From: an uncultured bacterium | Lineage (GTDB): Bacteria; Zixibacteria; MSB-5A5; JAABVY01; JAHJOQ01 | Length of the DNA: 50,824 bases | Assembly: GCA_965369655.1 (NCBI GenBank) | Contig: CBDUQR010000019.1 | Coordinates: 1 to 50,824 of the forward strand | Reading direction: 5' to 3' | Part shown: piece after piece, positions 1-50,824 of the stretch | Position numbering within the stretch: position 1 is the stretch's first letter | Layout: every line of letters starts with the position of its first letter | Position numbers and translations under genes: made by a program | Notes under the pieces: generated by a model | What the model saw: only the letters and a program-made list of their open reading frames with translations | Database searches by the model: none | What the model was told of the DNA's origin: nothing

Positions 1-2
1 TA

Positions 3-1114
3 TAGCATTTCTCATAAATATTTTCCGTTTGGGCGCAGAAAAAACTAGACTTTTGTAAGTTGGTGTGCCATAGTCTGGTATGGCGCGGCGATTGTTGACA
101 CCGAATCCGGAGAATGCGAGTATTCATGCATTGAAGCAGACAACTCGTGTGGGTTCAAATGAGACTTCGTTGCGTTGCACAGCAATTCAATTTCTGATTG
201 CCGGCTCTTCTCGTGAACAAGTGTGTCGGGCTCTGATGATTAGCGAGCGTTCTTTGCGCAGTTGGATCAAAGCCTTCAACGAAAGCGGCGTCGATGGTCT
301 GATTGTCAGGAAACGTCCCGGTCGAACCTCAATACTTCGAGGTGAACAGGTCGCAGAGTTGGTCAATCTCATTGAGCAGCCGGAGCAAGCCGAACGGACC
401 TTCTGGACAGCCAGGGCGTTTCATGGTTACATATCAGAAGCTTATCAGGTCGAGTGCAGCTACCAGACGGTAGTGCGCTTTTTTCATCGCCAGGGCTTTG
501 CCCTGAAGGTCCCTCAGCCCTGGTCCGACCGTCAGGACGAAGCCCAACGAGAGGCGTTTCGGCAACAACTCAAAGAACTTAGCCAGCAGCCCGATGTGGA
601 TATCTGGTTTGCCGATGAGTCAGGGTTCGAGGGCGATCCGCGTCCCAGACGGCGCTGGGACAAGAAAGGCAACAAGACCCGCAGCACCAGGAACGGCGAC
701 CATCTTCGCATGAACGTCATGGGCATGGTCTGCCCGCGTACGGGCGAATTCTTTGCCATCGAAACTTCCCACTCCGACTCGGAGACCTTTCAGGCCTTCC
801 TCGATGAAGCGGACAAGTCCATAGTATTCCAAAGACCCCAAAACATCCTCATTCTGGACAACGCTTCATGGCACAAACGGAAGACAACTAACTGGCACGG
901 ATGGGGACCGGAGTATCTGCCGCCTTACTCACCCGATCTCAACCCTATTGAGCGGATATGGCTGGTCATGAAGGCTCGATGGTTCAACAACTATGTATGC
1001 AAGAATGTCGACCAACTCATTGACCGCCTCGACCAAGACATCCTCGACGTCATCAACAACCCCGAACATACCCAAAAAACCACAGCAATCGGAAAGTTAT
1101 TCTGAGAACAGCTA
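3..1114 (+). mobile_element. IS630-family insertion sequence
   Basis: Imperfect terminal inverted repeats (including flanking TA): TATAGCATTTCTCATAAATATTTTCCGTTTG (1-31) vs reverse complement of right end TATAGCTGTTCTCAGAATAACTTTCCGATTG (1086-1116). TA target duplication at 1-2 and 1115-1116. Confidence 0.92.
80..1105 (+). CDS. IS630 family transposase
   Basis: HTH N-terminus; DDE motifs [21 protein letters not shown]. Confidence 0.95.
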
Positions 1115-1116
1115 TA

Positions 1117-2169
1117 GATGACATGGATTACGACGATTTCATCCAGAACTACCTGCCCACTGGCAACTACATACCTGTCAGATACAACGGCGCGAGTTCG
1201 ACCGTCACGAACGAAAACAGGTGCTATTTTGCCTGGGCAAACTATGGCGCTATTGGCAATTTCATATCAGGTGTGTCTGGTGTAATCTCATTCAACCCTG
1301 ACATAACCTGGGATTATGATCCAGTCAACGGAGTTTCCGGCTACTGTTTTCAGTCGGTCGCGGTTCATGAGATAGGGCATGCATTAGGCTACCTCACGAG
1401 GGCCGAGGAGTGGTATCAACCGAACTCAGATATCTTCGGACTCGACATCTTTCGATTCCAGCGAACTGACGGTACCGGCGACTACAATCCTGACACGTAT
1501 GAAGAATTCGAGACCACACCAAGGCTTGTTGACTATAACTATCCGAGCGATGCTCACAATTCAAACCTGTTCTACTCCAATGGATCGGATGTGGAATATC
1601 GCATGTCTGACGGCAGTCCATATCAGGCGTCGCATCTTCGTCCCGGCGTAAACGGTATCATGGTACCCTACCAATCGTCCGGACAGACTTACTACCCAAA
1701 TTACATGAGGCGCGCTGATCTGGATTTGTTCGATGCGATCGGCTGGGACTACTGGGAATCCATCCCTGACGCCGATGAAGACGGTATCCCGGATATTGAG
1801 GACAACTGCGTATTTGCGTATAATCCCGACCAGGAAGACACAGACAGTGATGCGCTCGGCGACAGTTGTGACAATTGCATGTTTGTGTACAATCCGGATC
1901 AGGCCGATGCGGATGGCGATGGCATCGGCGATGCCTGTGACTGGATTTGCGGTGATACCGACGCAAGTGGCGCTGTCGATATCGATGATGTCGTATTCCT
2001 GATTGAGTACATCTTTGCCGGTGGACCTGCGCCTGTCCCGCTTGAATCAGGCGATGCGGATTGCTCAGGTGAGGTCGACATCGATGATGTAGTCTATGAG
2101 ATAATATACATTTTCTCCGGCGGCCCCGCGCCATGCGATCCGAGCGGGGACGGAGTGCCTGATTGCTAA
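1117..2169 (+). pseudogene. 3' part of an IS-interrupted secreted zinc metalloprotease with TSP3-like Ca-binding repeats and a C-terminal dockerin-like module
   Basis: HEIGHALG zincin motif; DNC..YNPDQ.D.D.D repeats; [15 protein letters not shown]. Frame is open right up to the IS end, with no RBS or signal peptide. Confidence 0.8.
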
Positions 2170-2196
2170 CTGATGCAAAACCTGTTGCATGAATCT

Positions 2197-2230
2197 GACG
2201 GGAGTCGTTTCTCGGTTCCCGTCTTATTAT
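2197..2230 (+). terminator. Putative intrinsic terminator
   Basis: GACGGGAGTCG-tttct-CGGTTCCCGTC hairpin followed by TTATTATT. Confidence 0.55.
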
Positions 2231-2331
2231 TCTCTTGCGATTTCAATTGAACCTTCACATTGTTGTGAACAATGTTACGGTCTATGTTATGATGAAGAAA
2301 ATTATCAAATCTGCCGACAGATCAGGTTGAG

Positions 2332-2679
2332 ATGAGAAGCTTGAAATCCAAGGTCAACAACCCGAAAGTCAAGGCCGGGGACTGGAGCATAACCGACATC
2401 CTTGCGTCGTTCCGGACCATCCTGGCCAATGAACGCACAGTGCTGTCTTATATGAGGACAGCTCTGACTTTCTTCGTGGTCGGCGTAACATTCGTGCATT
2501 TCTTCGACAACGTCATCATCGTGATAATCGGGTGGATTTTCATTCCGCTCGGGATCGTCACTGTAGTGACAGGCATATTCCGCTACAATCGTGAGAAGGA
2601 TCTGATTCACCAGGTGAGCCACAGGAAAGCGCAGATTCGGGATGTTTTCTCCCCGACTCACCAGCAGGACGATTCGTGA
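2332..2679 (+). CDS. DUF202/YidH-like membrane protein
   Basis: LANERTVLSYMRTAL signature; two TM helices. Confidence 0.85.
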   Translation: MRSLKSKVNNPKVKAGDWSITDILASFRTILANERTVLSYMRTALTFFVVGVTFVHFFDNVIIVIIGWIFIPLGIVTVVTGIFRYNREKDLIHQVSHRKAQIRDVFSPTHQQDDS

Positions 2680-2691
2680 CTCAGGATGCTT

Positions 2692-2937
2692 CTACTCCCA
2701 GTCATCTTCGGCGTCTGCGTCATTTGATGCGACAGCGAGAATCTCGGCAGCCCTCTCTGAATCTTCTGCCCTGACGAACAGCTTCGATCCGCCGGTCGAA
2801 GTGAGAATGGCCGGATTCGTGCCACCCATATCATCGGAAAGTACCTGCGCCTCGATACCGCTGTTCTGGAGCAGCCCTTTCGCCATCTCTGCTTCTACTC
2901 GACGCTCAAAGGTCTTGATGCATACAATTTCTTCCAT
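2692..2937 (-). CDS. DUF2007-like putative signal transducing protein (81 aa)
   Basis: EAEMAKGLLQNSGIEA motif. AAGGAG RBS before ATG at 2937, so the true start is shorter than the ORF track. Confidence 0.8.
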   Translation of the reverse strand: MEEIVCIKTFERRVEAEMAKGLLQNSGIEAQVLSDDMGGTNPAILTSTGGSKLFVRAEDSERAAEILAVASNDADAEDDWE

Positions 2938-3204
2938 CCAGGACGTCTCCTTTCGGCCACCACATTCATGTATTTCAATATCCAGCATGAGCGGCGCGCT
3001 GTCAACCTGAATTGCTCCAAACAGCTTGACACGGGCAACCCGAGGGACTTTCTTGCGTAAACCTTTTAGACACACCTGCATTGACCGGCGCGGGCGGTTA
3101 AACATTAGGCATGCGGTTGCGTCAGTCATTCAGGCAGGTGATGGGAACATGGACAATGCCAATGTGTTGGGGATGAAGGACGCTCAAACAGTGTGAGGAG
3201 CTTG

Positions 3205-4416
3205 ATGAAAACACGAATAGCTTTTGCTGCTGCTACATTCTTGCTTTTATTTCTTATCTCGTGCGAATGGGAGACGACTCTGCCTGTGCCTCCGCCCACG
3301 CAGAAGGTGTTTCACGTTCCGAGCAATAAAGCTACAATTCAGGAGGCGATAGATGCAATTGACAAATCCGAAGAAGGCTGGGAGATAATCGTTGCCAAAG
3401 GCACATACAATTCCGAAGGGTTCTGGGATCTTGATTTCGATGGCAGGAAGTTTATCGAGCTTAGATCGGAATTTGGTCCCGACAGCACGATCATCAATCT
3501 GGAAAGGACCCACAGAGCTTTCTCGTTCACTGGTGCAGAAGACACAACGACGGTGATCCGAGGCTTCACATTCAAGTCAGGTATCGCTCCCGGTGATGAG
3601 AATACTCGGGGTGGGGCAGTTTTCGTCTATGACGCTCACCCGTTGTTTGTCGATTGTATTTTCTCACGAAATACCGGGAATAGCGGTGGTGCTGTCTACT
3701 CTGATGCCGCCAAGCCCATTTTTGACAGTTGCAAGTTTGTCGAGAATTCGGGTGAACTGGGCGGTGCAGTCTACTGTGCGAGTGGGAAGATTTACCTTCG
3801 GAACTGCGTTTTCGAAGAGAATGGTGCATCGAGCGGAGGTGCGATCTACGCCGTAACGTCGACACCAATCGTAACAGGTTCTCTGTTTGATCACAACAAG
3901 GCCTTAGCTGGTGACGGCCTTGGGGGCGCGATTTACGCAAGCCAGTCCTCGCCTCTTTTTGAAAACTGTATCTTCATTGAGAACGCCAGTGCCAAGGGCG
4001 GTGTGCTGTACAGTAGTTCGGGGACGGGAGGCTCGGTCCTGCCGAGATTCACAGACTGCACGCTCGTCGGAAATGATGCGAGTGTGGGAAGTACTCTGTT
4101 TGCCGGTGCAAACAGCGCACTCCGTATCAATTCCACAATAATTGCATTCGGAACCGGCGGCGCAGCCGTGGAACTGAGTGATGGTAGCAAGGAACCGAGA
4201 TTCGAATGCTGCGATATTTTCGGCAACGACGGTGGAGACTGGGATACAGACAGTATCCTTGCAGCTCAGCTCGATACCGCAGGCAACATGTCGTTGGATC
4301 CGCTCCTGTGCGATATTGTTACTGGAGACATGAGGTTGCAGGCTGACTCACCCTGTCTGCCCGACAACAATGAATGCGGAGTACAGATAGGCGCTCAGGT
4401 CGGAATCTGCGAGTAG
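3205..4416 (+). CDS. Lipoprotein with right-handed beta-helix (Pmp-like GGA[VI]/FxxN repeats)
   Basis: GAGGAG RBS; lipobox LISC; repeated FxxN...GGAVY. Confidence 0.85.
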   Translation: MKTRIAFAAATFLLLFLISCEWETTLPVPPPTQKVFHVPSNKATIQEAIDAIDKSEEGWEIIVAKGTYNSEGFWDLDFDGRKFIELRSEFGPDSTIINLERTHRAFSFTGAEDTTTVIRGFTFKSGIAPGDENTRGGAVFVYDAHPLFVDCIFSRNTGNSGGAVYSDAAKPIFDSCKFVENSGELGGAVYCASGKIYLRNCVFEENGASSGGAIYAVTSTPIVTGSLFDHNKALAGDGLGGAIYASQSSPLFENCIFIENASAKGGVLYSSSGTGGSVLPRFTDCTLVGNDASVGSTLFAGANSALRINSTIIAFGTGGAAVELSDGSKEPRFECCDIFGNDGGDWDTDSILAAQLDTAGNMSLDPLLCDIVTGDMRLQADSPCLPDNNECGVQIGAQVGICE

Positions 4417-4565
4417 TTACTCAATGACCTTCACTATCGTCGCATTCATCGAGAAATGTCGCGAGGTCTGGGCTGCTTTGCAGAAATAGTGTGGCGTCCC
4501 AGAAATAAATATTCATTGTCTTTTTGTGTGGCACGGGCATCCTGCCCGTGAATCATGGGTGCCAT

Positions 4566-5834
4566 CTACTCCGGTAATTCCGACTTGTTCTGAAGATATG
4601 TCAGGCTGCCGGCGCGCACAATCGAGTACTTGCCGTATTTGTTTCTGATCTTCTCGACAGCATCACCAGCAACACTTTTTCGATTCATATCGTTGTCAGA
4701 AAACAGCGATGGCTGATCCGCAGGGCATGATTTGCTGAGATTGCTGACCCGCACTCCAAGCAGCCGAATCTTCCTGCTCGCTACAAGCTCTCTCGGGAGA
4801 AGACCCCGGGCGATTTTGTAGATGAGTTCGACATCATCTGTCGGCACACTCACAGAACGCGCCCTCGTGATCGTCTTAAAATCAGCGAACCTCACACGCA
4901 GCGTGATAGTCCCGGCGGTAAACCGGTGTTTTTTCATCCGCGAGACAACCTTATCGGTGAGATGAAGAATCACCGAGTCGAGCAGCCGGAAATCTGCTGA
5001 GTCATTCTCGAATGTCTTCTCGTGCGAGATCGATTTCGGATCGGGTTTATCAATGTGAGCCAGCACGGGAGAATCGTCGAGGCCGTTGGCTATTCTCTTG
5101 AGGTGCTCGCCATTCGAACCGAATTCCCTCTTGAGTAGATCCGCTGGCATCCGGGCGAGCTGCCCGATTCTGAACACTCCGAGCGAGTTGAGCCTCGCGG
5201 TAGTCACAGGACCGACGCCGTACAATTTGGAGACATCAAGTGGAAAGAACTTTTCCTCAAGCTCGTAAGGCCAGATTGTGGTGAGGCCATCAGGTTTCTC
5301 GAGGGCGGAAGCGACCTTTGCAAGATGCTTGTTCGCCGACACTCCAATCGAGCATATCAGATGCAGCCGATTCCTGATCTCTCTCTTGAAATCAACGGCC
5401 ACTTCGACTGGATCGGGATGGATTTTCAGCGAATCGGTGATGTCAAGATATGCTTCATCGATTGATGTAACCTCGACAAATGGAGTGAATTCACAGAATA
5501 TCTCCCTGATCTTTTCAGCATAATGCGAGTAAGCACCCATCGAACCGGCGACGACAGTTGCGGTCGGACAGAGTTCGAGCGCCTTGCCCATCGCCATTCC
5601 CGATCTGACGCCGAAAGCTCTCGCCTCGTAGGAGCAGGTTGCCACAACCCCCCTGCGTGAGGCGGACGGGCCGACCAGAAGCGGCTTACCGCGAAGCTCA
5701 GGGCGATGGAGCTGTTCGACCTGGGCATAAAACGCATCCATGTCGACATGCAGGATCGCTCTTTCCGGTCGAAACTTATTGTCCGAGTAGAGCTTCCTGT
5801 CGTGCATCGTCCCGCGGCCGCCGAGTTTGAACAT
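4566..5834 (-). CDS. dinB: DNA polymerase IV (Y family); start uncertain (5834 or 5807)
   Basis: ILHVDMDAFYA, SYEAR, SIDEAYLD, KPDG motifs; QPSLF clamp-binding motif. Confidence 0.95.
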   Translation of the reverse strand: MFKLGGRGTMHDRKLYSDNKFRPERAILHVDMDAFYAQVEQLHRPELRGKPLLVGPSASRRGVVATCSYEARAFGVRSGMAMGKALELCPTATVVAGSMGAYSHYAEKIREIFCEFTPFVEVTSIDEAYLDITDSLKIHPDPVEVAVDFKREIRNRLHLICSIGVSANKHLAKVASALEKPDGLTTIWPYELEEKFFPLDVSKLYGVGPVTTARLNSLGVFRIGQLARMPADLLKREFGSNGEHLKRIANGLDDSPVLAHIDKPDPKSISHEKTFENDSADFRLLDSVILHLTDKVVSRMKKHRFTAGTITLRVRFADFKTITRARSVSVPTDDVELIYKIARGLLPRELVASRKIRLLGVRVSNLSKSCPADQPSLFSDNDMNRKSVAGDAVEKIRNKYGKYSIVRAGSLTYLQNKSELPE

Positions 5835-5946
5835 TATCCAAATGCGCCTTTCCTGCCGATCACTTTCGGCCACAGACAATATCTCGACGCAATTATACTT
5901 CAAGTACAACACGAACTGCGCGCCATAACAGACTGTCCTGCAATTG

Positions 5947-6222
5947 CTATTCGACAGCCACTCTTGTCAGCTTCCAGACCGAATAGTGCTGGTCGAACGA
6001 GAGCTCGAAAAAGTTGGAGGCTTCGTCGACCACCGCGAAATGTCGCAACCGATAACGTCCCACCTCGCTCTGCCAGTCGCCGGTCACCTTGACAATCCTG
6101 TATACTCTCTCTTTCCACCGGAATCGAACAGGCCGCATCCGCCCTTTCTCGAACAGGGCAATGACGTCGATTGACTCCTCTCCCTCAGGATCGGGATCGG
6201 CGACCGAGATCTCCTGATACAT
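5947..6222 (-). CDS. Small DUF6504-like / ImuB C-terminal-like protein
   Basis: P..FRW..R.Y.I..V...W...R.F.V...FEL..D...W.L pattern; starts 2 nt after the lexA stop. Confidence 0.7.
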   Translation of the reverse strand: MYQEISVADPDPEGEESIDVIALFEKGRMRPVRFRWKERVYRIVKVTGDWQSEVGRYRLRHFAVVDEASNFFELSFDQHYSVWKLTRVAVE

Positions 6223-6224
6223 GG

Positions 6225-6839
6225 CTACATTCTTCTGAGCAACCCGACTACTTTGCCCGCAATATAGAATCGCGGTGTGTCATGCTCGACGATGATCGGT
6301 CCGAAAGCATCATTCTCCGGTTCGAGCCTGACATGGTCCGCTTCCGGATAGAATCTCTTCACGGTCGCCTCATCTCCTATCACAGCTACGACAATGTCAC
6401 CCTTTTCGGCTGTGCCCTGTTTCCGAACGACGACAAAATCGCCGTCTGCGATACCGGCCCCGACCATGCTCTTCCCCACGACGCGGAGCGTGAAAGTCTC
6501 ACCGGATGGGACGAACGAGGTATCGACTGCAATGCTGCCTTCGATATTCTCATCGGCCAGCAGCGGTGCACCTGCCGGGACAGATCCGACCAGCGGAAGC
6601 TGCCGCACTGTGGTAAGCATACCCTCTGCGAGCTCAATCCCCCGGGAAACAAGCGGTGTTTTCCTGATGTAGCCTTTCTTTATAAGGGCGCTCAGGATCG
6701 AGCGAACACCGTTGGTCGACCTGATTGAAAACCGCTCTCCGATCTCGCGAATCGTGGGCGGAGCGCCCTTCTCACGAATACTCCGTGATATGAAATCGAA
6801 TATGTGTCTCTGCCGGTCTGTCAGCTTTGCCTTTGTCAT
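6225..6839 (-). CDS. lexA: SOS repressor LexA
   Basis: wHTH LT.RQ...PPTIREI; VPAG cleavage site; catalytic Ser (GKSM) and Lys (TVKR). Confidence 0.97.
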   Translation of the reverse strand: MTKAKLTDRQRHIFDFISRSIREKGAPPTIREIGERFSIRSTNGVRSILSALIKKGYIRKTPLVSRGIELAEGMLTTVRQLPLVGSVPAGAPLLADENIEGSIAVDTSFVPSGETFTLRVVGKSMVGAGIADGDFVVVRKQGTAEKGDIVVAVIGDEATVKRFYPEADHVRLEPENDAFGPIIVEHDTPRFYIAGKVVGLLRRM

Positions 6840-6892
6840 ACAACCACTCCTTCATACAATCACACCCGAGGCTAAGAGCGCATGGTATCATC

Positions 6893-6990
6893 GTCGCAAG
6901 GAGTTCGCCACAGGCGGACGACGTGGCGATCTCATCTCCTGGCTATCCTGCGAGAGATTGCCACGCTCCCTCAGGTCGCTCGCAATGACA
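6893..6990. repeat. Palindromic repeat (GTCATTGCGAG...GTGGCAATCTC family) in the lexA leader
   Basis: GAGATTGCCACGCTCCCT...CGCTCGCAATGACA; inverted partial copy at 30055-30091. Confidence 0.7.
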
Positions 6991-7015
6991 GCACAGTGTA
7001 ACGGTTACTCGATAT

Positions 7016-7095
7016 TGCACATCTGTTTCCTTCTTCAACACACCTCGATCATTGGTGCACAAACATACAGTAGTGCACATTTGTATCTCTGTCAA
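7016..7095 (-). promoter_or_regulatory. lexA sigma70 promoter with three candidate LexA boxes
   Basis: TTGACA (7095-7090)-N17-TACTGT (7072-7067); TGCAC-N4-RT motifs at 7016, 7056 and 7074. Confidence 0.7.
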
Positions 7096-7261
7096 GAGAA
7101 AAAACATGTCTGTGAATCATTTTCTTACGACCTGCGGTCGATACAACCATCGAAATCAATCTTAGCTATGGACATAAGTGATTTTGGACTTATATTTAAC
7201 TATTCTGATTGTCGATTGTATAAGTACTAATTGACTCCTCAATGGAGACACAAGAACCGGC

Positions 7262-8011
7262 ATGATAAAGCAAATTACTGCAACACTCGGATTGACAGCG
7301 CTGATCCTCCTGACTGCGGCGACAGGAGACTGTCTCGCACGCTATGGAGGCCGGGCGGTCATGCGGGAGTCGGGCTTCGACTTCGGCAAGACGCCGCAGG
7401 AATCGAAGGTGACGAAGAAGTTCTTCATCGTAAACGAAGGGACTGATACCCTCCGAATCATCGATATCAAACCCGGGTGAGGATGCACCAAGGCTCCAAT
7501 CTCAAAGGAGCTGATCGCTGTCGGCGACAGCGCGGAAATCGAACTGATCCTGGGTACAGGGAGAAAGAAAAACTTGTACAGCAAGTCGGCGAAGATAATC
7601 ACGAGCGACCTGCTCAACCGCACGATGTCATATAAAGTCAAGGCTTACATAGTTCCTGAGAAGTCCCCGACCTCTCCGGTGGTCTGTTTGCCGAGAAAGC
7701 TCAATCTGACGACCGACGATATTGGCACGCCGCAGAAAATCACCATCAAGAGCGTGACTGTCGATTCGCTCGACCTGGAAATCGTCTGGTTTGACGACGA
7801 TTATCTTGATGTGAAGCTGCCGAAATCTCGTATCGGCCCGGGTGAGTCGATCGACGTAATTGTCGAGATCAGGAAAGACCGGGAAAAGGAGATATTCGCC
7901 AAGTCGTTTACGATCAGGACAGGAGATAAAGAAGGGACCAGATTCACAGTCCCTGTGAAAGTTACGCCCGCGAAAAGAGTCGGAGGCAAGTCAAGATCGG
8001 GAGGGGGATGA
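7262..8011 (+). CDS. Exported DUF1573-like tandem Ig-fold protein, candidate selenoprotein (249 aa; UGA 7478-7480 = residue 73)
   Basis: ORFs 7262-7480 and 7574-8011 are one frame broken only by TGA in IKPG*GCTKAP; FDFG motif; signal peptide. Confidence 0.85.
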
Positions 8012-8102
8012 TTCCGATCGCCATCGGAATGACTGCCCCGCACATACATTGATCGAAATCAGGCAGACTGCTGAATAGACTTGACATGATGGAGGTGGCA
8101 CA

Positions 8103-8897
8103 TTGAAACGCTACGTGACACTATTTTATCTTACGCTGTTTCTAACAACGGTGGCTTCTGCCGGAACGCCGGTCGAACCTAAGACCGTGTCCGAGACGAC
8201 TGGTGATTACACCGCAGGGAGGCTTTTCTTCCCAGAACTCGAATTCGATTTCGGCTATGTTCCACAGAACGGGTCCGTGAGCCATTCGTTCTGGCTCCTC
8301 AACAAGGGGACCGACACCCTCGAAATCATCCAGGTCAAACCCGGGTGAGGCTGCACTAAAGCGCCTCTGACGAAGAGGCTGATCGCTGTCGGTGACAGCG
8401 CAGCAATTGAACTGGTTTTTTCGACAGGCAAACGCCGTGGCAGACAGAACAAATCAGCCACTGTGATAACGAGCGACATTACGAAGGGAAATACCAAGCT
8501 GAGGCTTTTCGCAGACGTCTATCCTATGGATGAACCGGTTGCCCCGGTTGTCATAGAGCCGCCTGTCATAGAGTTTGACAAAGACAAAGTAAAAGGGCAA
8601 CATACTATTACTGTAAAGAGTGTGTCCGATGTTCCACTCACTCCAAAACTGGTTGCAGGTCCTGAAACCGACTTCATCATCGATCACAGCGGTAAGCCGA
8701 TCAAGCCGGGCGCCGCGACTGGGATGACCGTGAGGCTGGCGGACGACTACGAACCGCGAATCATCAAGAAATCGTTCACGTTTGAGCTCGATGATGCGAA
8801 GCGGACGCGATTCACGATACCTGTTCGGACGGTGAAACCAAAGACGAACCCCCTGCAGCCCTCCAGCCCGGCTGCGAGAAAAACGGGAGGCATGTAG
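8103..8897 (+). CDS. Exported DUF1573-like protein, candidate selenoprotein (264 aa; UGA 8346-8348 = residue 82)
   Basis: Continuous frame VKPG*GCTKAPLTKRLIAVGDSA; GGAGG RBS; signal peptide. Confidence 0.85.
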
Positions 8898-8926
8898 ACG
8901 AACACGTCCACGAATAATCAAAGACC

Positions 8927-8959
8927 TTGACATTCACGATCAATCTGGTATGTTATAAT
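8927..8959 (+). promoter_or_regulatory. Putative sigma70 promoter for the third DUF1573-like gene
   Basis: TTGACA 8927-8932; extended -10 TGTTATAAT 8951-8959 (or TATGTT 8949-8954). Confidence 0.55.
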
Positions 8960-9018
8960 ATTAATTTGTACTTGCATCCTATGCTAAAGGTATTTTCACA
9001 TATAGGAGTCGGCGAAGT

Positions 9019-9939
9019 ATGAAAAGAGTAGTATTATTGGCTTTACTTGTAGTCGTGGCCTTTGTGGCATTCTCTGTCCTTCACAACCGGGCAATATCTG
9101 ATCCGTCTAATCTGGAGAACAAGATAGCGTCGACGTCATCGGCCAAGAGTTCGACTACTCAGCCGAGGGGAAAAGCCGAGGAAGAGAGTCCGTATGTCAA
9201 CGGCAAAGCAAACTTTCTCGAGAAAGCGTTCGACTTTGGTTACGCCCCGACGAACAGCACGGTCTATCACCCTTTCTACGTCATCAATGTCGGGTCCGAC
9301 ACGCTCGACATTGAAAAAGTCAGGCCTGGCTGAGGCTGCACACAGGCGCCGCTTGATAAGCGGTACCTCGCTGTCGGTGACAGCGCACAGATTGGAATAA
9401 GCCTCAGGGTCAGCAGGTCTGCCAGGCATTTCACGAAATCACCACGGGTGATCACCAGCGATCCTGAGAACAAGCAGACTTCGCTGAAACTGTCCGTGGA
9501 CGCCGTAGCTGCGTTCGATACCACTATGCCCCTGACGATAATACCGGAGAGAATCGGCATTCCTCCTGAGAGGAAAACCGACTGGTTCCGTCTGGCTGTG
9601 AAGAACATATCGAATCAGTCGCTTTCGCCGGAAGCGATTTTCGTTCCGGACGACATCGTAGATATCGAATTCCCCGGCACGATCGAGCCAGGCGAAGAAG
9701 CTGCGATCCTTCTGAAGGTTAGAGACGAATTCAAATGGAAGAATCATAAGACATCCTTTACGTTCGCGATGTCCGACGAGAATTCTACGAGGTTCACGAT
9801 CCCGATCGAAATCGGCACTTTCATCAAATCAAAAGCAAAACCGCCGAAGAAACCGACATCGGCTTCATCGACGCCTGCAGAGCAGGAAGGCAAGAAACCG
9901 ATTCGTCCGACAGGCTCAAAGGGGAACGGATCGAAATAG
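9019..9939 (+). CDS. Exported DUF1573-like protein, candidate selenoprotein (306 aa; UGA 9331-9333 = residue 105)
   Basis: Continuous frame VRPG*GCTQAPLDKRYLAVGDSA; AGGAG RBS; signal peptide. Confidence 0.85.
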
Positions 9940-9967
9940 ACGTACAGGCATATATCGAGTATCGAGA

Positions 9968-9995
9968 CCGCCCTGATCTGGGCGGTTTTCGTTTT
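9968..9995 (+). terminator. Intrinsic terminator after the DUF1573-like cluster
   Basis: ACCGCCC-tgatct-GGGCGGT followed by TTTCGTTTT. Confidence 0.75.
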
Positions 9996-10067
9996 AGGGC
10001 AGGATCATCAGCAAAAACCACAGATTCCGCTTTCAAATCAGCCTTCAGTATACTATAAATTCATACG

Positions 10068-10946
10068 ATGATGTTACGCAGAGCATATACTACGGCTAAG
10101 GGATTTCTATCGCATTATTTTGGAGGATTGTATCGAAATGCCGGAGAGCATCATGTGTTTCTCTTCGCGGGCGGTCTCTCCTTCTCTCTCCTGCTCTGCA
10201 TCCTGCCTCTGGTATTGATCGTTTTTTCTATCATCGGGCTTCTGCTGGAGAAGACAACTGTCTCGACTGAGATTTCGCTGTTCATACATAACCTGATTCC
10301 GTATGAGACCCACGCTGACTATGTCGAGCAGGCGGTCCTGTCCAGGGTAGAGGAGTTCACGCTCTTCAAAAGCATCGCAGGACTTCTCGGCATGGTCGGG
10401 ATTCTCTTTGCCGCCAGCGGCCTGTTCAGCAGCATGAGGACAGTGCTGAACACGGTGTTTAAGATCAGCAGCACTCAGTCGGTCTATGTGAGCAAGCTTC
10501 GTGACATTGGATTAGTGCTGATAGTCGTTGTTTACTTCCTCCTTTCGACGACCCTGCTGCCATTGCTCTCGATATTCGAGGAGATGGCCGGCAGGACCGA
10601 GTCACTGAGCATGTTTGACCTGGCTTCGTTCGCCGATCTTGTGCTTGAAATACTCTCGGTAGTGCTGATCTTTGCCGTTTTCTACACGCTCTACTATCTT
10701 GTGCCGCAGCAGAGGATGTCGAAGCGGGTTGTGTTCATCAGCGCATTATGGTCATCGCTGTTGTGGAAACTGGCCGAGAGAGGATTCGAGTATTACATCA
10801 CGAGTGTTGCGACGCTTACACGCGTATATGGCGCGTATTCGCTTGTGATTGTTATCGCGCTCTGGATCTACTACACATCGATCGTGTTCATACTCGGCGC
10901 AGAGATCGGACAGTTGTACAAGGAACGACGTGTTCGCAAGGCGTAA
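10068..10946 (+). CDS. YihY/virulence factor BrkB family membrane protein
   Basis: Multi-TM; A..LSF..LL...P and YG.Y..VI...LWIY...I.ILGAE motifs. Confidence 0.9.
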   Translation: MMLRRAYTTAKGFLSHYFGGLYRNAGEHHVFLFAGGLSFSLLLCILPLVLIVFSIIGLLLEKTTVSTEISLFIHNLIPYETHADYVEQAVLSRVEEFTLFKSIAGLLGMVGILFAASGLFSSMRTVLNTVFKISSTQSVYVSKLRDIGLVLIVVVYFLLSTTLLPLLSIFEEMAGRTESLSMFDLASFADLVLEILSVVLIFAVFYTLYYLVPQQRMSKRVVFISALWSSLLWKLAERGFEYYITSVATLTRVYGAYSLVIVIALWIYYTSIVFILGAEIGQLYKERRVRKA

Positions 10947-11022
10947 CACACATTTGCAGAAAAGAACAGATGTCCTGAGGCTATCTCATAAGTGCTAATC
11001 AACTTGAGCAGGAAGCTGACTC

Positions 11023-11095
11023 TGTCGCTCCCGCGGAGGCGGGAGCCTATTTAACGATAACGCATTCAATAGATTCCCGCCTGCGCGGGAATGAC
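11023..11095. repeat. Palindromic repeat (GTCATTCCCGCG...GCGGGAATGAC family)
   Basis: Other copies at 47161-47235 and a half copy at 47941-47966. Confidence 0.8.
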
Positions 11096-11189
11096 CTCGC
11101 TTTCTTTCGCAAACGTGCCACCAACCTTTTAGACCTTTTGGGACAACCTCTCCTCATGTGCCGATTCCGGCCTGTGCAGGTAATAATGT

Positions 11190-12227
11190 TTAACGATCGT
11201 CGCGGCTCCAGCGTCCACTGATACATACGATCTCTGGGTAGTTCCTGCACCACTCCAGTATTTTGTCTCGCTCGATCAAGTCTAACTCATGAGGCATGTG
11301 GGCTCGGAATTCTTTCTTGGCATTACTCGATACATACGAACTTGTAGCGAGGATTACTTGTGACGCTTTTCTAATCTGTCGGGTACCGATGAGTGCGCGG
11401 ATTTTCGCAGGCGGAACCTTATAAGGGGGCGAATAGCATTTCGCCTCTATGAGGTGGCGAGTCTCTGTAAGTCCGAGCTTTCGCAGAGCAATAATATCAT
11501 ACCCGCCATCGCGCGTTCTGGCTGTCAACTCAACTTCAAACCCAAAGGAAGCAAACATCTCAGCGATCAGTTCCTCGAACTTTCGCGAGTTCATCTGGTG
11601 AAGTAAGGCTGGATTTGCGACGATTGCTTTCATAATCTCGTCCCAGACAGCGGAGACTCTTACATCAATCCTCCCTTCTGTCGGAGCATCCGCTTGCGAC
11701 ACAGACACCCAACTCAACAGCCAGCATATTGCTTCAGCCATCTGACCTACTCCAAAACCTTTTTCGTCAAGTACAGGTGTCCCCGTTAAGTGAGTAAAAA
11801 ACGCTTCAAACTGCGACATCCCAAGTCTATTGAGTGCGCGATTTACATCCTCTTTGGACGTCAATCGCATCTTAAGATCATCAGGTAAGTCAGAACGAAC
11901 AACTCTTGATCTCCCTGGAACAGCAGCCGTCAGTTGGCCTTTTGGACCCCAATAGAGAATTGGTACTGCTGGAATGCTATGGATTGCGGGTGATCGAATA
12001 TCGATGACTATGCCATGCAACTCCTCATTGGATTCCTCAAGAACAACCTGAAACAATCCAATGTCTGAGACTCTTCTCAATTCGGTCCCGGGCGGAATCA
12101 TGTAATTGCTGACCGCATCCCCGATCAATTTCCATATGTGATCTGGGGGATTAACGACAGCCAGGAGATACCGAGTAGAAGTATCACCAACCTTGAGATC
12201 GCCGGTAGAATCGTGCATCGTGGACAT
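11190..12227 (-). CDS. Protein with C-terminal Mrr-like (type IV) restriction endonuclease domain
   Basis: FEELIAEMF..GF.VELT..TRDGGYDIIA...IEAK catalytic motif; start uncertain. Confidence 0.8.
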   Translation of the reverse strand: MSTMHDSTGDLKVGDTSTRYLLAVVNPPDHIWKLIGDAVSNYMIPPGTELRRVSDIGLFQVVLEESNEELHGIVIDIRSPAIHSIPAVPILYWGPKGQLTAAVPGRSRVVRSDLPDDLKMRLTSKEDVNRALNRLGMSQFEAFFTHLTGTPVLDEKGFGVGQMAEAICWLLSWVSVSQADAPTEGRIDVRVSAVWDEIMKAIVANPALLHQMNSRKFEELIAEMFASFGFEVELTARTRDGGYDIIALRKLGLTETRHLIEAKCYSPPYKVPPAKIRALIGTRQIRKASQVILATSSYVSSNAKKEFRAHMPHELDLIERDKILEWCRNYPEIVCISGRWSRDDR

Positions 12228-12431
12228 TCTCCCAGTAAATCTAAATATATAAGTAATGAATCTACATTTGACAATTCTTTTCATACAGCCACCAATTGCA
12301 CTTGCGACGTTTTCTAAGTTGATGCCTGCTGATAGAAGCCTTTAGCAATCCAACCCGGGAGTCGTGAAAGCGGCTCCCGTTTTTTTCAATCGCGATATGG
12401 ATTGCAAATACTGAGAGCGCGAAAGTGGCTG

Positions 12432-14608
<2,177 letters not shown>

Positions 14609-14642
14609 TACCTACTCCCAAGAGAAAAAACATGGTGAGAAC

Positions 14643-14671
14643 AAAAAAGTGCACTCGAATTTCGAGTGCAC
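14643..14671 (-). terminator. Intrinsic terminator downstream of the tRNA pair
   Basis: Minus strand GTGCACTCGAAATTCGAGTGCAC followed by TTTTTT. Confidence 0.75.
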
Positions 14672-14770
14672 ATCGGCATTCCTGCCGTCCAGGCCATCAC
14701 ATATCCTGACATTTTCGTGCCAGGCTGGTTTTCGATGAGTCTCTATCATACTAATGTTCTGACTTCTACA

Positions 14771-14847
14771 TGGTGGGCAATACTGGATTCGAACCAGTGA
14801 CCTCTCGGATGTGAACCGAACGCTCTAACCAACTGAGCTAATTGCCC
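14771..14847 (-). tRNA. tRNA-Val(CAC)
   Basis: GGGCAATTAGCTCAGTTGG...anticodon arm TTCGG-TTCACAT-CCGAG...GGTTCGAATCC...CCA. Confidence 0.95.
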
Positions 14848-14864
14848 GTCGATCTCCGAATTTA

Positions 14865-14937
14865 TGGGCCCACCAGGATTTGAACCTGGGACCCACTGAT
14901 TATGAGTCAGTTGCTCTAACCGCTGAGCTATGGGCCC
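14865..14937 (-). tRNA. tRNA with CAT anticodon, probably tRNA-Ile2 (lysidine); CCA not encoded
   Basis: GGGCCCATAGCTCAG...ACTGA-CTCATAA-TCAGT...GGTTCAAATCC; lacks initiator features. Confidence 0.88.
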
Positions 14938-14953
14938 AGAGCCATAGTTTTTC

Positions 14954-14982
14954 ATATTAGCAGGACTGCTGTCGTCTGTCAA
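14954..14982 (-). promoter_or_regulatory. tRNA operon promoter
   Basis: TTGACA-N17-TAATAT. Confidence 0.8.
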
Positions 14983-15060
14983 GCTCAAAAATTGAGTCCA
15001 AAATGTACGAATGTGCGGTATGAAATCAAGTCGGTACATGAAACATCCATGAACGGTCGT

Positions 15061-15663
15061 CTAACAGCGCACGGCTACAGTTTGTGTCGATGGGTTGAGT
15101 TGCCTGAATTCTTCGGCATATCCGGCATTCTGAAATTCAAATTCGCAGATCACATCACCGTTACTGAGCAGCTCGATAAATGTGTCGAATCCACGTATGT
15201 CGCGTCCATTGAGTCTCGATATTCGCACACATTTCAGAAACGATCCTGATTCGTTACGCTCCGCAAGTCGCGCAATGTAGTTCCTTCGCCCCCGTCTGTA
15301 AAGCAATCGCACGGCGACATAGATACATATGATCGTAGCTGTGGCAACGATCCACGCGGTGGGCATTCCCCCGACCATAAATACGAGAAATGCGATGACG
15401 ATGCCAACCGCGAATACGATGTCGAACATGTGGATCGATTCAGATGTCTTCTCCGGATACTGAGAACATCTTCTACAAAGGAAATAGCTCCAGGAGATTC
15501 GACTGTATGCCGGCATTGTCTCAGTCGTCTTGTCCGGCTCGAACGGTCCATCGCTGGCATAGAGTGGAAGCTCTGCCCTGACAAGTCTCTTTGATGTGGA
15601 ACAGCCGGCACATTCCTGTGGCCATCTGGGGCTTCTTCCAACCACACTCACTCTGATCGCCAT
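15061..15663 (-). CDS. Hypothetical membrane protein with two CxxC motifs
   Basis: CAGC and CRRC followed by two TM helices; follows pilD. Confidence 0.65.
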   Translation of the reverse strand: MAIRVSVVGRSPRWPQECAGCSTSKRLVRAELPLYASDGPFEPDKTTETMPAYSRISWSYFLCRRCSQYPEKTSESIHMFDIVFAVGIVIAFLVFMVGGMPTAWIVATATIICIYVAVRLLYRRGRRNYIARLAERNESGSFLKCVRISRLNGRDIRGFDTFIELLSNGDVICEFEFQNAGYAEEFRQLNPSTQTVAVRC

Positions 15664-15687
15664 GCAGGAGTCACCTGTGTCTACGGG

Positions 15688-16488
15688 TTAGATGTTCAGA
15701 AAACGATCTATGTACAAGCCGATCAGTTTATCTCCGAACAGCAATGCGATGATCGCAGCCGCAGCCATGAACGGCCCGAACGGTATCTGATGATTATCGC
15801 GCGTTCTACTGGAGACGATCATGATGATGACAGCTCCGAGCAATCCGAGCGACGCGGAAACTATGAATATGAAGAGCACTTTCTGCCAGCCGAGAAACGC
15901 TCCCAGCATGGCCGCGAGTTTCACGTCGCCACCGCCGAGGCTCTCCTTCTTGAAGAGGAAATCGCCGAGCAATCCCACAGCAAGAAATCCTCCCCCGCCG
16001 ACCAGGATTCCTATCAGTGAATCGGACCATGTCGGCTGGAGCGTGAAAAACGAGAGCACGAATCCTATCAGGATACCGGGGATCGAGATGACGTCTGGTA
16101 TGATCTTGTGCTCGCAATCGATCAGGAAAACCGGGATGAGCATTAACGTCATGATGATCGCGGCCAATGTCTGAAACGTCGGACCGTAGAGCGCGAAATA
16201 TCCGACGACCGAGAGCCCGGAAATCAGTTCGATCGCAGGGTATCTCGGCGAGATTCTCGCCTTGCAGAATCTGCACCTCCCAAGTAGAAGTATGTAGCTG
16301 ATTACCGGAATATTGAGATACAGAGGAATCGCGACTCCGCAGGACGGGCATGCCGAGCGCGGCCTGACAATCGATTTCGATCGAGGCAGTCTGTAGATGA
16401 CTACGTTCAGGAAACTGCCGATCGAAGCACCGGCAGCGAATAGAAGAATATAGAGAATCAAAATGTCCGTATCGAACTGACTGCCCAT
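15688..16488 (-). CDS. pilD: Prepilin peptidase/N-methyltransferase (A24)
   Basis: GSFLNVVIYRLP, CPSC...CRFC, GGGDVKL, IPFGPF. Confidence 0.95.
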   Translation of the reverse strand: MGSQFDTDILILYILLFAAGASIGSFLNVVIYRLPRSKSIVRPRSACPSCGVAIPLYLNIPVISYILLLGRCRFCKARISPRYPAIELISGLSVVGYFALYGPTFQTLAAIIMTLMLIPVFLIDCEHKIIPDVISIPGILIGFVLSFFTLQPTWSDSLIGILVGGGGFLAVGLLGDFLFKKESLGGGDVKLAAMLGAFLGWQKVLFIFIVSASLGLLGAVIIMIVSSRTRDNHQIPFGPFMAAAAIIALLFGDKLIGLYIDRFLNI

Positions 16489-16534
16489 ATTATTTTGAAT
16501 CGGCAAAGAAAGCTCATAATCAAGCCGCCCGCTG

Positions 16535-17269
16535 TCATTTATCGAACGACTCGATGACCAGCGCAGGAAGCACCACGGCGGCCGTCTCCATCCTGAGACG
16601 ATAGCTTCCGAAACTTATTGGCATGGCCCCGGCCTCAACTGCAGATGCCAGTTCCCGATCCGAGAATCCGGCTTCGGGACCGACGAGCAGAAGCACAGAC
16701 TTCGCCTTACCTAGCCTGAGAATATCGCTTATCGATACAGCCTCGCGGCAAAGATGTCCGATCAGCACAAGGTCGTAATCATCGAATGACGAGATCAAAC
16801 CGCCCAGGTTGTCGTGAAAAACAATACCGGGCTTGAACGCGCGCATCGACTGCTTCATGGCTGAAATCACAACCCGGTTCAGCCTCTCACGACGGTTGTC
16901 GCTGATGTTCGTTGCTGTTGCCTTGTCGGAAGCAAAGAAATGGAACCGACGCACTCCTATCTCCACGCATTTCTCGATGATCCAGTCGCTCTTCGTTACC
17001 GTTACAATAGGCACAGCGAGATCACATGTTCTCTCAGGTCGCTTCACGACTTCCCTGCTCAGTATCGCGCCCTCGACGATATTTCCTGAGATAGAAGTCA
17101 ACTCGACCTCGTACAGATTACCATCGCCGTCAGTGGCTGTCAGCCTGTCGCCCACATTGAGCCGGCAGACTTTTGTAATATGTCTCGATTCCTCAGTGGA
17201 GAACGAGATCGTCTCCCCTGTGACTTCTCCCGCGTCGAAATATGTGAACTCTGCCTTCTTGATAGTCAC
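16535..17269 (-). CDS. rsmE: 16S rRNA m3U1498 methyltransferase
   Basis: H..KV.RL..GD; VGPEAGFS; LRMETA; GTG start overlapping the prmA stop. Confidence 0.93.
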   Translation of the reverse strand: MTIKKAEFTYFDAGEVTGETISFSTEESRHITKVCRLNVGDRLTATDGDGNLYEVELTSISGNIVEGAILSREVVKRPERTCDLAVPIVTVTKSDWIIEKCVEIGVRRFHFFASDKATATNISDNRRERLNRVVISAMKQSMRAFKPGIVFHDNLGGLISSFDDYDLVLIGHLCREAVSISDILRLGKAKSVLLLVGPEAGFSDRELASAVEAGAMPISFGSYRLRMETAAVVLPALVIESFDK

Positions 17270-18144
17270 ACCTTTATTACGTAACAAGCCCATTCATTCA
17301 GTGTTGTTATCTCGCAATCGACGAAGCCCTTCTCTGCGAAGAACGCATTCATGTCGTCGATCTGATCGGTACGAATGCCTGAGAGTATCAGCATGCCGCC
17401 CGGTTTGCACGCGGCAACAAAGCTGTCGAACAACTCTACGATGCCTTCTTTAATCAAATTGGAGATGACAACGTCGTAGTAATCAGTCCGATCCACCTTC
17501 TCCATCGAGCCGCGCTCGAATGTGATTATCTCGCCGACATGATTGAGTTCGGCATTCTCGATAGCGTTCTCTCTGAAATATGGATCGATATCGAGACCGT
17601 AGATTTCCGACGCGCCGAGCCGCGCAGCAAGAATAGCAAGAATGCCCGAACCTGTGCCGAGATCGAGAACACGGTCGCCGGCTGTAACATTAGCACGTAC
17701 TGCGGCGATACAGAGCTGGGTTGTCTCATGCTTGCCGGTCCCGAACGCCATCTTCGGTTCGATTGTGATCACGAGTTTACCCGGAAATTCATCCGGCGTC
17801 CAGACAGCCTTCACGACAACATCTCCGACAGTCACCGGCTCGAATGTGTTCTTGTAGACCTCGATCCAGTCGAGATTCTTTATTCGCTTCGATGAAATCC
17901 TGGATTCAGAATCGCCCGACGACATCAATCCCGAGTCGGAGATGAAACGGCTGATCTTGTTGATTTCGGTATCTGAGTCCTGCTCCGCATCGACGTAGAG
18001 TCTGATCGAAATATCCTCACCGACATCTTCGAGAATTAAGCCGTTGCCCCCGGAAATATGATCTATCAGGAAATTGCAGACTGGCTCTTCGGATTCCTTT
18101 GGAACCGTGACGGTGATCTCGATATAGCCGTCGGATGTTGACAT
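17266..18144 (-). CDS. prmA: Ribosomal protein L11 methyltransferase
   Basis: MAFGTGKHETT; VLDLGTGSGILA; synteny after dnaJ. Confidence 0.95.
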   Translation of the reverse strand: MSTSDGYIEITVTVPKESEEPVCNFLIDHISGGNGLILEDVGEDISIRLYVDAEQDSDTEINKISRFISDSGLMSSGDSESRISSKRIKNLDWIEVYKNTFEPVTVGDVVVKAVWTPDEFPGKLVITIEPKMAFGTGKHETTQLCIAAVRANVTAGDRVLDLGTGSGILAILAARLGASEIYGLDIDPYFRENAIENAELNHVGEIITFERGSMEKVDRTDYYDVVISNLIKEGIVELFDSFVAACKPGGMLILSGIRTDQIDDMNAFFAEKGFVDCEITTLNEWACYVIKV

Positions 18145-18150
18145 GACCGA

Positions 18151-19311
18151 CTACACTCCAAGAGATTCCTTGAGACGTTTGAAGAAAGACTTCGTTGACT
18201 TGGGCGGCGCGACGCCATCAAGTGATTCGAGATCTGCGAACAACGCTCTTGATCTCTTGTCGAGTTTAGTCGGAGTCCAGACATGTATTCTGATAAGCTG
18301 GTCTCCTCGTCCGGCGTGCCGAAGATGTTTCACACCTTTGTTCCTGAGTCTGAAAAGCTGTCCCGATTGCGTCCCGGCAGGAATCTTGAGTTTTGCCGAT
18401 CCATTGAGAGTCGGGATATCCATCTCGGCGCCAAGCGCGGCCTGGGGGATTGAAATCGGTATTTCGACGAGTATGTCGTCGCCGTGTCTCTCGAATGTCT
18501 TGTGCTCGATCTCCTCGATGAAGACAACTAAGTCTCCGTTTGGTCCGCCGTACGGTCCGGCGTTGCCGACGCCCGGCAGGTTAATATAATTGCCTTCCAC
18601 CACGCCGCCGGGGATTTTCACATTAACAGATTTTTCAATGGTCCGGCGACCCTCGCCGTTACAGCTCCTGCACGGAGATGTGATGATCTCCCCTGTTCCG
18701 TTGCAGTAATCGCATGCGCGAACATTCACGAATTGTCCAAAGAGCGATCTGGTTACATGTCTGACTTCGCCTGCGCCATTGCACTGCGGGCAAACGGATT
18801 TCCTGCTTCCTTCGGCGGAACCTGATCCGCCGCAATCGGGGCATCGGTCCTTGACCTTCAGCTTCAAAGATTTCTCGACGCCTTCCGCGATCTCCTCAAG
18901 AGTGACCTTCAGCCTGAGCTTGAGGTCCTCACCTTTGTAAACTCGACGGCCTCTTCCGCCCGACCTGCCCCCAAAACCGAAAAGGTCGTCGAACGCGCCA
19001 CCGAATCCGCCGAAGTCTCGCATGAATGCACGAAGTGCATCCGCCATGTCAAACGAATCGAAACCGCTGAATCCAGCCTGCCCTCTTAGACCGGCGTGCC
19101 CATACTGATCATATATCTGGCGTTTCTGAGGGTCCTTGAGAACTTCGTATGCTTCCGTAGCCTCTTTGAACTTCTCTTCGGCGTCGCCGTCATCCGGATT
19201 CCTGTCAGGGTGATACTTGAGCGCCATCTGGCGATACGCTTTCTTGATCTCTTCATCGCCCGCGCTGCGGTCGATTCCGAGAATCTCGTAGTAATCGCGA
19301 GATGTCACCAT
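18151..19311 (-). CDS. dnaJ: Chaperone DnaJ
   Basis: J domain with HPD; four CxxCxGxG repeats. Confidence 0.98.
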
Positions 19312-19340
19312 CGATCTATATTCCCCTCAACTTTGCCCGC

Positions 19341-21272
19341 TTATTTCTTTTCTTCGTCAACGACTTCGAAATCAGCGTCGACCGCGCCATCACCGGCGCT
19401 CTCCTGCTGATCCGGTGGAGCCTCGCCGCCCGCAGTGCCCTCCGGTCCCGCCTGAGCGCCTGCCTGCTCTGCGGAAGCCTGCTTGTACAGCTCCTCCGCG
19501 AGCTTATGAGATGCTTTCATCAAGTCGTCACATTTCTGGTTGATGATCTCGGCATCTTCCGTTTTGAGCGCACCCTTAAGACGTTCGATAGTTTCTTCGA
19601 TGCTCTTCTTCTCATCGTCGCCGAGCTTGTCGCCATACTCGCTGACGCTTTTCTCCGTCGAGTATATCAGTTGGTCCGCTTTGTTCCTCGCCTCGACGGC
19701 ATCTCGCTTCTTCTTGTCTTCCTCAGAGTGAGAATCGGCATCCGAGACCATCTTTTCAATTTCCTGCTCGGTCAGGCCGGAGGACGATTCGATCTTGATC
19801 TTCTGTTCCTTGCCGGTTCCGAGGTCCTTTGCGGAGACATGCACGATGCCGTTAGCGTCGATGTCAAACGTCACCTCGATCTGAGGAATTCCTCTCGGTG
19901 CCGGGGGGATGCCAACGAGGTCGAAACGCCCGAGAGTCCTGTTGTCGAACGCCATCTCTCGCTCGCCCTGAAGAACATGAATCGACACGGCTGGCTGGTT
20001 CTCCGAAGCGGTCGAGAATATCTGGCTCTTCTTGGTCGGGATAGTCGTGTTGCGCTCTATCAGCCTTGTCAGGACGCCACCGAGAGTTTCTATCCCGAGC
20101 GAAAGCGGTGTGACATCGAGCAGCAGCACATCTTTGACGTCGCCAGTCAGGACGCCCGCCTGAATCGCAGCCCCGATTGCGACAACCTCGTCGGGATTCA
20201 CGCCCCTGTGGGGATCGCGTCCGAAGATTTCTTTGACGACTTCCTGAACCCTGGGCATTCTCGTCATGCCGCCGACCAGGATCACTTCGTTTATTTCGGA
20301 TGCAGTAAGTCCGGAGTCTTTGATCGCATTGATGCACGGAGATTTCGTCCTTTCGATCAGGTCATCACAAAGCTGTTCGAGTTTCGCTCGCGTCAGCGTG
20401 ATATCGAGATGCTTCGGGCCGCTCTGATCCGCCGTGATAAACGGCAGGTTGATCGAGGTCTGCATTGTCGTCGAAAGTTCGCACCTAGCCTTCTCGGCTG
20501 CCTCTTTCAACCGTTGGAGCGCCATCCTGTCATTGCGAAGATCGATTCCCTGATCTTTCCTGAATTCGTCAGCAAGCCAGTCGATGACTTTCTGGTCGAA
20601 ATCATCGCCGCCGAGATGCGTGTCTCCATTGGTCGACTTGACCTGGAACACGCCGTCGCCAAGTTCGAGAACCGAGACGTCAAAAGTCCCGCCGCCGAGA
20701 TCGAAAACTGCGATTTTCACTTCCTGATTCTTTTCGAGACCATACGCCAGCGATGCCGCAGTCGGCTCGTTTATGATCCGCTTGACGTCGAGACCGGCAA
20801 TACGTCCCGCATCTTTGGTCGCCTGACGCTGTGAATCATTAAAATACGCTGGTACCGTGATGACAGCTTCAGTGACTTCCTCGCCCAGATAGTCCTCGGC
20901 GGTCTTCTTGAGATTCTGCAGAATCATCGCGGAAAGTTCCGGCGGTGCATGTTCGTCGTCGCCTATCTTCACACGACAGTCGCCGTTGTCGGCTTCGATG
21001 ACTTTGTATGGTACAATCTTCTCCTCCGAGCTGACTTCGTTGTACTTGCGCCCCATGAATCGCTTGATCGAGAAGATGGTATTCTCAGGATTCGTAATAG
21101 CCTGGCGTTTCGCCACCTGCCCGACGAGCCTGTCGCCATTTTTTGTAAATGCAACTACCGACGGAGTTGTTCGTCCGCCCTCTCCGTTTGGGATCACTAC
21201 GGGATCGCCGCCCTCCATAATTGCGACGCATGAATTCGTCGTTCCAAGATCGATTCCGATCACCTTACCCAT
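19341..21272 (-). CDS. dnaK: Chaperone DnaK
   Basis: [27 protein letters not shown]. Confidence 0.99.
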
Positions 21273-21310
21273 GGACTTGTCCTCCCTGAGTCGTATGACA
21301 AATAAAATAT

Positions 21311-21952
21311 TTACGATTCATCAGGCTCTTCGCTCTCTCTGGCAACGGCCACTCTCGCATGGCGAAGAACCCTGTCATTCAATTTGTAGCCTCTCGTCAG
21401 TTCCTGCACGACCGTGTCTGGGTCCGCGTCATCGGTCTCCACAGTCAGCATCGCCTCGTGAAAATTCGGGTCGAACCTGCATCCGATCGACTCAAATGGT
21501 TCGACTCCATTTTTACTGAGAATATCCGAGATCTGATTAAATATCAGCTCGGTCCCCTTCCTGAAATCCGCGAAATCGGATGATGAGTCGTCGACCGTCA
21601 GCGCTCTCTCGAAATTATCCTGCACCGTGAGTAGCTCCACCAGTATTTCTGCGCGAGCATTCTCGGCGATCGAAAAGAACTGCTTCGTGGTTCGCTTCTT
21701 GAAATTGTCAAACTCGGCAGCGAGCCGAAGATACTTGTCTTCCAGTTCTTTGATCTGCTCGTCCGGAGAAACTGTCGCCTGTTCTTCAGCTTCGCCTTCA
21801 TCCACCTCATCCGACGCAGATATGTCGGCAGATTCTTCTGGTGAGCTTTCCCGTCGCGAGTCCGTTACCTCGACCTCGACCTCCTCACCGCTTTCGTCTG
21901 CGGTGCGAGTCTCTTCTGTTGGCTCTTTCTTACCGTTTTCTTCTAAGTCCAT
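21311..21952 (-). CDS. grpE: Nucleotide exchange factor GrpE
   Basis: [22 protein letters not shown]...RVLR.A.V. Confidence 0.97.
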
Positions 21953-21962
21953 GTTGACACCT

Positions 21963-23000
21963 TTACTTGGATAACAGCCTGGACAGGAGTTTCGCTGTGT
22001 AGTCGACTATCGATACAAGTTTGGAATACTGCATTCTTGTCGGTCCAATGACTCCGATGCGTCCCTGTGATCTCCCGACTTTGTATGTCGAGGTGACCAT
22101 GCTGCACATCTCGAAATTGCCGAGATTAGCTTCTTTGCCAATCGTTACGACCACGCCATCTTCGAGCGATGCGGCCGATACCATCTCGGCTATCGGTTCT
22201 TTGGATTCGAGCGCACCGAGCAGTTCGTTGAGTTTCTGCCTGTCACGAAACTCCGGCTGCTGTATGATATTCGATGCTCCCTCGACGTGCAAACTGTCTT
22301 TATCGACGCCTTCGCTTACAGCCGCCATCGAGTCGGTAAACACGCGCAGCAGTTTCGGCTCTCCGAGATGAATGTTCTTGAAACGATCGGAGATTGTTCT
22401 CTTGATCTCGCCGAGACTCAGCCCGACGAGTCGTTCGTTCAACAACCGCGACGTCTCGCTGACCATGTCGGCCCTGATGTCTGCATCGATCTCCATCAGG
22501 ATCGTCCTGACAAGTCCTGACTTCACAGCGATCACTACAAGCAGCTTCCTCTCGGCGACCGGGATCATATCCATCTTAGACAGGATCGCCTTGTCGAGTT
22601 GCGGAGACGTTGAGAGACCGAGCTGTGACGTCACTTCCGCGAGTATCCTCGATGTTTGTTCGAGAATCTGTTCGATTGGAGTGAACTGCGCCGGAATTTG
22701 CTGCTTGATTCGATCTTTTTCTTCAGCGGAAAGGTCGTCGGGTTTCAACAGCAGATCGACATACACTCGATAGCCGAGGTCGGTCGGCATCCTGCCTGCG
22801 GAAGTATGCGGCTGGGTGACAAGACCGATATCTTCGAGATCGGAAAGCGTATTGCGAATCGTCGCCGGCGAGATGCCAAGCTTGTACTTGTTAGCCAGCA
22901 CTCGCGATCCAACAGGCTCAGCCGTCTTGACATAATGGTCAATCAGCGAAGCGAGTATTCGTTTGTCGCGTTCCGTCAGATTCTCAAAACTGCGCTTCAT
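21963..23000 (-). CDS. hrcA: Heat-inducible repressor HrcA
   Basis: PVGS, SPATIRN, PHTSAGR.PT, GVIGPTRM.Y. Confidence 0.97.
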   Translation of the reverse strand: MKRSFENLTERDKRILASLIDHYVKTAEPVGSRVLANKYKLGISPATIRNTLSDLEDIGLVTQPHTSAGRMPTDLGYRVYVDLLLKPDDLSAEEKDRIKQQIPAQFTPIEQILEQTSRILAEVTSQLGLSTSPQLDKAILSKMDMIPVAERKLLVVIAVKSGLVRTILMEIDADIRADMVSETSRLLNERLVGLSLGEIKRTISDRFKNIHLGEPKLLRVFTDSMAAVSEGVDKDSLHVEGASNIIQQPEFRDRQKLNELLGALESKEPIAEMVSAASLEDGVVVTIGKEANLGNFEMCSMVTSTYKVGRSQGRIGVIGPTRMQYSKLVSIVDYTAKLLSRLLSK

Positions 23001-23025
23001 CGTTCTCCCTTGTATCAGCCGCCTG

Positions 23026-23079
23026 TTAGCAGTTGCACGTGCCGAGTGCTAATACTACGGCATAAAATACGCCTGTCAA
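23026..23079 (-). promoter_or_regulatory. CIRCE operator plus sigma70 promoter of the hrcA operon
   Basis: Minus strand TTAGCACTC-N9-AACTGCTAA (23052-23026); TTGACA (23079-23074)-N16-TAGTAT. Confidence 0.9.
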
Positions 23080-23139
23080 GGACATTTTGTTCCCTAACAG
23101 GCTGAATATCATCGACTTGAATGTAGAATCCGTGCGGAA

Positions 23140-23466
23140 TCAGCTTCCAGGCAGTTTAGTCTTCGGTTCTTCCTTCTTTTCCTGACGAGTTGGCTTCGAT
23201 TTGTCCTTTATCCCCTGGACTTTGACTCTCTGTTTTTCCGCCTTCTCAAAACGATCATCAATTCCGTTCTTGTTGTCGTCCTTGAAGCTGTCATAGCTGT
23301 TGGATGACTGCGAGTCCGTCTGCGATTTCTCAACTGGCTGAGTCGGCTTCTTGACTTCCGGCGCTTCTATCTTGATTGCCGTGCCCGTAGAACCCGCATA
23401 GACCGATGTCGCACAGCCGACAACTGCAGCCGTCAGAATTAGCAAAACTGTTGCTGTCTTAGACAT
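23140..23466 (-). CDS. Small exported hypothetical protein
   Basis: Signal peptide; D.NKNGIDD EF-hand-like loop; GGAG RBS. Confidence 0.7.
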   Translation of the reverse strand: MSKTATVLLILTAAVVGCATSVYAGSTGTAIKIEAPEVKKPTQPVEKSQTDSQSSNSYDSFKDDNKNGIDDRFEKAEKQRVKVQGIKDKSKPTRQEKKEEPKTKLPGS

Positions 23467-23585
23467 CTCTCACTCCAAATCGAATACCACCATGATATTA
23501 TCGGTAACTTCGATGTCAACCTAAATTACCCGATATCGAATGCAAACAACCTCATGACTACTTGTCATCTATAGACCTGTGTTGT

Positions 23586-24263
23586 TCAATACCACATTTG
23601 AGCCTCTTCATAGTTGAGAAGGATCTGTGAGGCTTGTTCATCGGCCTTGGTGTCCAAAAGCATCGTATTCAGCTTATCTGAATCAATCATGGAGGGAATA
23701 TATTCGATGTTGACTTTGACCTGTGGATGATAGATAAGACGGTTCGACACCGGGTAATAGGTGAATGGACAGTAAGCTACTTTTGCAAATGTATACTTCC
23801 TGAGCCCACCCCTGCCGCGATACCAAGCGGGTGATTCAGGATATGGTTCATCTGAACTGTATGTTGTGGAATAATTGTGCTCCCACTCCTCCTTCATTCT
23901 CCTGATCTTTGCCTCACTTAGACCTGATCCTCTAGACCGAGAAATAGGACGGATTAAATGAGAATCGGCAATCTCTTGGGAACCGACAGGTTCACATTCC
24001 ACCGAGATTATATCTGTTCCTGGCGGAACAGCGACATTGAAAGTTCTGGCTGGTAAGAATGGCTTTCCCGGTATCGACAGAGTGCCAAATTCCTTCATCT
24101 TAATCATGTATTGCCCTTCGTAACGCCCGCTCTCTACTTCCAAAATCTCATATTCACCTGCATCAATGGTGACAGTTAAAACTTCAGCGTTCGGACTCGA
24201 AGGGATAATCATAGTGCCTACGACAGAGCATATGCTGAGTATACATATGTTGGTGATTCTCAT
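23586..24263 (-). CDS. Gingipain (C25) propeptide-like protein without a catalytic domain, possibly truncated
   Basis: Signal peptide; PGKP.LP....AVPPG, Y.SD..YP, PF.Y.P....L; ends at the ...WY boundary; GGAGG RBS. Confidence 0.65.
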   Translation of the reverse strand: MRITNICILSICSVVGTMIIPSSPNAEVLTVTIDAGEYEILEVESGRYEGQYMIKMKEFGTLSIPGKPFLPARTFNVAVPPGTDIISVECEPVGSQEIADSHLIRPISRSRGSGLSEAKIRRMKEEWEHNYSTTYSSDEPYPESPAWYRGRGGLRKYTFAKVAYCPFTYYPVSNRLIYHPQVKVNIEYIPSMIDSDKLNTMLLDTKADEQASQILLNYEEAQMWY

Positions 24264-24371
24264 CAGACACCTCCTGTTAATCAAAATCCGCGCTTCCTCT
24301 AACTTGGCCACCCCTGTGATAACTCCGCTAATAAACAAATGGAACTAATGGGGAGCAATATACTCGCACCA

Positions 24372-25937
24372 CTATCTCCTTTTACCCTTACTTCCGCCGC
24401 TCGATCCCTTTGATCCTGAAGAGCGTGATCCGTCCTTGCTGACAGAACCACCCGACGACTTCACGGAAGTCTTTCTTGGCGAAGAATAGCCGGATGAACT
24501 CTTCGATCCACTCGACCCGGACTTGGTCGCCCCGCCCGATTTGATCTTCGACGATCCGGATGACTTCTTGGATTCTCCGGACTTGATCTTAGTCGATCCC
24601 GACGATTTGCCTGAACCTTTGTTCGGCTTGAAGATTGGCTCGCTCGATTTCACTGAGCTGGAGCCTTTCGATCCTGACGATTTCTTCACCTTCTTACCGC
24701 CATAGTATGTACCGGTCTTTGTCTGATCCGACTTCTTAACAGATCCTTGCTTGCCTGACTCGCCGCTCTTGCTGATTGGTTTTGGGTTCCTGTAGTTGTC
24801 GGCCTTCTTGTTCGGCGATTCTTTCCTCCAGGAATCCTTGCCGGTTGTTATGCTCTTGCCTTCGGAGCCATACTTCTTCACGCCACGATCGGTTTTCTTC
24901 TTGAAGTAGGGTGAGACGATTTTCGACACACGCTGCTTCTCGAATGTCTTTCGGTAGACTTCTTTGGACACATAGCCCTTATCTTTTGTAAAGACCTTTG
25001 TACGCCGGTCCGGGTGGTATTTGTCGCCAATGTCATTATGCGAAGCTCTGCGACCCGGCTTGAATTTGTATCGCCTGTGGTCGTCCTTGTATCTTATGTC
25101 ATCATACACATAATCATACCAGACGCCTGAATAAATATGCACACGGCTGTCCCACCACCAGAAGCCACCATGCCAGATCCTGATATGATGCCAGCCGATG
25201 ACGATACGCGGAATGAACAGCGGGGCATAGCCATAGAATATGCCGTTTATCCAGACCTCGCCGCCGTACGGGTAACCGACATAGATCGTCCCGCACCAGT
25301 CCCAGGGATCGTAGTAGCCGTAGCGATCATAACGGTAACCGTCGTTACCGTAGTAGTCATCCCAATCATACTCCCAGTTCTTCCTGACCTCGAAATACGT
25401 GTAATCGGTCGCACATCGCCCGCCGGAATGATCGATCGGGAAGTAGCGCATGTTTACATGGTTCAGGAACTCGACCGGCTCTCTGTCCGAATGCAGGGGA
25501 CGGTAATCCTCGTATTCGAAGAATCTTGACGGCCATGGCGGCACCTCGTACCAGTCGAGCGATGCTACCGCCTGGATGTACTCTGTTCCAGGTGGACCTT
25601 CAACGACCAACTCGTACTCGTCGTAGTAGTCGGGAATCGTGTAAACCTTTCCACCCTCAACATAGATCGGATCATTGTGATCCATCGGGAAAAGCAGGTT
25701 CACATTCCCGCGCGTGTCGAGATTGTAGATCGTGACATAGCAGTCGCGGTTCGCCTGGAAGTAGACGATAATATGTTCGCCCTGCCCGTATGATTTCCCC
25801 TCGGCCTTGTTTGTCCAGACCCGGACATCGAGATCCTTCTTATGGATCGGTGCGATTCTGTCCTGCGCGAATGCCTGCGCGGCGATCAGTACCGCCAGAA
25901 GCATCGCGCCGATTGTGATTGCGTGTCGCCATTTCAT
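24372..25937 (-). CDS. Exported DUF4384-domain protein with PEGA-like segment and Ser/Gly/Lys low-complexity tail
   Basis: VWTNK...Y..GE.I...F.ANRDCYVTIYN.D..G...LLFP...GPPGTE; V.INGI.YG.AP. Confidence 0.8.
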   Translation of the reverse strand: MKWRHAITIGAMLLAVLIAAQAFAQDRIAPIHKKDLDVRVWTNKAEGKSYGQGEHIIVYFQANRDCYVTIYNLDTRGNVNLLFPMDHNDPIYVEGGKVYTIPDYYDEYELVVEGPPGTEYIQAVASLDWYEVPPWPSRFFEYEDYRPLHSDREPVEFLNHVNMRYFPIDHSGGRCATDYTYFEVRKNWEYDWDDYYGNDGYRYDRYGYYDPWDWCGTIYVGYPYGGEVWINGIFYGYAPLFIPRIVIGWHHIRIWHGGFWWWDSRVHIYSGVWYDYVYDDIRYKDDHRRYKFKPGRRASHNDIGDKYHPDRRTKVFTKDKGYVSKEVYRKTFEKQRVSKIVSPYFKKKTDRGVKKYGSEGKSITTGKDSWRKESPNKKADNYRNPKPISKSGESGKQGSVKKSDQTKTGTYYGGKKVKKSSGSKGSSSVKSSEPIFKPNKGSGKSSGSTKIKSGESKKSSGSSKIKSGGATKSGSSGSKSSSGYSSPRKTSVKSSGGSVSKDGSRSSGSKGSSGGSKGKRR

Positions 25938-25955
25938 TGTAATCACCTGCCTCAC

Positions 25956-26876
25956 TTATCTCAAGTTATCATCAGATACAAACTTCATTATCGCATCATC
26001 TACCGGCTCGCGGACCGGCCTCTCAGGCATCAACTCCGGATAGCCCTGCACTGTCTGATACGCCCAGGAAATTGTCACCGTGCGGCCAGCATAGTACAAC
26101 TCGTCGATCCGGAACTTAGCGTAGTGGTCGTCATCAGTCCACACATAGTACGAGTGTCCCAAAATCGCTTCGAGCCAGCCAACTCTCGACCAGCCTTCGG
26201 AGGGAGCCCAGTCGAGCTCATCGAGACTCTCGGTGTAGCCGTAATCCTGGATGTCGGTCTGGCCGTACTCATCGATTCTCGCCCAGACGAAGAAGGCATC
26301 GAGATTTGAATCATACTCGAAGTAAATATCGGTTAGAACATTGTCGGCATGTCTGACTCGCGCATCACGGAAATCGAATCCGGAGACCTCTGGGTGTGTG
26401 TGGAAATCGCGAAGCACCACTCCGCTCCCCTCAGGTCGAGGCGTATCGAAAACGTCCTCGCGGGAAAGATCGGCACTTTCGTTACCGTGAATGTCTACAG
26501 CCGTGACAGCGTAGTAGTATGTGTCACCGTTTCTGACATCGTAATCGAAATAGTGATTCACGCTCACTTCAGATTTGGGTCTATAATATCTGCCGTTTTC
26601 ATCCACCCAATCTTCTTCTGATCTCCAGACCCGATAGTAGCTGAAATCATCTTCGGGGCTTTCGAGCCAGTAGACATACACTGCCCTGTCGCCCGTGACT
26701 GAATAGACGCCCTGGGGAGCGTCTGGAGGAGTATCATCTACCACGACGACCCGGCAGTCATCACAGCAACTAACTAAGAACGCTCCCCAGAACATAAGGA
26801 TCAGCCCAATTGAGATCCTCAAAATCCATATTCTCATGTATGTCGAATGTCCTGTCTTTGTACTTTGCTGTCTCAT
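25956..26876 (-). CDS. Predicted lipoprotein with fibronectin type III domain
   Basis: LVSC lipobox-like; DDTPP.AP.G...W...Y.VWRS...YYYAVTAVD..GNES; AAGGAGG RBS. Confidence 0.8.
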   Translation of the reverse strand: MRQQSTKTGHSTYMRIWILRISIGLILMFWGAFLVSCCDDCRVVVVDDTPPDAPQGVYSVTGDRAVYVYWLESPEDDFSYYRVWRSEEDWVDENGRYYRPKSEVSVNHYFDYDVRNGDTYYYAVTAVDIHGNESADLSREDVFDTPRPEGSGVVLRDFHTHPEVSGFDFRDARVRHADNVLTDIYFEYDSNLDAFFVWARIDEYGQTDIQDYGYTESLDELDWAPSEGWSRVGWLEAILGHSYYVWTDDDHYAKFRIDELYYAGRTVTISWAYQTVQGYPELMPERPVREPVDDAIMKFVSDDNLR

Positions 26877-26915
26877 GGCTACCTCCTTCAGTTGATAGCA
26901 TTCACCCATGTCTAA

Positions 26916-26931
26916 AGCAATGCCTGTGCCA
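26916..26931 (-). promoter_or_regulatory. Sigma54 (-24/-12) promoter
   Basis: Minus strand TGGCAC-AGGCA-TTGCT matches the TGGCAC-N5-TTGC consensus, about 40 nt upstream of the ATG. Confidence 0.85.
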
Positions 26932-27042
26932 TAGTGCAGATATGGTGCGCAGCGCCACTCTATGATGCTGTCGCACTATAACTTATGCTGACAGGATAAT
27001 GTCGCACTTCAGGATGATTCTATCGAGATTTGGCTGGACAAA

Positions 27043-27087
27043 GCACTAATTTTGTGCGGAACAAATCGAGGCTGCATAATTATGTTG
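27043..27087. promoter_or_regulatory. Candidate NtrC-type upstream activator sites
   Basis: GCACTAATTTTGTGC (27043-27057) and TGCATAATTATGTTG (27073-27087), 110-155 bp upstream of the sigma54 promoter. Confidence 0.5.
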
Positions 27088-27213
27088 AGTTGGGCGTGTG
27101 GGAGAATTGGGAGTAGGGCGGTTGAGTAGATACTGTCTTGAAAGTCAAGCTCTGAATTCAGTAGTTGTAGATCAGACCCCTGCGGTCCTGACGATTGAAT
27201 TGACGATACTAAC

Positions 27214-27242
27214 CCGTCAGGAGCACAGGGATCCTGACCTAC
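27214..27242. repeat. GTAG-type REP-like repeat
   Basis: CCGTCAGGA[G/T]CACAGGGATCCTGACCTAC, also at 47979-48007. Confidence 0.75.
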
Positions 27243-27274
27243 GGGAGTGTTCCCGCGCTATGTTCTGCCCGCGC

Positions 27275-27625
27275 TCAGTCGGTTGCGTAGACCATCACCG
27301 GTATGCCGGACGGATCTCTGCACAGCGCGTACTCGAGGTCGGAGTCTGTCTCAGTCTGCTCCGGAACAGACGCGCCGTTCTCGCGAAAGAGTCCGAGCGT
27401 TTCCTTCATGTCGTCGGTTGCGACGGCGATCGCGAATCGACTGTTCATGCTGGTATCGATGAGGGTAACCCGCTGTTTCGTGTTGGGGTCCTCAAGCATG
27501 ATACCTGAATCACTTCGCTCGATCTCTTTCATGCCGATCACATCGATCCAGAAATCTGCCGCTTCATCGAGCGAATCGACACGGATCATCGTATCCGTAA
27601 ACTGTAAGCGCTTCCTTTCGCTCAT
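27275..27625 (-). CDS. VOC/glyoxalase family protein
   Basis: IRV.SLDEA..FW..V.G; C-terminal RDPSG. Confidence 0.85.
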   Translation of the reverse strand: MSERKRLQFTDTMIRVDSLDEAADFWIDVIGMKEIERSDSGIMLEDPNTKQRVTLIDTSMNSRFAIAVATDDMKETLGLFRENGASVPEQTETDSDLEYALCRDPSGIPVMVYATD

Positions 27626-27688
27626 TTCTGCATCCTGATTATAGTGTACTGGAATCTTATATGCACCTCTTGAACTGGATTCTGGGAG

Positions 27689-29062
27689 CTATTCATCCTC
27701 CCGGGTCAGCCCGTACTCCTTGATCTTGAGCCTGAGCGTGTTCCTGTGAATGCCGAGCAATTCCGCCGTTCTGGCAAAATTCCAGTCGGCATAGTCGAGG
27801 ACCTCCCTGATATGATCCCTCTCCACAGCTTTCAACTCCGGGACATCGCCGTCTGTAAGGAATTCCGCTGGTGCCGCGCTTGCTGATTTCGACAGCGACA
27901 AGGCGCTGAAATCCTCGACGTCGAGCACATTACCCCTGCACAGGACGCACGCGCGCTCCAGGATATTTATCAGTTCACGGACATTCCCGGGCCACGAGTA
28001 TGACAGCAGGATGTCCTTCGCTTCCGGAGTGAGCCCCTCGATCTGCCTGTTCAGTCTCTCATTGTTCTTCCTGAGAAAGTGATCGACGAGCGGAATGATA
28101 TCCTTCCTGTGATCTCGCAATGCGGGCATGTGGATATTGATGACGTCGAGACGATAGAACAGATCCTCTCGGAATTGCCCCTGCTCGATCCTCTCCTTCA
28201 GGTCGCAGTTTGTCGCTGCTAAAAGACGCACGTCAACTTTGATCGGCTTCGATGATCCGAGTCGCTCGAACTGCATCGTCTCGATCACTCGCAGAAGCTT
28301 GATCTGAATCTCGGGCGATATGTCTCCGATCTCATCGAGAAACAACGTTCCGCCATCGGCCATCTCGAACCTGCCGATCTTCGACATTGTCGCTCCGGTA
28401 AACGCGCCCTTGACATGACCGAAAAGTTCCGATTCCAGCAGTGTCTCCGGAATCGCTGCGCACGACACCGCGACGAATCGATTCGATTTCCTGTCTGACA
28501 GATTGTGCAGAGCCTTTGCCGCAAGCTCTTTACCGGTGCCTGATTCTCCCGTGATCAAAACTGTCGCGTCAGTCGTAGCAACGCGGCTTATGGTCGAAAG
28601 CATTTCCCGCATGGCGTCGCTGTCGCCAATCATCTGCTCGTCTCGGCTCACTTTCTCCAATTCCGACCGCAGATACAGGTTTTCCCGCAACAGGTGATGC
28701 TTCTCGCCTGCCTTCTGTATCAGCGCGAGCAGTTCATCGAGGTCAACCGGCTTTGAGATGTAGTGATACGCTCCCGACTGCATCGCCTCGACAGCCGTCT
28801 CGACAGTCCCGTACGCGGTCATCATAATCGGCTGCAACTGCGGATCGAGACTCTTGAGCTTCTTCATCAGCGAGAGGCCATCCTCTTTCGGCATCTTCAT
28901 GTCGAGCAACGCCACCTCGTAGCCGGCCTTCTCGTACAAATCGAGAGCTTCGGCGGCTGAACCGGCCGTCCGGCACGAGTACCCCTTCTTTTCGAGGAAG
29001 CCGGAGAGCATCGATCGCTGGTTCTGCTCGTCGTCGACAATGAGTATCCTCAGTTTCTGCAT
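27689..29062 (-). CDS. Sigma54-dependent response regulator (NtrC/AtoC family)
   Basis: Receiver domain (IVDDE, LLDMKMP); [14 protein letters not shown]; Fis-type HTH. Confidence 0.95.
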
Positions 29063-29154
29063 GCACGAAGGATACCCGCGATGCAAATGCAAATCAAGCA
29101 AAACTTGCACGATCCCGCAGAGCCATACCAACGGGATCGTGGTAAAGAAACCGG

Positions 29155-29403
29155 TCAGATGTCTTTTATCTCGCGCATCTTACGCATTTTCCTGAACAGC
29201 CTGACATACTCGCTGAGCATCTCTTCTTCTGCCTTTGTGATTCCCTCCATCACAGGAAGGCCGACTTTGATCAGCGCCCTGACCATGTCGGCCATCGTTC
29301 TGTCGTAGCGTTCGGCGAGTTCTACGATTCGCTTCTTGAGTTCGTACGACACGAAAATGTTCAGGCAGTGCTCGCCTCTGAGTTTCTTCAGTTCATCCGG
29401 CAT
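29155..29403 (-). CDS. Ribbon-helix-helix/CopG-like small DNA-binding protein
   Basis: LNIFVS.ELK.RI.ELA....RTMADMVRALI pattern; GGAGG RBS. Confidence 0.65.
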   Translation of the reverse strand: MPDELKKLRGEHCLNIFVSYELKKRIVELAERYDRTMADMVRALIKVGLPVMEGITKAEEEMLSEYVRLFRKMRKMREIKDI

Positions 29404-29902
29404 TTGAATCCTCCGAATTGATGTGGTATTTCATGTGACCTATCAGTATTTGCGGCGTCGATATTTTCAGGCCGAACTGTTCCGACAGCAGTTTGTAGAT
29501 CGGCCTGAATGTCTCATCCGGCTTTTTCGCGAGGAGTATTCGATCGATTTCTTCCCTCTCAGGATGCTCGCAGATGATGCACGAGGTCTTTTCCTGCTCG
29601 ACGACTCCAAATCGCTCCGAGACATATTCAGTGAGTTTCAATTTCAGCTTCCTGATGATGCGCCGATTCATCCCATCGAGCTTGTGCGGTTTCTTACCGA
29701 GCAGTTCCGAGAGTTCCCTTATCGATCTCCCCTCGAACCAGTACATGCTGATGAAATCCCTTTCATCGGCGGGCAGGCTGTCGACCGCCTCTCTGACCCT
29801 GGCGATGATCTCCTTCTGCAGTTCCGATTTCCCCTGTTGACCGAATACGTTCTGTGACCCGACTTCATAAATCCAGTCGAGAAATACAATTCGTCCCGCC
29901 AT
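29393..29902 (-). CDS. Sigma region-4-like HTH protein fused to a CxxC...HxxxH domain
   Basis: VREAVDSLP..ER..I...WFEG.S..ELS..LG; CIICEHP...GHMKYH; AGGAGG RBS. Confidence 0.7.
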   Translation of the reverse strand: MAGRIVFLDWIYEVGSQNVFGQQGKSELQKEIIARVREAVDSLPADERDFISMYWFEGRSIRELSELLGKKPHKLDGMNRRIIRKLKLKLTEYVSERFGVVEQEKTSCIICEHPEREEIDRILLAKKPDETFRPIYKLLSEQFGLKISTPQILIGHMKYHINSEDSNAG

Positions 29903-30096
29903 CAATCTCCTCCTTTCGCTGTTTTGGTCCCAAGATGTGTGGAGAAGATTGCCGAGGGAATTACATGAACTTCACATGATACTGGAGATGAACAGGGCTA
30001 CGTATTTTGTCGGGGCACAGCCCCGACAAGCACGGGACATCAATTGGACTCCATTGTCATTGCGAGCGAACGAAGGGAGCGTGGCAATCTCATACT

Positions 30097-30173
30097 GTGG
30101 GCGGCAGACGTCCTCGCAAGTCCTGAGCTTCGAAGGGTTTGCCCCATCTTGCGCTGACATCGGCAGATGTGGA
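30097..30173. repeat. REP-like palindrome family GTGGGCGGCAGACGTCCTCG
   Basis: Inverted related copy at 47282-47336. Confidence 0.65.
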
Positions 30174-30234
30174 CACGGGTCCTGAGTCCCGAAGGATCTG
30201 CCGCGCACAGGTCGCTTGACCTGTATCGATTGCT

Positions 30235-31026
30235 TCAGTATGCTCGGATCGGCAGCCCGGTGAAGTCTTCAGCCCTTTTCGCGATCTTTTCGAGTATCTG
30301 CAGAGCAACCGGGTAAATACCTGATTCGGCGGGAGCCCGTTCGATCGAATATATCTGCACGTCGGACGCCTTGATTTCCTTCAGGATTTCACACCAGGCC
30401 TCTATGCTGCTCTCTTCGACATTCGTCGGATCGCCGGAGAAGAACATCGTTTGTATCGTGAGACCCGGATGATCCAGTTCCTTCAGTCCGGCAATAACTC
30501 GTTCAAACGAAAAGTCGGGATGAGGGCGATTTATGCGCAGGAACATTTCGTCGGTACCGGCGTCGAGTTTCATTATCGGCTTGTCGAGCTTCATCAACGC
30601 ATCACGCACTTCAGGGATTGCTATACCGGTCGAGTTGGAAAGGATTGCAGTCTTCGCATTAGGTGCCAGCGCGTCACGCACAGATACGATACGCTCCACC
30701 ATCTCCGGGAACTGAGGATGCAGCGTCGCCTCGCCATTGCCGGAAAATGTGATGTATTGAACATCAGGATAAAGCTCAAGAACCGAGCGGAGCGACTCCT
30801 CGACATCCGCAGGCGCTGGCAGTTGATCGTGCACTGCTGAGTGCAATGTGTAACCTGCTGGCTTCGTCGGTCCATACTGACAATAGATGCAGTTGAATCC
30901 GCAGAGTTTGTGATCCAGCGGCAACAGATTGACGCCGAGCGATGATCCGAGCCGTCGCGAGTTCACGGGACCATAGATGATCCCAATCTGCAAAGGAAGA
31001 TAGTCGGGAATGCTCTCCAAATGCAA
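30235..31026 (-). CDS. Radical SAM protein
   Basis: YGPV.SRRLG.SLG; CGFNCIYC; TFSGNGEATL. Confidence 0.92.
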   Translation of the reverse strand: MHLESIPDYLPLQIGIIYGPVNSRRLGSSLGVNLLPLDHKLCGFNCIYCQYGPTKPAGYTLHSAVHDQLPAPADVEESLRSVLELYPDVQYITFSGNGEATLHPQFPEMVERIVSVRDALAPNAKTAILSNSTGIAIPEVRDALMKLDKPIMKLDAGTDEMFLRINRPHPDFSFERVIAGLKELDHPGLTIQTMFFSGDPTNVEESSIEAWCEILKEIKASDVQIYSIERAPAESGIYPVALQILEKIAKRAEDFTGLPIRAY

Positions 31027-31140
31027 CTCTCCGTAGATCGCCTCGTCTTATTATTAAGAAACGCGAAGCGATCATGCGGTTCAACATAAATCTTGTGATG
31101 TCCATGCTGAGAGCGTATTCTTTGAACTGGAGGTGACGAC

Positions 31141-31347
31141 ATGTCAGGAAAGAACAATTCCGAAGAACGGCGTGGCATGATAATAGGCGGCCTTATCACG
31201 ATGGGTGTCGGTGTGTTTTTCCTGCTGCACAATTTCGATGTTATTCCCGGAATGCATAAGATGTGGCCCGTGATCCCTGTGATCGTCGGCGTGGCGTTGA
31301 TTATCGGTGCGTTCAGCAAGGGGAAGAAATCTGACAATTCCGACTGA
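31141..31347 (+). CDS. Small membrane protein (DUF5668/LiaF-TM-like)
   Basis: G.I..GV.FLL.N......WP.I....G...I; GGAGG RBS. Confidence 0.75.
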   Translation: MSGKNNSEERRGMIIGGLITMGVGVFFLLHNFDVIPGMHKMWPVIPVIVGVALIIGAFSKGKKSDNSD

Positions 31348-32062
31348 CACCGAACGGGTCGCATCAGATGACAGCTTCAGGGTTTCACGCCTCACCGGCG
31401 TTACGCTGATACTGCTGCTGATCCTATGGCCGCTCCTGTCGATAACGATGATGCCGACCGATGTCGAGGATTTCGGCTCTGCGCTCGACAATCCGATACT
31501 GCTTGTATACCTGCCCACGATTATTTTTCAGGCACTCATATTCGTGCTGGTTTTTCTCGTAGCAAGATACGAGGGTGGCGGGCTGAGATCGCTCCGCTTC
31601 GGCAGGCTGACGCTCGACAAAGTGTTTCTCGGACTGGCTTTCTTCGTCGGAGCCGGGATCGTGCTGAGTTTGCTGGCTCTTCTCATCCAGACTCTCGGTG
31701 CAGCCGAGTTCAGGGACCCGACCTATCTGCTCCCCTCATCGACTCAGGGCAAAGTCGTATGGGTCGTCCTTTCGATGGTGGTGGCCGTGTCAGAGGAGGC
31801 CGCGTTTCGAGGGTACGCTCTCACGAGATTGAGAAGATTCTTACGAAGCAGGGTTCTGACAGCCGTAGTTGTGTCGATCGCATTTTCCCTGGGCCATTTG
31901 TATCAGGGAGTCGGTGGAGTCATTGTGATCTTTGCGTACGGCTTGATGTTCTCCGCGCTTTTTTACAAGACCGGTTCGATATGGCCGGGAATCGTGGCGC
32001 ATTTCCTTCAGGATGCCCTGCCGATATTCGCGCTTGACATGCTCCGAGATATCCAGGGCTAA
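31307..32062 (+). CDS. CPBP family intramembrane metalloprotease (start uncertain)
   Basis: EEAAFRGY, FSLGH, H.LQD motifs. Confidence 0.9.
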   Translation: MRSARGRNLTIPTDTERVASDDSFRVSRLTGVTLILLLILWPLLSITMMPTDVEDFGSALDNPILLVYLPTIIFQALIFVLVFLVARYEGGGLRSLRFGRLTLDKVFLGLAFFVGAGIVLSLLALLIQTLGAAEFRDPTYLLPSSTQGKVVWVVLSMVVAVSEEAAFRGYALTRLRRFLRSRVLTAVVVSIAFSLGHLYQGVGGVIVIFAYGLMFSALFYKTGSIWPGIVAHFLQDALPIFALDMLRDIQG

Positions 32063-32102
32063 TCGGGAAGTGCTATTGCGAGAGCAGCCGCTGAACTGCC
32101 GC

Positions 32103-32188
32103 AACTTGAATCAGAATCCGATAATGACTCCGAGCCGGGCTGGGAGATACTCGATATCCTGTGGTTCTGCGAATACTTTCATATAGCG
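32103..32188 (-). repeat. Diverged duplicate of the 3' end of the OMP gene (other copy 33640-33725)
   Basis: 79/86 nt identical. Confidence 0.95.
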
Positions 32189-32228
32189 CAGCGGAATTGC
32201 CGTCCGGTGCAGTACCTTGTTAGATTTT
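32185..32228 (-). other. Truncated integron attC-like site (left half)
   Basis: Minus strand ATCTAAC-AAGGT-ACTGCACCGGACGGCAATTCCGCTGCGCT overlaps the stop; AAAATCTAAC is complementary to GTTAGATTTT at the gene's 5' end (33642-33633). Confidence 0.7.
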
Positions 32229-33620
32229 TTTAAGTTTTTGCCGAAGCTGATTACTATTATCAAGAACAGATTTAACCTGTGCTTGTGTGAAACCCAATAC
32301 TTGAAGGAAATGAAACTGGAAAATTGCCTCCATCTTGAGACAGAGCGACCATAACTCCACGCCACTAACAACCATTGACTCCAAGGATCGGTCGTAGTGG
32401 GTTAGATAATTCCTCGTATCTACGATGCCTCTTATTAACTTCCCTCGCTGCTTGCTTGTTCCAATGAATTCCTTAAATGGTTCGATGATGCTCTTTATTC
32501 TTCGAGCAAAGCTCAGTTCATTTCCGTGTTGGAGTCTTCCAGATAGCCAATCTCGGTTCCCCTCGGGAGATTGATTGATTATGGTTTCAATTAGCTCTTT
32601 GAAAACACCCTCATCCATCAATTTCTCATTCGATGTTCTACGATGGTAAGTTTCAAGCCCCTGAGCCAGAGCCAAGAACTTACCATCCAAGTATTTCTGT
32701 GCTCCTGTCTTCGTAGAAAAATACAAATCCAAGGCCGGCTTAATCTCATCATAAGCGTCAACCCAGTTATTTACTATTCGCTCTGCATCTTCTCGGATTT
32801 GCCCATACGTAAAGAACATTCGATGCCGGTCAATCTTCGGTTCATCCTTCGTGTATGGCAGGCTTGCATAGTACAGTGAAATTGGAGTCGGTCGGGATTC
32901 ACCATTGCCTATGTCCTGGCGGATTGTCTCTGAAGTTGCTGATACTCGCTCAATGCAAACGGTCTTATCTATAGCAAAGCAGAGAAGAGTAGTGATTTTA
33001 TAAGCAGTTGAGATAAAGTCGTTTAGTGGGCGCTCCTGCTCGGACACAAGCTTAAAGTAAGTCTTCTGAGTTATTTTAGCTTCCGTTGTATTTGGATACC
33101 CAGGAAGAGTCCACGAGTAAGTGATCAATAACTTCATGCCGTCATTGAGATTTAGTGATACTTCCTCTGGCGGCGAGTATGTTATGGTTGCAGTGCGCTT
33201 CTCGAACTGGTTTTCAACTTTGATTCCACTTATGTCAACCCATTCATCAACACCTTCCACAGAGAACTTAAAAGTATTAAATGCAATAATATCTTTTTCG
33301 TCGTAAGCAAAACCAAGGAAAGCTCTATTAACACAGATCAATGACTTGGAAATACCACCAAATGAAATACTCTTGTTCTTGTAGAAGCAATCATCAAGTG
33401 TAACTAACCCATGCTTCTCAATGTGTCCGACAATTCTCTTTATGTCATCCTTACCGTTGAATGCTTTTTAAAGTCCTTCGATGCTTTCATCGAACAATCC
33501 AACAACCTCAAGTTCAATCTCTCCCCCATCCGATATAACAAGTGTTCCGGGTATCTTTTTTTCTGGACCAGAGGGAAGCCAAAAATAACCTGTTTTTTTG
33601 AACTCTTCTCTAATTCGCAT
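32220..33620 (-). pseudogene. ApeA-like HEPN-domain defence protein with an internal nonsense codon
   Basis: ATG at 33620 (MRIREEFKKTGYFWLP..) is in frame with ORF 32220-33341; single TAA at 33470-33468; HEPN RNYLTH motif; AT-rich. Confidence 0.82.
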
Positions 33621-33647
33621 CTTGGTCTCCGTAAAATCTAACTTGAA

Positions 33648-34271
33648 TCAAAATCCGATTACAACTCCGAGCCGGGCTGGGAGATACTCGATATCCTGAG
33701 GTTCGGCGAATACTCTCATATAGCGTATCTCGACAAAGAGACCGAAATTGGGATTGAAATAGGCGTCAATACCAGCGCCAAAACTCACGGCACCCCCAAC
33801 CCCTTTCGTACCCGGGTACAGGTCAGGGTCTTCGCCGGTAATCTCGATCGCTACTCCGGGAATATCAACGGATGCCAGTCCGACGCCCGCAGTAACATAC
33901 GGAGAGATTCCGGGTGCGGGCGGCATGATGTTCATTTTCAGCATCACAAGAGCGGAGAATGCGCTCGCATCATCGCCAATAAGGCTTACCGAGTCAGGTG
34001 ATCTATGCGACATCTCGATGATACCATCCTCGTCGAACGAAAAGGAATGAGCCTCAAGCATGCCATAGAGAGTCAACTCCGGCAGCAACATTGTGCCAAG
34101 AGAGACTGCCCCGCCGAGACCGCCTTTCCAGAAATTCTGAACATATTCCGGAGCTTGTGGAAATCCCATACCCACGCTGAGGCCTAATACTTTCCCACTG
34201 TCAGCGTGGACGACAGCAGCGACCAGCAATAAAAGTACCATCGTGTGACAAACAATCCGTCTATACATCAC
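33648..34271 (-). CDS. Outer membrane beta-barrel protein
   Basis: Signal peptide; PYV.AGVG; terminal Phe. Confidence 0.85.
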   Translation of the reverse strand: MMYRRIVCHTMVLLLLVAAVVHADSGKVLGLSVGMGFPQAPEYVQNFWKGGLGGAVSLGTMLLPELTLYGMLEAHSFSFDEDGIIEMSHRSPDSVSLIGDDASAFSALVMLKMNIMPPAPGISPYVTAGVGLASVDIPGVAIEITGEDPDLYPGTKGVGGAVSFGAGIDAYFNPNFGLFVEIRYMRVFAEPQDIEYLPARLGVVIGF

Positions 34272-34623
34272 GGCCTCCCGTCGAGAGGTTTTGCTGCGTT
34301 CATAACACCCTATAATATCACATAAAACTTCATTTGCGAATCAAGTCAAGTTTGTAAGACAAGAGCTGTGATCACTTCTCGTCTGTCGATATCCGATCAC
34401 ACGTCACGGGATCATGAGATCGGCTGATCTATTACATTCATCAACAGTATAGTAATCACACGTCTTCAGGGCAATGAAGAACAGTCGGCAACGACACACA
34501 TAATCGAATTTGTGCTTGCATATCCGGCAATCTTAGGTACTTTTATGGTAGTAAGATCTGATTACTCGCTAATCGACACAGGGCATGTGATCGATACTGA
34601 TATTAGAATAATGGAGGAATGCG

Positions 34624-36933
34624 ATGAGACTCCGGGCGATAGTTTTCCGGGTTCTGGCGCTCTGCCTGATCACTTATAACATTTCGTCAGCCGGGAAATT
34701 CGTGAGCGACAGCTTCGTTCCTCGAAAACCCGCTATCAAGATCAGCATTGACAGAATTCCCGACAGCTTTCGGTCGGACAGACTGATACTGAAATTCGCG
34801 GAAGATACAGAAGTAAGATTGCATGGTAACATGCTCATGAGCAAATCGGGCAAAGATATCTCACTCGCAACAAGCATACTCTCGGGAACGAGCGGCCTGA
34901 CTATCAAGCGACTCTTCTCACGATCCGAGGCGTCTCTCGAAACCAGCAGACAGACAGGCCAGGCTATGTGCAACCGCCAGCTTGCAGACCTGAATCTCTA
35001 CTATATTCTGAAACTCGATGAATCTGTCGATGCGGTCGGATTGATCGCGCAACTTAACGAACTGGTTGAGATAGAGACAGTATATCCCGAACCGATTCCG
35101 GTACCGGCGTCGGAACCGTCAGAGCCTGCAACGCCTGACTTCCAGTACGGCCAGGGTTATCTCGAAGCCGCACCCGGCGGAATCGATGCGTACTATGCCT
35201 GGGGAATACCCGGCGCGAAAGGCCAGGGGATCACTGTCTGCGACATCGAGGGTAACTGGGTTTTCACTCACGAAGACTTGTCCAAGGCGCACGACGATAT
35301 CCACATCGCTGGATCGCTGATCCCGGAACCGCTCTGGTACAATCACGGCACCGCAGTTCTCGGACAAATCGCGGCCGACTCCAACGGTATCGGTGTTACC
35401 GGTATCACCTACGAGGTTGATCTCAGGACAGTATCGATCGGCAGTATGAGCGTATCAGACGCCATAGATACGGCGGCAGCGAGTATCGATCCGGGAGATA
35501 TTATTCTGATAGAGCTTCAGGATGCCGGCCCGAACGGCGGCAACTATGTCCCAGTCGAGTATTACCAGGATGCTTTCGATGCCATTAGCACGGCGAGTGC
35601 GAACGGAAGAATCGTTGTCGAGGCAGCGGGGAACGGACATCAGGATCTCGATGACTCATACTGGTACGGCCAGCTCTTCGATCCCGATTACCGTCATTCC
35701 GGCGCAATCATGGTCGGCGCGGGCACACCGTCGACCCACTGGCCTGAGTCGTACACTAACTACGGACAACGACTGGATTTGCAGGGATGGGGATCGGAAA
35801 TCTATACGCTCGGCTACGGTGATCTTTACAGCGAAGGCGACACGGCTCACTGGTATACCGCGGATTTCGGCGGCACATCAGGAGCATCGCCAATCGTTGT
35901 TGGATCAGTTGCTGCACTGAGAGGAGCCTGCCAGCACGCTTACGGCGACATTCTGACCAGAGATGAGATCGTTGACATCTTACAAGTGCACGGTACACCT
36001 CAAGGCAACCCGAGTAAACACATCGGACCATTGCCCGACCTGAGAGCATCGCTCGAATCTCAGCTTGCGGTTTTTACTGCCGACACGCGACTCGGGAATG
36101 TCCCGCTAACAGTGCAATTCGACGGCAACTCTCCTGACACTCCGCTTGACTGGACATGGGATTTCGGCGATGGTGATTCGGCGTTTATCGAGGACCCCTC
36201 ACATGTCTACACTCAGTCGGGGGCATTCGATGTTTCGCTGTGTGTCAACACACCAAGCGGGACGTACGCGATGAACCGACCTGAGTATGTCGTCGCACTG
36301 CTCGACTCGATAACTTTCTCGCACGAATACGGATTGCCGGGACAAACTGTGGCGATCTCGGTCTACGGCAAGAACGATTTCGACATCGAAAGATTCATTC
36401 TATCCTTCAGATACGCCGGTGATGCCGATCTGTCATATGAATACGTTACAGTCGAGGGGACCCGATGTGACTACTTCGAGAACATTACGCTCCTGGCAAT
36501 CAATCTTGTCACGCGCGAGATCACACTACGTTTCACGGCCGATTGGGGCGGCGGTTCTCCGCCTCTTCCGCCCGGCAGCGGTGAAATCGCGAGGATATAT
36601 TTCACTGTCGGGTCGCAGACAATCGGGGATATCTCACCAATCGATACTCTCGACGGTCTGTTCTCCATGCAGTACAGATCACAGTATGGCACCTACAGGC
36701 CGTTCAGCAGCAACGGTTCTGTCACAGTAAGCGGTCCAATTGGCGATGTTGACGCCTCGGGCGAAGTTGATATCGATGATGTCGTCTACTTGATTCAGTA
36801 CATATTCGCGGGCGGACCGGCTCCCGAACCTTATTTCACCGGCGACGCTGACTGCAGTGGAACGACCGACATCGACGACGTTGTCTTTCTCATCGAGTAT
36901 ATCTTCGGCGGCGGACCGGAGCCTGACTGCTGA
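34624..36933 (+). CDS. Secreted S8 serine peptidase with PKD, cohesin-like and dockerin-like domains
   Basis: VCDIE, NHGTA, AAGN, GTSGASP; WDFGDG PKD motif; GDADCSG repeats. Confidence 0.9.
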   Translation: MRLRAIVFRVLALCLITYNISSAGKFVSDSFVPRKPAIKISIDRIPDSFRSDRLILKFAEDTEVRLHGNMLMSKSGKDISLATSILSGTSGLTIKRLFSRSEASLETSRQTGQAMCNRQLADLNLYYILKLDESVDAVGLIAQLNELVEIETVYPEPIPVPASEPSEPATPDFQYGQGYLEAAPGGIDAYYAWGIPGAKGQGITVCDIEGNWVFTHEDLSKAHDDIHIAGSLIPEPLWYNHGTAVLGQIAADSNGIGVTGITYEVDLRTVSIGSMSVSDAIDTAAASIDPGDIILIELQDAGPNGGNYVPVEYYQDAFDAISTASANGRIVVEAAGNGHQDLDDSYWYGQLFDPDYRHSGAIMVGAGTPSTHWPESYTNYGQRLDLQGWGSEIYTLGYGDLYSEGDTAHWYTADFGGTSGASPIVVGSVAALRGACQHAYGDILTRDEIVDILQVHGTPQGNPSKHIGPLPDLRASLESQLAVFTADTRLGNVPLTVQFDGNSPDTPLDWTWDFGDGDSAFIEDPSHVYTQSGAFDVSLCVNTPSGTYAMNRPEYVVALLDSITFSHEYGLPGQTVAISVYGKNDFDIERFILSFRYAGDADLSYEYVTVEGTRCDYFENITLLAINLVTREITLRFTADWGGGSPPLPPGSGEIARIYFTVGSQTIGDISPIDTLDGLFSMQYRSQYGTYRPFSSNGSVTVSGPIGDVDASGEVDIDDVVYLIQYIFAGGPAPEPYFTGDADCSGTTDIDDVVFLIEYIFGGGPEPDC

Positions 36934-36957
36934 TACATAACGCGACATTGCTTCAGC

Positions 36958-37139
36958 CCGCATCATCCCGTTTTGGCTTCAAGTGCCCGCAGGGGCTGTG
37001 CCCCTGCGGATTCTGTGCTGTATCTACTTGCTGTGCAGTAAGCTGAGAACACAGCGGCACAGCCACTGTGTGCACACATGTGTTCATAATTAGGTTTTTC
37101 AATAAACCCAATTCAATCCGCATCATCCCGTTTTGGCTT
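36958..37139. repeat. 22-bp direct repeat bracketing a hairpin-containing 138-bp segment
   Basis: CCGCATCATCCCGTTTTGGCTT at 36958-36979 and 37118-37139. Confidence 0.85.
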
Positions 37140-37173
37140 GCAGATATGTCCGTTCGTCTCTATTATCAAAGGC

Positions 37174-37902
37174 ATGACTACTAAAGCTGTCTCAATCGAT
37201 CTGTGGGGCACGATCTTCGATTTTCGAGGTGAGATGTCCGCGTCGGTCTTCAGGAAAAAACTGACGCGCGGATATGCAGCCGAACATGGAATCACCGATG
37301 GCGAGCGTGTAGACCGTGCGTACGAAGAAGCTGCTCGACATTTCTATGAAACGTACGAAGCGTCCGCAATCACTCTCTCTTCGAGAGATCGGCTTGTACA
37401 CCTGTTCCAACTGATTGGCGTCAGAACGGACGGCGAGGACTTCGACAAACTCGTCACTGCGGTTCAGGATGTGGCAAGAAATCATCCGCCTCGTCTGGCG
37501 GGAGGTTTGGAGAATGCCCTCGGCGCGCTGGCTGAAAAGTACAGGCTCGTCGTGATCTCCGACACAGGACTCACGCCCGGCAGAGTCGTCAGGCGAGTGT
37601 TCGAAGACTATGGCATATCGCAGTATTTTTGCGACTATTCTTTCTCAGACGAGAACGGCAAATCCAAGCCCGATCGATATGCGTTTGAATCGGTATACGA
37701 AAGGCTCGGTATTTCGCCTGACGAGGCATGGCACGTCGGCGACACCGAATGGACCGATGTCGCGGGCGCGAAAGCCGTGGGCGCAAAGGCGTGTTTGTAT
37801 TCCGGTCTCAGCGATGATCCTGTCGATGGAACCCGTGCGGATTTTGTCCTGCGCAAATGGAACGACGTCGAGAGGCTCATCGAGCGAATACGGGAGGAGT
37901 GA
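37174..37902 (+). CDS. HAD family hydrolase
   Basis: DLWGT, VISD, KP, HVGD...D..GA motifs. Confidence 0.9.
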   Translation: MTTKAVSIDLWGTIFDFRGEMSASVFRKKLTRGYAAEHGITDGERVDRAYEEAARHFYETYEASAITLSSRDRLVHLFQLIGVRTDGEDFDKLVTAVQDVARNHPPRLAGGLENALGALAEKYRLVVISDTGLTPGRVVRRVFEDYGISQYFCDYSFSDENGKSKPDRYAFESVYERLGISPDEAWHVGDTEWTDVAGAKAVGAKACLYSGLSDDPVDGTRADFVLRKWNDVERLIERIREE

Positions 37903-37903
37903 G

Positions 37904-38404
37904 ATGTCCTTTGGCGATACAGTGCTGTTCGCGGTCACTCTGATTGTCATGCTCGGTGGGATCATCGGGTGTCTGCTTCCGGCGGTGCCTGGCATTCCGG
38001 TCATCTGGATCAGCGCTTTAGTCTATGCTCTCATCACCGGATTCGAGAGAATCGGGACAGACTATCTCGTGACATTCGGGATACTGTCTGTCGCGACGTT
38101 GCTTCTCGATTACATAGCAGGAGTTTATGGCGCGAAACGTTTCGGCGCGAGTAAATGGGGCATGCTCGGCGCGTTCCTCGGGATGATTGTCGGGCTGATC
38201 ATAGGTTTCCTGCCGGGAATGATCCTCGGACCGTTCATCGGTGCGGTTGCTCTCGAACTGATCGCAGGCAAACAGTCCGGTCCCGCGCTTAAGGCCGGTT
38301 TCGGAACATTCATCGGATTCCTCTGCGGCACATTCCTCAAGCTTGTCATTGGAACAGCAATGATCGGTGTGTTCATACACGATGTCTTCTGGACAGTCTG
38401 GTAA
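37904..38404 (+). CDS. DUF456 family membrane protein
   Basis: LP.VPG; DY.A...GAKRFGASK.G; GPF.GA...E; GGAGG RBS. Confidence 0.88.
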   Translation: MSFGDTVLFAVTLIVMLGGIIGCLLPAVPGIPVIWISALVYALITGFERIGTDYLVTFGILSVATLLLDYIAGVYGAKRFGASKWGMLGAFLGMIVGLIIGFLPGMILGPFIGAVALELIAGKQSGPALKAGFGTFIGFLCGTFLKLVIGTAMIGVFIHDVFWTVW

Positions 38405-38454
38405 GCAAGGTCGGTTTTGATTGATAGAGTGCCCGACAGAACTGTACTACGACG

Positions 38455-39165
38455 TTATGCATCTTCGATTGTGTCGATGAATTGCTTGATCTCAGTTATC
38501 TCCGCAAGATCAATATCGAACTCAGCAAAATCCTCAACGCCATCGGATTCGTATCTGCACTCCCCTGTCGGCGAAAAGCAGTATGACTTGCCATCGCTGT
38601 TGATACCGACTGTGAATATCTGGTTCTCAATCGCGCGTGCCGCAAGCAATGTCCTCCATGCGGTGTCGCGTTCAGCATTCCAGATCGCCGGAACGAACAG
38701 GATGTCGAGTCCTTTCATTGCGATCTCTCTTGTCACTTCCGGGAAGCGCAAGTCGTAGCAGATGACAACCCCACAGCGTACAGATCCGCATCGTGATTCT
38801 ACTACAAACGGCTCAGGATTTTCCCCCGCAGCAAACAGAGTTTGCTCCCTGAACGGCTTGAACAGATGACGCTTTGAGGCCTGATGAATGATCTCGCCCT
38901 TCTTGAAAACAAGCGAACGGTTGAATGTCCTGCCGACGGAGGTATCGTCAATTGGCATCGAACCGGCAATGATGCATAATTCGGGATTGCGCGACGAAAT
39001 CTCCCGAATCCGATCTATCACCATGACGGTGTCATCGAGAATTCTGAACGTATCGGCCGTGAACTCGCAGTTAAACATCTCCGGTAACGCGAGGAAATCG
39101 AGCTTCGATATGTCTATCCCGCTCAGAGCCTCAAGCGACCGCGCTATACTTATGCGACACACCAT
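38455..39165 (-). CDS. Nitrilase/carbon-nitrogen hydrolase
   Basis: LPE, K.HLF, ICYDLRFPE, ARAIENQ; N-terminus somewhat short. Confidence 0.88.
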   Translation of the reverse strand: MVCRISIARSLEALSGIDISKLDFLALPEMFNCEFTADTFRILDDTVMVIDRIREISSRNPELCIIAGSMPIDDTSVGRTFNRSLVFKKGEIIHQASKRHLFKPFREQTLFAAGENPEPFVVESRCGSVRCGVVICYDLRFPEVTREIAMKGLDILFVPAIWNAERDTAWRTLLAARAIENQIFTVGINSDGKSYCFSPTGECRYESDGVEDFAEFDIDLAEITEIKQFIDTIEDA

Positions 39166-39226
39166 ATTACACCTATTTCACAAAGTCTTACATTATACCC
39201 AGATTTCGATTTTGGGCACAAGAAAA

Positions 39227-39298
<72 letters not shown>

Positions 39299-39428
39299 TG
39301 TACTCTATTTGTCGGCTGATCGACGGAAAACTTGCAGTGGCACACCGTATGTGCCGTAAACCTGCTACGTCCCACCCCGTTGCTCAATCAGCCGAAAGTA
39401 GATTGCATTCAACAGGACGCATGAATAA

Positions 39429-39504
<76 letters not shown>

Positions 39505-39680
39505 TCGACAATCGAATAATATATCGCACGAAAAGCCAAAGTCAAATTGTTTTTGAATCTGGATGTTCCGAAACAACACGGCCAGCCCCGTAATCAGAGG
39601 CTGGCCAATCCTGAAGGCTGCCTGCGAACCTCGCAAACAGCCTGAAATTGTGTCATTTCAATTATGTCTTCATGTTCACA

Positions 39681-40655
39681 TCAATCGCAAGTAGGTGCAG
39701 GACCACTTGCGAAAATATAGTTGATAAGGAAAACTACATCATCGATGTCGATCATTCCATCGCAATTCGAATCGCCAATCAAACCATAATACGATCCTGA
39801 AGCAAGAACACTGATTTGGACCGTCGCATCAACCAAGTTCATTATTGCATCTGTCGCTGTGAAATAAGCGAGCCATTCGGTGTTGCCCTCATACGGAGCA
39901 GTTGTCCACTCGAATATTAGAGGATTGCTGCCGAATGTCTGAGGATCGTCGATCGGAGATGCGCCATCTGGTATCTGAACCAGGCTGTCAAGCTGAACAG
40001 TTATTGGCTGATGATATGAGTAGGCACCAATCTCGAATGAAACAAGCTCCCCTGCTTCGACACTGATTGTGTCAGGATTCGACATATTCATCACAAGGGG
40101 GCCTGGCTCGATTGTCAAGAGTCCACCGACAAACTGAGGAGTGTAGGAACCTTTCCCGTCAGTAGCATACAAAGTGAAAGAGCAGGATGGTAGCACCCAG
40201 GCTGAGTCCGTCATCACCTGTTCTCCAACAGTGCCACCTGAAAACCAGACATCGCAATATTTGAATTTTCCCGGAGGAATGAATCTTAACATTGCGGCGC
40301 CTGAGATGCAGAGAGTGTCAGGAAGTACACCATCTATGGCGGTCTCGCCTGTAACTCCATGGATTAGATCAAAATAATCAGTCTGATCGAAAATGCTTCC
40401 GATTTCAGAGATGGAATCCCAAACTGGTTCGACATAACCGTCCAATCCATACTCGATTCCAATGTTTATACCGATCAATTCCTGGTCTGTAATAATGTAG
40501 ATCGGTATGCTGAAAATGTTGCCGGAAGAGCCGTAGGCTTTACCCTCTTCACCGAAGTATACAGTGTCAGGTATCCCAGAATCCTGAGCGAAAAGTGGCG
40601 AAGACGCAGTTAGCACAATCGCCAGTGCGATGATCACGCGCATAGTGTTTCTCAT
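39681..40655 (-). CDS. Secreted protein with cohesin-like N-terminus and dockerin-like C-terminus
   Basis: Signal peptide; [31 protein letters not shown]. Confidence 0.82.
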   Translation of the reverse strand: MRNTMRVIIALAIVLTASSPLFAQDSGIPDTVYFGEEGKAYGSSGNIFSIPIYIITDQELIGINIGIEYGLDGYVEPVWDSISEIGSIFDQTDYFDLIHGVTGETAIDGVLPDTLCISGAAMLRFIPPGKFKYCDVWFSGGTVGEQVMTDSAWVLPSCSFTLYATDGKGSYTPQFVGGLLTIEPGPLVMNMSNPDTISVEAGELVSFEIGAYSYHQPITVQLDSLVQIPDGASPIDDPQTFGSNPLIFEWTTAPYEGNTEWLAYFTATDAIMNLVDATVQISVLASGSYYGLIGDSNCDGMIDIDDVVFLINYIFASGPAPTCD

Positions 40656-41024
40656 CTTACCCTCCCGAGAGCACGGTTACGGATGTGTCATTTCGAAATA
40701 TGTAATTAATCTGGTATTAAGATAGCATATAAACTGCATTAGATCAACGCACAAATTCTCCTTGAAAAAGACCTTGTATTGACGGCAATCTCTGTCGATG
40801 GCGGACAGTTCCCAACGGTAGGGAATACCGTGTGGTGAAGAACTTCTCCACCGAATTGGAATTGAGAGAGATTCTTCGCGGCATCGCAAACAACATCGTG
40901 TTCCACGAGGACAATCAGAAGTAGCGCAGGAGTACCCCACTCCTGCGAAGAGAATCGTCAGGCGTCGGGGACACCTTCCCTACAATGCTGATGTGAACTC
41001 TCGCGTGTTTGGCAGCACAGGGAT

Positions 41025-41074
41025 GTCGAAACCACGCTCTGCGCACGGCGCAGGACTCAGGGGTTTCGACCTAC
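41025..41074. repeat. GTAG-type REP-like repeat supplying the mtnN stop codon
   Basis: GCGCACGGCGCAGGACTCA..GG.TTCGACCTAC, also at 42016-42049. Confidence 0.75.
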
Positions 41075-41856
41075 GGGACTTGCTGCAAGACTTCAGCATT
41101 CATCCTGAGTGTCATCACCCGGAGTATACTGCTGACCAGCCGGAATGAATTGATTGAGAAGGTCTTGAGGTTGCTCTCGAATTCCTCCTTAGCCTGCGTA
41201 CCGCCGGAATCCGAAATCGTTCGCAGGACAACATACGGCACCTGATTTACATGGCAGGTGTAACCGACTGCGGCTCCTTCCATCTCGGTCGCAACCGCGC
41301 CGAACTCCCGCTGCAACCATTCTGCTTTCCTCGGATCAGAGACGAATTCGTCACCGGATGCAATTGTTCCGACGACAAGCCTGGGCGCGTCATCCACACC
41401 CTTGAAACAATCGTCGTATGCATAGCACGTCAGCTTGCAGAGTCTCGGGTCGGCCTCAATCGTTCGTCCCGTCTCGGGTATTTCACCATGTCGCCTCCCG
41501 AAAGCTGTCAAGTCGAAATCATACTGAACGACGAAATTCGAGACGACGAAGTCACCCGGAGAGAGACTTGGAACGAGAGCTCCGGCAAGACCGGTGAAGA
41601 TTATAGGGCTGGCAGCATACTTGTCGATCATGATCTGCGTCCCTATGGTGGCGTTCACCTTCCCAATGCCCGACTGCAGCAGAACGATCCTCTGCCCTTC
41701 TATCGTTCCGGTCGAATACTCCATTCCGGCATGAGTGACTGACTCAGGAGAATCAAGCCTCTCGCGGAACAGGGTGATTTCTTCCGGCATAGCGCCGATT
41801 ATTCCGACCATTGTACTCAAAGCCTTTCCAGATTTCATCTCGAGTGTTTTTCCCAT
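41071..41856 (-). CDS. mtnN: 5'-methylthioadenosine/S-adenosylhomocysteine nucleosidase (start uncertain)
   Basis: GIIGAM..E, SGIGKVNA, SGD.F, EMEGAAV, R.ISD. Confidence 0.93.
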   Translation of the reverse strand: MGKTLEMKSGKALSTMVGIIGAMPEEITLFRERLDSPESVTHAGMEYSTGTIEGQRIVLLQSGIGKVNATIGTQIMIDKYAASPIIFTGLAGALVPSLSPGDFVVSNFVVQYDFDLTAFGRRHGEIPETGRTIEADPRLCKLTCYAYDDCFKGVDDAPRLVVGTIASGDEFVSDPRKAEWLQREFGAVATEMEGAAVGYTCHVNQVPYVVLRTISDSGGTQAKEEFESNLKTFSINSFRLVSSILRVMTLRMNAEVLQQVP

Positions 41857-42153
41857 ATACACAGATGTACGATTCTTACAAATCTTATCGGAAGGAACAG
41901 TTCCTGTTTTCACTTTGACCTGCTGTTTGATGTCCCATAATGGCACAGACAAGCGGCTCAGCGATACTTGCTATTCTGTTCTGCAGAAGTCGGCCACTCA
42001 TGCCTTAATCGCCTCGCGCACGGCGCAGGACTCAAGGGGTTCGACCTACTCGACTTCATCATGTGAGTGGGCGGCAGGTAGCAAACTTCCTCGCAGAAAG
42101 AAGAAGCCCGCCCCGGAATGGGACGGGCATAAAAGCTCTGATGTCAGATATGT

Positions 42154-43092
42154 TTACATCGACAGGAATCTGACCCATGGATTGTCAGGAAGCGATGATG
42201 CATCGGCACAGAAATCATCATCGGTGAACGTGACAACATAGTCTCCCGATGTGACCGTGCCGGTTACCACTCCAGGACCAGTGACAACCAGATGGACTTC
42301 GGCGGAACCGGTGAGTGTGTTCGTACCGTCGGTCACATAGACACTGACCGTCATGTCTATCGTGCCAGAGGTCGGGCAATCGTAATCATCGGCTTCAATC
42401 AACACCAAGTCATTGACCGCGATGTCATACTCATAGCGGAGATTAACAGGCTGCAGATCACCCTGACCTGTGAATACAACCTTGACATCGAATATTTCAT
42501 CGAGATCAACCCATAGCTTCATGTCAGTATCGAGGCTGAGGACACCGTGACGATACAGGCTGATATCAAGATCAATGTCCGAATCCTGCGACTGCTGATC
42601 GAACTCGAGATCGATGTGTGTTCGCATGTCAACGAAATCAGGATCGGGCAGCAGAAAACCCGGCACGCCATCCTTCTCCAGCCTCGTAGAGTCGGCTATC
42701 TCGAAATCCCACACCATCGTTGTACTATCGTCCTCAGTTGTGACAGTCTCATCAGCAAAGAAAATATGCCAGCCGTTCTCATAGTAAAATGTGTCGGTCT
42801 GCGGCACAGCGATTTTGCCAAAGCCTCCTGTTGTTCCGTCGATATCAGGGACTTCATAATCTTTGAAATCACTGACTGCTGAGGATACCGCACCCTGCAC
42901 CAAGCTAAGACCATCAAAGCCAGTAGCATCATCGTCTAAACTCGACACGACATATTCAACCGCGTCTCTATCACTCAACACATTTTGAGTGTCGCCATTC
43001 GTCACTTTTTCGTCATCGCCACATCCGATTGCGAAGAGAATCATTATCCCAATCGCAAGTGGTACCAGAAGAGAAACTTTCCCTTTCATCAT
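42154..43092 (-). CDS. Acidic hypothetical lipoprotein
   Basis: Lipobox AIGC; AGGAG RBS. Confidence 0.8.
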   Translation of the reverse strand: MMKGKVSLLVPLAIGIMILFAIGCGDDEKVTNGDTQNVLSDRDAVEYVVSSLDDDATGFDGLSLVQGAVSSAVSDFKDYEVPDIDGTTGGFGKIAVPQTDTFYYENGWHIFFADETVTTEDDSTTMVWDFEIADSTRLEKDGVPGFLLPDPDFVDMRTHIDLEFDQQSQDSDIDLDISLYRHGVLSLDTDMKLWVDLDEIFDVKVVFTGQGDLQPVNLRYEYDIAVNDLVLIEADDYDCPTSGTIDMTVSVYVTDGTNTLTGSAEVHLVVTGPGVVTGTVTSGDYVVTFTDDDFCADASSLPDNPWVRFLSM

Positions 43093-43170
43093 GTCTCCTA
43101 ACTGCGAGTGATAAGATGAAAACCGTTATTTCGGCATGAATAAACGAATCAGGGCGGATGTGCGCAACAA

Positions 43171-43548
43171 CTATTTCTGTGCTACTTTGGAAAGCAAATC
43201 GCCAATATCGGAAGTCGAGAAAGGTTTCGGGAGATAGAAGTCCGCGTGATCTTTGACCACGATTTTCTGAGTCAGCTCCGAATTGCGCGTCGACATCATG
43301 GCTACCGGAATGTCCGGATGATTCTCTTTCGCATGCCTGAGTAGAGTGAATCCTGAAACTGTCGGCATCTGGGTATCCGCAATGATCAAAGCATATATCT
43401 CCTTACCGAGACGGCCGATAGCCTCTTCCCCATTTTCCACAATCTCGCATTGTACCCCGAATTCTTCGACCATGTCAGCCAGACATGACGCCATATTAAG
43501 GTTGTCATCAACTATCAGCACTTTGCCCAATCGGATTTTTGTCGACAC
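43171..43548 (-). CDS. Single-domain response regulator
   Basis: VLIVDD, IIAD.QMP..SG, KPF; GTG start. Confidence 0.9.
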   Translation of the reverse strand: MSTKIRLGKVLIVDDNLNMASCLADMVEEFGVQCEIVENGEEAIGRLGKEIYALIIADTQMPTVSGFTLLRHAKENHPDIPVAMMSTRNSELTQKIVVKDHADFYLPKPFSTSDIGDLLSKVAQK

Positions 43549-43718
43549 TGCTAAGCCCTCTCCTCGTATGTAGTATCGGAACAACGCGCTCCAACATAAG
43601 TGCTGCGTAACGAAACAATCGTAGAATCTTGTCCCTCGGGGATCCCCTCGTCCCTCAGGATCGGGATCGGCGACCGAAAAACTCTTTGATCGAATGCGCA
43701 AGGGATATATATTGTGAC

Positions 43719-45002
43719 GTGGATAGACCAAGACCACCCAAAATCATACTCGCCCTGCTCGCGACCCTGACAATTCTGTTGTCCTACAACGACTTCGTCA
43801 ACGCGCAGGTGATTGCATCCGTTTCGTTTACCGGTAAGTATCGTGTCAGGGAGTGGATACTCCGGAATGAGATAGAACTGCATGAAGGCGACCGGTTTGA
43901 CCCGGACGCATGGGAACTCGACAGGAAACGACTCGCCTCGCTGGCGGTCTTCTCGGAAGTATTGTCAGACACATCGAGTTCGAACGATGGTATGCACATA
44001 GAGTACACGCTCAAAGAGGTCTGGACATTCATTCCACTGATAAACATAAAGGGTGAGATCGACAATATCGATATCGACGTCGGACTAAGAGAGAAGGATC
44101 TCCTCGGATTATATATGGAGACTGGTTTCCTCTACTCGCATTTCGAGAGCAGGAATTCGTATTCCGTGTGGCTGAATTGGCCAAGAGCATTCGGCACGAA
44201 GTACTCCGGCGGGATTTCGGGTTACAGCCAGCATTCGAGAGAACCGGCGGAGTCATCCGACGAGCAGTACCGTTACCATTACGACGTGAAGCTAACCGGT
44301 GGGTCGGTTTCGCTCGGCAAACGTCTTGCAGAGAAACTGGCTGTCGGCGGCAAAGTCTCGTTTCTGGAGGAACAGTATGAACTCGAGCCTGCGCCGATTC
44401 CGCCTGTTACGCTGCCACAGACACGCGAACAGCGCATGATTAGCCCGAGCGGATATGTGACACTTGGCAGAGTCTATTACGACGACTTCTTCTTTGATGG
44501 ACGCGATCTGTTCGTGCGAGGCGACCTGATAGCATTCGACCTCGATGACTACGAATTCAAGTTCTGGATGACCTCGATTCAGGCACGAAACTACATCGAC
44601 ATCGGCGGGAAGTGGAATATCTGCAACCGGATCGTATTCGGGACATCTCGAATCAGAAACGTTCTTCCGACATTCGCCGTCAGTGGACTTTCGACCATCA
44701 GAGGCGTCGAGGACAGAGTACGGAGAGGCAGCAAGATATATTACGGCAACAATGAACTGAGATTCAGGGTATTCCAGAACCGGTGGCTGCACAGCCAGTT
44801 CACGGCGTTTGTAGACTTTGGGAGTGCGTGGGATAGCAAACAGAGCCTGCGAGAAATTCTTGAGACATCTCTACTGACATACGGAATCGGCGTAAGACTT
44901 GGATTAGTGAGATTCTACAACGCCATCGGCAGGGCCGACATAGCGCTCAATACCGCCGATGGCTCGCTGACTCTCTACATGTCAGCCGGTCAGTTTTTCT
45001 AA
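43719..45002 (+). CDS. BamA/TamA (Omp85) family outer membrane protein
   Basis: One POTRA domain; IRG loop; FVDFG.AW; GQFF terminus. Start probably GTG 43719. Confidence 0.88.
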   Translation: MDRPRPPKIILALLATLTILLSYNDFVNAQVIASVSFTGKYRVREWILRNEIELHEGDRFDPDAWELDRKRLASLAVFSEVLSDTSSSNDGMHIEYTLKEVWTFIPLINIKGEIDNIDIDVGLREKDLLGLYMETGFLYSHFESRNSYSVWLNWPRAFGTKYSGGISGYSQHSREPAESSDEQYRYHYDVKLTGGSVSLGKRLAEKLAVGGKVSFLEEQYELEPAPIPPVTLPQTREQRMISPSGYVTLGRVYYDDFFFDGRDLFVRGDLIAFDLDDYEFKFWMTSIQARNYIDIGGKWNICNRIVFGTSRIRNVLPTFAVSGLSTIRGVEDRVRRGSKIYYGNNELRFRVFQNRWLHSQFTAFVDFGSAWDSKQSLREILETSLLTYGIGVRLGLVRFYNAIGRADIALNTADGSLTLYMSAGQFF

Positions 45003-45320
45003 CGTAGGCTTCCTGCTGAGCTATTCCCATTCTTGTAGGTCACGGTAGTTTCGACGGGTCTTGGCGACGACAGAGTCGTCGGTGTGACCTGTCGATACCC
45101 CGTAAACTGAGACCTGGCATTGTTTCTGTTTTCCGTCAGTTCACACGTTCGCCTTCGGCGGACGCAAGAACTAACGGAACAAGTACAAGTATTTTGATCG
45201 TCAAGCGACAAGCCGCGTGACCTACAACCAATCATAACAAGGACATCCAAAGCAATAATTCCGCTTGCGTCGAATTCAATCATCACGCTTTATTCAAAAA
45301 AACATCGAGGGATTGAATAT

Positions 45321-45918
45321 ATGATCTTTCTGGCTGTATTCTCAACAGAGAGCAAATACAAGACTTACGAGGACGAGAAGCTGATGGCAGCGGTTCGGAA
45401 AGACAGTTCGATAGCTATGAAAGTCCTGGTTGATCGGTACAAGAAAAAAGCGTACTACATCGCCCTCGGCCTTGTCGGCGACCACGATGAGGCGAGCGAC
45501 CTGAGCCAGGAGGCCTTCATACGCATATATAACGCCCGTCGGAGCTACGATCAGTCGAAGCCGTTCTTCTCATGGTTCTATACAATTCTATCCAATCTTG
45601 CGAGGAATCACCTGAAGAAACGATCTGTACGAAGCGAATACGCACGTCAAAACGCAGGACGCCTATGATCCGAAACTCCAGACGCCGCGCGCGCCGGATG
45701 TTATCATCGAATCGGATGAGGCCAGGACAGCAGTATGGGAGGCTATCGAGGGACTGTCGTACGATCACAGGGAGGCAATCATACTCCGTCATTTCGAAGA
45801 CATGTCGTATGAGGACATAGCGAAGCTTGTCGGCGTACCGGTCGGCAGTGTGATGTCACGACTCTATTATGCAAGAAAAAAGCTGAGGGAGCTGCTTGGC
45901 GATGAATATGAAAGATGA
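45321..45918 (+). pseudogene. ECF sigma factor with a +1 frameshift
   Basis: Region 2 (DLSQEAF, FFSW.Y.I..N) in 45321-45668; region 4 (LSYDHREAIILRHFEDMSYEDIA..VGSVMSRL) in the +1 frame ending at TGA 45918. Confidence 0.85.
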
Positions 45919-46357
45919 TGAACTTCACGCCATCATGATGAGAATCGTCGATGGCGTCGCGAGCACCGAAGACAAACAGGCATTCGCCGCTGCATCAAGC
46001 CAGAATCCTGCATGGGAGACAGAGCTTCGCGCATACAAAAGCATAAAGGAGGTGACTGACCAGATGCAGTACAAAGAAATGCCGGACAGCTACTGGGAAG
46101 GTTACTGGGAAAACCTGTACAGAAAACTCGAACGCGGGATCGGCTGGATACTGATGTCCATCGGCGCAGTAATCCTAATCGCGTTCGCGTTTACTGTGGG
46201 CTTCTGGGAATTCTTCACCGATCCGCAGGTACCTTCAATACTCAAGGTCGGCATCGGCGTCGGCGGACTCGGCCTGATCATAATGCTGGTGTCGGTCCTG
46301 AGGGAACGCCTGTTCGCAAGAAACCGTGATCGTTACGAGAGAGAGGTAGAAAGATGA
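45902..46357 (+). CDS. Putative membrane anti-sigma factor
   Basis: Overlaps the sigma gene end; ..DG.......F ASD-like N-terminus plus two TM helices. Confidence 0.75.
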   Translation: MNMKDDELHAIMMRIVDGVASTEDKQAFAAASSQNPAWETELRAYKSIKEVTDQMQYKEMPDSYWEGYWENLYRKLERGIGWILMSIGAVILIAFAFTVGFWEFFTDPQVPSILKVGIGVGGLGLIIMLVSVLRERLFARNRDRYEREVER

Positions 46358-46668
46358 TACTGGCAACATCGGACAACATACCCGGCAAGACGATTATCAA
46401 GACTCTCGGCATGGTACGTGGCAATACGATTCGGACAAGGCATCTCGGCAACGATATCGTTGCAGGTCTGCGAAACATTGTAGGTGGCGAAGTCGTCGAA
46501 TATACTAAGATGATGGCCGAGTCGAGAGAACAAGCTCTCGACCGCATGGTGGGTGAAGCGGAGCAACTCGGGGCTAATGCCATCGTGACAATCAGGTTCA
46601 CGACCAACTCCCTGATGAAAAGCGCTGCTGAATTGCTCGCCTATGGTACCGCCGTCGTGATTGAATAG
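46354..46668 (+). CDS. YbjQ/UPF0145 family protein
   Basis: D..AGLRNIVGGE..EY...R..A..RM...A...GANAIV...AYGTAV. Confidence 0.93.
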   Translation: MILATSDNIPGKTIIKTLGMVRGNTIRTRHLGNDIVAGLRNIVGGEVVEYTKMMAESREQALDRMVGEAEQLGANAIVTIRFTTNSLMKSAAELLAYGTAVVIE

Positions 46669-46690
46669 AAATTATGCTGGAGATATATCT

Positions 46691-47080
46691 ATGACCGATG
46701 ACATGAATAACGCACCACCAGTCGAAACGACCGCCGAAACGATGAACACTGACGCCAACAAGTGGGCAATGATGTGCCATCTCGGCGGATTGGTCGGGTT
46801 GCTCATCTTTCCACTCAACTATATTATCCCACTGATTATATGGATAAAGCATCGAGATGAATTCCCATTGGTGAATGACCAGGGGATGGAAGCACTCAAT
46901 TTCCAGATCAGTATAACGATCTACACGATTATTTTCTCGATCTTGATACTGGTCATAATTGGCATATTTCTGTTGATCGCTCTTTTCTTCTTCGTATTGG
47001 TAGTAGGCATCGTTGCATCAGTACAGGCGAGTCGTGGTGTGAGCTACAGGTATCCATTGATATTCAGACTAATACGATGA
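46691..47080 (+). CDS. DUF4870 family membrane protein
   Basis: WAM.CHL, PLIIW, EALNFQI, YRYP. Confidence 0.9.
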   Translation: MTDDMNNAPPVETTAETMNTDANKWAMMCHLGGLVGLLIFPLNYIIPLIIWIKHRDEFPLVNDQGMEALNFQISITIYTIIFSILILVIIGIFLLIALFFFVLVVGIVASVQASRGVSYRYPLIFRLIR

Positions 47081-47347
47081 GTATATTGTGCGCGGCAGAT
47101 GTCCAGAGACTGTCCCAGAAGATGTGAAAAGCAGGTAATTATGTTTGCGGAAGAAAGTAGTGTCATTCCCGCGAAGGCGGGAATCCATTGAATACGTTAT
47201 AGTTAGAATAGACTCCCGCCTTCGCGGGAGTGACATGATTGGCTTCTCACCTGAGTTTAATAGCCCTTTTGAGACAGCCTCTCCACATCTGCCGACCCAA
47301 ACGAAGATGGGGCAGACGAGGACGTCTGCCGCCCACAAGATTAGCTG

Positions 47348-47851
47348 TCATCGCGTGAGCAACCGGATCAGGTCTGACACTTCCGGGTATTTCTCAATCA
47401 ATTCGCGTCGATTGCCCAACTCGAAATCCTCGAATGTGAATCCGGGAGCGACTGTCGTTCCCAGCAGCGTAAACCTACCGCCATCGACAAGACGCATCCC
47501 CTGCCATACATTGCGCGGAACGACAACCTGTGGCTTCTCCCCTATCTTCAAGTCTGTGCCGAGTGTAATCACTTCAGATGATCCATTGGGATGCAACTGC
47601 AGCATCGTCACAGGATCGCCAAGATAGAAATGTATGACTTCATCAGATTTAAGTCGATGTAGAAGCGATATTGTATCACGCGTCAATAGATAGTAGATCG
47701 CTGTGCTCAGCGCACGATCCGAGCCATAGCGATCCGGTAGTACTGATCCCGGAATTACCTCGTCCGATCTGTATGTCTCGACGAAATACCCGCCCTCAGT
47801 CGAGAGCAGTTTGAGGTTAAGCAGTTTGATGATCTCGTCAGCAGTTATCAT
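47348..47851 (-). CDS. Cupin, DUF985 family
   Basis: EGGYF.ETYRS, TAIYYLL, H...SDE..HF, VAPGF.F.DFE. Confidence 0.92.
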   Translation of the reverse strand: MITADEIIKLLNLKLLSTEGGYFVETYRSDEVIPGSVLPDRYGSDRALSTAIYYLLTRDTISLLHRLKSDEVIHFYLGDPVTMLQLHPNGSSEVITLGTDLKIGEKPQVVVPRNVWQGMRLVDGGRFTLLGTTVAPGFTFEDFELGNRRELIEKYPEVSDLIRLLTR

Positions 47852-48070
47852 CCAGCAATCCCGTATGCTAACTCTTGTAGGTCAAGCCTGCTTGAGGCTT
47901 GACTCTTCGTCATGCCCCAAGTGGGCATGACCTACAACCCGTCATTCCCGCGAAGGCGGGAATCCATCCTCTCTTCTTCCGTCAGGATCACAGGGATCCT
48001 GACCTACAAATCAAGAAAAAGGGGTGCGATAGTGGCACCCCATACAATAACACTCTATTTTATGAGATAC

Positions 48071-48490
48071 CTACAGTATCGGTTCGTCTTCCGGCTTGTT
48101 CTCGAACGCCGATTTGACATACCCGACAATCTCATCGGTCGTTGTGCCCGGCTTGAAAAGCTTGTGTATGCCCTGACTTTCGAGTTTGTCAATATCATCG
48201 TCAGGTATGATGCCACCGCCGAATAGAATCATGGCTTTCGCGCCCTTCTCGTCGAGCGCTTGTCTGATCGCAGGGAATAGCGTCATGTGCGCGCCGGAGA
48301 GAATCGATACACCGACCGCATCGACATCCTCCTGCACGGCAGCATCGGCGATCATTGCCGGAGTCTGCCTGAGCCCCGTATAGATGACCTCCATGCCGGC
48401 ATCTCTCAATGCTGAGGCGATGACTTTGATGCCTCTATCGTGCCCGTCGAGGCCGGGCTTCGCCAGAAGAATTCGTATGTTGGATCCCAT
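48071..48490 (-). CDS. Cobalamin-binding subunit of an acyl-CoA (methylmalonyl-CoA-type) mutase
   Basis: [22 protein letters not shown]. Confidence 0.93.
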
Positions 48491-48516
48491 ATTGCCTGCT
48501 ATATGTCACGTTGATG

Positions 48517-49176
48517 CTATTTATCTTCTGCGGTCTTTAGCCACTTCCTGTCGAACTTGACCAGAATCCCTTTCGCGCCATTCACCTGCGTCCCCGATGA
48601 CCGGTCATACTTGATGTATATCACCGCATGGCACCGTTTCTTCCTCGCAAGGTCGGAGAGCTGACCGTCGATATTCGTCATCGACTTGGCTGATCCCTCC
48701 TCGGCGAGAACATCCGCAAGCATCCTGATCTTATAGGGGTAGTTGATATCCTTCTCCGACAGGACTATTTCCTTCTTCTTTACTTTCTCTGCGACCTTTT
48801 CCACGGAATCATAGTTCTTCACCCGCTTCGCAGCTTCGGCGGAATCGAGAGATTGCACCAGGATTCCATTGGTGAACAACTCGGTTGGATCTCGCTCGGT
48901 GAAATTGTCCACAAAGATAACCGCATCGCATCCAGCCCGCGCAGCGGCCTCTCTGAGCCTGCCTTGCGCTTCTTCCATCGCCTTTTCAGCAAGCTTGCCC
49001 CTTATCTTGAAGGAGATGATCTCCTTGATCTGATACGGCCTGTCGATATCGGCTGCTGTCAACTCGACAGAATCAGCCGGGATGTCCCACTTCTTTGCCA
49101 ACAGATCGGTCGGCAGAGTGAGCGCAATTGCGAACAGCGCGGTAATGGTTATCATAGCGAATTTCATCTTAGTCAT
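48517..49176 (-). CDS. Exported protein with two YbjQ-like internal repeats
   Basis: Signal peptide; DI..PY.I...L...A...CDAVI / DI..PY.I...L..LA....CHAVI. Confidence 0.7.
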   Translation of the reverse strand: MTKMKFAMITITALFAIALTLPTDLLAKKWDIPADSVELTAADIDRPYQIKEIISFKIRGKLAEKAMEEAQGRLREAAARAGCDAVIFVDNFTERDPTELFTNGILVQSLDSAEAAKRVKNYDSVEKVAEKVKKKEIVLSEKDINYPYKIRMLADVLAEEGSAKSMTNIDGQLSDLARKKRCHAVIYIKYDRSSGTQVNGAKGILVKFDRKWLKTAEDK

Positions 49177-49423
49177 TGCTGCAACTCCTTTCATTTCCGA
49201 CCCATTACGAATGAACCGGAAATTGCTTGTCAGTCATAATATTATACAACATCGCGGTCCGCAAGCCCAAATTTGAGGATCGTTTGATCTACTGAATCCA
49301 ATCCAGAATCCAGACTTGACAGATCTATCCCTTTCTGCGTTTATATTTGTAGATAGACAACAGAACAACGCGGCTCAATGAATGCCGGGGCATGAGATTG
49401 GGCAGCGGGGAAGGAGGAATCCC

Positions 49424-50771
49424 ATGAAACATGCAATCATACTCATGGTTGCCATTGTCGCGATCTCGGGCGTCGTCCTTGCGGACGACTACATTCGTAT
49501 CGACACCGATTCGATACGAGCAGGCTCAGACAGCGTCACCATCAACTTCATGATCCTGCGGGAGTGCCCGACTCCGATACTGATTGCGGGTGTGAGTAAT
49601 GGTTTCGTGATGACAGCGACTGGCTGTACGTGGACATTCAATAGTTTCACGGCAAGCGCTGACGCCGAGGCCTGGTTCCCGATGGCAGGTGGTTTTCATT
49701 TCTCAGATGGACTGACTGGAACCGCCAACTCTGGTTGGTTCGGGACCGGAGGCGCAGGCAGCGGTTTGCCGGTCCTGGATGATGAACGCTATTATTTCTC
49801 ACTGAACCTCGACGTCAGTGATGACGAGGGTATGATCTGCATCGATTCGGCGTGGTTCCCGCCAGCAGGCAACTGGAAGTGGTCCGGTCTGACCTGTGGA
49901 CAGGGTGGCGCGCCTGATCGTCCGCTCTTCGTGGATAAGAACGGCAGCGATGCTAACCATCCGATCTGCATTACAGTCTATTCCGCTCCATGCGATCCGC
50001 CTGTGATCACTAACTGCCCGACGGATACTCTCGAAGCGAATCACTGCAACGAGCTGTCATACCAGTTCGAAGCTGATCCCGGAGGCATCGACGGCAATGC
50101 AGACGTGTACTGGGAGAGGATTTGGGGAAACGGAGAGATAGAAAGCTCTACTGGTCTGTTCACATTTGGACCGGCGCCAGCATGGGACGGGTACATGGCA
50201 CAAATCAGGGTCGTGAACGACTGCAACCCACCGCTGGCTGACTCTTGCTACTTTGAATTCAAAACGGAGACAGAAACAGATACCCCGAAACGCGTCAACG
50301 ACGGGCTACCTCTCCATCCGGAAGTCAGGAAGCATTACGTCTTCGGACCTGCTGACGCGGAAAGTGTTACAGTTACGATTGAAACAACCGGCTCGACTCA
50401 TGAACTGGAAGCCATGGGAATTAAGTTCCGAACAGCCTATAGAGAAAATATATACTCAGCAGACATTGCTGTACTGCAACTCAATCAGTTGAGGGCTTTA
50501 CCAACTATCATTCGTGTAACACCGGCACCTCGCGGGTACAAATTGAATTCTGTCGGGATGCACTTATCACCCAACTCCCCTGACATCGACTCGAGTTCAG
50601 CTTATTTCTTCGCTGACTCTGCTCGATCACTGTACGGTATCGACGGTAGTGGTGTTATTATCGGTATAATCGATGATGAGATCGACGTGACAAACGATGA
50701 CTTCTATTTCGGAACATGGGATTCCAAAGTTCTCTACTTCTGGGATCAGGATGCAAACTCAGGTGGGGGAT
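49424..50771 (+). CDS. Secreted multidomain S8 peptidase, 5' part (absent from the ORF track; probably IS-interrupted)
   Basis: AAGGAGG RBS; MKHAIILMV signal peptide; frame open to the window end; GIDGSGVIIGIID...F...KVLYFWDQ subtilase Asp motif. Confidence 0.8.
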
Positions 50772-50824
50772 TGAACCTCCCCCGATTAAGTGGACACATC
50801 GAGAAGATAGAGTTTTATTCTATT
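50772..50824 (+). mobile_element. Probable terminal inverted repeat of an IS3-family element
   Basis: TGAACCTCCCCCGATTAAGTGGACAC resembles IS3-family TG...CCCC...GGACA ends; protease-like sequence is no longer recognisable beyond it. Confidence 0.55.

Follow-up and report, generated by a model that had tools for sequence, protein, structure and literature searches.

The window analysed here, a stretch of 50,824 nucleotides from an uncultured bacterium, contains three tandem genes of the DUF1573 family, each with an in-frame TGA at the same position. This raises the question of whether the TGA codons are interruptions or are read as selenocysteine (Sec) and, in the latter case, which RNA signal could direct the decoding and what the proteins could do. 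Translation with table 11 splits genes 1-3 into six short open reading frames, which the first-pass annotation had interpreted as three continuous frames of 249, 264 and 306 aa. We arrive at the same three frames; each contains one in-frame TGA and is otherwise open. The genes, their proposed Sec codons and, for context only, the adjoining genes are located as follows.

6225..6839, minus strand: lexA, divergent upstream neighbour, which adjoins the array in closer relatives
7262..8011, plus strand: gene 1 (249 aa), predicted DUF1573 selenoprotein, exported and with two domains; Sec is residue 73
7478..7480, plus strand: proposed Sec codon UGA of gene 1, context IKPG-U-GCTKAP
8009-8011, plus strand: true stop of gene 1, TGA
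8103..8897, plus strand: gene 2 (264 aa, starting at TTG), predicted DUF1573 selenoprotein, exported and with two domains; Sec is residue 82
8346..8348, plus strand: proposed Sec codon UGA of gene 2, context VKPG-U-GCTKAP
9019..9939, plus strand: gene 3, predicted DUF1573 selenoprotein, 306 aa, Sec at residue 105
within 9019..9939, plus strand: N-terminal hydrophobic anchor and low-complexity linker of gene 3
9331..9333, plus strand: proposed Sec codon UGA of gene 3, context VRPG-U-GCTQAP
10068..10946, plus strand: membrane protein of the yihY/BrkB family, retained as the downstream neighbour in the closest relatives

All three genes share the PG-U-GCT context and, as judged by eye, an FDFG motif and a hydrophobic N-terminus, while their products are only 31-39% identical in pairwise comparison, in line with the earlier description of well-diverged paralogues. 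The Pfam DUF1573 model (PF07610), suggested at that stage as a check, matches genes 1, 2 and 3 with E-values of 5.6e-19, 2.7e-21 and 5.1e-15 and scores of 68.4, 75.8 and 55.7 bits, above the gathering cut-off of 26.1 bits, and every match crosses its TGA. Each UGA takes the place of the first Cys in the invariant C-G-C-T motif of the family; U/C-G-C-T is invariant across 48 aligned proteins, and a fourth DUF1573 paralogue of the same genome has Cys in place of Sec.

The first-pass annotation had proposed that the codon be tabulated in relatives, and that a lack of Cys in homologues, or the presence of TAA or TAG, would speak against Sec. Among 72 motif instances from the window and 46 loci we found 42 TGA, 30 TGY and no TAA or TAG, so that homologues do carry Cys in this column. 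Matches with TAA or TAG at the Sec position occurred at background level only, and none of the 8 inspected out of 11 lay in a DUF1573 frame. Across the phylum (Zixibacteria-like MAGs) the motif CCNGGNTGAGGNTGYAC (PG-TGA-GCT) was found at 288 sites in 239 of 285 genomes, while a reversed-pattern control for CCNGGNTGAGGNTGYAC gave about 7 matches, counted by eye; the recurrence is far above chance. It is extremely improbable that the TGAs arose by nonsense mutation or sequencing error, or that the halves are made as separate proteins. Standard gene calling does yield six ORFs, but the codon and motif recur in this way, and no DUF1573 frame was seen with TAA or TAG at the position. The Pfam match and the invariant G-C-T continue across the TGA, the residues that the family conserves most strongly follow it directly with no start codon before them, and it is accompanied by a linked SECIS element (see below).

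The three copies have a common origin. In a quick tree each window gene falls in its own 4-row clade with an SH-aLRT value of 99. Genes 1-3 are old paralogues that inherited the codon and the SECIS by duplication, and this history bears out the earlier argument that three independent nonsense mutations are implausible. The array has lexA and dinB upstream and yihY downstream; loci further removed are flanked by genes for a GWxTD-domain protein, an alpha/beta hydrolase and a PALP enzyme.

Decoding of UGA as Sec requires a dedicated machinery, and the search of the genome for it proposed in the first-pass annotation found all four components. The selA, selB and selD matches score 512, 329 and 402 bits, each above its cut-off, and the tRNA-Sec (74 bits, anticodon UCA) is the sole UCA tRNA among 44 in the genome. 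The same genome encodes a predicted Sec-peroxiredoxin (FTFV-U-PTEL; AhpC-TSA, E 6e-36), with a canonical SECIS whose GGUC loop starts at nt 21 counted from the U of UGA; this predicted gene and its putative SECIS show Sec decoding elsewhere in the genome. A crude scan of the genome for other in-frame TGAs gave 750, then 492 candidates, mostly adjacent genes in the same frame; four were tested, of which two were false and two matched no family. No TGA was found in the FdhA-type and FlpD-type genes. It is scarcely credible that UGA is decoded here without Sec-tRNA, through an altered code (UGA as Trp or Gly) or near-cognate read-through: TGA is the commonest stop codon, ending 660 of 1438 stop-to-stop frames of at least 300 codons genome-wide, gene 1 itself terminates in TGA, in keeping with the earlier statement that UGA is an ordinary stop elsewhere, the only tRNA with a UCA anticodon is tRNA-Sec, and homologues have Cys at the column, not Trp or Gly.

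At the level of the phylum, the DUF1573 family is present in 282 of 285 genomes and selA in 264 of 285. We considered co-occurrence with selA as support for the TGA form and rejected it as non-discriminating, because selA is almost universal in the phylum and families without the TGA form have it too. The genomes G273 (100% complete) and G148 both have the TGA form, but neither selA nor tRNA-Sec was found above cut-off in them.

The mRNA downstream of each UGA can form two hairpins, placed in the three genes as follows.

7492..7512, plus strand: gene 1 hairpin 1 (spacer hairpin), GGCUCC/GGAGCU
7516..7532, plus strand: gene 1 hairpin 2, CGCUGUC-GGC-GACAGCG, loop 42 nt past UGA, encoding AVGDS
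8363..8379, plus strand: gene 2 hairpin 1, GCCUCU-GACGA-AGAGGC
8384..8400, plus strand: gene 2 hairpin 2, CGCUGUC-GGU-GACAGCG
9344..9368, plus strand: gene 3 hairpin 1, AGG.GCCGCUU-GAU-AAGCGGU.CCU
9369..9385, plus strand: gene 3 hairpin 2, CGCUGUC-GGU-GACAGCG

When folded as single sequences and compared with shuffles, the regions gave z values of -0.37 (gene 1), -2.44 (gene 2) and -0.82 (gene 3), those of genes 1 and 3 being within the ordinary range of shuffles. Comparison of Sec and Cys forms across relatives shows that a structured RNA lies directly downstream of the codon and is almost confined to sites where that codon is UGA. Over 35 Sec and 28 Cys unique sites the mean folding energy is -10.4 versus -5.4 kcal/mol in the hairpin 1 region and -10.2 versus -6.2 kcal/mol in the hairpin 2 region. 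At least 6 contiguous pairs of hairpin 1 are formed at 29/35 Sec sites and 3/28 Cys sites, with 25 different stem sequences. Hairpin 2 is paired to 93% in Sec forms and 56% in Cys forms, and its base pair covaries between C-G and U-A. Of the Sec sites, 37/41 have a GG-loop hairpin at a distance of 39, 42 or 53 nt, as opposed to 1/28 Cys sites; the remaining 4/41 Sec sites lack an uninterrupted one. The exact core of hairpin 2 at fixed spacing occurs at 227 TGA sites and 4 TGY sites in the 285 genomes, with 0 control matches; it was found in 0/29 genomes of families f16-f18 and only 6/20 of f14. The codons of hairpin 2 read A-V-G-D-S in Sec forms and mostly A-P-G-D-S in Cys forms. A scan for promoters and terminators gave nothing above shuffled background. 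Some of the folds contain an alternative long-range pairing between nt 5-12 and nt 47-54, but by eye its variable positions show no matching changes.

Taken together, the TGA/TGY column, the Sec machinery and the UGA-linked two-hairpin RNA lead us to conclude that the in-frame TGAs of genes 1-3 are almost certainly read as Sec. None of the outcomes that the first-pass annotation had named as refuting this reading was observed. On these comparative grounds genes 1-3 are very probably genuine DUF1573/OS_HP2-type selenoprotein genes.

Which hairpin acts as the SECIS is less clear-cut, as no single hairpin satisfies the whole published bacterial SECIS (bSECIS) model. Hairpin 1, with its loop about 17-25 nt past UGA, could be the operative element and hairpin 2 an accessory one (pause site or stabiliser) or otherwise conserved. 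Hairpin 1 obeys the published spacing and stem rules and covaries, and it lies in the canonical window at 31/35 Sec sites versus 7/28 Cys sites. Its loop sequence, however, is unconserved, with a G among the first two positions in only 17/31 cases, whereas the distal hairpin, which comes in three different sequence variants, always has an invariant GG(U) or GGUC loop that matches the SECIS loop of the peroxiredoxin of the same genome. We therefore regard an operative hairpin 1 as rather unlikely and hairpin 2 as probably the SelB site. SelB carrying Sec-tRNA(Sec) would then bind hairpin 2 at its apical GG(U) loop, 42 nt past UGA; the predicted 7-bp stem lies within the codons that specify A-V-G-D-S. 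Hairpin 1, which covaries in sequence, would pack away the 20-25 nt of protein-constrained sequence before hairpin 2; with these nucleotides folded, the base of hairpin 2 would adjoin the mRNA entry site while UGA is in the A site.

A broader reading, which we offer tentatively and to which we give somewhat less than an even chance, is that this is a distinct bacterial SECIS class, with a GG(U) loop at 39-53 nt, a covarying spacer hairpin that restores the geometry, and RNA dictating protein sequence, and that the DUF1573 clade is the signature selenoprotein of the phylum, with an envelope redox role. The loop would have been displaced to 39-53 nt because the codons right after Sec are fixed by the protein.

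As regards the proteins, the products would be exported, by a predicted cleavable signal peptide in genes 1 and 2 and an N-terminal anchor in gene 3, and would fold as two Ig-like beta-sandwich domains. The AlphaFold2 model of gene 2 (pLDDT 91.3) has two beta-sandwiches and a helix at residues 2-17, and places U-G-C in domain 1, in what would be the loop that follows the strand at residues 73-80. The best matches in a fold search were generic HYDIN/ASH-type Ig domains with query-normalised TM-scores near 0.34. A PDB sequence search with gene 2 gave no match, a PDB profile search found relatives of domain 2 only (2qsv, E 5e-6, and HYDIN), and in neither was there a solved structure covering the U-G-C motif; an ESM Atlas look-up gave no match. 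The structure matches offer no functional clue.

As to function, we would guess that these are Ig-fold proteins of the envelope in which U-G-C serves as a redox or soft-metal site. One possibility is that U-G-C binds copper or a similar soft metal and takes no part in thiol/disulfide exchange; the proteins would then be envelope metal chaperones or scavengers. Several of the prokaryotic selenoproteins in published tables are metal-handling proteins, and gene 1 has a very weak match to copper_res_A (E 0.0017, 16.9 bits). That match, however, is far under the cut-off of 479 and lies in domain 2, away from the motif, and no copper or other metal genes, nor redox partner genes, were found beside the arrays in the window or the loci examined. 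We consider metal binding unlikely, if not negligibly so, and give close to an even chance to the alternative that U-G-C forms a selenenylsulfide and acts in envelope thiol/disulfide exchange.

Some consequences follow for annotation and for the biology of the phylum. About 290 genes in about 240 of its genomes are probably split in two by gene callers, and NF041425, the model that would rescue split genes, scores the window proteins under its cut-off. Since the family is found in nearly all of the genomes, with at least one Sec copy in most, an important envelope chemistry is indicated, and Sec use in the phylum gives a handle on DUF1573 function. The spacing in the model behind SECIS-based predictors does not extend to a distal GG loop with a spacer hairpin; if this element is confirmed, search models need widening, and it would be a clean example from nature of amino-acid choice being constrained by RNA structure.

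The proposed exchange reaction has parallels in proteins of known function. The N-terminal domain of DsbD is an Ig-fold periplasmic thiol-disulfide carrier, and C-x-C redox motifs occur in the Erv2 tail and Mia40. The PDB sequence, profile and fold searches showed no sequence or specific fold relationship between these and the window proteins, so the likeness, an Ig-like fold outside the cytoplasm and a closely spaced, possibly redox-active pair, would be one of analogy.

The first-pass annotation could not tell whether the family is already catalogued as a selenoprotein. It is, and genes 1-3 are not a new family: DUF1573 (pfam07610, OS_HP2, motif UxC/UGC) has been a catalogued selenoprotein family since 2007-2008, according to Zhang & Gladyshev 2007 (PMC1976440) and the GOS study of 2008 (PMC2398784), and is also covered in the reviews PMC9312934 and PMC13188914. 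OS_HP2 was first described from deltaproteobacterial symbionts or ocean samples (PMC1976440, PMC2398784), and the GOS table has 354 Cys homologues versus 2 Sec sequences (PMC2398784). The window proteins share with OS_HP2 the Pfam domain, Sec at the first Cys of C-G-C and many Cys homologues, and have the published DUF1573 signature of Sec in U-G-C (UxC) aligned with Cys. What sets them apart is an additional Ig-like domain, a low-complexity tail and their origin in a conserved triple array of a Zixibacteria-like lineage. Against the NCBIfam model NF041425 (OS_HP2 family (seleno)protein) they score 60.4, 70.5 and 66.9 bits, below the curated cut-off of 100 bits; they are related to this family, yet are not members by the NCBI threshold. 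Our literature search, with supplements outside its scope, found no printed statement on the SECIS, array or phylum-wide spread of these genes. What is new is the conserved triple array of old paralogues, the near-universal presence in one phylum, and the SECIS with a GG(U) loop 39-53 nt past UGA behind a covarying spacer hairpin.

The bSECIS model, as given in section 5 of PMC13188914, is a coding-region stem-loop past UGA with a small loop beginning G-G/U, a stem of 5-7 bp, an energy below -7.5 kcal/mol and a spacing of 16-37 nt. The SECIS of the Sec-peroxiredoxin in the same genome follows this model. The DUF1573 element resembles it in being a coding-region stem-loop with a G-G/U loop, a 5-7 bp stem and an energy below -7.5 kcal/mol, but differs in that its GG loop lies at 39, 42 or 53 nt, not 16-37 nt, and that a second, covarying hairpin fills the gap between UGA and the loop.

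Re-translation bore out the three long frames with one TGA apiece in a common context that had been proposed, at the same coordinates:

Gene 1: 7262-8011, + strand, 249 residues, TGA at codon 73, terminal stop TGA
Gene 2: 8103-8897, + strand, 264 residues, TTG start, TGA at codon 82
Gene 3: 9019-9939, + strand, 306 residues, TGA at codon 105

The respective contexts are IKPG-U-GCTKAP, VKPG-U-GCTKAP and VRPG-U-GCTQAP (U, selenocysteine, Sec). Translation with table 11 gives six ORFs instead of three frames, so gene callers would split the genes, as the first-pass annotation had anticipated, and the paralogues are indeed well diverged (31-39% pairwise protein identity). All three proteins match Pfam DUF1573 (PF07610) above the cut-off, every match crossing the TGA; PF22544 (HYDIN/VesB-like Ig) matches the same stretch. 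Of the signal peptides claimed for each protein, those of genes 1 and 2 are recognizable by eye, whereas gene 3 encodes a hydrophobic anchor and then a low-complexity linker.

The lexA gene (6225-6839, - strand, with dinB behind it) is divergent from the array across a 422-bp spacer ending at 7261. It adjoins the array in the closer relatives, an adjacency kept in the same family and order, and yihY does so in the closest; SOS control of the array is possible. The window also contains genes for an IS630-like DDE_3 transposase and an Mrr-type restriction endonuclease, at 80-1105 and 11190-12284.

The genome (2.99 Mb, 100 contigs, 99.5% complete), of which the window is contig C19, contains the entire set of Sec genes looked for, each over its cut-off: selA (512 bits) adjoining selB (329 bits) and tRNA-Sec (74 bits; anticodon UCA by ARAGORN) on contig C17, and selD (402 bits) on contig C13. 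TGA is nevertheless an ordinary stop, as had been stated: it ends gene 1 and is the commonest stop in the genome (660 of 1438 frames of at least 300 codons). Since, in addition, tRNA-Sec is alone among the 44 tRNAs in having a UCA anticodon, a changed genetic code is ruled out. An internal control for Sec decoding is provided by two tandem, near-identical genes on contig C33 (10160-12043, - strand; locus L087 is 11243-12043) with the context FTFV-U-PTEL. Read-through yields an AhpC/TSA peroxiredoxin (E 6e-36) whose peroxidatic position is occupied by U, and the 8-bp stem with a GGUC loop that starts 21 nt downstream of this UGA is a textbook example of a bacterial SECIS, the RNA signal for Sec insertion. 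A further in-frame TGA (PHIV-U-AEF; contig C11, 56673-57008), which precedes a 9-bp stem whose GGU loop begins at nt 21, has no family assigned to it and may be a chance occurrence. The selD gene is fused in a single 751-aa frame to an N-terminal class-V aminotransferase domain resembling NifS/cysteine desulfurase or selenocysteine lyase (locus L009:1402-3654, - strand).

Scanning one genome per species gave 17 related loci, the best in Candidatus Zixiibacteriota MAGs (69% identity), followed by two MAGs labelled Ignavibacteria and by Krumholzibacteriia and Latescibacteria. When an upstream FDFG-like motif was required, the window and 46 loci, some from repeated genomes, yielded 72 motif instances, with 42 TGA, 24 TGC, 6 TGT and no TAA or TAG at the column; removal of identical sites left 35 Sec and 28 Cys sites. 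The arrays are conserved, with three TGA in locus L025 and TGC-TGA-TGA in L026 and L027. A fourth paralogue in the window's own genome (contig C6) is a Cys form (AACGCT). A PALP enzyme gene (cysteine synthase/CBS-like) precedes this paralogue by 25 nt (L020:366-2124), and a PALP gene neighbours related genes in 6 loci (among L029-L035), including those of Krumholzibacteriia and Latescibacteria.

Across the phylum set, 282 of 285 genomes contain a relative of gene 2 (E <= 1e-5; 1-7 matches each, 1096 in total). Among the 150 matches listed, counted by eye, 90 have one internal TGA, 56 have none and 4 have TAG or TAA; in the one of these four inspected (L049), the column reads TGC, meaning that the stops are elsewhere. 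We counted 288 occurrences of the motif CCNGGNTGAGGNTGYAC (P-G-U-G-C-T), spread over 239/285 genomes and 171/198 high-quality genomes, against about 7 matches to a reversed-pattern control. As for TAA or TAG in relatives, which the first-pass annotation had named as evidence against its reading, that form of the motif occurs 11 times against about 20 control matches, and none of the 8 occurrences inspected is in a DUF1573 frame. We found selA in 264/285 genomes (193/198 high-quality). Five genomes with the TGA form and no selA match were checked: three have a tRNA-Sec scoring above the cut-off, and one of these (G281) has a selA truncated at the end of a contig. The other two, G273 (rated 100% complete) and G148, carry a PG-TGA-GCT gene with the hairpin 2 core described below, and neither selA nor tRNA-Sec over the cut-off was found in them; assembly gaps are the sole explanation we can offer.

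Each UGA of genes 1-3 is followed by two hairpins. Hairpin 1 begins 13-17 nt after the UGA and varies in sequence with pairing preserved (arms GGCUCC/GGAGCU, GCCUCU/AGAGGC and GCCGCUU/AAGCGGU in genes 1, 2 and 3), while hairpin 2 is CGCUGUC-GGY-GACAGCG in all three, written in A-V-G-D-S codons, with the loop 42 nt downstream of the UGA. The Cys-form homologues served as a control because they encode nearly the same peptide and need no SECIS.

Predicted structure at Sec and Cys sites
Mean energy, hairpin 1 region: Sec -10.4, Cys -5.4 kcal/mol
Mean energy, hairpin 2 region: Sec -10.2, Cys -6.2 kcal/mol
Hairpin 2 cells paired, fixed register: Sec 93%, Cys 56%
Hairpin 1 with at least 6 contiguous pairs: Sec 29/35, Cys 3/28

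The register of hairpin 1 shifts between genes, and its 5' arm has 25 distinct sequences; at the foot of hairpin 2, 21 sequences pair C-G, 9 pair U-A and 1 pairs A-U. AVGDS has the fixed codons GCT GTC GGT GAC AGC in 30-31 of the 35 Sec sites, whereas Cys forms have mostly APGDS or AVNDS with mixed codons; the valine appears to be dictated by RNA structure. Phylum-wide, 227 of the 288 TGA sites, in 203 genomes, are followed at a fixed distance by the exact core CTGTCGGNGACAG, against no control matches, and only four TGY sites are:

G078:C3:399671-399729, Cys-form gene with hairpin 2 core
G186:C70:18696-18754, Cys-form gene with hairpin 2 core
G192:C275:3630-3688, Cys-form gene with hairpin 2 core
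G281:C77:10346-10404, Cys-form gene with hairpin 2 core

Some of these also retain hairpin 1, and the four look like relic SECIS elements after recent Sec-to-Cys changes. The evidence for the RNA element is comparative; single-sequence folding is unremarkable for genes 1 and 3 (z -0.37 and -0.82).

In the published bacterial SECIS model, a stem of 4-16 bp bears a loop of 3-9 nt that has G (usually G-G/U) in its first two positions and lies 16-37 nt from the UGA; some genes depart from this and may constitute classes of their own (PMC13188914, section 5). Hairpin 1 lies at a distance that fits the model, but just 17/31 sequences have the G at the beginning of the loop (its first two positions), and we consider it unlikely to be the SECIS. 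Hairpin 2 has the G-G/U loop, but is too far from the UGA. Six further sites, from families without the hairpin 2 core, brought the Sec sites to 41. Three of them (families f16 and f17) and, from the initial set, locus L028 have another variant, in which a long spacer hairpin precedes CCAC-GGUC-GUGG and the loop is at 53 nt; in Krumholzibacteriia and Latescibacteria the hairpin is CCCUCCU-GGUC-AGGAGGG, at 39 nt. In all, 37/41 Sec sites have a GG-loop hairpin of at least 5 pairs, located at 39, 42 or 53 nt and in no case within 16-37 nt; 1/28 Cys sites has one. Because the distal hairpin and the peroxiredoxin SECIS in this genome have the GG(U/UC) loop in common, we infer that hairpin 2 is probably what SelB binds, with hairpin 1 as a spacer. 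The ends of a folded hairpin 1 would lie side by side, which would bring the base of hairpin 2 near the canonical start of a SECIS stem.

A quick maximum-likelihood tree of 48 proteins places each window gene in a separate 4-row clade (SH-aLRT 99), together with its counterparts from loci L026, L027 and L045; in the gene 1 clade, two members are Sec forms and two are Cys forms. On this tree the Sec/Cys label requires 11 changes, of which well-supported branches force at least 4. This pattern argues that the triple array is older than the family and that Sec and Cys were exchanged repeatedly.

Alignment of the 48 members shows invariant G51, G69, L73 and U/C82-G83-C84-T85 (gene 2 numbering). 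All members end in a Pro/Lys/Gly-rich low-complexity tail, whose last residues are often GG plus H, S, M or K; those in the window are:

7960-8008, + strand, low-complexity tail
8840-8894, + strand, low-complexity tail
9820-9936, + strand, low-complexity tail

The AlphaFold2 model from this alignment (pLDDT 91.3, pTM 0.80) comprises a helix at the N-terminus (2-17) and a pair of beta-sandwich domains, at about 47-140 and 149-244, with U-G-C in the loop after strand 73-80. Its Foldseek matches are ASH-type Ig domains of HYDIN/central apparatus (E 7e-13), 2qsv (P. gingivalis), CEP192 and VesC, with low query-normalised TM-scores (near 0.34). Structure searches found no solved structure covering the U-G-C motif, and the literature found mentioning DUF1573 states no function for it. 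By analogy with the Ig-fold domain of DsbD and with C-x-C motifs, our best guess is that the proteins may be envelope thiol/selenol redox carriers forming a U-G-C selenenylsulfide. U-G-C could alternatively be a soft-metal binding site, but no metal genes were seen beside the arrays in the window and the loci examined.

The feature is real, and its interpretation as a set of selenoproteins is supported. Whether the family was already catalogued as such had been left as a question; it was, as OS_HP2, predicted in Olavius symbionts in 2007 with 2 Sec sequences (PMC1976440) and given in the 2008 GOS study as pfam07610, UxC, with 2 Sec and 354 Cys sequences (PMC2398784). "DUF1573 domain-containing protein, UGC" is listed in the 2022 and 2026 reviews (PMC9312934, PMC13188914). 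Genes 1-3 are therefore further members of a known family, although they score below the NCBIfam NF041425 threshold (60-70 bits, cut-off 100). No published account of the clade, arrays or SECIS was found in the literature searched on DUF1573, selenoproteins and Zixibacteria selenocysteine; a paper examined on the last of these does no more than list a Zixibacteria MAG. Compared with the literature found, what is added is the conserved triple array, its phylum-wide spread and the distal, two-hairpin putative SECIS.

Follow-up and report, generated by a model that had tools for sequence, protein, structure and literature searches.

A probable bipartite SECIS element downstream of the UGA codons of three DUF1573 selenoprotein genes

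Canonical bacterial SECIS elements, as described by the bSECISearch consensus and represented by the SelB-read element of the E. coli fdhF type, lie in frame, 3′ of the UGA and within the coding sequence, and the annotation of bacterial selenoproteins rests largely on this one-hairpin model with a fixed spacing window. In its published form, the model places the apical loop 16–37 nt from the UGA (PMC13188914, section 5) and describes a stem of 6–8 bp with a loop of the pattern N1-G-[G|U]-N-N2 (PMC13188914, section 5; passages of PMC4605307), while passages of PMC4605307 give a general distance of ~20 nt from the UGA to the loop G. Some bacterial selenoprotein genes are said to misfit the model, although the way in which they do so is not stated (PMC13188914, section 5). 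The DUF1573/OS_HP2 family has been known for some time as a selenoprotein family (Zhang and Gladyshev 2007/2008; PMC1976440, PMC2398784), and DUF1573 appears as a UGC selenoprotein in tables of PMC9312934 and PMC13188914 as well as in Table 2 of PMC1976440. The legend to Figure 5 of the latter paper names five of its six new families as having SECIS drawings, OS_HP2 not being among them. In the literature searched, we found no description of a SECIS architecture with two hairpins.

The window analysed here is a stretch of 50,824 nucleotides from an uncultured bacterium of the Zixibacteria, and its forward strand carries three genes predicted to encode paralogous, exported DUF1573 selenoproteins of the OS_HP2 type with a U-G-C motif. 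Gene 1 (7262–8011) encodes 249 amino acids with U73, gene 2 (8103–8897, TTG start) 264 amino acids with U82, and gene 3 (9019–9939) 306 amino acids with U105 when TGA is translated as U; the in-frame Sec codons lie at 7478–7480, 8346–8348 and 9331–9333, respectively. The gene 1 product has the motif PG-U-G-C-T at U73, and its reading frame closes with a genuine TGA stop. Pfam PF07610 (DUF1573) matches across the UGA in each gene, with E-values of 5.6e-19, 2.7e-21 and 5.1e-15 and scores of 68.4, 75.8 and 55.7 bits that all exceed the Pfam cut-off of 26.1. Scores against NF041425 (OS_HP2) are 60.4, 70.5 and 66.9 bits, all below the curated cut-off of 100, and the window proteins are thus relatives of this curated subfamily that fall outside its bounds. 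They share with the OS_HP2/DUF1573 family the domain, the predicted export and the position of U-G-C, which occupies the family’s C-G-C site, and they differ from it as a two-domain subfamily in which AVGDS replaces PPGGEG. In the alignment of relatives, the U of U-G-C falls in a single column with the homologous Cys (35 TGA and 18 TGY codons). The genome also encodes a tRNA-Sec (74 bits, anticodon TCA) together with SelA, SelB and SelD, and therefore a full selC-selA-selB-selD set, of which selC, selA and selB are grouped on one contig (C17).

Two hairpins are predicted by RNAfold after the UGA in all three genes. Hairpin 1 is formed in gene 1 by GGCUCC and GGAGCU around a 9-nt loop (7492–7512), in gene 2 by GCCUCU-GACGA-AGAGGC (8363–8379), and in gene 3 by the core GCCGCUU-GAU-AAGCGGU (9348–9364), which three outer pairs extend to 9344–9368. 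Hairpin 2 follows as CGCUGUC-GGC-GACAGCG in gene 1 (7516–7532) and as CGCUGUC-GGU-GACAGCG in genes 2 (8384–8400) and 3 (9369–9385). A sequence-only reading of this DNA had placed hairpin 1 at 7493–7511, 8363–8379 and 9348–9364, its onset 13–15 nt after the UGA, and the GG of the hairpin 2 loop at +43 in every gene, and all of these positions were borne out by a check of the sequence, as were the coordinates of hairpin 2; the arms of hairpin 1 are at 7493–7497/7507–7511, 8363–8368/8374–8379 and 9348–9354/9358–9364, with onsets at +13, +15 and +15. The translations likewise agree with its observation that hairpin 2 encodes AVGDS, whereas the second domains of the three proteins carry IGPGES, IKPGAA and IEPGEE. 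The exact 17-mer CGCTGTCGGYGACAGCG occurs three times in the 2.99 Mb genome, at these sites only, and a covariance model of the element also matched the genome at these three sites only. Apart from tRNAs, no curated Rfam family reached its gathering score in the window, the best match within 7200–10000 having an E-value of 0.2.

When set against the bacterial SECIS model, each gene has a stem-loop directly after its in-frame Sec-UGA and inside the coding region. Both hairpins have loops and upper stems within the ranges of 3–9 nt and 4–16 bp, hairpin 2 with a 7-bp stem and a loop of 3 nt, or of 5 nt when its closing C-G pair is open, and hairpin 1 with 5–7 bp and loops of 3–9 nt, and both fold at or below −7.5 kcal/mol in all three genes. 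A G within the first two loop positions is present in the C-GGY-G apex of hairpin 2 in every gene, and in hairpin 1 of genes 2 and 3 but not of gene 1. Hairpin 2 thus resembles a canonical SECIS in its stem of 6–8 bp and in a small loop that starts with G-G/U and is closed by a pair, and the apical CGGU of the SECIS in the peroxiredoxin (Prx) gene of the same genome is similar to it. The spacing differs: the loop of hairpin 2 starts at +43 in all three genes, leaving 42 nt after the UGA, which agrees with the earlier claim of a G-loop hairpin lying farther away than a standard SECIS and exceeds the published range of 16–37 nt (PMC13188914), whereas the loop of hairpin 1 in the window starts at +18 to +22 and would fall inside it. 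Across this architecture, the G-loop hairpin begins 31–36 nt after the UGA, compared to ~11 nt in a canonical SECIS, which puts its loop G at +39 to +43, compared to ~20 nt and a model limit of 37. The gap is filled by a separate, independently folding hairpin, and no single long stem links the UGA to the loop, both in contrast to the canonical element.

The stability of the hairpins was compared with shuffled and with synonymously recoded sequences. Against dinucleotide shuffles the folds are not clearly better, with weak z-scores of −0.71, −1.85 and −1.48. Minimum free energies of the hairpin 1 windows of genes 1 to 3 are −8.4, −10.5 and −13.0 kcal/mol, the first compared to a mean of −4.4 kcal/mol for its synonymous recodings, and 33, 4 and 6 of 300 recodings, respectively, were equally stable. 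The hairpin 2 window has −9.7 kcal/mol in each gene, a value equalled by none, one and two of 300 recodings. The +43 offset is shared owing to the paralogy of the three genes, and chance is therefore not the relevant test for it; what matters is whether the element is conserved more than the protein code demands and whether it is confined to Sec forms, and both are the case.

The Sec forms were compared with Cys forms among relatives at loci L012–L041, comprising 35 Sec and 18 Cys genes. Hairpin 2, counted when it has at least six contiguous pairs, is present in 32/35 Sec genes and 1/18 Cys genes, in line with the view of the sequence-only reading that an RNA-level recoding signal is tied to the UGA; equal conservation of the hairpins in TGY homologues, by which that reading would have been refuted, was not observed, the element having decayed in the Cys genes. 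The hairpin 1 windows average −9.4 kcal/mol in Sec and −3.5 kcal/mol in Cys genes, and 33/35 compared to 4/18 are at or below −5 kcal/mol. In the synonymous-recoding score, for which a gene is counted if no more than 5% of its recodings are equally stable, Sec genes outdo their recodings in 22/39 cases for hairpin 1, 33/39 for hairpin 2 and 33/39 for both together, while the corresponding figures for Cys genes are 0/18, 2/18 and 1/18. From the Cys set used for this score, a context filter took out L030:778 and L035:766, neither of which has the hairpins, and L094:1815 and L025:810 were added. Cys homologues lose the hairpins even where they keep the AVGDS residues, which they encode with other codons, and Ala is encoded in 37/39 Sec genes by GCT, a codon whose share in the genome is 0.20. 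Val is found in 32/39 Sec forms at a position where 10/18 Cys forms have Pro, indicating that the RNA signal forces an amino-acid change within a conserved protein motif. The element is kept across 15 families of one class, at a protein identity of only 35–45%. Related sequences are not independent, and tree-based contrasts reduce the comparison to seven Sec/Cys pairs, in which hairpin 2 tracks Sec in a mean of 5.4 and the reverse is never seen, the small number of contrasts giving a median p of ~0.06.

Compensatory changes, which the sequence-only reading had expected among homologues, are found in the alignments of relatives for both hairpins. Hairpin 2 is paired in 90.1% of the cells of an alignment of 39 Sec rows, with two-sided changes at 3/7 pairs (C-G 14, U-A 13, A-U 1; G-C 34, A-U 2, C-G 1); its covariation score was reached by 0/500 shuffles, and the top two mutual-information column pairs of the alignment are hairpin 2 pairs. 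In hairpin 1, two-sided changes affect 7/7 and 5/7 pairs in the PPGGEG types, for which two-sided covariation of hairpin 2 is absent (0/8 and 0/6 pairs). Because the covariance model R1 held the codon register, it could not align hairpin 1 free of that register, and fold energies were used to judge the type-A hairpin 1. The consensus fold proposed as a check by the sequence-only reading was recovered only in part: with default settings, RNAalifold returned neither hairpin from the 39 rows, its output being limited to G-C pairs close to the UGA that are invariant and do not covary, but hairpin 2 appeared when RIBOSUM scoring was used or three divergent rows were left out. Hairpin 1 was never recovered as a consensus because of register shifts. 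The GG of hairpin 2 occupies columns 46–47 in 39/39 aligned Sec genes, and one G of the loop falls on the synonymous position of a Pro codon, which is CCG in 36/37 (entropy 0.18 bits). This conserved loop-G site apart, third positions have an entropy of 0.26–0.75 bits where paired and of 1.1–1.8 bits where unpaired, which together with the recoding tests substantiates the synonymous-site constraint claimed from the window alone.

A three-way junction had also been suggested, closed by pairing between the UGC next to the UGA and a GCR that follows hairpin 2. The GCTGC/GCAGC complementarity does exist in gene 2 (8350–8354/8400–8404), but the pairing is not conserved: only 50.6% of cells pair in the closing helix, whose four pairs include three that are unpaired in 32/39, 22/39 and 21/39 cells, and the junction was rejected. 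A mutual-information scan of all column pairs revealed no long-range helix.

The two-hairpin layout is common to many environmental bacteria within the same protein family. A metagenomic search yielded 120 loci, of which 115 matches lay far enough from contig ends; 111 of these were unique and 108 remained after removal of L201, L265 and L298, which are out of family or frameshifted. Among these 108 Sec genes with PPGG[ED], hairpin 2 is present in 105, hairpin 1 in 102 and both in 100, although the search pattern, by requiring CCNCCNGGNGGNGA, is biased towards hairpin 2 from the outset. In the loop of hairpin 2, the first GG is at +39 to +43, the stem sequences differ from those of the window, and 73 distinct hairpin 1 stems are represented. 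Hairpin 2 of the PPGGEG type is only modestly stabler than its recodings (z −1.28, 30/108), and recoded PPGG windows still average −6.8 kcal/mol. A Cys control for these types was not obtained, since the TGC pattern occurred in 0/285 genomes of the phylum and no Cys form was present among the loci examined. A scan of genome contigs with CCNGGNTGAGGNTGCAC gave mostly chance matches in high-GC genomes among the matches listed, and at least seven real DUF1573 genes among the 120 listed stretches as judged by their peptides (L074, L094, L117, L131, L135, L142 and L146). In a further group, subfamily B, the loop lies at +30 to +33 and stable hairpins 1 are missing, the spacers folding with 0 to −4 kcal/mol in 8/8 genes. 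The lineage-specific architecture envisaged in the sequence-only reading does not hold: the layout is a property of the DUF1573/OS_HP2 family, as 100/108 metagenomic members have it, and in the same genome the Prx and thioredoxin-like (Trx-like) selenoprotein genes each use a single SECIS hairpin of the ordinary kind, whose first loop G is at +20 in the former and at +25 in the latter.

We consider it probable that a bipartite bacterial SECIS occupies the 55 nt following each UGA, with hairpin 2 bound by SelB and hairpin 1 serving as a spacer. The computed basis for this reading consists of a UGA at the family’s Cys position, the Sec machinery of the genome, two hairpins that show covariation, occur specifically in Sec forms and restrict variation at synonymous sites, a conserved loop G, and the family-wide layout; from these we infer SelB binding by hairpin 2 and the role of hairpin 1 as a geometric spacer. 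The bipartite element would direct Sec insertion into the three exported paralogues, and hairpin 2, with a stem of 6–7 bp and a GGY loop closed by C-G, would be the part recognised by SelB and probably recruits this selenocysteine factor. Hairpin 1, which is free in sequence, conserved in pairing and begins 11–15 nt after the UGA, would stay folded outside the ribosome as long as the A site holds the UGA. With ~17–25 nt looped out, it would bring the base of hairpin 2 near the ordinary onset of a SECIS hairpin and return the loop G, through space, to ~20–21 nt. The position of the GG minus the length of hairpin 1 is 21.6 ± 2.9 (n = 100), and 24.8 ± 4.5 for type A (n = 26), to be compared with the ~20 nt given as a general distance (PMC4605307) and with the +20 of the Prx and +25 of the Trx-like gene in this genome. 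It is not constant, however, spanning 16–29, and 15–32 in type A. The downstream placement may result from a conserved Pro-Gly turn, predicted to be the only stretch of the domain able to encode a G-loop hairpin; this turn, PPGGEG in most of the family, would have been rewritten as AVGDS here, giving the stem GCUGUC/GACAGC. The G-loop of subfamily B, which lies at an ordinary distance without a stable hairpin 1, counts in favour of hairpin 1 as a spacer.

An alternative is that hairpin 1 is the real, SelB-bound SECIS and hairpin 2 an accessory that acts as a second docking or pausing element or stabilises the fold. The onset of hairpin 1 is ordinary, its loop at ~+18 to +26 lies inside the 16–37 nt rule (PMC13188914), and its minimum free energy is lower than −7.5 kcal/mol in each of the three genes of the window. 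Its loop starts with G in 24/37 type-A genes, genes 2 and 3 included, compared to 9/100 of the other types, so that the published consensus could name it the SECIS. However, the hairpin 1 loops have no conserved base and that of gene 1 is AAUCUCAAA, whereas the invariant GG, with its synonymously kept G, and the sharpest separation of Sec from Cys genes both belong to hairpin 2, and we regard this assignment as unlikely.

A similarly low probability attaches to a reading by analogy, in which hairpin 2 would be the SECIS while hairpin 1 would act separately as a stimulator, by impeding termination or by slowing the ribosome around the UGA. Its analogues are the eukaryotic selenocysteine redefinition element (SRE), a hairpin near the SEPN1 UGA, and the structures that promote stop-codon readthrough, including viral stimulators, which act with a distant 3′-UTR SECIS or with none. 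As in those systems, a second RNA helix lies near the recoded UGA beside the one proposed to bind a factor, and hairpin 1 is stable, conserved in pairing with a free sequence, and well placed ~8–15 nt after the UGA for contact with the mRNA entrance. Here, in contrast, the helices are adjacent, lie within the coding sequence and are proposed to depend on SelB. Subfamily B does without such a hairpin in 8/8 genes, and in the Trx-like gene of the same genome the UGA is followed first by the G-loop hairpin itself, with no helper preceding it; subfamily B therefore favours a spacing role over a general stimulator role of the SRE kind. A stimulator role of hairpin 1 would be compatible with its role as a spacer. 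It is highly improbable that the hairpins have no role in recoding and arise from protein sequence, codon bias, gene conversion between the tandem paralogues, or a palindrome in the DNA, for instance an operator. In favour of this reading are the tandem arrangement of the paralogous genes, the perfect inverted repeat that hairpin 2 makes in the DNA, and the codon make-up of PPGG, which renders this motif self-complementary in the wider family. Against it, the element persists in 15 families among such divergent proteins, is lost in Cys homologues including those that keep AVGDS, outdoes synonymous recodings and covaries.

Whether the bipartite element stands for a distinct and widespread class of bacterial SECIS, in which the SelB hairpin lies ~20 nt farther downstream and an obligatory looped-out helper restores the geometry, is in our estimate about evenly balanced on the sequence comparisons presented here. 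If it does, SelB and the ribosome would gauge spatial distance and not the number of nucleotides, coding constraints such as the Pro-Gly turn would dictate where a SECIS is located, and tools that apply the 16–37 nt rule would misplace or miss such elements, possibly in other protein families too. The architecture would also account for the truncation of such genes at the UGA by gene callers. In the locus and its ~150 relatives, a second architecture takes concrete form, one that covaries clearly and comes with a natural Sec/Cys control. It provides a template on which SECIS searches can be relaxed, and a simple natural system for studying the reach of SelB from the mRNA entrance in terms of distance and geometry.

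Other selenoprotein genes of the genome were sought de novo with codon-usage scores, a crude scan that produced 1383, 154 and 124 candidates, and besides the genes of the window only a Prx pair and one Trx-like gene were convincing. The Prx gene has a second hairpin as well, which lies 3′ of its SECIS.

Three tandem DUF1573 genes on the forward strand of the window each contain a single in-frame TGA, namely gene 1 (7262-8011, TGA at 7478-7480), gene 2 (8103-8897, TGA at 8346-8348) and gene 3 (9019-9939, TGA at 9331-9333). With TGA read as U, the encoded proteins have 249, 264 and 306 residues and share a PG-U-G-C-T motif and an N-terminal signal-like segment. The DUF1573 domain (PF07610) extends over the UGA in each case (Pfam E-values of 5.6e-19, 2.7e-21 and 5.1e-15). 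The closest NCBIfam model is NF041425, "OS_HP2 family (seleno)protein", for which the proteins score 60-70 bits, under the cut-off of 100. DUF1573/OS_HP2 is a published selenoprotein family, represented by two OS_HP2 sequences in Table 2 of the 2007 paper (PMC1976440); its motif appears as UxC for pfam07610 (PMC2398784) and as UGC in review tables (PMC9312934, PMC13188914). The source genome, G000 (2.99 Mb in 100 contigs, the window being C19), encodes a tRNA-Sec (74 bits, anticodon TCA) together with SelA, SelB and SelD, and selC, selA and selB are grouped on contig C17. TGA is an ordinary stop codon as well in this genome, since gene 1 terminates with it. Upstream of the three genes, translation inspected by eye gave two minus-strand ORFs, one resembling a Y-family DNA polymerase (4566-5912) and one a LexA-type repressor (6225-6839).

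The two hairpins that the sequence-only reading had placed behind each UGA are all located correctly. Hairpin 1 starts at +13, +15 and +15 (nt after UGA) in genes 1, 2 and 3 and has three differing sequences, while hairpin 2 is CGCUGUC-GGY-GACAGCG with its GG at +43 in all three. The translations likewise contain AVGDS in the first domains, as opposed to IGPGES, IKPGAA and IEPGEE in the second Ig-like domains. RNAfold predicts both hairpins in every gene, with single-sequence z-scores against dinucleotide shuffles that are weak (-0.71, -1.85 and -1.48). Within G000, the exact 17-mer of hairpin 2 occurs at the three window sites only, and the covariance model derived from the element likewise hits nothing beyond them.

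Homologues turned up in 40 of 41 genomes searched at the protein level, many with one TGA and many without. In 30 loci of relatives from the same class, 35 TGA and 18 TGY sites occupy one shared column. Hairpin 2, counted as at least 6 contiguous pairs with a GGN loop, accompanies 32 of the 35 Sec sites versus 1 of the 18 Cys sites, in line with the proposal of a recoding signal. The best fold in the hairpin-1 window averages -9.4 kcal/mol for Sec and -3.5 kcal/mol for Cys, and reaches -5 kcal/mol or lower in 33/35 and 4/18, respectively. Each gene was also compared with 300 synonymous recodings that followed G000 codon usage, a hairpin being counted if at most 5% of versions matched the native stability. 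By this measure hairpin 1 stood out in 22/39 Sec and 0/18 Cys genes, hairpin 2 in 33/39 and 2/18, and the two together in 33/39 and 1/18. The stem Ala codon is GCT in 37 of 39 Sec genes (genome-wide share 0.20), and at position 14 Val is found in 32/39 Sec and Pro in 10/18 Cys forms. A quick maximum-likelihood tree of 57 proteins, built without the residues coded by the hairpins, requires at least 11 Sec/Cys changes. On this tree hairpin 2 tracks Sec in a mean of 5.4 of 7 independent pairs and never in the reverse direction, and hairpin 1 in 4.8 of 7 (reverse 0.1), although the test has low power, as the median p of ~0.06 indicates. One Cys clade displays staged decay: hairpin 2 is intact in L023 (849-926), and most of the stem is kept in L022 (2719-2796), L026 (864-941) and L027 (842-919), where the loop GGC has become AAT, GAC and GAT, respectively. 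Judged from these sequences, this looks like relaxation following a Sec-to-Cys change. The one Cys paralogue of G000 itself lies on contig C6 (69056-69787; locus L304, 157-888; AACGCTSTPLDKPNVAPGDTS); hairpin 2 is absent from it, the corresponding stretch offering at most a CCC loop on a stem with mismatches.

Covariation was assessed in an alignment of 39 Sec genes (A1). Pairing in hairpin 2 holds in 90.1% of cells, and the hairpin does covary, with two-sided changes in 3 of 7 pairs; its outer pair is C-G in 14 rows, U-A in 13 and A-U in 1, and its inner pair G-C in 34, A-U in 2 and C-G in 1. None of 500 shuffles matched its covariation score, every slid control was lower, and the two column pairs with the highest mutual information in the whole alignment are two-sided-changing pairs of this hairpin. 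RNAalifold on the 39 rows gave a divided answer to the suggested consensus fold: neither hairpin was returned at default settings, and hairpin 2 emerged only when RIBOSUM scoring was used or when the alignment was reduced by its three most divergent rows. Hairpin 1 is never a consensus fold because its register differs by 1-3 nt among genes; in one fixed register 71.4% of cells are paired and 3 of 6 pairs show two-sided changes. The helix suggested to close a three-way junction can be rejected, being paired in only 50.6% of cells, and the mutual-information scan gave no long-range helix.

Other DUF1573 Sec subfamilies of the same class follow an identical plan with differing sequences. Proteins of ~400 aa with the signature GS-UGCTAAVLT..DIPPGGEG carry a hairpin 1 that covaries and, after it, UUCCCC-CGGGY-GGGGAA. 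A metagenome search for TGAGGNTGCAC followed 22-28 nt later by CCNCCNGGNGGNGA, a pattern that leaves hairpin 1 free, matched at least 120 loci. Among the matches listed, 108 of 111 unique open sequences are family members, of which 105 have hairpin 2, 102 have a hairpin 1 with 4 bp or more and 100 have both, with 73 distinct hairpin-1 stems. In these listed members hairpin 1 runs from +8 to +15 to +25 to +34, a linker of 0-7 nt follows, and the hairpin-2 loop has its first GG at +40 in 63 genes, +42 in 34, +39 in 2 and +43 in 1. Hairpin 1 of the same listed matches averages -10.0 kcal/mol versus -4.7 for synonymous recodings (z = -2.19; at or below 5% in 67/108), and two-sided changes affect 7/7 pairs in 70 rows and 5/7 in 37 rows, scores matched by 0/500 shuffles. 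Hairpin 2 of the PPGGEG types, the wider Sec types with a Pro-Gly turn, is 93.9% and 97.3% paired among these matches, yet shows zero two-sided change and only a modest gain over recodings (z = -1.28; 30/108), as expected because PPGG codons are self-complementary. Its third-codon entropy is informative all the same, at 0.26-0.75 bits for paired and 1.1-1.8 bits for loop or bulge positions, except where a Pro codon places a G in the loop at a synonymous position (CCG in 36/37). Cys counterparts of the PPGGEG types were found in none of 285 genomes and none of the loci examined, so these types come without a Cys control. The element of the window genes also occurs in L094 and L117 (Candidatus Zixiibacteriota). 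It represents one subfamily's form of a bipartite SECIS shared across the family, and not the lineage-specific architecture that had been proposed.

The DUF1573 selenoprotein family is already known; for a two-hairpin bacterial SECIS, searchable full text (subscription journals and supplements being beyond its reach) yielded no earlier account, and Rfam has no family matching the element. In the 2007 paper, the legend to Figure 5 covers SECIS drawings for five of six new families, OS_HP2 not among them (PMC1976440), and a passage of a 2026 review mentions a subset of bacterial SECIS elements that depart from the consensus, implying "distinct classes", without describing any there (PMC13188914).

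More selenoprotein genes came from scanning the G000 contigs de novo by a crude procedure. On the minus strand of C33 there are two identical peroxiredoxin genes (TGA at plus coordinates 11696-11698 and 10613-10615; locus L303; AhpC-TSA, E = 2.8e-36), with U at the peroxidatic Cys; the copies are 1083 bp apart, owing either to duplication in tandem or to an assembly repeat. Their SECIS has a 12-bp stem and a GGUC loop at +20. A thioredoxin-like exported selenoprotein (C1:184749-185921; locus L302, 50-1222; Thioredoxin_2) combines a U-x-x-C motif (U48) with a TPR tail, is probably truncated at the UGA by gene callers, and has a SECIS with a 5-bp stem and a CGUGA loop from +24, its first G at +25. 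Both elements are ordinary, which also speaks against a lineage-specific architecture; therefore the same SelB reads canonical signals too. Behind the canonical SECIS of the peroxiredoxin gene there is a second hairpin, ACUCCAG-AAGC-UUGGAGU, at about +39 to +56. A further in-frame TGA (C47:11779, plus strand) falls in an aspartase/fumarase-like frame containing the family signature GSSIMPGKVNP; the frame is broken upstream as well, and a pseudogene or a sequencing error, among other causes, may account for it.

The DUF1573 element very probably functions as a SECIS, and hairpin 2 is the probable SelB site. In the published loop pattern, N1-G-[G|U]-N-N2, the N1 and N2 positions pair with each other, and the stem has 6-8 bp (PMC13188914 section 5; PMC4605307 section 15); hairpin 2 matches both features, with an invariant GG. 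That hairpin 1 is instead the SECIS seems improbable: in the window subfamily (type A) it lies at the canonical distance from UGA and its loop starts with G in 24/37 genes, so that a standard tool could call it the SECIS, but the invariant GG and the published pattern belong to hairpin 2, and among the matches listed only 9/100 PPGGEG-type genes have a G-first hairpin-1 loop, the hairpin-1 loops of these types often being UUCG-like.

With hairpin 2 as the SelB site, we lean slightly towards hairpin 1 as a geometric spacer. It would be looped out, shortening the distance from UGA to GG, and, judging from the ribosomal mRNA channel, would probably stay folded with UGA in the A site. The GG position minus hairpin-1 length is 21.6 +/- 2.9 nt (n = 100, among the metagenome matches listed) and 24.8 +/- 4.5 nt in type A (n = 26), comparable to the G at +20 and +25 in the peroxiredoxin and thioredoxin-like SECIS elements; a conserved G ~20 nt downstream is a published generalisation (PMC4605307). 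A type-A Sec gene of relative G018 (L036:1948-2025, minus strand) codes for APGES in place of AVGDS, and its +36 to +52 interval contains no hairpin 2. UCCAC-GGUC-GUGGA spans +49 to +62 of this gene; the GGUC loop, at +54, comes after 33 nt of structured sequence (54 - 33 = 21), a single case whose agreement may be due to chance. Also bearing on the spacer reading is a third subfamily, UGCTTS.R.GIVIPPG (8 genes; loci L162-L170 of relatives G013, G022, G027, G031, G035 and G038), which has no hairpin 1: GGAAU-AGUU-AUUCC is its only hairpin, the loop falling at +30 to +33, and the spacers fold weakly (0 to -4 kcal/mol). In some of its members the UGA itself lies inside a stem, for example UGAGGUUG/CAACCUCA of L163.
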